Assembly (NCBI GenBank): GCA_964035545.1
Contig: OZ037765.1
Span: 13,464,698 to 13,528,697 of the forward strand
Length of the DNA: 64,000 nucleotides
Direction: 5' to 3'
From: Bugula neritina
Taxonomy: Eukaryota > Animalia > Bryozoa
Shown here: piece by piece, positions 1 through 64,000 of the stretch
Layout: each line of letters opens with the position of its first letter
How positions within the stretch are numbered: the stretch's first letter is position 1
Translations under genes and position numbers: made by a program
The notes under the pieces: model-generated
What the model was told of the DNA's origin: nothing
The model's input: only the letters and a program-made list of their open reading frames with translations
Database searches by the model: none

Positions 1-439
1 TCATAAAAGAGCTTAAAATATGAAAAGAGTAGTTATCATTAAGCCAAGTAACAGTGTGTATAGCAGTATTCCCCTGGAAAAGAGACAAAAAATTGCCAAC
101 CATTCATGACAGGCTCACAAAACAATGGAGCAGTTCAGAAACCAAATCAGTGGCAACTCAGGTCACTAATCACAAACAACAACCCAGCACACCAAAGTAT
201 TTTATCCAGGACATTCACAAAAGTAGTAACTAAAAAGCCATGACTTATATTCCCACTACCAAAACCAAAACAGTGATCACATTACCAGCATTGTCAACTG
301 ATAAAACCTAGCCTATACCCATGAAACTTTGCCTAACCTATCTATAAGTATCCCTGAATCACTTGAAGCCCATTTTTGCCTAACCCCCTCTCCTTCCTGG
401 CATTCTAGTGAAACTCCGTAGAAGTTCATATAAACAATT

Positions 440-1680
440 AAAATTAATACTTCAACAACTATTAGTTTAACTAGCTAAATTAGGATGTAGGTTTTGGCTA
501 AATATGAATTTAAAAAATAGCATTGGACTTACATATCACAGACATGGTCATATTTATAACAGTTACTAGTAGTATCATATTATGATCAACATCATAAATT
601 AGTTATACTTATAGGCATGCTCATAGGCCATAATAGTACAGGTACCATAGTTATACTCATACTGACCAGTATACTTAGCAGTAATCACTTAATGTCTAAG
701 CACTAAGGCTATGTTAGTGTAACCATGGTTAATTGCTAATTGCTATTAATATTACTATCGTATCGGTACCAGTAAATGAATCTTTAATAATAGTTAACAC
801 ATTGACTTAAAATTATTTCAATAGAAATATTCATATTGCATTTAATGTTAGTTGTAAAATGTTAGGTGTAAAACTTTAGACTTTCAGTTATTCAGAGTGT
901 AGTTGTTAGTGTTTCTATTTGATATTCACCTTTATGTCACAATATGAATATACAAGAAAACATCTATGAACTATTACTAGTACTAGTAATAAGTATAACT
1001 AATAGTAAAGCTATCACCACAAGATGAAGACTGAACTTGAACTTCAATTATAACTGTAAGACTAAGTGTAAACTACAATTATGCGGCATGGGCATGGGCT
1101 CATAGTTATAGCCAATAAGCATAAGCACAACTGTAACATTAACTATGGAAAGTGAAGCTGTTATATCTTTTAATTAAACACCTAAACATATTTACACTTA
1201 CAGTTACAATTATAGTTAATGTTATGCTAATGCTTAAAACTAAAATTTACAGCCTATAGACCACAGGCAATCCGCAGAGTCATCGTCCTACTGAAACTGA
1301 TCGTAAAACCGTAGCACTAGCAGTAGCAGTCATACTCAGATTCAGAGTAATACTGATAGCCATACTAATACACTTACAGTCTCACAAAGCACACTCACAG
1401 CCAACCCCAGTCCATGTGACTGTCAGTATCACTATCCGGTCACTATGACTATGACTATCAGCATGAGTATTAGTAATACCAATAGTATTACAGTAATAGT
1501 ATTACTATTACTATTAGTATTACAGTTACTATTAATATATCTAAAATAATACTTATAGTCATACTTAGACTTAGAGTTACTCAATTACTGTTAGTACTTA
1601 CACTTACTCTTACAGTTACTGTTAGTGTTAGTGTTACTGTTAGTGCTACTGATAGTCACAGCGATAGTATTTATCACGGC
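440..1680. repeat. Low-complexity TAG/TAT/TAC/ACT-rich tract
   Basis: Degenerate period-3/6 runs such as attactattactattagtattacagttactatt and gttagtgttagtgttactgttagtg. Confidence 0.6.
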
Positions 1681-1748
1681 TTTTAACACATTAAAACAAC
1701 AACTTTACTACTTAGTAATTTTGCCAAAGTATGTTTTGCTTGTCTTAC

Positions 1749-1901
1749 ATTCATGATCAACGTCCACTGATTGTCATGGGAGACCACATGTACTGCTTTC
1801 GATTGTACAGGCCTGTGGATCACGCTGGTATACCAGAACCATCGATCTTTTGTTATTGTGTGCCTAGCACAGATACTGTCTTTTTTAAGCATTTCGGCCA
1901 T
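1749..1901 (-). CDS. Candidate first coding exon of an unidentified gene running off the left edge
   Basis: ATG at 1901, 51 open codons (MAEMLKKDSICARHTITKDRWFWYTS...QWTLIMN) ending at a GTAAGA donor (1748-1743). More balanced composition than its flanks. No homology recognised. Confidence 0.3.
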
Positions 1902-2894
1902 TGAATAGCTAAATTAAGGTAATATACCGACATCTTTGAAAAATACAAAATTGGTCTACGATAAGTAAAAATGAACAGTTGAGGAAACAACTCTGCTTGT
2001 TAACGTGCTTCATGCGTTTACATTATACCACATGAAGATATTACATGTTACATTAATAATTAACATGCTTAAAAACTGATCAACTAAAGCTATTATAATA
2101 GAAATGTCATGCTGTACACATTTCATGTTTATCGTGAAAAAACTCTTGTCATTTGAGACTAGTAAAATTGCAACAAAATGGCACAGCTTATATGACTTCA
2201 GCATCTACAATTTGTAAGTAAACTCAAACAAAGTAACAGCAATTAGCTGTAACAATTTTAAAATTTTAAATCAATTGTGGTGATGCATTCAATCAACTTC
2301 ATTTGTAAACTACGGTCAACTTTTCTAACATAGCTTATCAAATTTCTTTTTGCTTATATTTCAAAGTTTCAGCTTCTAATAGCATTCTATATTTATAACA
2401 TAGAGAAAATAACTGATGCTATTAGATGTCCTATTCCCATCTTCATTTTGTTAATTTAACATACCAAATCAAGTCACTTATAAGCCCCATTAATAGCATG
2501 CTTACTACTTTACAAAGTACTGTAATATGCTTGCTATACTGCACCTACGCAATTGTACATACTCATGTATGAACAAAGATATATGTATGCAATATCTAAA
2601 GCTGCTCAATTGTGAAGCACATATTGTTATATGTTATTATTATATAAAAGCATAAAACGTATTATTTATGGTTAAACATTTCATTATAAATGTCATTGTT
2701 TTGTATTTATTGTAAATTACTCAATTAGCTAGTAGAATAGAAACCAACATTGGTTATAATGTACAGGATCGTGTTTTTCAAACCTTACTACGGAATTTTG
2801 TTTATGCACCAGCAAATCTGAAAATGAGGATGTTATAACTTTTTCTTAATGCATGTGACATACTAAGGAAACATTATATTACAGCTTGTAAATT

Positions 2895-3070
2895 GGGAGC
2901 AGCCATGGCCTAGGGGACTAGGCTTAGTAAACCTGAGGTCATGGGTTTGAACCCCAGGTGCTGTTAGGAAGACCATCTAGTCATAATTGATCCAGTGCCA
3001 CATATGAATAAATATTAACCTGCTTTAAAAAACCCTTTCCATCATGAATTCTCACAGGATAGTGACTATA
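2895..3070 (+). mobile_element. tRNA-derived SINE, degenerate copy A
   Basis: Head gggagcagccatggcctaggg, B-box-like gggtttgaaccc, shared core tgttaggaag..catc..gtcataattg, tail aaaccctttcc..ttctcacaggatagtgactata. Aligns by eye with copies at 4830, 5103 and 36820. Confidence 0.7.
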
Positions 3071-3276
3071 TAGCTTGTAAACTACTCTTATATGTGCATC
3101 TATAAGATTTATTATGCTAAGCTCTCTCCTATGTATAATTTTTCAGCTTAAAACTTTTCATTATGCTGACTTTATCACATTAAAAATGTTGGTTTAGGTA
3201 AATATGGAGCTGCAAAATATTTTTTCTTCAAACCTGGAGTTATGCTCTCATATCTATTTTTATTATCTTCTGTATA

Positions 3277-3431
3277 CCCCTCATTCGCACTTACCGTACC
3301 GAAACGCCGTACATGAAGCTTAGACCATTGAACTATAACTGGTTATAGTTTCGGTTCAATGGCTCAGACATTTGTAAAAATGTCTAATATTTGCTGTTAC
3401 GACCTACGGTACGACAAGTGTGAATGAGGAG
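3277..3431. mobile_element. MITE (TIR CCCCTCATTC(G/A)CAC..., PIF/Harbinger-like), internally deleted, hosting a micro-element
   Basis: cccctcattcgcacttaccgtacc ... ggtacgacaagtgtgaatgaggag inverted ends. Same family as 63135-63437. Confidence 0.7.
3326..3361. mobile_element. 36-bp hAT-like micro-element with 8-bp TSD
   Basis: CATTGAAC...GTTCAATG termini, flanked by gcttagac (3318-3325) and gctcagac (3362-3369). The empty site is visible in the sister MITE at about 63193-63208. Confidence 0.75.
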
Positions 3432-4829
3432 CTAGTTTAACATGATAAAAAATGCTGGGTGGTGCTTGTGAAGTACAAAAAATACTTTATACATGTTAAT
3501 GCAGTTTCCAAGATAAGTATTGCTTTTAGAGAGGTTTATATAATTAAAAAAAATTCGATTAAATACAACATAACTGTAATGGTATTCTGAAGATTGGGCA
3601 TATATATAGTTTCCATATAATTATACAACTATGTTTATGTTGATAGCTTATTTATAATAACTTACAATAAATAATTAAAAATGCTGTTGAATTCTCTACT
3701 TACTCTTAATCTCATATAAGCTAAGGCTTTGATGTATAATTGTGCTGGCAAAAATATACATTTTGAAATCTGTCGCAAGCAAAAATTAAATCTAAAATTT
3801 TCATTTGAAAGTTGCATTAATTTATAAACTCTTCAATTTTAAATGAAGTATTTTACAATCATATAATTGAAATTCCTTTGCTACAGCTTGTAGGCTATTT
3901 GAATAAGTTATCATAATCTAATGTAGTTTACTAAACTAGGTAAATGCAGTAAATAAATACACTTGGTTTGTTTTTGTAAAACATGTATTTTTCAATGTGG
4001 AAATTTCATTGAAAGGAATGTAAAACTATATTGTATGCAATTCTATTTTATATCCTCTGAAAATTTCCTGTGGAGAGATAACTAGCTATATACTGGTATA
4101 TTATATAGCAGTCAAGATATTTAAGCAACCCTATACTCAGATGTATAATTAGCTGCAGGACTGAAATAATAAAAGTATGTTAGCTCAGTTATAAAGCTGC
4201 TAAACAGAGTAAACAGCAACGTATCATAGTATTTGTTATGCTCACGAATCATTCAACTAAAACTTAATTACAAAATTACTTTATTCATGTGTCTCTAATT
4301 TAATTCTGGAAAAGCTGACAGTAAAAATATAATTATGATCTAGCTTCCAGCTGTGTCGAAAGCAATCAGTAAAAGTGAGATGGATATAAGCTGCAGGGTG
4401 GTCCCAGTCAGTTTATACAGGCATCTACAACACCTGGAACTACTTGTGCTATGCCGTACTACAGCATAGCAGTAGTGGCCAGAACATAAAGAGCTCAGTA
4501 ACAAATATAGTGCTAACAAATAAATAAATACTTTCTACAGCTAGCTTAGAAACATAATATAAATCTTATAAAGACCACAGTGGAAACATTAGTTTAAACC
4601 TAGCATGTATATTTGACTAGAGCACGGTTGTAGCAAAATAATGAACTAAGACAATGCTTATATTGTACATGTAGCACATAATTGCTGTTTTATTACAAGG
4701 GCATTACATCTTAAAATGGAATGATATGTGCGACTACAAATATTATTTAGCCAGATTAGTAAACATCATCAAATTAATTTCCTGAGTGTGCTACATATAC
4801 TATAATGTGTATAAACCTCATGCAAGTTT

Positions 4830-5028
4830 ATAGTTACCATCTCTGTGAGAACCCCTGGAGGAAAGGGTTTTTTAAATCGGTCTAAGGACTTCTTTTTTGT
4901 ATTGTGTCAAAGGAGCAATTATGACTGAATGCCCTTCCTAACATCACCAATGGCCTTTACTGAGATTCGAACCCCTGACCTTGTGTTAACTAAGCCAGTG
5001 CTCTAACCCTTAGACTACTGCTGCTCTC
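4830..5028 (-). mobile_element. tRNA-derived SINE, copy B
   Basis: Minus strand: gagagcagcagTAGTCTAAGGGttagagc (A box) ... GGTTCGAATCT (B box), core ggtgatgttaggaagggcattcagtcataattgctcc, tail aaaccctttcctccaggggttctcacagagatggtaactata. Confidence 0.8.
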
Positions 5029-5102
5029 TACATGATATTATAATATATATCTTATAATGTTATAACTATATAAAAATGTAAGCATTGTAAAATAGTAAAT
5101 TA

Positions 5103-5288
5103 GAGAGGAGCTATTGCTGGTGGTGATACAGGCCTAGCTGTGATGCAGGTCATGAGTTTCAGTCCAGACTATTGGTGATGTTAGGAAAAGCATCCTATGA
5201 TAATTGCCCCTGTGCCTCAGTAAAACACTGGAACCAGTATGGTAAGGGGCAAAGTTTTTGTCATCAGGAGTTCTCACATGGATGGATA
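5103..5288 (+). mobile_element. tRNA-derived SINE, degenerate copy C (head-to-head with copy B)
   Basis: Core ttggtgatgttaggaaaagcatcctatgataattgcccc and tail tcatcaggagttctcacatggatgg match the family. Confidence 0.6.
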
Positions 5289-7616
5289 TTTTAAACAAAT
5301 GCAATTGCAAGATTGTATAATAGTAGATTACAAACATTTACAGCATTACAGCATTTGTAAAATAGTTGCTTCATAGCTAAAAAGTGTGTGAAAACTCCTT
5401 TTAAAATGTATAATAACTATAAAAATTGATACTAAAATTTTAATTAGTTTATTTAGTGCATGTTATAATACTTGTGAAGAATGCTTGCTAGTAGTGCTAA
5501 GTGAAGTTGTTTGAATTTTTGTTTACTAATCAGTCAGTTTACATTGTATTTGGCTACTAGGAAAGATAAAACAGAACTGTGTCGACATGACAGGGAAAGT
5601 ATGTATCCTGATTGCTACACAGCACTATGTTAATTTGCATGCAAGTTCTATTATTAGATATTTCAGTCGAAATGTCTGTCAAATGCCTTTTTATGTGCAA
5701 TATTGTAACTGGGAAGTGTTGTTTAAGTCTTCTACCCAGGGTTTGTGAGTTATTGTTTAAGTTGATGGGGCTATATTGACCCACAAAGAAATCTAAGTGT
5801 ATAATAGCCTTGGTTTGTGACATAGTTTATTCTGTAACTACCAACCTTTCATAAATTGCTTTAATGGTATAGACTATAGACTATATAGCATGCTACTTGT
5901 TTAGTGCAATATATTAGTACTGATATTCCAAGTGGTTTGAAAGCCTTCATACAACTTTTAACCTAAGTTCATACTTTAATCATTAAGTTTGTCAGTTGAC
6001 TGAATACATACACACCTCATATGCCACCTTACTCACAATACTCCATATTTATTACAGTCTATACTTCATCAAATCATTCTGCAACAGCACGCTTCATTTT
6101 ACAAAGTTAACTCACGCACCCATTTTAGTTTTCTCACAACCATTCTGCTCCTGATACTGTATAATTACAGAGAATATATAGAGAGCCTTTTATTAAAATC
6201 AATTCCATTGACTTTTAATCAAAAGCAATATTATGATCTATTAGCTAAAGGTTTTGTACTCAGCAGGTTTTAGCTAGTATAAAATTGACATTACTGTCAT
6301 TAGAAATACAGAATTTTAATCAATTGACGCTATAAAAATGTAAATTATGATATATCAAAATTATAAATATTCTATAACAATTTGTAGATAATTAATTAAA
6401 ATGGTAATTTTACCTTTTAGAGTATGGTTGCCAACATCACTAATGGCTTTATCTACCCACAACTCGTGCTATACTAAACTATTTCAAACTAGTATGACTC
6501 AGATGTGAGTTTAACTTTACAAAGCATAATAAATTATGCACATGAAAGTGATAAGTTTATAATGAGCTATATGATTTAAATATTAAGCTAAAAAGTTATC
6601 TCACGTTTCACTACACAATCTTCGTTTCGTGTTTTGATAATTGCAACTATTAGTGAAAGATACATGCAAACCTTATAAATTTTGTTTATACAACTACCTT
6701 GTCCTACAAACAAGTTACTTTGTAGAAATTTAACTGTAATTTTTCTGCTGATCAGTTTTTAAAGTGATGTTATAAAATTTGGAAATATGCAAGTTTTGCT
6801 ATAGTACTAATAGCATGTATTCGCTACTTGAACATCCACATATAAAATTTATACTATAAATTATCTATTTTTTAAATTATATTAGTGATTTAAAAACCTT
6901 GAAGCTCTCAATTTTCCAAAACATACACCCAGTTTTATTTAGAGCACAATAATACATGCAATGTAGCCCACAAAGCATGGGATGAAGTAGAGGCTGTGAG
7001 AAAACATAAACATATATACTTCTTTAGTATCAAACTGTACTGGAGCACATCATAATAAATTTGAAAGTGCATCAAAAGTTTTCAAAGTCTTTTATTCCGA
7101 GTTAAGCTTGAAGTTTGCCTATTTTTATTTATAAAATGCAGAATTGTTTCAATTTCTATTTCACAATAAAATAAATTACTCATTCCGCATAGAATATTAT
7201 ATGTTAAGCAATAACTCTAATGAAATAGATTACAGTTTGATACTATCATAGAATAAACTGCTTTGCATTTCAAACTTTCAAAACGTTTGTAGTAGTTACA
7301 AAGGCTGCAGCGCGTAAAAAAATCATGATGTAAGAACTTTCGCAAAATATCCAAGAAAATTTGTGTGTTATACAGAAAGTGAGAATTTTTGATAGAGCTG
7401 CTTGGGTGAAATATAAGCAGTGTGAGTGATATATGTATTCAACCACAATCATTGGATCTTGGAGCTACCATCTAGCTACCATCTAGCTATAACTTATAGG
7501 TTTTTTAGTTTTTTTTAAAGGAAAAGATTATATTTTAACTAGTCCTAGTGAGATGCTAGTCACCAAAAACTAATAGCTTCTTTACAATGTTTCCTCTCAC
7601 TAACTAATGACTAAAA

Positions 7617-7698
7617 CCAATCAACTGTCATACTGGCTAAAACTAGCCAATCAGAAAAATGTACTGAGTCACTCGAGTGGATATGCATAATATATAAG
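7617..7698 (+). promoter_or_regulatory. Putative BarX proximal promoter
   Basis: CCAAT boxes at 7617 and 7647 (30-bp spacing), AP-1-type TGAGTCA at 7665, TATATAAG at 7691, about 100 bp upstream of the ATG at 7797. Confidence 0.5.
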
Positions 7699-7796
7699 AA
7701 ACAACCTCAAACTTGCATTTCACCTTAGATAAAGGATTCATTAACAAGATATAAGAATAAAACTAAAAGTTTGAGTCAAATTCTTTTGGTGTGAGA

Positions 7797-10700
7797 ATGC
7801 AGCAAAGCCGTGAGAAAACCTCCTTTTTAATAAAAGACATTCTCAACCTACCAGCCAACCAACACACAGCAGCAGCAGCAGCAGCAGCAACAGAACATAT
7901 GAATTTCTTCACCACAGAATTGATACAAAAACCTACTCCAGTTAAAATGGAATCATTTTCAAGGTTTCCTGCAGAATTGTTGCTACTAAGAGAAGGTATG
8001 TTACTATCACAATGAGTAAGATATTAAGGAACAGCTTTGGCTAATAGCCTTTTGATAAAAAGTTATACTACAAATTTTGTTGCTGTTATTTATTAATAAT
8101 AATATTATTTATGCTCTGGTAAATATGTACCTATGCCATCTTTAGCTTTTGTCAAACCATATCAAGTAATTGTTCAAACAATCACGATAATATACAGTGA
8201 ACATGTGAAAGATGCTTAAATCTATTCTGTACAACTGCTCTTAGCCGAGACCATTGATATAATTAAATATTTCAGACTCTAAATGTAATTGTATTTCATT
8301 ATTGAGACAGATTACTGAAATGCCAATTACTATTTCATCTTGCATCTAAAAATATATAACTGGAAATTTTGCAATGTTTTGGCTACAGTTTAACTACAAC
8401 TTATTTGTACCGAACAACAAATTTTGTTACTACAAGCATAGTAAAACATACGACTCAGAATATCAAAGAATCCCTGCATGGTTTGTTGATAAATCTTTTT
8501 TTTTTAAAATGAGCTGTTGCTTTCAAAATATACAAAACAATAAAATATTATATTTTTCAATTTAATGTGCATGGTGGTAATGATACAACTGGCTTAAAGT
8601 CAAAGTATTTCTTGAAACTCTATTTTTACATAAAGCCTTCAATACAGTGTCTGGTAAAAATGGCACTGGTAAAAATGGCACTGGTAAAAATGGCACAGGT
8701 AAAAATGGCACAATTGGCAAATTAGGTAAGAACGGCACACTTTCAAAATTAGGGTTTGGGGTGGGGTTGGGGGTTTGGAATGGGGAGTTTGAGTTTGGGG
8801 TTTGAGAAAATTTAACATCAGTGTGCCATTTTTACCTGTGCCATTTTTACTTAACATCCTTCAATACAATCTCTTTTAACTAAAATACTCCACCATATGT
8901 TATAAAGATTGACCACCTGTAAAAATTGGTTTAACTATTGAAACTATTTTTAGAAGAAAAAAATGTTAAGCTTTCTGATTCTTTTGTAAATGAAAATAAA
9001 AGTTGCTTTCCTCTATTAACAGCCATTGTACGTAATACCTAGTAACAATACATGTTTATACTTCTCAGTTCTCATTAATTATGCTTTTGCCAGCTGTGCT
9101 GGTGTGCATATTTTGTTGACATGCTTCAGTACAAAATTTGTGCTCTCAGCATTGATTTTTATAAAATGCAAGTTGTAACTGATGACTGATGACTTCAAAT
9201 TTGACCACTTACTGTGACCTGTCATATTAGTGTCACATGAAAATTGTTGAAGTTCAAAAAACAACAAATCATTAGCAATAATTTCCACAGTGAAAGATAG
9301 GTACGTAGCTAGCTCGTGTTCTATTGAATTTATAAGCACCCCACCCTTCCGCCACTTCTTTGATATGCAATAGTAATTTAAAAATTGACAAATTAATCAA
9401 TAAATAGCTATTACTACTTCTAATAACATAGTAAGTACTCAACTATGTACTCTATTAAAAACATACATTTTATTAAAATGTCTGTATTTCCAACAGTCTC
9501 ATCCCAGATTAATTTAGCCATCTATTATAATTATAATATTCTAAAAACATTCTCTACCAACTATAATACTTTAATTCCCTGTTTGTAGCTCATGCGAAAA
9601 TTAACCATAAAAGAGCAAAACAATAATTATTGTCACTTATGCATTAATGGCAATAAATCATGATTAGTGACTATATACCAGTCAAATTTCCCATTTTATT
9701 AATGATTTTTCTGATTGTAATTGCCTTTTCCAATATAAGTTAGCATTCCAGGAGGTTACCTAACTGCGCAAAATAATTAGTGCTAGAGATTAAGCACGGT
9801 ATTTGTCATCTCCTTACATATCATTACAAAAATTCTAGATTTTGCCAAGCACTGTGCAGCTGCTGCAGAGAAGCTGTTACGTAAAGACAGCATAAACTCC
9901 CTGTTCAACTTGAGTTCTACTGGTGACCAGAAGCACCTACCACCAACAGCAGTAAGTGACACAGAACACATGGAGTGCGAGAAATTGTCACCAGCCCTTT
10001 CCAAGTGCAGGAGATCCAGAACGGTGTTCACAGAAATGCAACTTCTCGGATTAGAAAAGAAATTTGAAAGCAACAAATACTTATCCACTGCTGAGAGAAC
10101 TGATCTGGCAAACCATCTGCACCTTACTCAACTGCAAGTCAAAACCTGGTACCAAAACAGACGAATGAAGTGGAAAAAGCATGTAAGAATATATTATTTA
10201 AAGCTTACTTATTTCTGCACAATATGTTTATGCTGCAAAGTTAAATTCACTGTAATTTATACAGTAATTAAATTAAAATTACAGCAAGAAGTGGAAAGTA
10301 ATGATTTTAATGTTTTTTTAAAAAACTGATATTAAGGAGTTCAAAACATCTTCACTGGCAGCAGTGATTTCAGACAAACAAAGAAGTATATATGTCTTTA
10401 TTGTAAAGAGCCAATTAATATTTTTGAAAGCTGTTGAATTCAGATAATAAAAGTTTAGAGTTATTGGCTAACATCAAAATGAAGGACAAGTGATTAGTTC
10501 TTATAAAAGCCAACAGATCTATTTTTAAAGCAATTAGTGAGGGAGTTTGCAAGTGTGACACTAAATTTAGCATTGACTCAAGAGGGTAATGGTTTTCGTA
10601 TCTAACAACAACATACTCATTGGTGGCCAATATGTGGTATGTCACTACTAACAATCTATTTGATCAAAAGGATGTTTTGAAGTCAAAGCAAAGTTCAGGA

Positions 10701-13700
10701 ATTGAGGAGGTAATAAACTATAAAGTAACAGTGTCTCAGTACAATTAGTGCATTATAAAATGTTTTTCCACGTCAGTGTGCAACAGTTTTGTAATGGAAA
10801 TACATTGACCTCAAAGTTTCTGTAAGCCATTCTGACACTGGTAGAAAAGTAATGACTTCTTAATAAAACTTCCCCATAATCATAATTTACAGTCTGACTT
10901 AAAAACCCATGACTAATAACAGTATAAGCTAAATAGGCTAGTTTTTGCTTCAATCCTAGGAAGTAATATAAACACTAATTATATAAAGTGTTTGAAATTT
11001 TATTCACATAAATTTTCCAGATTTAATTACGCCAGATATCAATTACAGATATGGCTAAAAACATGCTTCAGATAATAAAGTGACTGCTAATGGCTAGCAA
11101 TATGTTTGATACAGAAATGATTTACATTTTAGAACATGGCAAATGTGCTTATTGTGTGCCAGGAGCGCTTTTTTATGGTTTGCAGTAATGAATAATTTAA
11201 TGATTATATTTATTGTAACTTTGAAATGAAAAGGTAATTACTAATACTAAACTAATTTTTGAGGTTTCCAATGATTGACAACACAGTAGCGCAATGATGA
11301 ATGATGTTTGTTATAAATTGACTACGCAAAAAATTAAACTATTTCAGTCATATTATTTAATATATTTATATCAAAAACAATTTTGTGTGGACAAAAATTA
11401 AGCTGAAATTTGCACCTGTTTTGTTCAGCAAAACATCATATTTTATTCACTGGCAACTCTTACAGAATGTAGGCAAGAAAAGACTACCATTAAAATAAAC
11501 TAGTGCTAAAGTTGAAACTATGCTTATGTTCGCCAAATGCACTCGAGAAAAGTAGTGATTTAGTGCAACAAAACGGTAGGAGATATTTCTAAAATCATTA
11601 TCGCATGGACACCCAACTGTAATACCAATTAAAGGTGAATCAGTGCTTTACTCCTCTATTTTATACTAATTTTGTGCAAGTGTATACAAGTGGATGGTAT
11701 TCATATGCAGTCTGCTGGACACATGCGATGCCAGGAGTCAATTTGAGTTACATATAACATGTTGTGTAAACTGTAAATACATGCTCTGTTGCCCATTCCC
11801 ATGCAATACTCTGCATGCTCATATGTCATAATGAAACAGGGAAACATAGATGCTTCTATTCATATTGAATAATAGATCTTGTAATGTGTGCACCAAGTAT
11901 CTGGCATATGACAATAGAAAGGAAATAATGCTGTCTTGTGTGATTGAATTGGTGCACAGATAAATGAAAACATTGCCCAAATGTTCTTTTTGGAGAAACA
12001 GCCATCGCCTATAATTTTAAACGTATATAGGTATATTCTCCCATGTTTCCACTTTTTGCAAATTATTGGTAGTTTTTCAATAAAAAAATGCTGTACTTTG
12101 TACAGCTTTCTGCACAATTCCTCAATTGATATTTCCAACTTTTACCTGATATGCACATTATTATAGTCTACCAGCTTGTCTGATGTTAAACGGAATTGAA
12201 AAAAGTTTCATTGACTTGTAATGGTAGAATTTATTACAGAGCCTGGAAATATCACCCATAAGACTTTCTATGCAATAAACAACATGTCTAGGCAGTTATA
12301 AATGTTATGGGTAATAAATAAACTAATTTTACATCAAATGACCATGTTAGTGCCATAATCTTCTTTCCTATTAAATTTATCTTCAATTATTGCTTCAAAA
12401 TAGACAAACATTAAGGATACAGTTAAATTAAATAAATGCAACTTTAAAGTTAAATCATAAATACAAGTTAGATAATAGTAAGTAATTAATTTGTTTGCGC
12501 TGAAGTATAAAAACTTGGTGGAGCAAACATCTATCTAAATTCATTTCCTTTGTGGCAGAAAGATCAAAAGGCACTTGGAAGCCACCATTGGATATATTCT
12601 GCTCTATTGATATTCTAATTATGTATGATATTAAAGCTGTTCACCTGGAAGTAATGAATGAGCATGTGCCAGTCTTAACATAACATATCAATCAACAGAA
12701 ATGTACCCCCAACAGGTGACCAAATAATTAAACTAAAATGTTGTTATTACAGTATTAGTTGGCTATCAAACTTTTGTTAATATGCAGAAAGCAGTCTGCT
12801 GATATAAGAAATAACATACAGCAGTTGAGTGCACAAACAGAACTATACATGTTACTTACTCTCAACACTTACACATCACTTGCACCGGTAGCTAGTATTA
12901 AAGTTATTCCTACACTTTTTAAACTTTAATTTATCTCTATTAAATTATATGTGCTTTTACTGATCATTTTCTGATACTGATTTAGTCATTCAAAGAAATT
13001 AAAACCCTACCGTGTAAAATTCTGATCCACAACTATATTTATTTCTCACTACTAAGAAGTTTTGAATTCTTTCTTGTTTGAAATTTTGAAAAAATTTAAT
13101 TTAGAGCAAATAGGATAAAATAAAAGCTTGAGAAAAAAAATCATTGAGCATTGCATATAAATTTTATTACAAGTATAAGGGTATTAATCAATAATGAAAT
13201 ATTTATAACGTAATATTTTTCACAATAATTTAATATAATAACCGCAAAACATAGGTTTCATAAAACAATCCAAATTTAGTGTATGAGAGCAAAAATTGCC
13301 ATACAGCTCCAATTTATAATTCTCAATTTATTTTTTATAAACTAGCCACAGCTGATGTTTTTATTTAATACATTTTCAGTGACGCAGAAAATCAAAAGAT
13401 AGATTGCATTTTAGCTAAGCAAAGTAGAGCGACAATCTGCATTATGCATATTAGAAGATTAACCATATTACATATAGGTTCTGGAAATTGAAGAAAGATC
13501 GATTGATCTGTATAAGCAGAATTAAGGTGACACACTTGTACATTGTAATAGTTAAATGTAGGAAGTACAATCATATGAGGAAAACTGTTTGTGGATATGG
13601 AGTTGCCACTAAGCAATTACTAAATAAAATGTATCAGGATTAATTTAGCTTCCATAGCAAAATGTAAAAAGGTACAAATATGAACTAATTTGTATGCTAT

Positions 13701-14249
13701 TAACTCTCTTAAATTGATTTTAATTATTAAGTGTGTGGTGAACAGTTTAAGATTAAAGCGCTTCCGAAATTGCACATCCTTTGCGAAAAACAGATGGTGG
13801 GGACTGTTCAAAATAAAAACTAGGAAAAGATATCTAATAATGGCTGAAATACCTACTTTTAAATATTTTGTACCTGTTTAATTTTCAAAGTGCATTATAA
13901 CCTTTATTTCAATCAGCTAAATTTTTTTCAGGTATTATTGAGTGGAGCCACTGAATGCCCAACAAAACCTAAAGGAAGACCTAGGAAGAACTCTTACTAC
14001 CCCACCAAAAGTCCTTCCCTTTCTGCAAAGGTGGAGCTGGCTCCAGCCCTTTCCCCTATGACTGTTGATAGCAGACAAAGCTCAGAAGATAGCTTGGAAC
14101 ATGAACATTCCAACTGCTGGGGTAGTTGTGAGGACAACTTCTCAGACGAGCAGCCGACCAAGATTCATCCTGACTCAGTTGACGACATTATAAATAACAA
14201 CCGTCTTTGTCAAAGACCGGAAAGTCCAACTATTTCAGTGACTGATTAA
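7797..14249 (+). CDS. BARX: BarX-family (NKL class) homeobox transcription factor, 3 exons, 286 aa
   Basis: Exons 7797-7995, 9839-10182, 13932-14249; GT-AG, phases consistent, 861 nt. eh1 motif SFLIKDIL and a poly-Ala run. Homeodomain [58 protein letters not shown] is followed by the BarX-diagnostic [27 protein letters not shown] at 14478. Confidence 0.93.
8646..8858. mobile_element. MULE-like MITE built of 15-bp GGTAAAAATGGCAC(A/T) units with a G-rich core
   Basis: Four tandem units (8653, 8668, 8683, 8698) plus one degenerate unit on the left, two inverted units on the right. Flanking direct repeat cttcaatac (8637-8645 and 8859-8867), extendable to 11 bp. Confidence 0.75.
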
Positions 14250-14683
14250 AGTTTTCTCTTATTTATCTTTGGTTATTTAATTCTCATTAATGCTGTCACC
14301 ATGGTTTTATTAGAGCCAAGTTACTTGATATTATGTAGTGCATTTTTATAATTACAACATTACTTTTATTTCATATATCCTTTTAATATATTATTTTTTC
14401 AATTATCACTTTTTTATTTAGTGTTACAAACGAAATTATTGTAATGCATTGTAGCCCTTGTAAGTTCTTAGATGAAAAATAAACTTAGCGAAATGTGCAA
14501 GTCTTGAGATGAACAATTGCCTGACACAAACTTAATGATACTTTCCTGGCAGCTTTTGTTTTTATTTATATAATTATTATAACGATAACTGCTTATTCCT
14601 ATAAATCATCAACTGAGGAGGTGCCCATATCTGAGTGAATGAATAGATTTTACACATGCATGTATTTACACCCGCGCACACAC

Positions 14684-14691
<8 letters not shown>

Positions 14692-14729
<38 letters not shown>
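14692..14729. repeat. (AT)n microsatellite
   Basis: Uninterrupted AT run preceded by a short (CA)n. Confidence 0.95.
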
Positions 14730-14735
<6 letters not shown>

Positions 14736-15627
14736 CACACGCTTTTTATTTTCATCTGTAACTCTTAGAATCAAACTTTCCGTGTTGACCAGAAAGTCCA
14801 ACTATTTTAGTGACTGTTTTACATCCTATCGAATTATAAAAAACATAAATGGTTTTTGTTATAACATTGAGCAGATTAAAACTGAAAGTTAACTCGTAAA
14901 GGCTAATTTAGAACTAGTGAAGAACACAACACAGAGCCCTGCATGACAGACAGTAAATAGCAAATCTAAGCGAATTGGGAGATACTAAATATTCATCAGA
15001 CCTTCAAAATACATACATAAAATGTACAGTGTCACCATAAAATGTTGAAATTTGTAATAAGTGAGGGGTTAAATAGCATTTTCTACAATTACATGGATAG
15101 CATTTTTACCATGTTCTGCTATTTGGTATCCTGTCATTTGTGACACAGTGTGCAACAGATTATTTTTTGCAAAAAAGTTCTAATTGTGGCCAGAGCTATG
15201 CTTTCTAACCCTAATGGTTGGCCCGAGACACCACAGTTGTTGGACACCAGCTACATTTGTGGCAAACTTTTTAGATTATAATATGCCCACCCAACATACT
15301 GTAAAAAATGAATTATCAGTAGGCAAAAAATGAGATGATAGAGTTTAAACAGTTCAACAGTTTATTTAAATAAATGTACATAAACAATAATCTCAGAGAC
15401 AAAATTGCATGAAAAATATAAAAAATACAGCAACGTGAACCCCCAAATAGAATAATGTTTATTAAGAATTATTAAATAGTATAGAAAGAATTTATATGTT
15501 ATGTACAACTTTATACACGTATTTCTACATTTAGGTGAAGTCTGAAGCTGTCACAATTTTGTTCTGCGAATAAGAATTAATACTATATCTGTACACATGA
15601 TGGATCCCAACATCAAACATAGTATTG

Positions 15628-15816
15628 TCACCGATTTTTAGCTTTAGGCTTAGATCTTGCTGCAGCTCTAGACTTATCGGAATTTGGAGGTTTTCTAGAA
15701 GACAACAGTGGGTGCACTTCTATAAAATAGTTTCAGAACAATTCATCAGCTATAGATAGCATTAACTTGGTAGCTAATATTAATAATAACAATAATGATA
15801 ACAATATATTGCACTC

Positions 15817-15888
<72 letters not shown>

Positions 15889-18800
15889 CACAAACTATAT
15901 TATATAATGCAACACAATTACAAGATCAGACTTTGAGCACTGAAACATAGTATGAGAACATAACATCTAAATTGAAATTGAGACTTGCCATCTGTGGGTG
16001 CTCCAGCTAAAGCAACATCCACAGGTTTTCCCTTTTTAGGGGCAGGGGCCTCCCTGATGGGACTGAGTTGGCGCTTCTCAGGTGTGTTGGCTGGGTCAGA
16101 CTACAAAGGCAGGAACACAATAGGTAATTTATACTTTGCAGAAGCAACCAAATACATGCTGGTTGTTAGCAAATCTGCTATAGCTTCTCTGTGCACCAGA
16201 ACTTATTTCGATAATATTACGTAACACTACATGACACTAAAACAATATGCATAGCTTTTTGAAAAACTGTTTTCACAAAAACAAGAGCAATGATGAATTA
16301 CAACAGTTAGAAACTAATATACCAGCAAATGATTTATTAAAATTAATTTTATGCATTAATGAGTAACAAGGAACAAGGTGAAGCTTCAGATTAGAGCTTT
16401 ACAATGCACCTGACATGCTCACTCATATATGCAACAGGTGCATTGTAGCCGTATAATATATTCTTAAAAAGTTGTGAAACTGGCTTCATTGGCTGCATTC
16501 ACCAGCTCCAATAATTATTCATAACACCAAAAAATTATCATTATAACTGTATAACAACGATAGCAAAACAATCAAAGAACAATTATCGTAATATTTTGCA
16601 AGAGGGTTATGAGTTGAGCACTGCAGTGTTTGCATTCCGAAGGTAAAGAGTAATATCTCATCAACACACTTCAAACATTCATAACATACTAAAATACTTA
16701 TCAAAGTTTTGCTCTCAGCACTAAGATATCAAAAACTGAATTAAATTGCTGAAAATGTTCAAATAGCTTTTTTATTTTAATAATATTAAATGAAACCTAA
16801 TAAATATTGGCTAGTGTTTAGTCCTGTAAGTTTTCTAGTAGCACCATAAAGTGACAAGAGAGAAAAATCCAACAAAACAGGTTTCATCCATCAAACATAT
16901 GTGGGCTCCTAATTTAGAACTTTTGCTGTTGTGTAAAACCTAATGTATGTGATTGTTTCACTGTTTCAATAAAATAGCAGGACGAAGGCCAATGCGTGGA
17001 AGAGTGAAGTAAAGATGATGGAAGCAATAAGGAGCAGTGAAAGCCTTCAAATAAAAGCAGCCAGCAAATCTAGTCTGAGAGACTATGACCAGGAAGATGA
17101 TATGATAACTTTTCACGAAACCCAACTGGATGTTAGCACTAAGCATAATGAAGGTAACTAAGCAATCCAGTAAATATACTGACATGACATGACTTTATCC
17201 GCTCTTGTAGTTGCTAGATATTTATTTCATGTAAGCACCAACGGAATACAGAGTAGCTCGTCACAGGTGTGACACAGAAAACTGCCTATATTATTTATGA
17301 AGTGTAAAAAAGTGTGATAACTAATAATGTAACAACAAAATTATAATAATTGCAACACTAGAATGAGTAACTTGCTATAATAGAGTGCAGATATGATATT
17401 ACTGTACTATTGTCTCAAATCAGTGGCAACAAATTAAAGTACAGAATGTGCAAATGTCCTTGTCAATGTTCTTACAGATGCACTAAAAAATATTTTTGTG
17501 AACCCCCTAATATTTTGCATGTCACCGTGTATAGGTGAAAAGCTCAAATTGCATTTCTCTATTTTCCTGATCAACTGATGATATTACAACTACTATGCAA
17601 ATGAGTCCTGTTCTTTTAAAGCAGATATAGAAACAAATTAGGCTTAATTAGAGTATAGAACCCACTGGAAAATATAAACCTGCTCTCTATACATCAGTCA
17701 GGCAAATATATCATATATACCATTTACTAATAATTAATAAAACTAAAATGGCCATAATTTGATGAGCTCAAAAATTTAATTATCATGCTGGATATAGTCT
17801 TTTTATAAGCACCAGCCATTATCCGATCAAAAAGTTAATGCTGAAGCCATAGCTGTGGTTAGTGTAATTTAAATTATACAATTATCACTGCAGGAGAAAA
17901 AAGTATTTACTTGAGTGCATGCAGGTTGTATGGTATCACACCAATATCCTATTTTATGAGACATGAAAATAGTGAAATACTGCAAATGTGCCACCATAAC
18001 TTGGGTAAGTATTAGCATTGTAAACTCCATAAGAAAAATTGACACTGCCTTACATTTTGAGTCTGCAAACAAATGCCCTGAACCATTCCATACAAGGTTG
18101 ATTGCATACATTAATAAGATATTGCAGCATCTGCTAATATTCCAGGGCTCCCAGAAATAAAATCACTTTGCATAGCTTTAGTTACCAACACAACGGTTGA
18201 GGTGCTAGATTTGGATGACAATGGTATAGACGCTCAAGGTTGCTCTTATGTGGCTGATATGTTAAAAGAAAATTACTTCATTACAGATTTGGTAAAAATA
18301 TTATGCTTATATTTAAAGGGAACATTGTGTATATTTTAAACCAATAATTGTAGTAATAATACATCAAAAACTTTGCTCATTTAAACCCAAAATGTTTCCA
18401 TTCATATTTTAGACTCTATCAAACAACCAAATTGGTGTGAAAGGAGCTATCGCGCTGTTTAATATTGCAGCACAAAGCGATTCCTTAATGAAGTTAGATG
18501 TTTCAGGAAATAATATTGGAGATTTAGCAGCCTCCGCCATTAGTGATGCAATTATAGAGAATAGGAGAATAACGGAGCTAAACCTAAGCAGAAATGGGCA
18601 AGTATCACCCAACCAAGACTTCCACTGCACGAAATGATGAAACTAAATCCTAATAATGCTACCAGACAATTACATATTACCATTTTGTAATAATCCCTAA
18701 CTTTTGGTAATACTGGCATTTTTGAACAATAATGTTGACTGCTGGAGGTAAGGATTGTTTGTTATCATGTGTAATTAGTTAATAGTATTTATGCTAAGTA

Positions 18801-21800
18801 AAACAAATGTTAGTAATTGAGTGGAAGTCTGTAATCATGATGGCCATTATATTACAGTAATGATGGTGTTCTATGGTGCCCAGTCACTGTTACAACTTCC
18901 TTAGCTTATAACATCATAAACCTAGATTACATTTTCCGTAAATATTTTATATCAATATACAGATTTAAATATCAAACATATAAGAGTTCCGCAACACATA
19001 GTAATGTAGACTAGAGCATCTATATGTCATACTTTTATATGTCCAACTAAAGTAATAAATTTGGTTTTAAAAAAACATTATGGAAAAGTTTGTCAAATTT
19101 CGCTCACTGCTTTTCTATGCATCGAAAGTCAAATGTGAGATATTGCAATGATTTTCGATAAGAGACTTCCCAGTGACTTCAATGCATGGAAAGGCAGTGG
19201 TTGTGACATGCTTTTACTTGTAGACTATACTCTATCTCAGGTTTGAAAGCAAAGGAGGCAGAGAATTTGGCAGGATGGTGTTGAACAATAGTAGACTTCT
19301 AAGGCTAGACCTCAGTGGCAACAGTTTGAGGGGGGAGGGAGCTATGGCCTTCTTTAAAGGTTTAAAAGTAGGCTATATCCTTTCAACTAATTTCAATTAT
19401 CAACAATGATTGGAGAGACAATCTTGCAAAAAATTGAACAAATTAGTTTAAAAAAAACTTTTCCTACAAATAAAAAAAGTAAATCTATGTAAAACATTAC
19501 AGAAAAATGAAGGACTAAAATATGTCAATTTCGCCAATAATGGAATAGGGATAGAGGCATGTGCAGAGCTGGGTAAAACACTCAAAGACAACTTGATACT
19601 ACAAGAAATAGACGTGACAAACAACAGAATACCCCTGGCAGGTGCTCTGCTTCTTGCCAAAGCCTTGAAAAGCAACACAACACTGAGATTTATTGATGTG
19701 AGTGAAAAGTACGATGGCAACTGGTCACACAACATTAATATAAGCTAGTGTCATATTTCATGTTGTTGTGAAACCAACAAAAAATATTTGCAATAAAATT
19801 CATGACATGAAAACTAAAAAGTGCCCTGGTGTTGTTTCAGCTGTCCAGAAACACAGTTCTTGCCCAGGGATGTTTGGTAATACTGGAGGCATTGAGTGAC
19901 AACCCAGCGAGTGCACTGAGATTTCTGTCCTTCGGCTCTACCATGGTTAGTCAGCAATTCATAAAGATGCAAGAAATAATTGAGGTGAGCATTAACTTTT
20001 ATTTCCAATAAAATTACAATAAGCATATTTTAAATGTTTTTACAAACCACTAATTTTTGTGTCTGGCTAAATATGTTTTTCATAATGTCATTTACAATAC
20101 AAAGTTTAGCTAAACTGAATATTTTCAAGTACTGAAAGCATGGTATGATACATGTGTACATTAAATGGGAATTAATATACTATCTGAGACATGACTTATA
20201 AAATGTGTACAGAAAGAGAAACATCTTCTGATTAGACATGGAGGAGTAGAAGAGAGTTGGAAGTATAAGCCTAAACAAGTATCAGACTTGAGAGACGCTC
20301 TCTCCTTCCTCAACAATGAAGAATGCAAGCATTTAGCTAAGCAGTTGGACGGAGAAACCGGAGGAATAACAAGGAAGACAACTCTACTAACATTAACCAA
20401 AGTAATTACCAAGTGTGGTTGGCTTAGCAGTTGCTCAGAAATAATAAATAGAGCCAAACAGGCAGTGAAATTCGGAACAATTGATTACTCTGGTTTGATC
20501 AATGACCAGTGATAGCTAGAGGAGGCCAATAATGCAGACAAATGATATGTAATTTATTTCACTCAAGTTCATGCATTACAACTCTTTCTAGTAGACATTT
20601 CTTACCATATCTATCTTCTTGCAATGAATTTTTTTTGTGTTTAATATAACCCAGGCACTTGAAGCAAATTTTGTGCCCACAAAAATTTACGATATAATTT
20701 AATTAAATAGTGTTTCAACATTATACAACATCCCTGATTCATACTGTAACAACATGCTATAATTAGCCTATATGTGCACCAGTTTCTACAATAGTATACA
20801 GCATACAATATGAAATAGCTATATTTTACCACATTTAGAAGAGTATCCTCAGGGTCCTCCACCTCAGGAGCTATGGGGAGGTAGAGTAGACACCCTTTGT
20901 CTTCGTCCTCCTCATCACTGCTTACAAATGCTAATATTTTCTCGCATGTAGTGACATCTACATCCAGGTCTTCTACTTCAGCTTCACCTAAATATAAGCA
21001 CTTCACAATTATAACTTCACCAACACAAGCTTTGTACAATGTATGTATGCTGACAGAATCATGGTAAACTAGCATATACACACTTATTGTTGAGTCAAAG
21101 TTTGCCATAAGTGTATTATGCGAATATTCTAAGAAAACGTATGGCAGAGTGATTGCTAAAAAAAACAGGCTCGGGAAAAGTAAGGAAAAAGAGCATTTTA
21201 TCAGACTAATAAAATCAGTGGAGTGAATTACCCCGAGATTACATAATTCAAAAAGGGTTAAAGCTATTCTGTGTTTAAACCTCTGTTCAGAATGACATGT
21301 AAAAAACGAGACTATTTTGTCCAATAAGAATGTAGCTCTTTATACAAGTTCATTGAAATTACACCAATCTAACGAGAATTTCTCTCAGATGCTAAGCTAT
21401 TCTTTTTTAAAATATGTGCAGCTCAACATGAGTTGACTACACATACTCTAAGATAGATAAAAAGGCATGGTACACCTTGCCTAATAGAATAAATTGAAAC
21501 TTGCATAGAAAAAGTCAACAACAGAAATTTTATAAAATAATATACATATTCAAGTTCAAGATAATTCATACCTAAAACAGGCAGTTACCATTATATTAAA
21601 ACATTTTAAGTTCATTAGAAAGACTGAATAGCCAGAAACAAGAGGCAGACAACTTGAAACTATTTTAGCCAAACTGCCCAATTCAATATTATGGTAGCTC
21701 AAACTATTGTAGATTTGTTTAGCTAAATAACAGTAAAAAAAGCATTGGCAAATTTACTGTTGTGAGCTAACAATTTATAGACCTCAAAAAGGAAATAAAT

Positions 21801-24800
21801 CTTTTTAATTGTAAGGCAACATTGTTATAACTGAGTAGTTATTTTCTCACGTGGAATTTTCATTCGAGTGGCCTGACGTACTAGCATAAAAATAATTTCT
21901 GAATGCTTGTGGACTAAAAGCAATAAATAATAATTATATTGAAAATAAAAACCCCTAAAATTCTAACAGCTGTGCTCTATAATACACAAATTTATATCAA
22001 GCTATCTGCACTAAAATTTAGAGAAGTTGCTCTACAATGTTAACCTTTGTTTTCCTGCACACTAAGATCTTCATCTTCCAGATCAAACTCTCCTTCCTTT
22101 TCTTCGTATTCCACGTTCTCATCCAACTCTTTAAAGTCAGGGGCAAAGGCACTCCAGTTCTCAACCTGGTTATGGGCCCATATCGAGACCACACCTCCAG
22201 AAACAGAGCATACTATTGGCCGAATAGGATGCCACTGTAATATATTCATATAAATGTTTCAGACCAATGAAAATTAATGTAACATAAAATTATGTTCAAG
22301 ATATAAAATGTTGAGAAATATAGGCTAGCTGTACACTTTTAGGTCTGAATGGTGGGGTCACTAGAAAAGAAGTTAATAATTGCTAACTTACTAAAATAGG
22401 TAGTACTGAGATATTTGACTTGATAAAAATGGAAACCATAAAAAACATAGAGGCATGGCAAATGAACTGGATATTATTGCATTTCCGATATGATTATTAT
22501 TTTGAATTTGTGTGCCCTTGTTTTAATATTTATGCTTTGTGACAGGGGAGAAAATAACAAAAAAAATGATGATATGAACTGATGAAGATGATTAGATTAT
22601 ACTACAAGTCCAAGTTACAATTTGCATCTAACTATTGTTGGTCATAGCTGATGTAAATGCCCACACACAATGTCCGTCAAGTAGGTAGGCCCTATGACTT
22701 GCAATGAACTTTTAGTAAACATCTTCAACAATCTACCACTACAAACTAACCACTACATCCAACAGAAGTTCTCCTTTAGCACCAGACAATATCTTGACAA
22801 GATTTCCCACAGCTTTCTCCCAGATATATAGTGAGTGTTGTTTAGCGGATCCGGCAACTATGTATTCCCCATCCCCAGAGAAGCAGCATTTCTTCCACAA
22901 AGTTCTGCAGAGGGAATTATTGTAAAGTTATTTACATGCAGATAATGCAATAGGGCAGTCTGTCATTCAGCTACATGCACACCAAACATTCCTTGTAAAC
23001 AAGTTAGGGGAACACTTTATCCTTTTTAGAATATAAACTTGAATAAATTTGAATGATATGATACAGTAAGATACATGTAGGGAGTTTTCTTCAAACAGAT
23101 GTTAAAAGTTGGAATAGAATATGAAAGTGCTACACTAAAAAAAGAATAGGGCATTTTTATGGTTCAGTTTACACAAACAAGAAAACAGCTTAGTATCTGA
23201 CCACACAATTACCTCTTTTAAACAGTTGGGTTTGAATTGATTTGTAACTCACTTATTAACAAGATCCTGCAGTTTCTGTATTGGCTCTGGTTCACCATTT
23301 TTACCGCATGCTAAAATTTCTCCCTCTTCGTAAACTCGAATTATTCTGTCAGCGGAGTTGATAAGCAGGCAGCTAAATTATATATAAATATATAAATATT
23401 TAAATATATATATATATATATATATGCATAGGTTATGCTGAATGGTATGCTGATGACTGCTGTTATAATAGAACTGATACAATTTTAAAGGTAAAGGTCA
23501 TCCTACTCTATATTATTATAATAAAATAACAAATTAATTTTATTAATAAACCTAATTAAATAAATTCGTTTGAAATCACAATACAATTATTACATTTACT
23601 CCAAGTTTGTAATCAATTTAGCCCACTTTTGTTGGAGGCAGATTCTCCTTTCCTAAAGCCATAATATAAAACTGGTAGATATATTGAATCGAACCCGCTT
23701 ATAGGTATATGAATGCACACAGTATACTATGACAGTGCTTGTCTAAGGCAATAAAGTAAATAAAGTATAGTATAAAAACATTACAATGGTAGAGCATATA
23801 TCAACAAACAGGTAGCGTAAACAGCAACCAATCACATACCTTCCTCTTCTAGCAAACTCTATAGATTTGACGGCAGCAGTGAGATTGTGTGAGAGTCTAA
23901 ATGAAGCGGTCAGCTGCATGTCTTCATCTTTGAACACCATGATGCGCCCACGTTCATTGCCAGTAAATATATAGTCACCTCTCCTGTTGTATGAAGCCAC
24001 CACATTCTTTTGATCTGTCTGACACTATGGGCAAAAAGTGGCAGTACATGGTATAGATACACACAACCAGCAGCAAATAAACTGTCAATAATATTATTTT
24101 CTAAATAATGCATGATTGCTTAATACTATACAACACGGAATTGAATTACAAAATTTACTATATAATTTTGAACAACTGGCTGTTAGATAGGTACAGGTAA
24201 TAAAATGATTAGATATAACTACAAGGAGATTAACATTTTTAGTGAATATTGCAGGTCGAAGAGATTCAGCAATACTTACCTCCTCATCAAGTGGTATGAC
24301 GGTTGGCTCCTTTGAGTTGATATCTATGAGAACTGCAGCATGTTTCATTGGACACACAAGAAATTTGTCTCTAGAAATCAAAATGAAAAATAAAAGCAGA
24401 TAACTAATATGATTAAATGTCTAAATATTTGTTGAGGTAAACTAGCCAACATACAAGTGGACAAGGTCTAAGCAAAAGGTTGAGAATTTTAGAATTGCTT
24501 TAATATGAAGTGTCATTTTAAGAGCTGATTAAAACTTGTTGTTCCGAGATAAAAATAAGTTTGGAAACTCTTGTGATAGTCGGCATTCTAAAAATAATGC
24601 TCTAATAATAGTTTTAATAGTCATCATTCTAATATGGGAAACAGTCAGCATTTGACTTAAAAATAAAACAGTTTGAGCAATTGTAACCATGACTTACTAT
24701 TACTATGAATCACTTTTATTTTTATTTCATTTATTTCCAACTATTTATGATTCTATTGAACAAATTTAAAGTTGAGAGAAATTCTGATAAGCTTTTGCTG

Positions 24801-26301
24801 AATTAAAAATAATAAAAATCCAAGACAATCGACCTAGTTTTTGTGTGAAAAGCTTTGTAAAGGCAAACCTAATCTTTGTGGCAAATGGCAATCTCAAATG
24901 ACATGACCATAGACTGAATATGCAGAATAATCGACTAAACTAATTGCAAGCATTGCTACTCTGTTGCAAGTTATTTTACACAGTTCTGCGGCCAAGTTGA
25001 ATTAGTTGGAAATAAAATTTTGAAACAATAAAAACCCTCAATTTGCTCAGCTTAAAACTTTGATCTAAAATGTGTATCCAAGTATGTCTTGTTTAGCAAT
25101 GAGAGTAACTTTGATTGTAAAGTCAGCACTCGCTCTGATTGGCTAAAACCAGGCAGCCATAGTTAGCACATTTGCATATAACAAATAAAACGCAGTAAAA
25201 CTTGTTTAAAAAACAAATAGTTTTTAGACAAACACTCCAAACTATAGATACAGTGCCCATTTCATATAAATATAACTTTAAAATATGAATAATCACTTAC
25301 TCATTTCTTGGATGAAACTGCACTTTCAAAACAGGTGATGGAAAGCGATATGTGTGTAAGCAATCACCGGTCATAACATTCCATACGGAGACTACATTGT
25401 CTATGGATGCTGACAGCAACTTGTAACCATCTCTATTGAAACTGCAAGAGAGAATACAAATAGAAAGGCAAAGTGACCTAACAATTTATTTGTAGTAATG
25501 TAACAACTTTTATATATTTACGCAAACTCATAGCTACAGCAAATCTTGGGAAATGTTTAGATAGTATATACAATGCATTATGACTATAGCCACCATCAAC
25601 TGCGGCATTAAAAGTAAATCATTTTTAAATTTTTAAATGCAATCTTCATATACCAATCAGTATTAAATATTAGAATGTTTTATAAATAGCATGTCTCACA
25701 CACATAAGCTTTTACCGAGTTAAGCAATACCTGAGCGAACAGACCGGATGCACATGAGCAGATATTAGTTTAGCAATGCCTCTAGTGAGAAAGTCCCAAA
25801 CAACAATTCTCCCGTCATTACAACCAACAGCTAACAAAGTTCCTCTTCGATTGAATGTGCAGGTTATTGCAACACTAACAGAGTCTAGCATGCCATCTGA
25901 TTCCTGTTCATGTAATTACACGCACTCCAAAAGTAAGTTATTGCTCAACATATGTCCTTTGTATAAAAATATAAATTCAAAACAACTTTGTTGAAAGTAA
26001 GAACACATCTAATTATTCATAAAGTAAAAGCTATGTGATTCTGAAAAAAATTACTGTAAAGTTGTAACTCTAACATGATTTTTTAAATAAGCATAGACAA
26101 AATAAAAATAACTGTAATCGTCTCACCTCAGGGTAGTTCTGTCCAAATGTTTCTACAATTTCAACAGCAGTGCACGCATCACTTACATGTAGCAGTATAA
26201 GTAAAAGATATACATAACTTGTGACGAAAGGTTAAAGCTATAAAACACAAAAGTTATCATAGTAAGTTAAAAATTTACATACCTAGCAATTCCAGGTTCA
26301 T
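15628..26301 (-). CDS. RBBP5: Retinoblastoma-binding protein 5 (COMPASS/MLL WRAD subunit, WD40), 12 exons, 484 aa
   Basis: Exons 26283-26301, 26127-26152, 25731-25903, 25301-25441, 24280-24370, 23840-24018, 23253-23372, 22751-22904, 22045-22234, 20830-20987, 15989-16100, 15628-15719 (1455 nt, in frame). Peptides MNLELLETFGQNYPEE, LAVGCNDGRIVVWDFLTRGIAK, WSAFAPDFKELDENVEYEEKEGEFDLEDED, LLYLPIAPEVEDPE, GAPTDEVHPLL. Intron 11 uses a GC donor. Confidence 0.95.
15820..15885. repeat. (AT)n microsatellite in the last RBBP5 intron
   Basis: About 33 AT units. Confidence 0.95.
17015..20512 (+). CDS. LRRC74: LRRC74-like leucine-rich-repeat protein nested antisense in RBBP5 intron 10, 8 exons, about 448 aa
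   Basis: Exons 17015-17153 (start uncertain; the exon is open from an acceptor at 16980), 17894-18004, 18146-18291, 18413-18597, 19241-19367, 19503-19697, 19841-19984, 20213-20512 (1347 nt, in frame). IYLSACRLYGITPISYF..HHNLG and IALVTNTTVEVLDLDDNGI..YVADMLKENYFITDL match the LRRC74A/B N-terminus; RI-type LRRs follow. Confidence 0.8.
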
Positions 26302-26739
26302 TTTGATACAAATCCAACAATCTAAAACAACCAAAGTTATAAAGCTCATACATAAATTATCAACGGCCCGTCTTCATAAACTATAATGCACAGCTTGTCC
26401 AAGCTTTATTATAAAGACAATTCATCTAAAGTTACCTTCACTGAGTTTTCCAAAAGAAACTGTAACAGTTTTAGAACCTTTATCAGCTATGCGGATTAAC
26501 TATATTAAACAGAATTCACACTTGCCATCATAACTACATCAGCTCAATCATTTAATGTATACTATGGTATCACATGTACATTTTTCAACTTTTCTTTTGC
26601 AAAACCGTTGGTATTAGTGTATGTTACTATATTACTAAAGCTGTTTTTCATCAGGCAACATACATTATCAATTATTTAAAAGTGCCATTTTTGATATAAC
26701 TCTTACTTTTTGTTTGTGAGCAAACAAATAATATTCTTA

Positions 26740-27170
26740 TTAGTATTACTAATTAGTAATTATTAAAACTGTAAAAGTGAAATTAAATAATAACTTAAAA
26801 AAAATGATAATAATAAATTTAATAATAATATTTCATTTCTTATTTAATTTTAATGAAGACAATTATATTTATTTCATTATAATTACTATTAGTATTACTA
26901 ATACTAATAGTATTAGTATTACTATTAGTATTAGTATTACTATTACAATAATATCATTCGTATTAATATTTTAATTTGATTTAATTTAATAAACAACTCA
27001 TAGTCATAGTTAATGTCATTAAATAATTATAATAAATTAATTAATATTAATTAATATCATTATATTTATTAAAAATAAAAATTGATTTATTCCAATTCAT
27101 AATGATAACCATAATCATAATGATATTGATATATTCTGAAATTAAGTCTTTATACTTATAGTCATAACTT
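26740..27170. repeat. Low-complexity AT-rich (TATTAG/TAA) tract between the RBBP5 and b5-reductase starts
   Basis: attactattagtattactaatactaatagtattagtattactattagtattagtattac. A similar tract lies at about 28190-28700. Confidence 0.65.
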
Positions 27171-27412
27171 TATCAGTTTATGGCCATAAGAACAATTATT
27201 GACTTTGAGTATTGACTGATAGAAAAAACCCACGGTGACTGTGACAGTGAGTGAGTGAGTGACACACTGAGTCTGAGGCAGAATTTGATAATCGTTGGAA
27301 GCGGGTTTGTTACTATCAGAACTGAGAAAAATGGTTGCGAAAGTTGAAACAAAATGTGGTTTAGCCTGAAATCAAAGGGCGGACAAAAAGTAATCTGCTC
27401 AGTGATTAGAAC

Positions 27413-27452
27413 CACTGAACTGAAACTATAAGTTATAGGTTATAGTTCAATG
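27413..27452. mobile_element. 40-bp hAT-like micro-element, second copy (opposite orientation to 3326-3361)
   Basis: CACTGAAC...GTTCAATG termini with a perfect 8-bp TSD attagaac (27405-27412 and 27453-27460). Confidence 0.7.
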
Positions 27453-28151
27453 ATTAGAACCACTGCAACGCTGCTACTCAACGCATTCCAGTAAAATTGG
27501 CCTATTCTAAGTAGGGTGCCAATTAAATACATTTTCTGAAAAAATTAATTTAGGCTGATATTATATTGTTCATTATCTAATGATTAATTTAATTGTTAAT
27601 TATTATTAAATACTGCAACTACAATAAAATACACAAATAATTTTTTTAGCCTAAGCGCAGTTTTTAGTTTGTTCATCAAAGACGAACGCCTTGTACCCCG
27701 ACTTTGCAGAAGCAGAACAATCTATTGCATTATTATTGTTGTTATGTGTGTGTGTGGGATAACTCCATTAATATAGTTCTACCTCCATAGCCACCCACCA
27801 AACGCCAGGACACCGGAAAATTGTAACATACTCGTCTGGCAGTGTCTCGCGTGGTTAGTATGATTGCAATAACATAGTTTTTGTTTTTTAATTGCAATAT
27901 GTGCTGTCAATTGCAAAAACTTCATTCCACTTTAAATTTATTTCAACTAAACTGCAAGTAATATTACAGTCAGACCAGTGACCACTTTCAATGTGAAACT
28001 GAGTGTGACTGTCGCTCACTCCGCAGTCTCAGTCTGAATCACTGTGGAGATACGTTGATGCTTTGGCCTAATTATATTTTTTTATAAAATGTTATTATAA
28101 TCATTTCTGTTTTTATTCTTAGGACTTCTGGAGACTGTAAAATAAACAATA

Positions 28152-31100
28152 ATGAATGATAGCTCCATGGCTATGACAATGGTTAGTAAGACTAAAAGTA
28201 AAAACTAAAAGTAAATCAAAATTTATTTTGGGTTTTTAATTTACTTGCAGTTACTGTAAGTGTAAGTTCAAGTTGTCAGTGTTGCTATTAGATTTAGTAT
28301 TACTATTACTATTGGTTTTATTGTCAGTAATAATACTACTATTAGTATTAGTAATTAGTCATGCAGAAAATACAACTATGGTGCCACAACCAATACAATT
28401 GGAATTAAATTCAATATTAAATAATAAATTAGTTATTACTAATTATATTTTTATAATGCTATTAATTTTACCAATAGTAATACTTATGCTAATAGTAAAT
28501 ATAATAGCTTGTAAGTAATGAAAATATTGATAATTAGTATTATTCTGTAGTGTATGGGTATGTCATTTTCAATTTGCTTTGCTAAATTAGTATTACTATT
28601 ACTATTACTATAACTCTTAGACTTAGTAATACTATAACTAATAGTATTAGAATATAATTTTAATATTTGATATTGGTTTTGAAATATAAATATTACTATT
28701 GTCTACTACTAATGGTGTCATCCCAGATAGACGCTTCCCAGTTAGACGCTAGGCTAAATTTCCCACTTGGAGGCTTCTCAGTTAGACGTTAGTTATATGT
28801 TTTAGTACAATATAATTATATGTATGTTATGTATTTTATGTACAATTTATTTGAATATTATTGAAATATATGTATATTTAAATAAATTTGAATCAGCTGT
28901 TTGCTATTTAGCACATAAATTCCTTTGACATGCATTAACTTATTAATTTTGCATTTTGTTATTTGAAAAAATAATAGTTCAATAAGAAGTATTCATTAAA
29001 GATAATGACTATTCTTAATGTATTCCTGTTTGTTGTCTCACACAAATTTATGAAAATTGGAATAATATTATTCCAGATAATTCATATTAACTATTATTTC
29101 ATGTTTAGCAATCAATGCAGCAACTATAAATTCATATATAGGTATATTACTGTATATATCGCACCAGAACAAAGAATAGCGTCTAAATGGGAAAAGTCCA
29201 AGTGGACAGCGTCTAACTGGGAAGCATCTATCTGGGATGAAACCATACTAATAGACTAACTTTAAGTATTCGTTTAAATTATACTATTAGCAACTTTACT
29301 ATCACCAGCCCTAGGAGTAGGACTGTTACTATACTATTAGTTTTAAGAAGGTTACTATTACCATGTGTTTAGAGCTTTAGTATTTGAAATTAATATTGTG
29401 TTCCATTTACTTGTAAAAGTATTCTATGTATGTGCTGTAGACAACAACCAAGTTGGCCATCACTTTTGGAGTTCTTGCTGTTGGTTCATTAGTTGTGATA
29501 GTTTTAAAAAAACTCATCAACAGGAAACCACCCAAAACTTTGCTTGATCCTAACGTTAAAGTACAATTGAAACTCATTGAAAAAGAGGTAAGGCTTAAAA
29601 ATTAAAGATATTTTCCTCAATATTGTTTCTCATCTATTACATGTTTATTAGGTTTCCTATTGTTACCGGGATTTTTTTGTGATCAATTTTATAACAAAAT
29701 TCATACAATAATTGTTATCTATTTAAAATCATTACTATTGAATAAATTTTTATATAAGGTAATATTTCGATTTGTTTAGTATGTAATTGAATATATATAT
29801 AATCATGAACGGAGTAACACCTAGTTTTAGTTTAATAGAATTTTTGAAGGGGTTGTATGCTTAGCCAAATTTTAAGAATTTAGGTAGACGCATTAGTAAG
29901 CCGAAATAATTTTATCGCAGTAATAAGCTCTTTATATACTGCTCACATTTGCTAACAAAACTTGATAGTTTTTATAGCAATAAAATGCATATCTTTAGGT
30001 GTGGGAAAATCAAGAATGCATCACTATAGTAGTTCACCTGCTAACAAGTAGTTAGAGCACTCATTGCATAGAAGTTATTTGCATAAGATAAATTGAGATG
30101 CTGGTATTTTAGCTTGCCACAACATTTGAAGCAGAAAAACTCAACATTGACAAATCATGTTTTGGTTAATTATCTTGTGTATGCTTTGAGTTGATGTGTG
30201 AATAGACTATGTTGGATGTTTGCTTTGATCTGATATTTAGTTAATGGTTTGCTGTGCACACATATGCATATATTTATTCTCAGTAATTTGTTTTTTGTAA
30301 AGCATGCTTATAATTTTTCTGTTCTGTCTTTAGGAAATCAGTCATGATACAAGAAGATTTAGGTTTGCTCTGCCTTCGCCTAACCACTGCTTTGGTCTGC
30401 CCATTGGTAATATTATTACATAATCTTCAACTGTTTTTTTACCCTTTGATAACGTTAACTCATGGTATTTAGTTTGTTTTTTGTATAGGACAATTCAAAA
30501 TCTAAATAGGATGCTTACAATGTAGGCATTCTCTTGTACTGTCAAAACTTGGAATTTTTGCATTGAAATAATATGTTGATTTGTCAATTATGCTGTCTTA
30601 GTGGGGGTGCCAACATGCAAAAATGGGCGGGTGGAGCACATCAATACTAACCTTTGTTGCTATATATCACTGCAAAGCCAACATTCTACTGATCTCAGAT
30701 CTGCAAGTACCTTTTTTGTATCTGGGGGGGTTCTCTCGTGAGAGGGGTGGATATACAGGGGTTTAGCATTTTTCAAGGGGGGACTATGGAACTCTAAATA
30801 TTTAATTTTCTGAGTAGTTTAAGTTTGACATTAAAAATATTTTCAAGGAATGTTGTACACATATGAAACTTTCTCTAACAAAAGTTTTGACCGAAAATAA
30901 AAAAGTGGGCGGAGCCTATAATATGACAAACTACTTTTTTGCATATACCGGATATTCTCTAAACTGCTACTTTTCTGTTCTAGCATTTAGAATGTTGATT
31001 TTTGGTATGAAAATACTCTATTGTGTTCTAATAATGCTCTCCGGTTTTCATTACATTCTGAACTATATAACATATTTCCCAACCATGACAAATAAAAAAC

Positions 31101-34100
31101 ATAAAACGGGAGTTATCTCCTCCGTTAAAAATTATTGCATTTCTACCCAATAATATTGCTCTTTGTTGATAGGAACAACATCAGCATGATAAAAATGTAT
31201 TCTTAGTGTATTTATATTAGCTTATTGACTTATTTTGAATAATTGATTACGATCAATACTATTAAGTATTAATATTCAATATTTACTGTATAAATTGAGT
31301 GTCAGCAATAATTAACAGACCACTAATATTCGATTTTTTTATCCATAAGTATAGTAACATAAAATATGGTTCATAAAAAAGTAATATTATGATTTCAGCA
31401 TCACAAGCAATTACTATGCTCTTTTATATCAGATATTGGTAGACATTTGTAATTGTATTTATTTATAAATAAGATAGTATTTAAAATTTTAATTTACAAT
31501 AGATCAAGCTTTATTACAAAGTTTTGTTATCTCTAGCGTTTATATACCAAATTAAATATATTATAATTCTTCATCAGAACTGCATTTGTTGCCATCATCA
31601 TCATAATCAGGCTCTTTGTTTGAAAAAGAAGACTGGCCACTTTTGTTGTTGCAATCGAAACATTCACATAAACCACAGCATTTCATCATCAGGCGCTTGC
31701 ATTTGCATGCTTTACTCTTACAGCCTGCTTTTTTGCATTTACATGCTGTTAAAATCACATCTGCGTTGCTTTCAAAATCATATTTTATTGGAGTCAAGTT
31801 AGTATCCCAACCATGGTCAAAAATTGGCTGGTGAAGTAAAATAGGTGTAAAAGCAAGTTGCCAAAGTATAACTTGATAATTGGCTCGTTTCACGTGATAT
31901 TCTAGGGAATTCCTACTAGGTGGTAGCTGTGCTTCACTGGAGACATTTTTTAAAGCCAATATTTTATATCTTGCTTCAGTGATATCATCATAGGCACCAT
32001 ATAGGTTGGAGACAAATCATTCACACTCTAAGTATGTTTCTTCTGATACTGGGGACCAATCATTAGAACCTAAAGACAGATTATAGCTTTCCTTTTCAAG
32101 TACCTCCAAAGCACGCTTTTTAGATATTCGGAAGATAAAACTTACTGAGTCACAACCTGTAAGTGCATGGAGTGATAATAGATTCTTGAGAACTTTTTGT
32201 AGATTTTTTTGGCTGATTCAAAAAGAGATATATATCTTCTGTGACTCCCCATTCCAACGAAGATTACTACATCTTTATTAGCCTGCTCAGTTAAAACATT
32301 ACTAAGATGATGTTAAGCGCAATAATAGCAACATCGGTATCTACTGATCTTATTACTACCAAATCGTAATCACTCAGTGCATCAGCTGCATGAAGGATTA
32401 ATCTCGTGTCTGCTTCATCATGATTGGATTTCAATTTGTTACAATTTTAACGATAATGGTTTTGCAGAACACAGACTTCTTTGGCGCTACACACTAAAGA
32501 TGTACCAGCTGGAATTTTCTCAATATGTCTACTCCATGCACCTTCACTATGTAATCTACCAACTCATTTTTGTTGTGAATATTGCTCAGAAAAGCACTCC
32601 AGTTTTTAGGAACAGGCAGGTTGTTATGAATAATGGAAATAGATCACATCTATTGGGCACCCCGTCTAATACGCTCTTGTGCTTTAATTGATGTTTCAGA
32701 ATACACGTCAAACACTACATCAACCCTTGTATATCCTTTGCCACATTCAAGAAATATTTCCAACATCTTCAGAGCATAGCTATAAAAAGTGCCTGATGTT
32801 TTTGTCGAGTGAAGTATGCACATACCATCAATAATGATCGATTTGTTGGTGGACAGTTGACTATCATCATTGGAGACCCTGTTTCCAAGATATTTCTGTT
32901 CCAAAATATGCATTAGTTGCAATTTGCATGTTTTTCTCATCTGTCTGTTTTCAGTAAATAGAGCAAGAGGAATGGGTCCAATTTCTTTCTCTAGAACTGT
33001 ATGCAAATCTTTGGCACTTTTGGCACTTATGAGAAGTTTAGCAAATGATATTTTAGGAACATTTGGTTTAATGGCCGGTTGAAGTGATTTAGCCACAAAG
33101 TCAAAGGAAGGGATTTTAAGCCGGTGAATAGCAGTGTAAAATGGTTTTATTGTATTCAAAAGTCTATCTTGAAAAAACTTTTGAGCCATTTCTCCTCCCT
33201 GAGCCATAGCAGTCATTATTGACAAGAAGGTCTTCGCATCGGGACTTACTCCAGTAGCAATATTAATCAGTTCAGTTGAAGTATTGCTAAACAACTTAAC
33301 ATCAAACTGCTGCAATGTAAAAAGAATTGCTTGTGTATCAATCTCATCCGTCATAGTTGTAATGATTGTGTCTTCCTTGTGTAGTGTTGATGACTGTGAG
33401 GCTATTTGGCAAAAATCCTTTTGCAAAGAAAGCAGTTGGGCTCTGATATGACTAGTTAAGAACCATTTTGTCCGAGCTTCTTCATGGTTGCTAATGCCAA
33501 TAATGCCTCCAGATGTTTTACTGCCTCGATTCAAAGTTTGCTCCAAGACCTGATCTGGAGCCCCATACCTGCAATTTTTTTTCCTGTCCTGTTTACGGTG
33601 AATGAACCCTTTGCAAACATTCCATAAACTTCTGGAGTAGATTCAGGCAAATTTAGCATATCAATAAGGTATATAGGCAGCCACCTTAAGTAGTTTGTGC
33701 GATCATACGCAAAAAAATACTGGTAACATTGCCTGCATACTGTCCAAATAAAATTGCCAGTTGCCAGTACGCTCAGCTCAAATAAATCCCAACATGGCTT
33801 CTACTGCATGAAGGTAGGAATTCCAGAACATTGAAAGGTTAGATTTTAATTTAGTATCAGAATCAAACTTTTTTATAGCAGTAGCAACTTTATCTGCAAC
33901 AGTGGTCCATTCACGCAAGTTATCATCAATAGAAATACGTATGATGAGACTCTAATGGGTCAAACTGATCATTTTATTGAAGCCATTCCGAAAGAGATTT
34001 TAGTTTCTGCCTTGATATTGCCTCATACAAAATCTTGTGTGCCCGTACACTTCTGTTATAATGCTTACCACATAGCACCTGTTTCACTGTAACTTCAGAA

Positions 34101-37100
34101 TATATATCACTGTGTACAAGAACTTGGGCTAGGCCGCTTGATTTTACCATTTTGCCAAGTGCTGCCATGTAATTCATCAAGATATGAAAACCGCCCATTC
34201 GAATTATTGTGTTTGAAAATTCAGTTGGTTTGTTCCATTGAATCTCTTTGGCAATCTTGTAGATAGCTTGGTCAAATGTAATTACTGAATGTTTCTGATT
34301 TAAAACTTTCATAGTTTTTTTTAGCTGCAGAAGGATTGTATAAATTGTTGATGGATCTGTTGATGGTGCATTAATCATTGGGCAATACCCAATGACTGAT
34401 CTTTTATTATCTTCTGTGGCAACCAAATTTCTTACATTAAAGCTACTCCAGCTGGGGCAGTTATGTGTAGAAGGACTTATATCCAATTGAAATAGTTTGA
34501 TTGGGGCAAGTCTTGCCAATAGCCATGCTGTATTTAGATTACATGAATCCTCAAGTGACTTTTTCATATTCAGCAATGTCTCTTGACTAAGTTTTGTGAT
34601 AAAATATGATTTTGAAAGCAACGCAGATGTGATTTTAACAGCATGTAAATGCAAAAAAGCAGGCTGTAAGAGTAAAGCATGCAAATGCAAGCGCCTGATG
34701 ATGAAATGCTGTGGTTTATGTGAATGTTTCGATTGCAACAACAAAAGTGGCCAGTCTTCTTTTTCAAACAAAGAGCCTGATTATGATGATGATGGCAACA
34801 AACGCAGTTCTGATGAAGAATTATAATATATTTAATTTGGTATATAAACGCTAGAGATAACAAAACTTTGTAATAAAGCTTGATCTATTGTAAATTAAAA
34901 TTTTAAATACTATCTTATTTATAAATAAATACAATTACAAATGTCTACCAATATCTGATATAAAAGAGCATAGTAATTGCTTGTGATGCTGAAATCATAA
35001 TATTACTTATACAGTAAATATTGAATATTAATACTTAATAGTATTGATCGTAATCAATTATTCAAAATAAGTCAATAAGCTAATATAAATACACTAAGAA
35101 TACATTTTTATCATGCTGATGTTGTTCCTATCAACAAAGAGCAATATTATTGGGTAGAAATGCAATAATTTTTAACGGAGGAGATAACTCCCGTTTTATG
35201 TTTTTTATTTGTCATGGTTGGGAAATATGTTATATAGTTCAGAATGTAATGAAAACCGGAGAGCATTATTAGAACACAATAGAGTATTTTCATACCAAAA
35301 ATCAACATTCTAAATGCTAGAACAGAAAAGTAGCAGTTTAGAGAATATCCGGTATATGCAAAAAAGTAGTTTGTCATATTATAGGCTCCGCCCACTTTTT
35401 TATTTTCGGTCAAAACTTTTGTTAGAGAAAGTTTCATATGTGTACAACATTCCTTGAAAATATTTTTAATGTCAAACTTAAACTACTCAGAAAATTAAAT
35501 ATTTAGAGTTCCATAGTCCCCCCTTGAAAAATGCTGAACCCCTGTATATCCACCCCTCTCACGAGAGAACCCCCCCAGATACAAAAAAGGTACTTGCAGA
35601 TCTGAGATCAGTAGAATGTTGGCTTTGCAGTGATATATAGCAACAAAGGTTAGTATTGATGTGCTCCACCCGCCCATTTTTGCATGTTGGCACCCCCACT
35701 ATCTGTGTCTAATGATGGATAAATGTTTATGGAACTTTAGGCACTCATATATATATGAGCTCACTGGTTGGCAACAAGCTCGTAGTGAGACCCTATACTC
35801 CAGTTTCTAGTGATGATGATTTAGGCTATGTGGACTTTATCATTAAGGTAAACGGACACCAACATTCGACAATAATATATAATATTTTCCAAGGCGTAGA
35901 GTACAATGATTCTTTAGTACCTTTATTTACCTAAATTTCAAATAAAACTCCGAAGTCAACAATCATCTGATCATTGCATAAATATGTTCATTACTGATAT
36001 AGGTAATGTTAATTTAAAATACCAAAGTTCATTACTGAAATGTATCATTACTAATATCAATATATAGAGTAGTGCAATCTCTGAAATACTGTGTTGTGAA
36101 ATAAATAGTCAATAGTATTGTGTCTGTTAGTTACCTATAAAGTTTTATATGTTCACATTTTACATATGTAAAGGTTGAATCAAATTACTCAGAAAAAATT
36201 ATTTGAAAATCCTTTTCTTTGCTAGCAATATTTTTTCAGCCTATGTGGTGGATAAGTAGATATCAGCTGTACATCTCGTGACATATCTCCTTTTCACTCA
36301 CTCAGCGAGTCACAGATATTGAATGTAAAGTTATTGTTCGTAGTCCAATGGCATATTTTCAATTGTTTATATGCTGTAGGTTTACTTCAAAAATGTTCAC
36401 CCTAAATTTCCCGAAGGTGGGAAAATGTCCCAGTATTTGAATGACATGGCTATAGGAGACTTCATGGACATGAGGGGTCCCAGTGGACTCTGCACATATG
36501 AGGGTAAAGGGCTGTTTGCAATCAAGCCTGACAAGAAAAGCCAGCCAGCTATGAGACAAGTGAAGAAAGTGGGAATGATTGCTGGGGGAACTGGTAAGTT
36601 TCCAGCTTATAAAATATTATATATGTTGTATGTTATGTTAGTTACTGCTGACAGCAAAGACTGCACAATTCAGTTTAGTAGCAATTATATATGTGTTTAC
36701 ACGGCCATGTTGTTTCATGTGGTGTGTGAGAGATAAGAACTAACCCCTGGAGTTCTGTTCAGGTATGTATAACATGAGATGCTTCACTAAAGTACTGCCA
36801 AAAAATTTTGTATGGGTTAATAGTCGCCATCCCTATGAGGACCCCTGATGTAAAGGGTTTTTGTAAGCAGGCTAAGGATGTTTTCACTATTGCGGCAAAG
36901 GTTCAATCGTAACTGAATGCCCTTCCTAACGTCAACAATGGCCTTTACTGGGGATCGAACCATTGACTTAATGTTTACTAGCTCGGTGCTTTAACCCCTA
37001 GACAACGGCTGCTCCCCAAACTAGTCCCTAAATAGACCATGTAAAACTCAGCCAATCAGCGAAGTGTACCAGGTCAATGTCTTACCATTGTAACTGATAT

Positions 37101-40100
37101 ATAATTCTGCAAGTTCAATTGCAAAATGCATGCTTCTAGAAGCTAGTTGTGCAACTTTTTTTTCATGCATTATTTAATTTAAAATCTTAAATTGATGACT
37201 CTTGAAATGATTTTTTAAAATGTCTAAATTAAGGGTTTATAAAATGCTATTAAAAATTGCATGTCTAGAAAAATGACCTGGTACACTTTTGCAACTTAAG
37301 GCCAATTATTACATAACTGCCAGCTTAGTAGTTATTTGTTGTTGCAGCTTGAATGGGTTATTGTTTAGCATTGGAAGCTTGCAGTAAACATCTGTGAATT
37401 TGGTACATGACTTTGATTGGCTGGTTTTTGAATGGCCCTTTAGTATATGCATCTGGATGGCTGGTTAGTGTAGACTCCGCCTACATCTAGCTAATGTACA
37501 GTAGCCAATCCACAGTAGTGTTACAAAATTTCTGTTTAACAAATGAAATATTCTGGTCATTTGTTTTGTACTTTACAATAGTAAATATTCTATTCAACTA
37601 GAATTTTATTGTATGTAAGCCATGGGAACTACCAAGAGGTTAAATCAACCACCCATGCTAGTAATATTGTAGCTCACAGTAATAGCAAGTCCACACCATA
37701 TAAATATACACATAAGCTATTATGTGCAGCTTATGAATGCTGAAATGACCCCATTTCTTACCTTCAATTTGAAAAAAATTGTATTACATATTCTGCCACT
37801 TCTGCACCAGGAACTTGTTTTCCTTTCAAATTTTGAAAATAGTAGGCAGTTTCTGCAGCAGTCAACTGCATCCACAATAAACAACGTAAGCTTTCAAATA
37901 AACTATAAATATATGAAATAGTAATGTGGAAACAATGTAATTTATTTATTGCTATGATGAAAAATTACAAGAATATTATATAAAAGCTAGATATAAATTT
38001 CTAGTGAAATGGCACAGGTAAAAAATAACACATTTTTACTTCAAATTCTAAATTTCATCAGTCACCAATAGTGGCTGTAGATTACAGAGAGCACAGCAAA
38101 CTATCATAATCTTGTCTAATAGAGGTGCCAACACCAAGTTCACACCTCCAGGACCATTTGAAATATTGAACTCCTTTATTCTTTTGATTGCTCTTTCCAC
38201 ATGGATTCGAAGGTTAGCAATCAACTTTGTTTGCAGTAACTGCATTTTAGTCATTTGCAAATGGCCTCTTTTCCCAGGTGGTATGGCTAACTTAGCTCCA
38301 GCGCCTATAAGTTCTTTTTCAATAAGAAAGCCTCTATCTGCCATAACCACATCACCTGGGTTTATGAAGTCTAAGAACCCAGAGTCATTCACTACACACT
38401 TGTCTGAGGCTCTACCTCCCATTCCATGCGAAATAAAGCAGATAGTGCCCCTGGGTGTAATTGCAACCAAATAATTGATGGTTTTGGTCTTTTTATACTC
38501 ACTCCATGTTAAAGATTGAGCCAGCTTTGATTGAGGCTTGCAAATGAATATTTCTGTGCAGTCTATAATGCACCCAATGTTAGCATATTGGCTTTGAAAG
38601 CTCAGAGGGATGTTCAGCTTTTCTCTTGTTGGAAAAACTATTAGATTGTTTAGTTCTCTTGCTAAAATATCTAATGTGTCTTTGAAGGTTTTGCCTGCTA
38701 GCAATCTAGAGATATAAAAAAGGCCAGCAAGCAATTGAAACTGTAAACCTTGACGCAGCTTCATCAAAGCCAATAAAAGTTTATCTTGTCCTGTCAACTT
38801 TTTTCTGAGAGTGAGAACTTTCATCTTCGGACATATAAATCTAAATATAGTAAACAAAGAATGAAAATTAAATTATGATTCAAATTATAATGTATGTGCT
38901 AAATAAATTTTGTGCTTAGTTTGTATTCATTCAGCAGTTTATACCCTCTGGTAAGTAGCTTCAGTTATATTTTGCAAGAACTATGAAGTTCAAGAACTGC
39001 TAGTTAAAGGCTTGACCCAATATATCACCATCCAAACAGAATGTAATATGTGTCAACGTGTGTTATGTAATATTGTAACAGTACATAATAAGCTAGCTGT
39101 CTGAGTACATGCTTTGAATAGAGTCATGAGTTTAAACAAATACTGTTGACAAACAATTATTACTTCATTTTATAATTATACTATAACTAATTCAAACCCA
39201 TATTATTTCTAGAATAGCATTTAATAATGTTTGTGAATAAGTGAAACTAGTAACAAGTGTAAACCATTTTAGATTTAAACACTGAGTTAGTTTCAGCTAA
39301 AAATTAGATTAGGAGGCCACTTTTGATAAGCTTTAAAATAACCAAGGAAAATTTAAGTCAAAACAATTTACTTTTCCTGGAGAAAGTGAGTCAATTTTTC
39401 CACAAATAAAAGACTGCTGCTTGTTTAATAAAAACCCTAAACTAAATAAGTCAAAGCATACAGATGACCACTGTGGTATTTATGAATATCTTACATAAAA
39501 CAACATCTTTAATAAAAAATGTATGAATGATGCACTCACACTGCAACAAATTTAAATAAAATGACAGTTTTACTACACATCAAATTTAATAAATGTACAA
39601 ATTTTTTAGCATAGTGAGACTTGCATTGTTTATTTGTAATAAACCATAGTCTATCTTTGCAATAAGAAAATCATAATTTTTACCTTGCTAAAAAACAGTA
39701 TAGAGAACGTGTAGGTATTCCAGTATAGAATTTAGTTCGCTCATCTGTAGTGGTGAAAGTTTTAAAAACTTTTACTTTTTCAATAGTTGCTTTTTGTTTA
39801 AACGTGGAACTTTTTGAGCCTTTTCTTCCAACTTGTGATTTTCGTCTATCAATAGAATGTGCAGATCTTTTTTTCTGAGTAGTTGATGATTCTGGTAACT
39901 CAGTTACTTCTGATGAAGTCTGACTATGAGGATGGCTGCCAGATGAGTTCTGTTGCTCTATATCAGCTGACTCTGTTGAAGACGTTTTCTGTTCGATTCC
40001 TTCACATGTTTCATTAAAACCACTGTTTTTTTGTGTGTCTTACATTATATGCTTTAGTGCGTTGGTAACCCAAATGAAGGGTTGGAGTTGGATTTTGCTC

Positions 40101-42825
40101 AGTGGGCTGACCATCCTTATGATTATGATTATGATAGTCTGCTATGCTCTCTGTATTCTACAGCCACTATTGGTGATTGATGAAATTAAGAATTTGAAGT
40201 AAAAATGTGTTATTTTCACCTGTGCCATTTTACTAGAAATCTATATCTAGCTTTTATATAATATTCTTGTAATTTTTCATCATAGCAATGAATAAATTAC
40301 ATTGTTTCCACACTAATATTTCATATATTTATAGTTTATTTGAAAGCTTACGTTGTTTATTGTGGATGCAGTTGACTGCTGCAGAAACTGCCTACTATTT
40401 TCAAAATTTAAAAGGAAAACAAATTCTTGGTGCAGAAGTGACAGAATATGTAATACATTTTTTTCAAATCGAAAGTAAGAAATGGGGTCATTTCAGCATT
40501 CATAAGCTGCACATAATAGCTTATGTGTATATTTATATGGTATGGACTTGCTATTACTGCAAGCAACAATATTATTACCAGCATGGTAGTTCCCATGGCT
40601 TACATACAATAAAATTCTAGTTGAATAGAATATTTACTATTGTAAAGTACAAAACAAATGACCAGAATATTTCATTTGTTAAACAGAAATTTTGTAACAC
40701 TACTGTGGATTGGCTACTGTACATTAGCTAGATGTAGGCGGAGTCTACACTAACCAGCCATCCAGATGCATATACTAAAGGGCCATTCAAAAACCAGCCA
40801 ATCAAAGTCATGTACCAAATTCACAGATGTTTACTGCAAGCTTCCAATGCTAAACAATAACCCATTCAAGCTGCAACAACAAATAACTACTAAGCTGGCA
40901 GTTATGTAATAATTGGCCTTAAGTTGCAAAAGTGTACCAGGTCATTTTTCTAGACATGCAATTTTTAATAGCATTTTATAAACCCTTAATTTAGACATTT
41001 TAAAAATCATTTCAAGAGTCATCAATTTAAGATTTTAAATTAAATAATGCATAAAAAAAAAGTTGCACAACTAGCTTCTAGAAGCATGCATTTTGCAATT
41101 GAACTTGCAGAATTATATATCAGTTACAATGGTAAGACATTGACCTGGTACACTTCGCTGATTGGCTGAGTTTTACATGGTCTATTGCTGCGAAACTGGT
41201 TTTGTAATTTGGGAGCTCATATATTCAGTTTGCATTCTGCCATTTGAGGTAATGTGTAAAATGCATGTTGATTGTAATTTTCATTTCTTGAAAACATCAT
41301 TATATTTAATTTGAGAATTTTTGCACCTTTTTTAACATAAAAGTTAGGTTTTCATATTTTGGTGCAATCAGCTAGCAGCATTCAGTTTATATTACGTGAT
41401 GTGCTATCAGCTTATTTCTGGTTCTCCAGGTATAACCCCAATGCTGCAGTTGATCAAGGATGTCCTTAAGCGCCCTGAAGACAAAACTAAACTTAGCCTA
41501 ATTTTTGCTAATCAGGTAAGAAATTTTTAAACGTTCTAAATTTAAAATGTTTTAGCAGACATCAGGTTTCTCTAATACATTAACTGTAACTCAAACGAGC
41601 TCTGCAGAATTTAAAACTTTGATATGTTATAAAAAATTAGATTTCTGTTTTTTCCATAGCTGTGGATAAAGGTATGTCTAATATTTTTAGACTGAGGAAG
41701 ACATTTTGCTACGGGATGAATTGGAAGGCTTGGCTGAAACTCACAAAGACCGCTTTACCCTCCACTATACTTTGGATCGTCCGAAAGAAGGTAGTTGGGC
41801 ACTGCCTGCATGTACTTGTTCGTGTATATTATTTTGGCAGTTTCAATAATTTTAGCGTTGATATTAATTGGGTCCTTTTTCAGTTTATGCTGAATCTATT
41901 ATTTATACGCAGTATAAGATCAAAGACTGCCATAACATTATGCAGGCTGATGATAGATTGTGCTATAATTGTTAAGTATTGGCTAAGTCAGGGTTTGACT
42001 TTAATGTGTTTGTTGTAATACATATATTTTGCTACTGAACGGTAATTCATTCATTATATCGGTGGTTTATTTTTGCTACTCCGCTAATTGTCTAATTCCT
42101 TATATTTTGTATACATTGAAAGAAGGTAGTTGGGCACTGCATGCATGTACTTGATCGTGTATATTATTTTGGCAGTTTCAATAATTTTAGCATTGATATT
42201 AATTGGGTTCTTTTTCAGTTTATGCTGAATCTATTATTTATACGCAGTATAAGATCAAAGAATGCCATAACATTATGCAGGCTGATGATAGATTGTGCTA
42301 TAATTGTTGAGTATTGGCTAAGTCAGGGTTTCACTTTAGTGTGTTTGTTGTAATACATATATTTTGCTACTGAACGATATTTTCATTTATTATATCGGTG
42401 GTTTATTTTTGCTACTCCGCTAATTGTCTAATTCCTTATATTTTGTATACATTGATAGCATTATTTGATTTCATAGTAGTTTTCAACTTTTTATGTTGTT
42501 ATAGTTTTTTAAGGTAATAGAAAAATAGTTGATTATGACAAACCAGATAGTCCATTTTATTGCCTGTAGGAAGTTGGTGTGTACCATATAGTTGTAAAAC
42601 CAATCATACCTCTATGATTTCATTAGTTGAGTCTTCATTAATAATATTGCAGATTGGAAGTACAGTAAAGGCTTCATCAGTGCCGACATGATCAAAGACC
42701 ATTTACCTTCCCCAGCTGCTGACACACTCATCATAATGTGTGGACCTCCCCCCATGATCAATTTTGCGTGTAACCCTAACCTTGACAAGCTGGGTTACGC
42801 CGACCATCTCAGATTTGCCTATTGA
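28152..42825 (+). CDS. CYB5R3: NADH-cytochrome b5 reductase (CYB5R3-like), 8 coding exons, about 309 aa
   Basis: Exons 28152-28181 (least certain), 29441-29587, 30334-30406, 35741-35847, 36380-36593, 41430-41515, 41691-41790, 42653-42825 (930 nt, in frame). N-terminal membrane anchor, [23 protein letters not shown] (FAD), [35 protein letters not shown] (NADH), [14 protein letters not shown] at 43048. Confidence 0.93.
28714..29244. mobile_element. MITE with GG...CC termini and 15-bp subterminal units (Merlin/MULE-like)
   Basis: ggtgtcatcccagatagacgcttcccagttagacgct ... agcgtctaactgggaagcatctatctgggatgaaacc. Flanks ctactaat and atactaat (7/8 match). Confidence 0.75.
30599..35701 (-). mobile_element. 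Academ (AcademX-type) DNA transposon derivative, palindromic, in b5-reductase intron 3
   Basis: Termini TAGTGGGGGTGCC...GGCACCCCCACTA (YR..YR), 3-bp TSD TCT (30596-30598 and 35702-35704). Inverted arms 30599-31788 and 34599-35701. Internal coding remnants show transposase + XPG-like nuclease + Cys-rich finger. Confidence 0.85.
31561..34598 (-). pseudogene. Disrupted Academ transposase-XPG nuclease-Cys finger gene, 5'-truncated
   Basis: Transposase motifs [67 protein letters not shown]-like motifs [48 protein letters not shown] and C-terminal [23 protein letters not shown]. Several stops and frameshifts between the ORF fragments. Confidence 0.85.
36820..37017 (-). mobile_element. tRNA-derived SINE, copy D
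   Basis: Minus strand ggggagcagccgttgtctaggggttaaagc ... GGTTCGATCCCC (B box), core gttgacgttaggaagggcattcagttacg. Confidence 0.8.
37034..41183 (-). mobile_element. ISL2EU/PIF-Harbinger-type transposon derivative, palindromic, copy 1, in b5-reductase intron 5
   Basis: Termini AGACCATGTAAAACTCAGCC...GGCTGAGTTTTACATGGTCT; AT TSD within an aATt target. Arms 37034-38111 and 40127-41183. Confidence 0.88.
38048..40115 (-). pseudogene. THAP-tail + HTH + DDE_Tnp_4-type transposase, 5'-truncated, one intron
   Basis: Exon 39684-40115 ([17 protein letters not shown] = THAP C-terminal end; TKFYTGIPT), GT-AG intron 38841-39683, exon 38048-38840 ([31 protein letters not shown]). The frame is continuous after splicing, but the start codon and THAP zinc ligands are missing. 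Confidence 0.85.
41783..42453 (+). repeat. 335-bp tandem duplication covering the exon 7 donor site of the b5 reductase
   Basis: Units 41783-42117 and 42118-42453, both starting gaaagaagGTAGTTgggcactgc, with only scattered substitutions. Confidence 0.92.
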
Positions 42826-43251
42826 GTGTGTAGTCAGCAGATAAACATGTGAAACTTATTCACACTTATTCACACTTATTCACGAAACGATTTACCCTGC
42901 ATCAAAATGTAGGGTTGCTTGTGTTTGACTTGAACTTCTTGAATGACTGTAATGCATTTATTCTACAAAATCTTTAGTACTAATAGATTATTATGTCATT
43001 GTTATGTTATCATACTTGATTTTAAAATTTCAAATTGAAGCATACAAAATAAAATCATAGCCTTTTACAATTTGTAAGCTTCCATTATATTTTGGAGCAA
43101 ATCAGTGCACTTGTAGTACACAAATGCATTTGGGTAGCTATTTAAACATGAAGAAAATAAGGATACTAATTTTTATAAGAAAGTTTAATGCCTGCCCTGG
43201 AAGAAAGTGTAGGTCTTTATCGTTGGTTATTGGATTATCAATATAGCCAAT

Positions 43252-46200
43252 AGACCATGTAAAACTCAGCCAATCAGCGAAGTGTACCAGGTCAATGTCT
43301 TACCATTGTAACTGATATAAAATTCTGCAAGTTCAATTGCGAAATGCATGCTTTTAAAAGCTAGTTGTGCAACTTTTTTTTCATGCATTATTTAATTTCA
43401 TACCTTAAATTGATGACTCTTGAAATGAATTTTTAAAATGTCTAAATTAAGTGTTTATAAAATGCAATTGAAAATTTCATGTCTAGAAAAATGACCTGGT
43501 ACACTTTTGCAACTTAAGGCCAATTATTACATAACTGCCAGCTTAGTAGTTATTTGTTGTTGCAGCTTGAATGGGTTATTGTTTAGCATTGGAAGCTTGC
43601 AGTAAACATCTGTGAATTTGGTACATGACTTTGATTGGCTGGTTTTTGAATGGCCCTTTAGTATATGCATCTGGATGGCTAAGTAGTGTAGACTCCGCCT
43701 ACATCTAGCTAATGTACAGTAGCCAATCCACAGTAGTATTACAAAATTTCTGTTTAACAAATGAAATATTCTGGTCATTTGTCTTGTACTTTACAATAAT
43801 AAATATTCTATTCAACTAGAATTTTATTGTATGTGAGCCATGGGAATTACTAAGAGGTTAAATCAACCACCCATGCTAGTAATATTGTAGCTCGCAGTAA
43901 TAGCAAGTCCACACCATATAAATATACACATAAGCTATTATGTGCAGCTTATGAATGCTGAAATGACCCCATTTCTTACCTTCAATTTGAAAAAAATTGT
44001 ATTACATATTCTGCCACTTCTGCACCAGGAACTTGTTTTCCTTTTAAATTTTGAAAATAGTGGTCAGTTTCTGCAGCAGTCAACATTCACAATAAACAAC
44101 GTAAGCTTTCAAATAAACTATAAATATATGAAATATTAGTGTGGAAACAATGTAATTTATTCATTGCTATAATGAAAAATTATAAGAATATTATATAAAA
44201 GCTAGATATAGATTTCTAGTAAAATGGCACGGGTAAAAATAACACATTTTTACTTCAAATTCTAAATTTCATCAGTCACCAATGGTGGCTGTAGATTACA
44301 GAGAGCACAGCAAACTATCATAATCTTGTCTAATAGAGGTGCCAACACCAAGTTCACACTTCCAGGACCATTTAAAATATTGAACTCCTTTATTCCTTCG
44401 ATTGCTCTTTTGACATGGATTCGAAGGTTAGCAATCAACTTTGTTTGCAGTAACTGCATTTTAGTCATTTGCAAATGGCCTCTTTTCCCAGGTGGTATGG
44501 CCAACTTGGCTCCAGCGCCTATAAGTTCTTTTTCAATAAGAAAGCCTCTATCTGCCATAACCACATCACCTGAGTTTATGAAGTCTAAGAACCCAGAGTC
44601 ATTCACTACACACTTGTCTTAGGCTCTACCTCCCATTCCATGCGAAATAAAGCAAATAGTGCCCTTGGGTGTAATTGCAACCAAATAATTGATGGTGTTG
44701 GTCTTTTTATACTCACTCCATGTTAAAGATTGAGCCAGCTTTGATTGAGGCTTACAAATGAATATTTCTGTGCAGTCTATAATGCACCTAATGTTAGCAT
44801 ATTGGCTTTGAAAGCTCAGAGGAATGTTCAGCTTCTCTCTTGTTGGAAAAACTATTAGATTGTTTAGTTCTCTTGCTAAAATATCTAATGTGTCTTTGAA
44901 GGTTTTGCTTGCTAGCAATTTAGAGATATAAAAAAGGCCAGCAAGCATTTGAAACTGTAAGTCTTGACGCAGCTTCATCAAAGCCAATAAAAGTTTATCT
45001 TGTCCTGTTAACTTTTTTTCTGAAAGTGAGAACTTTCATCTTCGGACATATAAATCTAAATATAGTAAACAAAGAATGAAAATTAAATTATGATTCAAAT
45101 TATAATGTATGTGCTAAATAAATTTTGTGCTTAGTTTGTATTCATTCAGCAGTTTTTACCCTCTGGTAAGTAGCTTCAGTTATATTTTGCAAGAACTATG
45201 AAGTTCAAGAACTGCTAGTTGAAGCCTTGACCCAATATATCACCATCCAAACAGAATGTAATGTGTGTCAACATGTGTTACATAATACTGTAACAGTACA
45301 TAATAAGCTAGTTGTATAAATACATCCTTTGAATGAAGTCATGAGTTTAAACAAATACTGTGGACAAACAATTATTACTTCATTTTATAATTATACTATA
45401 ACTAATTCAAACCCATATTATTTCTAGAATAGCATTTAATAATGTTTGTGAATAAGTGAAACTAGTAACAAGTGTAAACCATTTTAGTTTTAAACACTGA
45501 CTTAGTTTCAACTAAAAATTAGATTAGGAGGCCACTTTTGATAAGCTTTAAAATAACCAAGGAAAATTTAAGCCAAAACAATTTACTTTTCCTGGAGAAA
45601 GTGAGTCAATTTGTCCACAAATAAAAGACTGCTGCTTGTTTAAATAAAACCCTAAACTAAATAAATCAAAGCATGCAGATGGCCACTGTGGTATTTATGA
45701 ATATCTTACATAAAACAACATCTTTAATAAGAAATGTATGAATGATACACTCATACTGCAACAAATTTAATTAAAATGACAGTTTTACTACACATCAAAT
45801 TTAATCAATGTAGAAATTTTAGCATAGTGAGACTTGCATTGTTTATTTGTAATAAACCATAGTTTATCTTTGCAATAAGAAAATCATAATTTTTACCTTG
45901 CTAAAAAATAGTATAGAGAACGTGTAGGAATTCCAGTATAGAATTTAGTTCGCTCATCTGTAGTGGTGAAAGTTTTAAAAACTTTTACTTTTTCAATAGT
46001 TGCTTTTTGTTTAAACGTGGAACTTTTTGAGCCTTTTCTTCCAACTTTTGATTTTCGTCTATCAATAGAATGTGCAGATCTTTTTTTCTGAGTAGTTGAT
46101 GTTTCTGGTAACTCAGTTACTTCTGATGAAGTCTGACTATGAGGATGGCTGTCAGATGAGTTCTGTTGCTCTATATCAGCTGACTCTGTTGAAGACGTTT

Positions 46201-47412
46201 TCTGTTCGCTTCTTTCACATGTTTCATTAAAACCACTGTTTTTTTTGTGCGTCTTACATTATATGCTTTAGTGCATTGGTAACCCAAATGAAGGGTTGGA
46301 GTTGGATTTTGCTCAGTGGGCTGACCATCCTTATGATTATGATAGTCTGCTGTGCTCTCTGTAATCTACAGCCACCATTGGTGACTGATGAAATTTAGAA
46401 TTTGAAGTAAAAATGTGTTATTTTTACCCGTGCCATTTTACTAGAAATCTATATCTAGCTTTAATTTATATAATATTCTTATAATTTTTCATTATAGCAA
46501 TGAATAAATTACATTGTTTCCACACTAATATTTCATATATTTATGGTTTATTTGAAAGCTTACGTTGTTTATTGTGAATGTTGACTGCTGCAGAAACTGA
46601 CCACTATTTTCAAAATTTAAAAGGAAAACAAGTTCCTGGTGCAGAAGTGGCAGAATATGTAATACAATTTTTTTCAAATTGAAGGTAAGAAATGGGGTCA
46701 TTTCAGCATTCATAAGCTGCACATAATAGCTTATGTGTATATTTATATGGTGTGGACTTGCTATTACTGCGAGCTACAATATTACTAGCATGGGTGGTTG
46801 ATTTAACCTCTTAGTAGTTCCCATGGCTCACATACAATAAAATTCTAGTTGAATAGAATATTTATTATTGTAAAGTACAAGACAAATGACCAGAATATTT
46901 CATTTGTTAAACAGAAATTTTGTAATACTACTGTGGATTGGCTACTGTACATTAGCTAGATGTAGGCGGAGTCTACACTACTTAGCCATCCAGATGCATA
47001 TACTAAAGGGCCATTCAAAAACCAGCCAATCAAAGTCATGTACCAAATTCACAGATGTTTACTGCAAGCTTCCAATGCTAAACAATAACCCATTCAAGCT
47101 GCAACAACAAATAACTACTAAGCTGGCAGTTATGTAATAATTGGCCTTAAGTTGCAAAAGTGTACCAGGTCATTTTTCTAGACATGAAATTTTCAATTGC
47201 ATTTTATAAACACTTAATTTAGACATTTTAAAAATTCATTTCAAGAGTCATCAATTTAAGGTATGAAATTAAATAATGCATGAAAAAAAAGTTGCACAAC
47301 TAGCTTTTAAAAGCATGCATTTCGCAATTGAACTTGCAGAATTTTATATCAGTTACAATGGTAAGACATTGACCTGGTACACTTCGCTGATTGGCTGAGT
47401 TTTACATGGTCT
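43252..47412 (-). mobile_element. ISL2EU/PIF-Harbinger-type transposon derivative, palindromic, copy 2
   Basis: Same termini and AT TSD in aATt. Arms 43252-44325 and 46335-47412. Same internal junction as copy 1. Confidence 0.88.
44262..46329 (-). pseudogene. Disrupted DDE_Tnp_4-type transposase of copy 2
   Basis: Collinear with copy 1, but with homopolymer frameshifts (about 45013 and 46240), a TAA at 44619 and the catalytic E changed to K (RIHVKRAI). Confidence 0.85.
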
Positions 47413-49626
47413 ATTATTGGAAGCACCGATGACTGGAATCATTTAGAACTCATTAATTAATAAAATTGTTCACTTCATATCATCATGTCCTTAAAGCAGT
47501 TGTAAATATAATAAAACAGTAAATGGGATTTTTAATGTAATATGCCTTTGATCATTATAGCATGACAACAGAGGCATACTCTTGACTTCCAGGAAAAGAG
47601 TTTCATTTAAGTAAATAAATGACTTCCACAGACACGTACATTAATACAAAGTCTATTAGTCTTCAAAGTTGTTGGTAAAGCACACAAATAATAAACATGA
47701 GCCACTATGAATAATTCACTTTTATTTCAGCTGTACTGGTAGAATTTAATAGAGTGAATACTGGCAAATTTTGTGTAGCCCAAGCAGTAATACTGTGATG
47801 GTTACAAAGTACCCAGAGAACTTGGGATTTAAATGGCCCCTTTTGCAAGATTTGAAATAATGAACATGTGTAACTGACACTAAACTAGAATATTTAATAA
47901 TGAGACAGTTATATTTCAGACCTTGAAAGCTAAAAAACAAATTTCAGAAATACATAAAACTACACACAAATTACACCAATTGCATTAAAGATTCCTTTTG
48001 GAATAATAAAGCAAAGTGCATGTTTTATTGCAAAAATAACCCAACATTTTCAAAATAAGAAAATCGGTTTAAGGTAGACTATGAAAAGTCATGCCCTTCG
48101 AGCCAAGTATTGGAATTTTTTGAAATCCAAAAAATATTGGCCAAAGTGGGCGTCACAAGCAACATTGTAAAGAAATGAAACTAAAAAACTACGAAATAAA
48201 CAAAATTAGCTATTTGAAACTATTTATAATCGCCAAAATTGAAAATGTTCCATTAATGAATGGAATATGTCCGAAAAATGTCACATTAGTTTGTAACAAA
48301 GATTCAACAACATATCTGTATATGGGTATTATATGAGCATAATATACATAACAGCCTACTTGTATATAACGCAATGTCATGCTTGTATGAAAGCCTATGT
48401 TATATACTAGAGTATATAAAAGCATAGAGTTAACAGCATACATAATGGCAGTAGCCCTAACAGATTGTACATACATATTTTGTCTAGACCCCCAAATTAA
48501 TATCCTGTATTATATTGCCTATACATGCATTTCTTATAAAATATAGGAAATCCAAATTCTAGTTTCATGAAGTTTTTTTGAGTAGGCTAACTATGAAAAG
48601 TAGGCGCATATTCTATGCAGTTTGTAATTATAACAAAATTGTCCTATAACTGCATAAACTAGGGCTTCTTATTTTTCCTTGGGCGCAGCTCCAGTTCACA
48701 TCAGCCCTAATAATAATAATAGTATATGAAACAACTTGAGTTTTGAATGCAAAATCAGAAATTTGAAAACAATGCAATCAGGTGACATACTAATGTACTA
48801 CCAAAAATTTGAAATATTTCATTAAACATATTAATCTAAATTAAGTAAAAATCATATCACTGTTATTTCAGCCAAAACTCTTATTTGTGCTTAACCGTGC
48901 TAATTTGTCATGCCTATTAGAATTATCCCTAAAATACAACGATCCGTGCAGCTAGCTGCTTCAGGATTTGTCTTCTCATCAAGAAAAAACAATGGATTTA
49001 TAAGAAAGATACTGTATTTTTACCAAAGTCCTGCATAATGTAAATTAATAATGACAAAATACAACTAAAATATTTTACCACTCAAGCCGTCCACTTATAC
49101 ATATGCTTTTATATTGTGTATAGTGTTTGCAACATTAATAATAGACTCGGGTGCGAGTGTGCTTGTTCATATAATAATGAAGTAGCAACAAAATATTTGT
49201 CTATACACCATCTTTAGTTAACCGATAGAGCTATGCTATGAAATTTTATTGTTTAAACTAAGCAGCCTTTTAAAGATAAGGGAGTTATATTACAGTGGTA
49301 ACAGTTTACATGCCATCTAATTTTCTGTAGTATAGTAAATCAATGAGGTATATTACATCATTGTAATAATCTTTGTAGTGTTTGTGATAGCACTAGCTAG
49401 GAACTTTATATTGCTCCTTGGAGTAATTGCAACTCCACTTCACAAACAACCAATATCATGCAGTCATCCTAGCTGATTTAAGTCATAGAACTATCATGAG
49501 GACTTGTATACAACTGGGTGAAAATAACTTAAAATGAGGATATCAACTATAAAGTCAGCAATTAATTCATCATTATGGTAGTTTTGGCTACTATCATGGA
49601 CAATAGCAATGCCATAATTCTGATAG

Positions 49627-49698
49627 CTTTCAAGCACTGGTGCCCAAATGTGCTTCTATTCTGAAAACTTTCAAGCACTGGTGTCCAAATGTGCTTCT
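49627..49698 (+). repeat. 31-bp direct repeat, period 41
   Basis: ctttcaagcactggtg(c/t)ccaaatgtgcttct at 49627 and 49668. Confidence 0.85.
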
Positions 49699-52600
49699 TG
49701 GCACACTCTACTCACACATGTGTAAACAGTGCCTCTGTGGCTTTGATGTATTTATCAAAGAGCACAAAAAATAAGAATTATTTCAAAGTACTAATAAATT
49801 TACATATATCAAATATCACTGAAATGCTGATAGGAAGGCAATAATAAATTGCACGTAAGAGCCTTTCATTATCCGAACATTTAAAATTAAAAAAAATGAG
49901 ATTCAACTTCAAAATAATTAAATTTCAAATGAGTGTGGCAAGTCAACAAAAGTATAGAAGTAAATTTTATGGTTTCAAATAAAGCTAAAACCCAAAAGGC
50001 TAAAATTTGCTAGCTGGTTTTGTATTTTCTTCTATTTGGTAGCACTATTTTAGATGTGTGAAACTGACAAAACATCTTGGTGCAGTCATGCATTTCAACA
50101 TGCAGTTTAATGTCTGTATGTAGAAATGTAGGCAACTGATTTGGCTGTATCAAACACACAAATTAGCCAATAAATTGAACATGTACAACATTTTAGAACC
50201 TGAGAAAGTAGAAACTGAAGTATTTGTGATCGGAACTGGAACATACATGTTTCAAGCCAAGCTATTCAGTTACTTGTGAAAGAAAGATGTACTATTGGTG
50301 ATGGACAGAAGTGCAAGAGAATATTATTAATGAAGATGCTGAAAAAAGAGTGCCACGAAACAAAATGTCAGTTTATTATTAGTATGAAATTAAACCATAC
50401 CGGTGATTACCCAATCAACTACGAGAAGAGAATATCCAATTTTGCATCAATGAGGATTCTTCACTTTCGTTGCAGCTCGCCCACGCATCACATATCTGAG
50501 AATAATACATCAACAGGCACAAATGTAACTTGGCTATATACTAGAATTTATTAAACATAAATCACAAATTCAGGCTTGCCGAAAATTTTAGGTTTACAAT
50601 TATATTAATGATTCAACCATGCAAATTATTTATAGATTGTACCGTGCATGTTCATAATTTGTTAAAATTGAGTGTGAATTTTCACTAAGTAAAAACAAAA
50701 TTATGTTAAATAATGCTACGCAGGAAGTTGGTATAATTTTTATTGGTTCTATACTCACAGAAATTATTGTATATTGCAGCTTTCCATATCGCTTGAGGGT
50801 TGGGACACCAATAAGGATTTTGCCTAGTTGCCATGGCAGCTCCAGACTCTGAATACGTAGTGTCAGGAGCTTTTTGTAGGTGACCCTACTTGTCTGTATG
50901 AGAAAAAGGTTAAGGTGTAAGTGGTGCTCCATAGCCCTGACCTCAGGATTGAACACTCACTGTCACTCACTCTTTCACTGCGCTCACAATCTACTACATC
51001 TCTTCAATACACAATCTCCTGGTCTAACCCCCCTCCCTCCTGATCTCTCTTATAGGCACTTCATACTTCCAATCACACAGACCAACCTAACCTACACATA
51101 TTGCTGCGGGCAGATGGTCTTAACTTGCAGCTGCATATGCTTCCTCATGGCAGGAAGTGTAATTGTAATAATTGTAAAATGTGATAAAAATGGTAATGTT
51201 GACCCTAATACTAAAAGTGTATAAATTAAAAAAAAACATTCAACAGCTAAAATTACATATTTATAGCCTTGAGGAAATTTAACACATCAATCTCACATTG
51301 ACAATGGGAATCTAGACTCAACAAGTTGTGATACTTCACCTATTTATTCTGTAAATTGAACAAAGATAAGCCATGCTTATGCAACTATACAGAATGCATA
51401 TTGCTATGATTAATGCTATAGCCGAGTAGTTCCTTGTAGAGCTTTAGCTGTAGTAATAGAGATTGAAGATATTACATCTGCTAAGAACAGATAACTCTAA
51501 CTTGATCACATTTTGTCTATTACGTTGAGAATCCAAGTAGCCTATCGGCTTCCATCAAGATACAACCAGAGAAAACTGTTATGATCAACGTAACGTAAAG
51601 CACAGCACAAGACTACGTTATTACAGTTATTACTTTTAAATGAATTGCACAAATCATTTTCATAAAGTAACTGATGCTTCTCATAAATCTAGTAGGTCGC
51701 TGCAGTCAAGACTGTTGGATGTGTAGACCGTATCTTTTACTAAGATGTCTCTGAAATCTTAGTGTATGTCTAGCTTGCATATGTGTTGCCAGGGTGTATA
51801 TATTGTAGTAGAATACTACAATGCCTTGTAGCTATTCTTATTTTTTAGCTTTTGCATAGGTCTAGCCAATTGCAGCAGCCATCATTTCGTCCTATGATGA
51901 GCGATGAATATTTATATCCAACCAAGCTAGTAGAATCCTCTATCTTAATTTAGAGCATGGCTATTTGGTATCTGTGACTCCAGCTGAAACTACACTGCAG
52001 GGAGAGCTTTCATAAGGTGTGAGCTAGTGCAAGACCTTTAAGTTTGGGCAAACAATTCTTCAAAAGGTCTTGTTACGTCTCTAGATAACCAAGACATTGC
52101 ATGTCCTCCACAACAAGAAAGGTTTCATTAATACAGCATGCAATAAGCTTATGAGATTCATCTCATAGTCTTTTTAACTAAAATACATTTATTATCTGAA
52201 ATAAAATGACAACTTAGCACAATTGACATGTTGATACTAATGGTTTATGTAAATTAGTAGTAGGCCTATATTACACACCAGTGGTTAAAGTCCAAACAAA
52301 AAAAGTCCACTACAACAAAAAAGCTTCACAGTCTGATAGTCTCATAATTACAGATGCTTTTATCAAATAAAAGTGACATTACACAGTGAAGGCCAAGCAC
52401 ACAAACTTGACTTATAGAAACTTTTTAAAAGATATTTGAAAAATCTACTTTTTTACCGAAAAATGATTTTTAAAACTAGCTAATAGATTTAATTTTGCTA
52501 AAGTATAGGCTCTAAAATGGATAACAGCTGGACTGGAATATTTTTGAACTATTACGGCAGCATGATTAATCATATTACAGCCCTCTGTTATATACTGGAA

Positions 52601-53105
52601 TGAGATTACCATCCTCATGCAATGCACTGCAGAACATAATTCGTTCTGTAGACCATCAAAAATTAGATCAACACAATGCACCATAGCAATAAAAAATGAA
52701 CATTATGTAAAACGTAAGAAATTCATTCAGTATTTAGATATGGATGGAAATTGTTAGATTTTTCAACAAATCCATCAAGCTAAATTCCTAATATATTAAA
52801 AACACATATTTATAGAGAGCAGATAAAATTCTTAACTCTCTCATTTTTCGTCACTCAAGTTTAATCTTGTCAAAATACAAACACAACATTAGACTATATG
52901 GGCCAACTAAAATAAATTGACTGTAAGCTAAGGCACAACATCACAGTAACATATAGAAACTTGCTGTTATGTACAGGAAATGCATTGTTGTGATGTTTCA
53001 CAGGCCACAGCATGCAGGATATCAATTCTGGCAGTGCATAATTGCACCTTGCGTTAATATTTAGAATTTACTATTTGAAATTAATTTACTATTAAAAAAT
53101 AAATT

Positions 53106-53146
53106 GATCCAATCACTTCCTGCAGCCTCCAGGAAGTGATTGGATC
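53106..53146. repeat. Perfect 17-bp inverted repeat with a 7-nt loop
   Basis: gatccaatcacttcctg-cagcctc-caggaagtgattggatc. Confidence 0.9.
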
Positions 53147-53865
53147 TTGTTTTTGTACCACAGAGCTCCTTTGAACAGATAAAAAACTAACTTCTTTCAG
53201 TACATTATACATGGGTCTTTCATCTACATATAAAGCTAATATAATCAAAAGCTCTCATCCACACATTCTTAAACAGGAGATGATGTTTGGTGAAACACTG
53301 TTTGGAGAAGTATCTTATGAAGATAGCAGAAGCCACCAAGTATGTAATTAGCCAAGTATCCTCGATGAGTATAAAACATCACAAGACTGCAGTGTAGCAT
53401 GTTGAATATTATGTAGATTGCTGTAGAATCTATCGGATAATCGTCCTGGTATGCGTTTCTTCGTCTCTATTTTAGCTTGCTCAATTGGATGTCTCTCTTA
53501 GGTTTGGACAACAAACTAGTGAATCTTCAGAAGAATGCCAATAAAACAACAGCTGGTAAATTCATGGTGACATCATTATTATAGAAATATGAAAAAAAAA
53601 GGTTTTGGGAGATAATTTGAATTGATAATTTTTATTTTATAAGTCTAGTAAACTTAGCAAAATCTACATGTTTGCTTTCTAACAGCAAATTTAAGTTGTC
53701 AACTAAAAACCACAATAGTCAATCATTAAAATTATTTTATGTTACAATAGTTCAAGGCTATGTATAATTATTTATAGCTCTTGAACAAGCTCAGCAGTAA
53801 CGTAAATACAATGGCTGCACTAATGTGTTATTTGAACCTCCTTCCAGCAATCAGACCTAAAATTT

Positions 53866-56800
53866 CTATGGATTTACTACAATCGGGGTATCAGCAATGA
53901 GAGTGATGACATCTTGGTCTAGGTTTCTTAATATTGGCCCGATATCCTTGCTTACATTAGGGAATGCTCTTTCAAGATCTTGTGGATTTTGTATGCAGCA
54001 TCTTGCCAGTTGGATGATTAGATGTCCATTATCAGTTAACATCCGGTTTCTCATATTCATTTGCTCTTGATTAATTTTTGATAGCAGAGCTTCAGGTTCT
54101 GTACTTTTAGCCTTACAAAAGCACAAATTCACAAAAATGCAGGTAGCTTTATAGCAAATGCGCAATAAGGGTTTTATTAAAAACATTGCATTGACTTACA
54201 ACCTTTCAATAAATTTCATAGTTAATGGATTATGCAATTTTTTCTCCTCAACAGGGAAAAGGAAATTAATTGTATCACTATGAGTCGGTTACTGTGAAAA
54301 TCTATGCCTAGCAACACTTACCAAAGCCTTTTGATACTGCCCAATCAAAATGATTCCAGTTAAAGTTTCGTGAACAAATGCCAGAAACGGATCGGAAAAC
54401 ATCTGAAAACATTTACACCATTTATACATGAGCATTACACTCTCATCTTGGTAATTAAAGTTTCACCAGAAAGAATGAGATTGTAAAATAACTGAAATAA
54501 TCACAGCACCGGCACTATCAATATCCGTGTTCTTACCTTATTGACAGAAGCTCCTGGAGATGCATGACGTGAGGTGCGACGTGATGGCATATTAGCAGAT
54601 CTTGAAGATCTGCTTCGACGCCTAGGAGATTTAGATCTACCAAATCTATGGCTTTCAGAATCCTTGTTTGGTTCAGATCTACAGAAATCTTGCTCACCGT
54701 CTCTGCCATTTCCACCTCTGTTGCTTTTACGCTGAGGCCCCAAACGACCTAAAACTGACTTGGATTTTGAAGCTTCTCCAAAATTACCAGAACTTCTTTT
54801 TGTAGATTGTGACATTTGGGTGGTAGAAGTGATAAGAGGAGTATTGACACAAATCCCCTTTTCCATTTCCTCTCGATCTTGAAATCTATTTTCTACCGCT
54901 AGCAACTTTTTAGATGTTGAAACAGAGCTGTTAGGTGAATTACTAGAACTCTCTGGAAAAATTCCACCATAATTTTGAAGAGAATCAATTTTTTCTGAAG
55001 AATTTACAGAGCCTTCTAATCTGTAAACAGAATCCAGTTGAGAAAGTCTACCATCCTTCACTTCCAACACCAAACTCTTCTGTTCTAGGGAACTATGTGG
55101 GCCGTGAGAAGTTGAGGTTGAACTTGTTATTTCAGTAGAAGTGGTTAAAGGTTGCTCATCAGAAGATGTTGCCATCCTCACATTGTCATTACTTTCCTTA
55201 ACTGCAGCTTTGGCCTGGTTAATTTTATTGGCAGAATCCAGAAGTTGCCTTGCTATTTCATTTACATCGCATGATTCTGTTCCTTTGAATTCATCTATAT
55301 CAAATCTGGTGCAATCTTTGTCACGAGCAGTACTTCCTTCACTAAAATTGCTTGGCACGTCCTTTGCTTGTGAAATGAATGTAGAACCAGAATCCTTAGC
55401 ATCAACCAACACAGGTTCGCTTTCTTCAGGCGATTTATCTACTAAAAAGCTTTTCTCTTTAGTGTCAACAGACTTAGGAGCATAGTTTTGTGGTTTTGTG
55501 TCAACTTGATACTGTGGTGACTCTGGCATCTGATGAAATTTATTGGACTCTTGAAATGACCTAGAATCTTTTAGTGGTGTTGGTTGCATTTTTAGAGGAG
55601 ATCTTGATTTTCTCATTCTTGGATCTTTTCTTGGCTCGTTTGAATATCTATGTGGTGACCGTGACCTATGACGTGAATGAACTCTTGTTCCTGGTGATAG
55701 CCTTCGTGGTGATCTTGATATCCTTCTTGGTGATCTTGATAGTCTTCTTGGTGATCTTGATAGTCTTCGTGGTGATCTTGATATCCTTTGTGGTGATCTT
55801 GACAGCCTTCGTGGTGACCTTGACAGCCTTCGTGGTGACCTTGATAGTCTTCGTGGTGATTTTGATAGCCTTCGTGGTGATCTTGACAGCCTTCGTGGTG
55901 ATCTTGACTTTCTTAAAGGTGACCTTGATGCATGAGTTGACATATATCTATGTGCTGCAGCATTCCTGGGTGGAGACTTTGAAATCCTTCTTGGAGAACG
56001 CAATCTTCTTTTTACAGGAGAATTAGATCGAGATGACTTGGAAGAAAACTGAGAGTTCAGATGTTCTGCTTTAGTCACTCTGTTAAAATCAGGATCTGGT
56101 CCAGGAGAGCCTCGATCAATTCTTAACGTGAGGCCTTCGCGCAAATCTTCTGGCTTAGCAACTTTAGTATAATAAAATTCAAAATGGGGATCCTCTTCAA
56201 AAAAATCTCTGTACGACCTCAGATATTCCTTTTGCATTTCCAAAACAATTTCTGGATTAGTTGCAACACAGCTGTAATACTTGTGATAATACTTTTGCCA
56301 AGTTGACTCAATCCGTTTGGTAAGTATATCTCTAGATTTATTGTCTATAATGCGAGGTATCAATCTTTTTCTTTTTGCACCTGGCTCCTTTTCTTTGTAA
56401 CTTTGGGCAGAATCTTGGGGCTTATGACCTTCGTTTCCTTGTTCTGGCAGAGCTAATTTCGAAGTGCGATGACTAGCATCAGAAAAGTGGGCTTTTCGAC
56501 TTTCTTCATCTTTCCTCCGAAATATTTCAGGGGATCTATCTTTTGAATGCAGCCTTCGTTCATGAACAGCAGGATAATCAGGGTTTTTAAGCATTGCTAG
56601 CACAGCTGCTTTAGATTTTTCTGATTCTTTACTATGGTTAGAGGCGTACGCATGAGGTGATTGTAGTTCATTTCCAACGGTTGATGTAGACCGAATTGAA
56701 TGAACTATTTCCTATAAAGCACACGCATATGTATACTGTCAATACATACAAAACCCATAAATCAACTATTGCAGAAAAACGGAAACACCCTTACATTTGG

Positions 56801-58339
56801 CATGTATTTTAAACAAATGAAAAGATTTGTTGAAGAAACACCGAAATTTTAAGTTAGATGCTGAGTCAACATTACTCTACAATATATTGCCTCAATAAAT
56901 CATGCATATTAACTCATAACATAAAAAGCTTAAAATAAAGAAAGTAGATGCAACAAAAAGCGTACTGCATACCTGCAGCTTGCTTCTGTTGCGCAGCGCC
57001 AGGTTTTGCCCATCTGAACCTGTTGGAATACAAATATTAGCCTTTAGATTATTTACTCATAAAAAGTGAAATTCGTTTCCAGCCATCAGATCCTTGCATA
57101 AGATGATGACATGCGAAGTCAGCACATATTCATTAATGACCACAGGTAACATAAGATATACATTAGTGATGGTTTGCACTGTTGCATATTAGAAGAATGA
57201 ACATAAGTAAGTTATTCACAACGTCTGATAACTATACATGTATACAGTAACAGCATTGAAGGATGAAATGCTGATGCTGATTAGTTTATTATTTAAACTA
57301 GTCTAACAAAGAAGCTAGAGAAAAATACCTTGTTGAGGCCGACTCGAGTTTTCGGATAGTTGGAAAGGCTCTCTGGTCTGATAGTTTTTTCTACTTTCAA
57401 CATATCTTTGCATGTCTCCTATAAAAAATCCATGTTGACACAAACTTAAAAAAACATTTCAATTACAACAAAATAACTAACAAAAAATATACATACCCTG
57501 ATAGCAAGGAATTATTACAGTATTGATATAATTGATTAGAATCAAAATTTAATAAAGTAAAATAATTTTAAAAATATCTTAAGGCTTTAAAAACTTCCTA
57601 TATATAATAAGTATACTAAGCTAATTACTACCCACCAAATGACTACACCGTAAGATAATAAATACACACCTCTGTCATAATGTGAGCTGGCTGCCTGTTT
57701 ATCATAATACAGATTTTGATTCTCGTTTAAAGGTCTTCCATATTCATTGATGATTGGATTTTCTACAACATCAATTGAAAACATACATTATTTTCACAAA
57801 AATAACTAAATTAGCTCAATACCTTCAACATTAAGAATTAGTCACTTTGCTATGTTGTAATGGGAAACTAATAATGAAACAATATTACATTACCAAAGTT
57901 CTTCCAGTGAGTTTTATGTATTAATTTGATACCATTCATTATCATTCAGATTTATTTGCAAAAGTATTGAATCGTGATAACAATGTATACCTTGCAATAG
58001 CAGGAGAGGGCATGGAAAGGTTGAACATGATTAAAGAAATATTGTGCTATATAGCGTAGCAAGTAGTTGGGTTGTAATAAATACGTGAAAAAAATTCAAA
58101 GCTAAAATAGAATATAAACATTCAGCAACAAAAATTGGATATGATAAAGTCTAGCTCTGTGGTATTGAAAGAACACCAATTAGTTCTTGATGGTTCAGAA
58201 TATGATCAATTGACTATAAATCTTAAAAAAATTTATAACTGTTTCAATTTTGTAAATTAATACATAGTTTACAAACCTGAAAAATTTGTCAGTGATTTCT
58301 GAGGCATATATCCACCATCGTGTCGTACGACAGGGCCAT
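53866..58339 (-). CDS. Large Ser/Arg-rich (RSPRRLS-repeat) protein, 3' exons only; 5' exons not located
   Basis: Phase-compatible exons 58277-58339, 57670-57762, 57329-57418, 56973-57019, 54537-56711, 54322-54402, 53866-54111 (the last uses an AAG acceptor). The 2.2-kb open exon carries RS/SP repeats; short helical-looking C-terminal domain. Confidence 0.72.
55690..55930 (-). repeat. Coding 21-bp minisatellite encoding (SRSPRRL/I)n
   Basis: About 10 units of gatcttgayagycttcgtggt on the + strand. Confidence 0.9.
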
Positions 58340-58478
58340 CTACAAATGTAAAGTAAATAAATTGTCACAATTGTGAATAATTGCAACTGAAAGAACAGGA
58401 TCAGATACAGGTGAAGAGAAGATTTATTGCAAATATTATTCTAAATTGATTAAAATAACTATCAATCTTGGAACTTGA

Positions 58479-58623
58479 TGTGTGATTGGTGCGTAAGAGT
58501 ACAACAACGTTGGATTGAGTCTAAGCTGATAATTATCGTGATTTATTTCAATTCTAGCTAGTAGGAAAATCCCCGAGCTCAACGAGTCTCGCGGTGAATA
58601 ATAGCGAGTCAAACAACACAACA
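58479..58623 (-). repeat. 3' LTR
   Basis: Identical to 62855-62999. AATAAA on the minus strand at 58542-58547. Confidence 0.95.
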
Positions 58624-58777
58624 TCCCCCTTTCTAAGTGGGTTACAAAAAACATTTATATGTAATCACGTATGCTATTAATTAAGATTGACAATAGTAAG
58701 AAAAAACATGACAATATGTATTTTTATGATTGTTCCATAGAAGGCACGAGTGTCTCCGTGGTTAGATCGTCTGGATG

Positions 58778-61700
58778 TTAATTCATCACATAGTCATCAA
58801 ATCTCCGGGGCAATCTTCGCTCTCTGGATAGAGCACCAAACCTACCCGGAACCGTTGGACTGGCTGTATGGGCCAAAGACGTACCCGAGCCCTCTGCGAC
58901 CAATGTTCCGGGTGCCTGCGTTCCTGATGGATTGGCTTTTTTGTTAGCTTTTGGACCAAGCACCTCTGCACCCATAGGAACCGGCGGAGGAGCTTTTGGT
59001 TCGAGCACCACGGGGTCCTCTTCCCGAAGATCTACCAACGCACTTCTGTTTCGGCGTATAACTCCTGTTTCAGTTTTAACCGTGTATGAGTGTGGAGCTA
59101 CACTTGCCAGAACTGTGCCCCGTTTCTTAGTGTCTCTGACATAGACGGGTGAACCTTGAGAAAGTTCAGGCAACAGAGTGGCTTTGTGCCGTTGGTTGTA
59201 GTTATTCATGGTCCTTAGATTTATGTGTTGTTCCTTCTCAGCAATGTCTGGTGGCTTGTGAACCACTCGGGTTTCAGGCATGGAGGGTAGGGTAGTTCGA
59301 AGTAGCCTGTTCATCAAAAGTTCTGAAGGAGTGAATCCGTTTTCGAGTGGAGTAGCTCTATAGGTTAGTAGGCTTAGGTATGGATCTGTAGTTTTGCTCC
59401 ACAGACGCTTTACTGTTCCTACCGCTCTCTCAGCTTCGCCATTGGCTTTTGGATATCTTGGAGAGCTGGTCACGTGTTGAAAACCATAACTCTGGGCAAA
59501 TTCTTGGAACTCCCTAGAGCTGAACTGAGGTCCATTGTCAGAAATGACTACCTCGGGGATTCCATGAGTTGAGAAGATGGATTTAACTTTGTCCACAGTG
59601 AATGCTGAAGACAGTGAGTCTAATCTCCTAACTTCTATGTATCTGCTATGATAATCGACCACTAACAGATAGTTCTTTTTCTGGAACTCGAACAGGTCTG
59701 CACCTAACTTTATCCAGGGTTTAGATGGCAAGGTGGATGGCTGCAGAGGCTCTACCGAGGTCGGTGAGTTAATTCTGCACTGTCGACACCCCTGTACCAT
59801 TTCCTTTATTTGTTTAGACATTCCCGGCCACCAGATATCTCTTCTGGCTCTTGCCTGGCATTTTACTATTCCTTGATGGGCCTGGTGAATGCGGTCAAGC
59901 AGTTTTAGTCTTAGGTTGCTAGGGATGACTAGCCGCTGATCATATAAGAGAAGGCCTTTAGATTGTGTCAAATGTCCTTTGACATCCCAGTAAGGGTGTA
60001 CTGCTGTGTGGGCATCTGTTTTATATGTAGGCCATCCTTTTATGATGAGATTCTGGACCTCTTGGCACACAGCATCTAATTGTTGTGCCTCCTTGATTTC
60101 TTCGATCATCGGATCTATCGAAGGTATAATGGAAGTGCTAGCTTCTAGCTCTTCAACTAGCATCACATCTATGCGAGATGGTATACCAGAGGGTGCTCGC
60201 GACAATGCATCTGCTATGTGGTTGCGAGACCCTGGGATATACTCTATTTTTGGAGCATACCTCATGAGCCGCAGTCTCAATCGGAGAATCCTGGCTGGCA
60301 CTTGGTCTAAGTCTTTTACACCCATAAGCCTAACCAAAGGCTTGTGATCCGTCTCTAGAGTGAAAGGTAATCCTCTTAAAAACTGATCAAGCTTGTTGCA
60401 TGCCCAAGCCATTGCCAATGCCTCCTTTTCTATTGCGGCGTAATTTTGTTCCACTGAGGTTAAAGACCTTGATGCATAGTATACTGGCCTCCTTGTCCCA
60501 TCCTTTTGTATTTGAAACATAGCAGCTCCAAGTCCAGTGTTGCTAGCATCAGTGGCAACAATTGTTTTCAGCTTGGGATCATAGTGTGCTATGACCTGAG
60601 CAGACATCAGTGTTTGCTTTACCTTTTGGAAAGCTTCCTCTTGAGGTTGATTCCATGTCCAAGCCTTACTTTCCTTCAGTAACTCTCTCATGGGAGCTGT
60701 GATTTCAGACAGGTGAGGGATAAACTTAGCTAGCTGATTCAGCATACCATTTAGTCGTCTCAACTCTGTCTTACAGGTAGGGGCTGGAAAGTCACGTATT
60801 GATGCGACTTTATCCGGGTCAGGGCTGACTCCTTTAGCATCTATAATGTGGCCTAAAAACTTCACTTGAGCTTGGCCAATCTCACACTTGTCTTCATTCA
60901 ATGTGAGTCCTGCTTCTTCCAGTCTGCTTAAAACCAGCTTTAAGGTTTTATCGTGGCTTTCTGCATCTTTACCATGAACTAGAATATCGTCCATGTGGCA
61001 GATGACATTCTCTATGTCGCCTAGTAGTCTGCACATAGCTCGAGAAAAGATCTCCGGTGCACTAGATATGCCAAATGGAAGTCTGTTGAAACAGAACCGG
61101 CCAAAAGGTGTGAGGAAGGTAGTCAGTTTTCTTGACTCCTTGTCCAAGTGTATTTGCCAGAACCCACTATTGGCATCCAGCTTTAAGAAGATTTTACTTG
61201 CCCCCAACAGTCCAATACTTTCATCGACTGCTGGCATTGGATAGATTTCCCTTCTAACTGCTTTATTCAGGCCAGTCAGGTCCACACAGACGCGTACATC
61301 TCCTGATGGTTTGAGGACTGGGACCATTCCACTACACCACTCTGTAGCTTCTGTTACGGGAGAGATAACTCCTTGTTGTGCCATCTCATCTAGCTTTTTC
61401 TTGGTTTTGTCTCGTAATGGAATGGGAATTTTCATTGGAGTGTAGATGCATGTTGGCTGGTAATCTGGAATTAGTGATATTCTGTATGAGTATCCCTTGA
61501 GTGCTCCAAGGCCTTTAAATAGCTTTGAGAAGTCTGTGTGAATGTCTTTGGTTATTTCCCCTTGCTGCTTTACTTGGCATGTTATCAGTCCTAACTTTTC
61601 ACAAGCAGTTCTACTGAGTAGAGAGGTTGACTGATTTTGAATTACGTAGGCTGTCTCCTTGTACTTTTGACTTTTATATTGAAGATCTGCCTCAAAAGTT

Positions 61701-62830
61701 CCTAAGACTTGGAGTTGCTTTCCTCCAGGTCCATATAAGCGGACTCCTGTAGTTTGCAGTGAAATAGTAGACAGCCACGGTAGTTTGTCACTGACTACTG
61801 TGCCATCTGCACCTGTATCGAGCTTGAAAGTAGTACAGTTACCATTTACTGCTACTTCGGCTTTCCAAGCATCCACAGTTAGGTTTTCTATTTTGAACTC
61901 TCCTGTGAACATTATACCGTCGTCATTACTTGCTTCGGTCACCTCCTGGATGGATCTACTTCTGCATTGCCGCTGGAAGTGGCCCACTTTCTTGCACTTC
62001 CTGCATTGAGCATCCTTAGCTGGGCATTCCGCTTTTGAATGTGGTTCCCTACCGCACCTTTTACAAGAATCCTGGCTGTTTGTAGGCTTGTACATCTGAG
62101 AGTTAACTGGCAGCTGGACAGCATCTCCCTGCTTGCGTGTATTACTTGGTTTGCTTTGCTTATATTTAGGGTAGCTGCTTTGTGCTTTACTTATAGCATC
62201 TACAGACCCTGAGCTTGCTCCTTTTGTTACACTTTGCATCACAGTTGAAGTGACTTCACTGCTCCTACAAATACGTACTGCCTGGTCTAGCGTTAAAGTG
62301 TTACCTTGAGAAATCAATTTCTTTCTAAGAGAGTCATCTCTAATTCCTAAAACAATTCGATCTCTCAGCATCTCATCAAATGGTGCTGGTGCCTCATCAG
62401 TGGCAGGTCGGTAATTAAATCCACATTTATCTGCTAGCGCACGTAATTCTGAGTAAAAAGCATCAAAATTCTCTCCTTGTAATTGACACCTTGTATTAAA
62501 TTTATAACGTTCGTGCACTATATTTCGTTCTCCTACACAGTATTGCTCCAAAATGTCTATTATCGCTGCTAGACTCTTATCATTCTGATATTTGTGACTT
62601 GACTCTACCACTCGGCATGCATCATCACCAATTGTATATAATAGCAATGCTCTCTGGTACTCATCACTTTCCTCCGAAAGTCTAGACAGAATGTAAAACG
62701 ACTGCCACCGGCTTTTAAATCTTCTGAAGTTTTGCTCACGCTCACAATTCAAAACGATCTCACCTGGTGGTTCGATTCTGGGTGCATTCCTATGCACAAT
62801 TATTTGTTGCTGAACTTCTTCATCGCCCAT
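58778..62830 (-). CDS. Gag-Pol polyprotein, single uninterrupted ORF, 1350 aa
   Basis: Two zinc knuckles (CKRCGREPHSKAEC, CRKCKKVGHFQRQC), protease LDTGA, RT (KLDANSGFWQI, RLPFGISSAPE, HMDD), RNase H (TDASNTGLGA, EKEALA, TDHKPL), integrase (H..H..C..C, VVDYHS, SDNGPQF, NGEAERAV) in PR-RT-RH-IN order. Confidence 0.97.
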   Translation of the reverse strand: MGDEEVQQQIIVHRNAPRIEPPGEIVLNCEREQNFRRFKSRWQSFYILSRLSEESDEYQRALLLYTIGDDACRVVESSHKYQNDKSLAAIIDILEQYCVGERNIVHERYKFNTRCQLQGENFDAFYSELRALADKCGFNYRPATDEAPAPFDEMLRDRIVLGIRDDSLRKKLISQGNTLTLDQAVRICRSSEVTSTVMQSVTKGASSGSVDAISKAQSSYPKYKQSKPSNTRKQGDAVQLPVNSQMYKPTNSQDSCKRCGREPHSKAECPAKDAQCRKCKKVGHFQRQCRSRSIQEVTEASNDDGIMFTGEFKIENLTVDAWKAEVAVNGNCTTFKLDTGADGTVVSDKLPWLSTISLQTTGVRLYGPGGKQLQVLGTFEADLQYKSQKYKETAYVIQNQSTSLLSRTACEKLGLITCQVKQQGEITKDIHTDFSKLFKGLGALKGYSYRISLIPDYQPTCIYTPMKIPIPLRDKTKKKLDEMAQQGVISPVTEATEWCSGMVPVLKPSGDVRVCVDLTGLNKAVRREIYPMPAVDESIGLLGASKIFLKLDANSGFWQIHLDKESRKLTTFLTPFGRFCFNRLPFGISSAPEIFSRAMCRLLGDIENVICHMDDILVHGKDAESHDKTLKLVLSRLEEAGLTLNEDKCEIGQAQVKFLGHIIDAKGVSPDPDKVASIRDFPAPTCKTELRRLNGMLNQLAKFIPHLSEITAPMRELLKESKAWTWNQPQEEAFQKVKQTLMSAQVIAHYDPKLKTIVATDASNTGLGAAMFQIQKDGTRRPVYYASRSLTSVEQNYAAIEKEALAMAWACNKLDQFLRGLPFTLETDHKPLVRLMGVKDLDQVPARILRLRLRLMRYAPKIEYIPGSRNHIADALSRAPSGIPSRIDVMLVEELEASTSIIPSIDPMIEEIKEAQQLDAVCQEVQNLIIKGWPTYKTDAHTAVHPYWDVKGHLTQSKGLLLYDQRLVIPSNLRLKLLDRIHQAHQGIVKCQARARRDIWWPGMSKQIKEMVQGCRQCRINSPTSVEPLQPSTLPSKPWIKLGADLFEFQKKNYLLVVDYHSRYIEVRRLDSLSSAFTVDKVKSIFSTHGIPEVVISDNGPQFSSREFQEFAQSYGFQHVTSSPRYPKANGEAERAVGTVKRLWSKTTDPYLSLLTYRATPLENGFTPSELLMNRLLRTTLPSMPETRVVHKPPDIAEKEQHINLRTMNNYNQRHKATLLPELSQGSPVYVRDTKKRGTVLASVAPHSYTVKTETGVIRRNRSALVDLREEDPVVLEPKAPPPVPMGAEVLGPKANKKANPSGTQAPGTLVAEGSGTSLAHTASPTVPGRFGALSRERRLPRRFDDYVMN

Positions 62831-62854
62831 TATTAGTTTTAACTGCTGCCACCA

Positions 62855-62999
62855 TGTGTGATTGGTGCGTAAGAGTACAACAACGTTGGATTGAGTCTAA
62901 GCTGATAATTATCGTGATTTATTTCAATTCTAGCTAGTAGGAAAATCCCCGAGCTCAACGAGTCTCGCGGTGAATAATAGCGAGTCAAACAACACAACA
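62855..62999 (-). repeat. 5' LTR
   Basis: Identical to 58479-58623; abuts the PBS. Confidence 0.95.
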
Positions 63000-63134
63000 C
63001 TTGACATGCCAGAATAGTTTAGCATACAATAGAATAATTTGTTTCAACTGCAAACTTTATCACAGCAACTATGAATAAAGTAAATTTTAAGCTAAAAATT
63101 TCCGGCCAGTCACCTAGCATTGCTTTGTAACCGT

Positions 63135-63437
63135 ACCCCTCACCCACACTTACCGTACCGTAGGCCGTAACAACAAATATCAGCCATTTTTACAAATGTC
63201 TGAGCTTCCTATACGGCGTTGCGGTACAGTAGGATCAAGCACTGCTTGATTCAAATAAGTTGCGCCGAGCTCCTATTGGACAGAAAAACTTTTGCGTCAA
63301 CTCACTGGATATGAATGTCCAATGAAGTGTCATAGATCTTACCTAATAGCGGACTTTGAAAACTTCAGCCCGAACACATTCAAAATGGCTGATATTTTAT
63401 GTTACTGCCTATGGTACGGTAGGTGTGAATGAGGGGT
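63135..63437. mobile_element. MITE with about 60-bp imperfect TIRs (same family as 3277-3431)
   Basis: acccctcacccacacttaccgtaccgtaggccgtaacaacaaatatcagccatttt ... aaaatggctgatattttatgttactgcctatggtacggtaggtgtgaatgaggggt. TSD not resolved. Confidence 0.8.
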
Positions 63438-64000
63438 TAGAAACCAGGTGGCTAATTAAACTTACCCAACATAATGGTTTATATTATGGTGTAAAAATAA
63501 ATACTACAAGATAAAAGTAGATTAAAGAAACTTTATCAAAATTATAACACGAAGATAGAATATAATTTAACCTTGCATAATGTCTCTATGAATTATGTGT
63601 TAACATTTCTATATTATGAAACTGATTTTTCCGTACACATATCTTTAGGCTCAAGTTAATAAGGGAATTCGTTGATGACAGAAGGCTTTTAAAACTATTG
63701 CAACCAATAATACTTTCAGAATGCTACTCATGAGTAAAGATAAATAATTATACATATCTGATAAAATTCAATTTTAGTGAGAACATGGAGTGATTGAATT
63801 ATGACTACATTCTCGTATTAAACATTTTAATTAAATTTTCAGTCCTATCTGTATTAATATTACGAATTGATACTTTTATAATAGATATAAGCTGATGAGA
63901 CATAATCATTAGTAAATATGTATCATTTCTAAGAACTAATTGGCAGATTTTAAGCGAAATGTTGCCAGCTAAAAAATTTGACTCGTTTTAACTTTCTGCC

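Follow-up and report, generated by a model that had tools for sequence, protein, structure and literature searches.

Double-ended palindromic derivatives of Academ and ISL2EU transposons in the genome of the bryozoan Bugula neritina

The analysed stretch of Bugula neritina contig OZ037765.1 (64,000 nucleotides, positions 13,464,698 to 13,528,697; hereafter the window) contains the exons of a host NADH-cytochrome b5 reductase, which were searched one by one rather than as a joined spliced model, and three palindromic DNA transposons (Table 1). The Academ element and the first of two ISL2EU elements (ISL1) are located in introns of the reductase gene, and the second (ISL2) lies approximately 425 bp past its stop codon. 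A preliminary description had reported inverted arms of ~1.1 kb in all three elements, and our coordinates and arm identities (99.8% for Academ, 95.7% for ISL1, and 99.4% for ISL2) agree with it; arms so long and so alike cannot be due to chance. One arm of each element comprises a native transposon end and reaches into the last transposase codons, entering the frame by 228 bp in Academ and by 64 bp in ISL2EU, and the other is a reverse copy joined into the interior of the same frame. The copied Academ arm in the window has an 85-bp deletion at 35007/35008 that is private to this copy. Target site duplications (TSDs) are kept in all three elements, also in agreement with the earlier account. 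Within the reductase gene, at 41783-42458, a 341-bp tandem duplication (96% identity) has copied the last codons of an exon and its donor site into the intron.

Table 1. Coordinates of the palindromic elements, the host gene, and the parent-type ISL2EU copy (window positions unless a contig is named)
Feature	Position	Strand	Remarks
Host NADH-cytochrome b5 reductase exons	30330..42827	+	
Academ (AcademX-type) double-right-end non-autonomous copy	30599..35701	-	5103 bp; family norm ~5190 bp
TSD TCT of Academ copy	30596..30598, again 35702-35704	+	
Native Academ TIR	30599..31125		at least 527 and less than ~700 bp; found at either end of full-length parents
Academ native right end (arm 1)	30599..31788		1190 bp; TIR, 3' UTR, last 75 codons with CXC Cys finger
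Academ frame remains, frameshifted	31561..34600	-	approximately residues 455-1462 of parent
Academ junction	34599..34600		2-nt microhomology AT common to arm and parent interior
Academ copied arm	34599..35701		stands in for ~2.6 kb of parent's left part
ISL1, ISL2EU double-end copy 1	37034..41183	-	AT TSD
ISL1 native end	37034..38111		terminus, 3' UTR, last 21 codons
ISL1 HTH_Tnp_4 + DDE_Tnp_4 exon	38048..38872	-	open over 274 codons
ISL1 first-exon remainder	39683..40126	-	THAP domain tail plus linker; no start codon, THAP largely gone
ISL1 copied arm	40127..41183		one additional 6-bp unit at junction
ISL2, ISL2EU double-end copy 2	43252..47412	-	AT TSD; DDE exon with stop codon
ISL2 native end (arm 1)	43252..44325		
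ISL2EU junction at THAP His-Phe codons	46333..46337		arm to 46335, 46334 from neither, parent from 46333
ISL2 copied arm	46335..47412		in place of THAP start, intergenic promoter region, YqaJ gene, and native far end
YqaJ upstream and divergent, in window ISL2EU family and 83% sister	C5:8898057-8903306		

Academ transposons encode a large frame with a DDE core, an XPG-like nuclease, and a C-terminal Cys finger, and the AcademX type has TAG..CTA termini and long terminal inverted repeats (TIRs). Such termini and long TIRs are present in the copies studied here, and comparison of 32 relatives revealed invariant D378 and D562, a near-invariant E803, acidic nuclease-like motifs, and a CXC finger. 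D378 is likely the first catalytic residue of the Academ transposase. Pfam and PDB searches of the protein gave no match naming Academ or XPG, and a SWIM search gave a single match. A search of the 216-Mb assembly retrieved 30 Academ loci, 23 of which contain the same junction as the window copy. The 3-bp TSDs match at 19 of the 21 two-ended loci, TSDs of 3-4 bp being described for Academ (PMC10045372). One complete double-end copy, L011 (C6:12674799-12679977), has unlike flanks (TCT and ATA) and is possibly a recombinant of two insertions or an inversion breakpoint.

Full-length Academ parents of 6.6 kb were found in four copies, three of them having a frame that stays open for 1462 aa or more, together with broken parent-type copies at two further loci. 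The junction falls near residue 455 of the parental protein, and the N-terminal third, including D378, is missing from the window copy. Word searches matched the arm sequence in the 5' ends of the parents at offsets 304 and 508 and gave no match at offset 698, and thus the native Academ TIR is 527 to ~700 bp long; in the double-end form it has been lengthened to 1190 bp. The interpretation of the arm as an inverted copy of the 3' end therefore holds for the part beyond the TIR, but roughly half of the arm is native TIR.

The frameshifts of the double-end Academ copies are shared and nested, with one present in 18 of 18 aligned copies, one in 16, and three in 14, and none of them was detected in the aligned interiors of the parents. 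This nesting indicates that inactive copies kept jumping serially. Double-end copies diverge by up to ~4% among themselves, compared to ~1% for the parents, so the parasitic lineage predates the common ancestor of the present parents.

ISL2EU (PHIS) elements are defined by an AT TSD in an A|AT|T site, a transposase with THAP, HTH, and DDE domains, and a second frame encoding a YqaJ exonuclease; their TIRs are 6-259 bp long and usually start with GG (PMC4482050). Both window copies have the AT TSD in this site and contain HTH_Tnp_4 and DDE_Tnp_4 domains, THAP was identified in the parent-type copy and in relatives, and YqaJ in the parent-type copy; the terminus in the window begins with AG, not GG. 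ISL1 and ISL2 are 95.5% identical from end to end and have different flanks. They share a junction whose word occurs at 64 places in the genome (24 with an altered or additional 6-bp unit), as counted from genome coordinates, which corroborates the earlier conclusion that the palindromic form itself was mobilised. Subfamilies of 3.5 and 3.7 kb, shorter but with the junction kept, are deletion products of the double-end form.

The ISL2EU junction interrupts THAP at the His-Phe codons, and the predicted uncut sequence was found in the genome. One uncut place (C5:8.897-8.904 Mb) is 95% identical to the family and has THAP, DDE, and YqaJ frames without stops in the matched parts, the YqaJ gene lying on the opposite strand 2.7 kb upstream. 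Four copies of a sister family (83% identity) have the same divergent layout. Placed by coordinates and profile matches, the ISL2EU parent is apparently a divergent two-gene element with one seemingly intact copy. Such a parent has gene tails at both of its ends, and its derivative has lost the entire YqaJ exonuclease gene along with the promoter region. The proposed replacement of the N-terminus by a 3'-end copy is supported, as is the loss of the transposase start, but understates the ISL2EU case, where a whole second gene disappeared as well. No YqaJ remnant was found in the ISL2EU arms, and we therefore rejected the idea that the arm carries the YqaJ promoter. In the window family YqaJ is at the opposite flank; in three relatives from other organisms (L034, L035, and L036), and also at C6:2.828 Mb and C5:13.011 Mb in this genome, YqaJ is downstream and convergent.

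Arm words matched the near end of the C5 parent at offsets 44 and 258, and a word search for them at its far end was negative; the native ISL2EU TIR is probably shorter than 68 bp, or else the far end of this copy has been lost. Contigs L031 and L032, from relatives, stop where the TIRs collapse and yielded no TIR length. Autonomous relatives that natively carry the arms, which the preliminary description had named as the contrary case, are thus not what we found: the Academ parents have no arm beyond ~700 bp, and the far end of the ISL2EU parent also lacks arm words, and natively palindromic autonomous elements were rejected as an explanation. A loose-end sequence from the reads, considered as the far end of the ISL2EU parent, was rejected since it matched a separate ~2.35-kb family. 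This family has at least 12 two-ended copies (for example, C3:4529003-4531340 and C6:1579838-1582179), matches the ISL2EU TIR for the first ~44 bp and no further, and has the same sequence at both ends; it could be a third long-armed derivative. At C3:9464059-9467188, two decayed DDE_Tnp_4 domains face each other 2.2 kb apart, perhaps as a double-left or tail-to-tail arrangement. The ISL2EU arms themselves contain an inverted, inward TIR-like motif ~360-400 bp from the terminus (window 43610-43660 and matching places), and in them TIR bases 29-43 recur in inverted form (15 bp) at offsets 241-255; their terminal 400 bp look like a small separate element.

If a palindrome arises once, later mutations are expected in a single arm only. 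In the Academ tree, built without L023, which duplicates L022, and without loci that are truncated or interrupted, the two arms of one copy pair as closest relatives in 12 of 18 copies. After removal of gap-adjacent columns, 39 copy-private substitutions were present in both arms and 69 in one, compared to ~0.5 double events expected by chance, and the median number of arm differences was 5 within a copy versus 21 between copies. Between ISL1 and ISL2, 26 substitutions are distributed copy-wise and none side-wise, with a single exception next to the junction. In ISL1, the outermost 600 bp appear freshly homogenised, and the inner part does not. The arms of a copy have thus been homogenised with each other. 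The sister pairs L003/L004 and L007/L008 retain side-specific differences, so the arms are not reset by jumping itself and conversion is episodic; a reset at every jump was rejected on this evidence. A crude model places conversion per site at ~280 times the substitution rate, as an order of magnitude only, since tracts are long and correlated. With conversion so far above the substitution rate, arm identity is unusable for dating such insertions, and arm-to-arm conversion in transposon inverted repeats can here be counted directly.

We consider it rather probable that the two families reflect two independent one-off rearrangements by break repair with a TIR template switch, followed by spread in trans and by conversion within elements. 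A break in the element, in the simplest case an excision gap, would be repaired by a strand that starts at one end, pairs through the TIR with the other end, copies ~1.1-1.2 kb inward, and rejoins the interior by microhomology. The product would have two right ends with perfect termini and no functional transposase, and the few autonomous copies would mobilise it in trans. The long arms of each copy would then exchange sequence episodically by intra-element gene conversion. Each family shows a single junction, and repeated independent origins at the same base were rejected. All copies observed have moved since the rearrangement, and the intact TSDs are therefore silent on the origin. A template-switch repair model has been proposed for Galileo (PMC3573991) and for the Mutator homomorphs (PMC10401008), and the junctions have repair-type signatures, namely the 2-nt microhomology in Academ and, in ISL2EU, a 1-base insertion or, in an alternative parse, 3-nt microhomology with slippage (a 6-bp duplication). 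Against a template switch, the short ISL2EU TIR (<68 bp) offers scant homology, and microhomology of 2-3 nt is equally expected from a deletion across an inverted dimer; the junctions cannot separate the two origins. The data establish the parents, the structure and single junction of each family, the spread after inactivation, and the homogenisation of the arms, whereas we infer the repair pathway, the mobilisation in trans by the parents identified here, and any benefit from symmetric ends.

Double-end copies outnumber parents by ~22-23 to 4 in Academ and by 64 to 1 in ISL2EU. Symmetric ends may aid synapsis, as has been suggested for mariners (PMC4161770). The native Academ ends already match over 500 bp, however, and thus release from selection together with drift may suffice for the success of the double-end form.

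The inverted-dimer origin, which we regard as a serious though rather unlikely alternative, supposes that a copy jumped beside or into an opposite-facing sibling, that the two outer right ends remained after an internal deletion, and that the resulting unit spread, with the later history unchanged. This model was given for Rpmar49 and Rpmar17 (PMC4678618), and alternative transposition yields inverted duplications in maize (10.1101/2020.01.07.897926). TIR homology is unneeded, which suits the short ISL2EU TIR, and at two sites (C2:28843948-28843990 and C3:15327515-15327557) termini of ISL2EU-family copies stand back to back with 4 bp between them, as sibling-adjacent insertions. On the other hand, two events are required, no longer-armed progenitor above the 5.19-kb (Academ) or 4.16-kb (ISL2EU) form was detected among the copies examined, and a dimer alone leaves unexplained why both arms stop near 1.1-1.2 kb.

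With either origin, the Academ and ISL2EU forms share the tested features of the end-replacement derivatives already described for mariner, Galileo, and Mutator: an arm extending beyond the native TIR, a common breakpoint in independent insertions, no coding capacity, and an autonomous partner (TSDs being checked at the Academ loci and the two window ISL2EU copies, and the ISL2EU partner by coordinates). A literature search, with most subscription papers and Repbase outside its range, found no report of double-end Academ or ISL2EU elements, and such derivatives are here extended to both families. In the Rhodnius prolixus mariner lineages Rpmar49 and Rpmar17, the 5' part was similarly replaced by an inverted 3' part including transposase sequence, and in Rpmar49 a single progenitor was amplified in trans to 13 copies; their arms are 221 bp, compared to 1.1-1.2 kb in other superfamilies here, where parents are still present and arm conversion, not analysed in Rhodnius, could be followed (PMC4678618). 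The rearranged Drosophila mariner MITEs Dromar7/11/28/36 also have one end replaced by the other and long TIRs, and are among the most successful non-autonomous lineages, but they are <1 kb and the 3' end was replaced by the 5' end in seven of seven cases (PMC4161770). The nearest match to the Academ case is provided by the Galileo 2RT copies of Drosophila mojavensis, in which a long native TIR was extended by neighbouring internal sequence to ~1.1-1.26 kb and repair from the other TIR was proposed; there, the spacer F1 (mostly) or F2 was recruited rather than coding sequence, and the copies whose TIRs are longest have no transposase region, whereas a dead frame of 2-2.8 kb persists here (PMC3573991). 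Maize Mutator homomorphs, such as element 10P, have left and right TIRs that are periodically made identical, with conversion from the other TIR proposed and one element showing identical arms over 1,100 bases; that conversion was inferred between TIR clades, whereas here it was counted copy by copy in one young family (PMC10401008). With the parents and dozens of copies sharing a single junction per family, this one genome offers an unusually clean natural data set. A consensus drawn from the majority of copies would lead annotators to treat the dead palindrome as the family itself, with TIRs given as 1.1 kb.

The Academ copy and ISL1 are inverted duplications inside reductase introns, an architecture similar to that of Mu killer and Ac killer, in which an inverted duplication with transposase sequence is positioned for read-through by a host transcript; siRNA and silencing have been demonstrated for those single loci, whereas the forms described here are mobile and multicopy (PMC3440606; 10.1101/2020.01.07.897926). 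It is conceivable, if doubtful, that double-end forms act as mobile 'killer' elements that are better substrates, that keep a near-perfect 1.1-kb stem by conversion, and whose intron copies restrain the parent through hairpin small RNAs. If true, this would make them a self-renewing, self-limiting parasite that arose twice in one animal genome.

The preliminary description had proposed a host-level route with a 3' bias, and a host repair bias by which TIR transposons from many superfamilies become double-3' palindromes with arms of similar length appears quite improbable to us. Two unrelated superfamilies are affected, with arms of 1190 and ~1080 bp that both stop just inside the frame, and in each family the dominant non-autonomous lineage is the double-end one. 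However, these are two families with one event each, both ISL2EU ends are gene tails, so that the match in polarity says little, and the native TIRs of the two families differ approximately tenfold in length. The distances from stop codon to terminus (962 and 1014 bp) are alike by chance, and arms reaching the frame must therefore be alike in length. Both polarities have also been published, in Rhodnius mariners (PMC4678618) and Drosophila mariners (PMC4161770). Among seven transposase profiles scanned, a survey of low power in which arms stopping short of the frame or domain are missed, the Cys-finger and ISL2EU C-terminus profiles recovered the window families as outward-pointing pairs and gave no other such pair among ~30 other Academ-type or other ISL2EU/Harbinger matches; none was found in the hAT (14 matches), THAP (33), piggyBac (14), and Tc1 (87) scans. 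No third family appeared in these scans, and a host-level 3' bias is not supported. The small contig C300 (9658-23818) gave identical inverted DDE_3 pairs with a high score, which are probably bacterial IS630-type elements of a symbiont or contaminant.

An assembly or polishing artefact as the source of the palindromes or of their within-copy identity is barely credible, and a chimera was rejected: long inverted repeats are hard to assemble, and a comparison of window positions 34450-40250 with four sequencing runs, all in the form of contigs, gave no contig bridging the Academ or ISL2EU junction among the matches listed, but the identical junctions at 23 and 64 loci lie on many contigs with distinct TSDs, the arms of some copies differ by up to 25 bases plus indels, sister copies keep side-specific variants, and collapse would draw arms to the family consensus rather than to the partner arm. 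A weak joint from 34548 to 34867, with 21 letters on one side, is compatible with a deleted version of the double-end Academ form. Sequencing runs of other studies contain both families at high depth. In two of these (X5 and X21), the common ISL2EU form skips 38642-38858 and departs from the window sequence after 39413, suggesting that other populations may carry a different derivative. Elsewhere in the window, a perfect 146-bp direct repeat (58478-58623 and 62854-62999, 4.4 kb apart) possibly represents the LTRs of a young retroelement.

Follow-up and report, generated by a model that had tools for sequence, protein, structure and literature searches.

Two copies of a transposon with kilobase-long terminal inverted repeats (TIRs) lie close together in the window, by which we mean the whole 64,000-nucleotide stretch of Bugula neritina DNA that was analyzed, and they raise the question of whether the two ends of a cut-and-paste transposon evolve independently of each other. 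A first-pass annotation had noticed that both arms of each copy share variants that both arms of the other copy lack, and it proposed that an active copying process operates between the arms.

Limits, arms, and coding content of the two copies

The copy limits and arms implied by that annotation were borne out for both copies, here called W1 and W2, which have the following features.

37031..41186, minus strand: W1 (copy 1), 4,156 bp, with ends AAT...ATT and the transposase gene on the minus strand
37031..38111, plus strand: W1 left arm, 1,081 bp, including the stop codon and the last ~60 nt of the DDE exon
40127..41186, minus strand: W1 right arm, 1,060 bp, inverted; its inner part is the most diverged of the four arms
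37031..37633, plus strand: W1 homogenized tract, left side, arm positions 1-603
40585..41186, minus strand: W1 homogenized tract, right side; its limit is marked by an 18-bp deletion, 37637-37654 having no counterpart between 40582 and 40583
38051..38872, minus strand: W1 open exon encoding 274 aa, in which the DDE_Tnp_4 domain is complete and HTH_Tnp_4 is also present
43249..47415, minus strand: W2 (copy 2), 4,167 bp, in the same orientation as W1, with unrelated flanks and from another subclade
43249..44325, plus strand: W2 left arm
46335..47415, minus strand: W2 right arm, left-type at all left/right diagnostic sites except arm position 1069
44265..45035, minus strand: W2 DDE/HTH exon, which an in-frame stop codon at 44619-44621 divides in two
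38099, plus strand: arm position 1069, 12 bp from the inner junction; in the other arms it lies at 40139, 44313, and 46347

W1 and W2 were inserted independently, and their origin by tandem duplication is ruled out by their differing flanks and their different subclades. The open exon of W1 matches DDE_Tnp_4 over profile positions 1-158 of 158 (E = 3e-44) and HTH_Tnp_4 with E = 2e-10. In W1, no THAP domain was found upstream of the DDE exon, either with Pfam or in a by-eye look for zinc-finger motifs in the minus-strand open pieces, and the 5′ part of the transposase gene appears to be missing in the 4.16-kb form. Neither open reading frames nor Pfam revealed a YqaJ exonuclease frame or a second gene in the 2-kb internal region of W1. 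Elsewhere in the genome, YqaJ open frames do occur at nine loci, and one of these lies 5.8 kb away from an unpaired terminus belonging to the W1/W2 family (C5:8897008). It is therefore likely that the 4.16-kb copies are derivatives mobilized in trans. W1 and W2 are one-gene, probably non-autonomous members of an ISL2EU-type (PHIS superfamily) cut-and-paste family. A neighboring long-TIR element, at 30599-35701, gave no Pfam match in any frame.

Arm variation by element in the window and across the family

When the four arms of W1 and W2 were aligned with MAFFT, 29 columns (26 substitutions and one 3-bp indel) divided them by element, 1 by side, and 0 crosswise, and since independent arm evolution predicts approximately no by-element columns, the 29 are far beyond chance. 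Every variant pair listed in the first-pass annotation was recovered, at arm positions 72, 93, 106/109, 151/153/155, 204, 218/222/229, 433-435, 836-838/842, and 1040, and the site that it had singled out as arm-specific, 12 bp from the inner junction, is the sole by-side column (38099/40139/44313/46347), with A in both left arms and G, read in arm orientation, in both right arms. Its picture of two homogenized copies held to a different extent for each: W2 is homogenized over nearly the whole arm, with 3 substitutions and one 4-bp indel between its arms, but W1 only over the outer 603 bp, where its arms differ by 1 substitution and 1 single-base indel. Inward of position 603 the W1 arms are separated by ~25 substitutions and the 18-bp deletion, with an identity of 95.7% over the whole arm, and 18 unique substitutions of the four-arm alignment fall in the W1 right arm alone.

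The transposon family has ~98 copies in the 216-Mb genome, and 35 of these, with 70 arms, were sampled. Each of the 35 begins directly after A-AT and is followed directly by AT-T, and the flanks vary further out; this is an exact fit to an AT duplication within an A|AT|T target, although in formal terms the AAT may belong to the repeat itself. Over the outer 600 bp, arm divergence is 0.5-0.8% within elements versus 1.6-2.3% between them, and between elements the left-left, right-right, and left-right distances are equal. Quartets from the same region fell 1175 by element, 2 by side, and 2 crosswise, and those from the inner part fell 582 by element and 160 by side. The closest opposite arm is the element's own partner in 21 of 30 non-redundant elements, where ~1 is expected, and 42 variants are private to one element and stand in both its arms, a class of which independent evolution predicts almost none. 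The by-element excess and the private both-arm variants thus back the arm-to-arm copying that had been proposed, but as a sporadic process.

A tree of all 70 arms gave the grouping by element, rather than by side, that the annotation had anticipated, with W1 (support 99/91), W2 (98/78), and most other full-length copies pairing in this way. The by-side grouping seen in a first tree of 26 elements was traced to a 3.5-kb subfamily and to a small number of diagnostic sites in the inner arm, and segmentation of the arms together with the addition of full-length copies turned this impression round.

Tract limits and the relation to transposition

The homogenized tracts end at different places in different elements, covering positions 1-603 in W1 and 186-1064 in L063, and reaching the end of homology at 885 in L040 and a point between 838 and 915 in L056; in L063 the outer 182 bp is the only unconverted part. 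L040 lies at C1:33171639-33175123 and L063 at C4:13967324-13971508. A GENECONV-like run-length test gave permutation P values of 0.0002-0.03 in eleven elements and was not significant in the rest. The longest run of matching sites in W1 spans positions 141-603 (P = 0.0002), and for W2 the test is uninformative (P = 0.6), since a single tract takes up the entire arm; fully homogenized pairs of this kind were judged by comparison with other elements. Scaled to between-element divergence, homogenization is by our own arithmetic about equal over positions 1-885. It is weaker beside the edge of homology, the within/between-element divergence ratio peaking at 0.67 in the innermost 200 bp.

The family has been active recently, as four copies at different loci with unrelated flanks (L036, L038, L049, and L050) are 0-1 bases apart over 3,496 bp. 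All four keep the same 11 arm mismatches, and the L031/L032 and L041/L058 pairs likewise keep their mismatches through transposition. Homogenization is therefore not coupled to transposition, in agreement with the premise of the first-pass annotation that cut-and-paste movement does not resynchronize the arms. Most of the differences between W1 and W2 go back to ancestral copies that had them in both arms and passed them on through transposition: W2 has 0 private differences, W1 has three that are wholly private (positions 72, 490, and 603), and positions 218, 816, and 1040 are in both arms only in W1. At least six successive nested conversion events are needed on the lineages to W1 and W2. 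In the 3.5-kb deletion subfamily, which is young, the inner arm parts group left with left and 1 of ~14 copies is converted, so the process is slow and sporadic rather than continuous. A rough estimate puts the per-site conversion rate at ~200 times the point-mutation rate.

These tracts and mismatches bear on the idea that homogenization belongs to the mobility machinery of the element, through end resection and resynthesis from the other arm or through YqaJ-driven recombination. A YqaJ exonuclease is typical of ISL2EU elements (PMC4482050, PMC4122938), YqaJ frames are present in this genome at the nine loci described above, including the one near an unpaired family terminus, and the outer 600 bp is the most uniform part of the arm. 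However, the four near-identical copies and the two pairs transposed without resynchronizing their arms, the tracts are not anchored at the termini, as the unconverted outer 182 bp of L063 illustrates, and scaled homogenization does not vary much over positions 1-885, so that we regard a role of this machinery as improbable. We give similarly little credence to the proposal that the YqaJ-type exonuclease of autonomous ISL2EU relatives stimulates arm recombination and that the family itself maintains its kilobase arms; if it were true, arm homogeneity would be an element-produced trait and not a by-product of host repair.

Direction of transfer and the inner junction

At the sites that distinguish left from right, W2, L061-L063, L040, and L056 have left-type states in their right arms and show no change in their left arms, and in L057, L060, and L065 both arms carry the right-type base at position 1069. 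Transfer is non-reciprocal, bidirectional, and patchy, and most of the clear transfers at diagnostic sites run from left to right. A crossover would swap the states of the two arms, which is not what a left-type right arm beside an unchanged left arm represents; crossover or flip-flop inversion as the cause is ruled out by these non-reciprocal transfers, and no inversions were detected. No GC bias was apparent among the both-arm variants (23 weak-to-strong versus 19 strong-to-weak, a small sample), and the single-arm variants are divided 82 to 78 in the same sense. GC bias is common in eukaryotic conversion systems and is not a defining feature of them.

The inner junction is identical in all 16 full-length copies, which indicates the single origin of the junction that had been suggested earlier. 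The accompanying suggestion, that homogenization stops short of the junction, describes the 13 full-length copies that are unconverted at position 1069 and fails for the other three, which were converted right to left. The 3′ end of the transposase exon falls inside the arm sequence, which makes the right arm an inverted duplicate of that part of the gene, and this, with the prevalence of left-to-right transfer, would suit a model in which the right arm was repeatedly rebuilt from the left by fold-back or template-switch duplication. Such rebuilding is very unlikely in view of the uniform junction, the right-to-left transfers at 1069 and probably also at 837-838 (W1/L031/L043 clade), and the partial internal tracts of W1, L063, and L056, which are not expected of whole-arm rebuilding.

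Arm haplotypes among loci

The clades of the arm tree agree with a tree of the single-copy internal region, and this congruence weighs against two further explanations. Arms of 1 kb that lie 2 kb apart are prone to cross-contamination in short-read polishing, and reads of one arm could have corrected the other, but an assembly or polishing artefact is hardly credible here: independent loci share the same homogenized arm haplotypes (W2 with L062; L057 with L060), these haplotypes follow the internal-region phylogeny, many copies keep 10-25 arm differences, position 1069 still differs in otherwise identical arms, and cross-polishing would not make both-arm variants that are absent from all other copies. 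Exchange between different copies of the ~98, by ectopic conversion or recombination, may add noise, given that chimeric copies are known in long-TIR families such as Galileo (PMC3573991) and that a few arms in the 70-arm tree stand apart from their partner, such as the L034 right arm, which groups with short-form right arms, but with 42 private both-arm variants that cannot derive from another copy, and arm clades congruent with the internal-region tree, exchange between copies cannot be the main cause and has scarcely any likelihood as the explanation.

Discussion

We consider it likely that the resemblance of the arms within each element is due to sporadic gene conversion between the inverted arms. 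The 1,081-bp TIRs would have arisen once, and the arms would thereafter have evolved partly in concert, one arm occasionally being overwritten by the other, in stretches ranging from a few hundred bp to the entire arm, through non-reciprocal homologous recombination, with the converted states passing on whenever the element transposes. The transfer itself exists and recurs, in both directions and in patches, independently of the transposition step. As for the molecular route, we infer host enzymes to be the agents, and the most likely course would be that the host repairs a broken or nicked arm with the nearby inverted arm as template, with mismatch correction in a snap-back heteroduplex of both arms as an alternative, the two routes looking alike in sequence. 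No new mechanism is needed, and conceptually this is one more case of a known process, the ordinary gene conversion of inverted repeats already described elsewhere.

The family shows, at the level of single sites, that a cut-and-paste transposon does not necessarily evolve independently at its two ends. Arm-to-arm conversion makes TIR-to-TIR identity unfit for dating such insertions, unlike LTR identity, and arm identity alone is uninformative about how recently a copy has moved. With ~98 copies and recent activity, the family is a convenient natural system for studying conversion rate, tract length, and direction in a marine invertebrate.

Comparison with known systems

The LTRs of retroelements are reset at every transposition by reverse transcription, and the present family is like them in having ends that are alike within a copy and differ between copies, but unlike them in that transposition does not reset the arms. 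In the palindromes of the human Y chromosome and the inverted repeats of plastids, non-reciprocal arm-to-arm transfer keeps the arms alike beyond their age, and divergence lasts near the edge of homology. Compared with these, homogenization is weaker and sporadic here, the arms differing by 0.5-2% rather than by a few hundredths of a percent, and the repeat is mobile, so that converted states reach new loci. In the bacterial insertion sequence ISWpi1, recombination between the inverted repeats of a single element made the left and right TIRs identical, but those TIRs are very short and the event went together with an inversion of the transposase gene (PMC3004938), and inversions were not seen here.

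ISL2EU elements target A|AT|T with duplication of AT and typically encode a THAP domain and YqaJ as a second gene (PMC4482050, PMC4122938). The present family resembles them in its DDE_Tnp_4 transposase with an HTH, and the A-AT...AT-T boundaries of all 35 copies would fit such a target, whereas its 4.16-kb copies are without the THAP domain and the YqaJ exonuclease gene; TIR lengths for comparison with the 1,081-bp arms were not found in the literature on the group (PMC4482050, PMC4122938). A further parallel is with Galileo, of the P superfamily, and Foldback-like elements of Drosophila, whose TIRs can reach kilobase length; within a single Galileo copy the two TIRs are 98-100% identical, while copies and subfamilies differ (PMC3573991). 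The likeness lies in these long TIRs, alike within a copy and differing between copies, and the differences lie in the superfamily, which is ISL2EU/PHIS here, and in arms without internal tandem repeats. Long TIRs such as those of Galileo were proposed to draw in recombination and conversion, among them repair in which one TIR is restored from its partner (PMC3573991), and whereas the transfer was put forward there as a model, here it can be followed site by site, with its direction, its limits, and its independence of transposition.

Structure and coding content of the two copies

W1 and W2, the two copies of one ISL2EU-type (PHIS superfamily) transposon in the window, share one orientation and 95.6% full-length identity, and each consists of a 2.0-kb single-copy core flanked by inverted arms of ~1,081 bp, numbered here from the element end (1) to the inner junction with the core (1081).

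Features of W1 and W2 (window coordinates)
37031-41186: W1, 4,156 bp
37031-38111 and 40127-41186: W1 inverted arms
38051-38872, minus strand: W1 DDE/HTH exon, open
43249-47415: W2, 4,167 bp
43249-44325 and 46335-47415: W2 inverted arms
44619-44621: stop interrupting the minus-strand W2 DDE/HTH exon

The minus-strand core exon encodes a complete DDE_Tnp_4 domain (E = 3e-44) together with HTH_Tnp_4, and because it ends ~60 nt within the left arm, the arms carry the 3' end of the transposase gene. All 35 copies examined are bordered by A-AT...AT-T with unrelated sequence beyond, consistent with the A-AT-T target and the AT duplication reported for ISL2EU elements (PMC4482050). Assignment to ISL2EU in the first-pass annotation is therefore reasonable for transposase and target, but neither a THAP domain nor a YqaJ gene, two of the parts usual in that group, was found in the 4.16-kb copies, which are probably non-autonomous. 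An unpaired family terminus at G000:C5:8897008 is followed 5.8 kb downstream by an open frame for a YqaJ exonuclease (301 aa) at C5:8902827-8903306, and this genomic locus is a candidate for an autonomous two-gene relative that shares the family's ends.

A tandem duplication was ruled out for the W1/W2 pair: their flanks differ and they fall in different subclades, so they are separate insertions. Immediately upstream of W1 is a second, unrelated element (30599-35701) with inverted arms of ~1.1-1.2 kb (30599-31788 and 34599-35701) that, an ~85-bp indel aside, are 99.8% identical; no Pfam match was obtained for any of its open frames, among them a minus-strand frame of 330 aa at 32653-33642. 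Between W1 and W2, a ~335-bp unit occurs twice in direct orientation at 41766-42458 (41766-42122 and 42101-42458, 94-97% identical), and these repeats were not reported by Tandem Repeats Finder.

Arms of one element evolve together

The four-arm alignment contains 29 columns that pair arms of the same copy (26 substitutions plus one 3-bp indel), one that pairs arms of the same side, and none that pairs opposite sides across copies. All of the variants listed beforehand as separating the two copies are found there, and the sole column that pairs arms by side is the one already singled out as arm-specific, 12 bp from the inner junction. That both copies are homogenized holds for W2, whose arms are three substitutions and one 4-bp indel apart, but for W1 it holds only at arm positions 1-603, where the arms are near-identical; overall they are only 95.7% identical. 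Inward of 603 the W1 right arm has an 18-bp deletion and 17 substitutions absent from the other three arms, and the changeover from matching to diverged arms coincides exactly with the deletion.

Matches to the terminus pattern in the 216-Mb genome (98 forward and 97 reverse) indicate ~98 copies, of which 35 were sampled: 17 full-length (16 with the near-duplicate pair L031/L032 counted once; L numbers denote genomic copies other than W1 and W2) and ~18 of a 3.5-kb deletion form in which the left arm has lost positions 886-1081 and the core its first 465 bp.

Arm divergence in the family: arm to arm within an element; left versus right arm between elements. Differences in the inner segments are partly inflated by alignment near indels, chiefly where the 3.5-kb form has its deletion junction (~839-885).
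Outer 600 bp: 0.5-0.8%; 1.6-2.3%
601-740: 2.0%; 4.0%
741-885: 3.5%; 4.3%
886-1081: 2.4%; 3.6%

Under independent evolution of the arms, those of one element would never be closer to each other than same-side arms of different elements; the data are the opposite. Between elements the left-left, right-right and left-right distances over the outer 600 bp are equal, and quartet patterns from all full-length element pairs number 1175 by-element against 2 by-side and 2 crosswise in this segment, with 582 by-element and 160 by-side in the inner part. An arm's own partner is its nearest opposite arm over the outer 600 bp in 21 of 30 non-redundant elements (~1 expected). This rank test and the permutation tests ignore phylogenetic non-independence, though near-identical copies were removed. 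Variants private to one element occur in both arms in 42 cases and in a single arm in 162; the former point away from coincident mutation, which would give essentially none, and exchange among different copies cannot explain them.

In a maximum-likelihood tree of 70 arms the pairing is by element, as had been proposed, for W1 (99/91) and W2 (98/78), and also for L062, L057, L060, L063, L064, L035 and L065, and the arm clades agree with the tree of the single-copy core. An assembly artefact would be hard to reconcile with the same homogenized haplotypes at independent loci, tracking the core phylogeny, or with the arm differences retained in many copies. The 3.5-kb subfamily departs from this pattern: over the inner arm parts its left arms cluster together and so do its right arms, as is expected from a recent burst of one progenitor with diverged arms, and L040 is its only converted copy among those sampled.

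Family-wide, between-element divergence at arm positions 1-600 is about half that at 601-885 (1.5-2.3% versus 3.1-3.9%). Within-element conversion should not reduce between-element divergence; the difference suggests either constraint on the outer part, perhaps because the transposase binds there, or a mutation rate that differs between the two parts.

Direction, extent and age of the transfers

Left and right types can be told apart by a small set of inner diagnostic sites. The right arms of W2, L061, L062 and L063 are left-type at all of these but position 1069; that of L040 is left-type to at least 838 and right-type from 915, a switch that fits its homology ending at 885; and that of L056 changes type in the same interval (838-915). 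The left arms of all six copies retain their own states, so transfer was non-reciprocal and not by crossover. Transfer also ran right to left: at 1069 both arms of L057, L060 and L065 have the right-type base, and the right-type TG that both arms of the W1/L031/L043 clade share at 837-838 is a further candidate. Tracts differ in extent (1-603 in W1, 186-1064 in L063, whose outer 182 bp has five private single-arm changes), so the process is not one tied to the termini of the element. Among converted variants there was no GC bias.

The inner junction is identical in 16/16 full-length copies, bearing out the single origin suggested for it. The companion proposal, that homogenization halts just short of the junction, describes the 13/16 copies unconverted at the site 12 bp away, but not L057, L060 and L065; this edge effect fits tract ends needing flanking homology, with a barrier that is not absolute. 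Against repeated rebuilding of the right arm stand the single junction, transfers in both directions and tracts that cover only part of an arm. Immediately inward of the right-arm junction (W1 40121-40126; W2 junction 46334/46335), where the original inverted duplication occurred, is a small tandem polymorphism: of the 16 full-length copies, about half have one ATAATC hexamer and about half have two.

At almost all of the 29 columns separating W1 from W2, the minority states recur in both arms of related copies elsewhere: W1 states in L031, L032 and L043, and W2 states in L062 and, deeper, in L061, L063, L057 and L060. Wholly private to W1 are only positions 72, 490 and 603; at 218, 816 and 1040 the both-arm W1 state is found only in W1, with single arms elsewhere also carrying it, and no separating state is private to W2. 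Several W2 states are present in the left arm alone of L034, sister to the W2 group in the core tree, which captures the stage preceding the copy to the right arm. The W1 and W2 lineages together require at least six nested transfers, most of them in ancestral copies and then inherited. A simple two-repeat model applied to the private-variant counts gives an order-of-magnitude estimate of the per-site conversion rate of ~200x the point-mutation rate, consistent with the observed 0.5-2% arm divergence.

Relation to transposition

Four copies of the 3,496-bp deletion form, at loci with unrelated flanks, are 0-1 bases apart over 3,496 bp, two of them 32 kb apart on one contig.

Near-identical copies (genome loci)
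G000:C4:15481412-15484907: L036
G000:C3:10398582-10402077: L038
G000:C6:4387953-4391448: L049
G000:C4:15513209-15516704: L050

Movement of the family is therefore very recent, and since each of the four keeps the identical 11 arm mismatches, moving does not reset the arms, which confirms the premise that cut-and-paste transposition does not resynchronize them. The pairs L031/L032 and L041/L058 likewise keep their arm differences. The mechanism is unlikely to be coupled to transposition, and homogenization linked to mobility or driven by YqaJ is argued against both by these retained mismatches and by the internal tracts.

Mechanism and known systems

The arm-to-arm copying process proposed in the first-pass annotation is supported by the by-element, private-variant and tree evidence, and with good confidence we read it as gene conversion that occurs sporadically between the two inverted arms, the most likely route being host repair of a lesion in one of them with the opposite arm as template. 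Correction of a snap-back heteroduplex would be an alternative route, which sequence alone does not separate from lesion repair.

Arm-to-arm conversion is textbook in palindromes and plastid inverted repeats, and in the W1/W2 family it is far weaker than in Y-chromosome palindromes. For Galileo, in which the TIRs of one copy are 98-100% identical, Marzo et al. propose that one TIR serves as template for repairing its partner, and they suggest that recombination and conversion are drawn to long TIRs (PMC3573991), and TIR-to-TIR conversion is documented in a bacterial insertion sequence (PMC3004938). The W1/W2 family is thus a new, clean and well-supported example of a process already known rather than a new mechanism.
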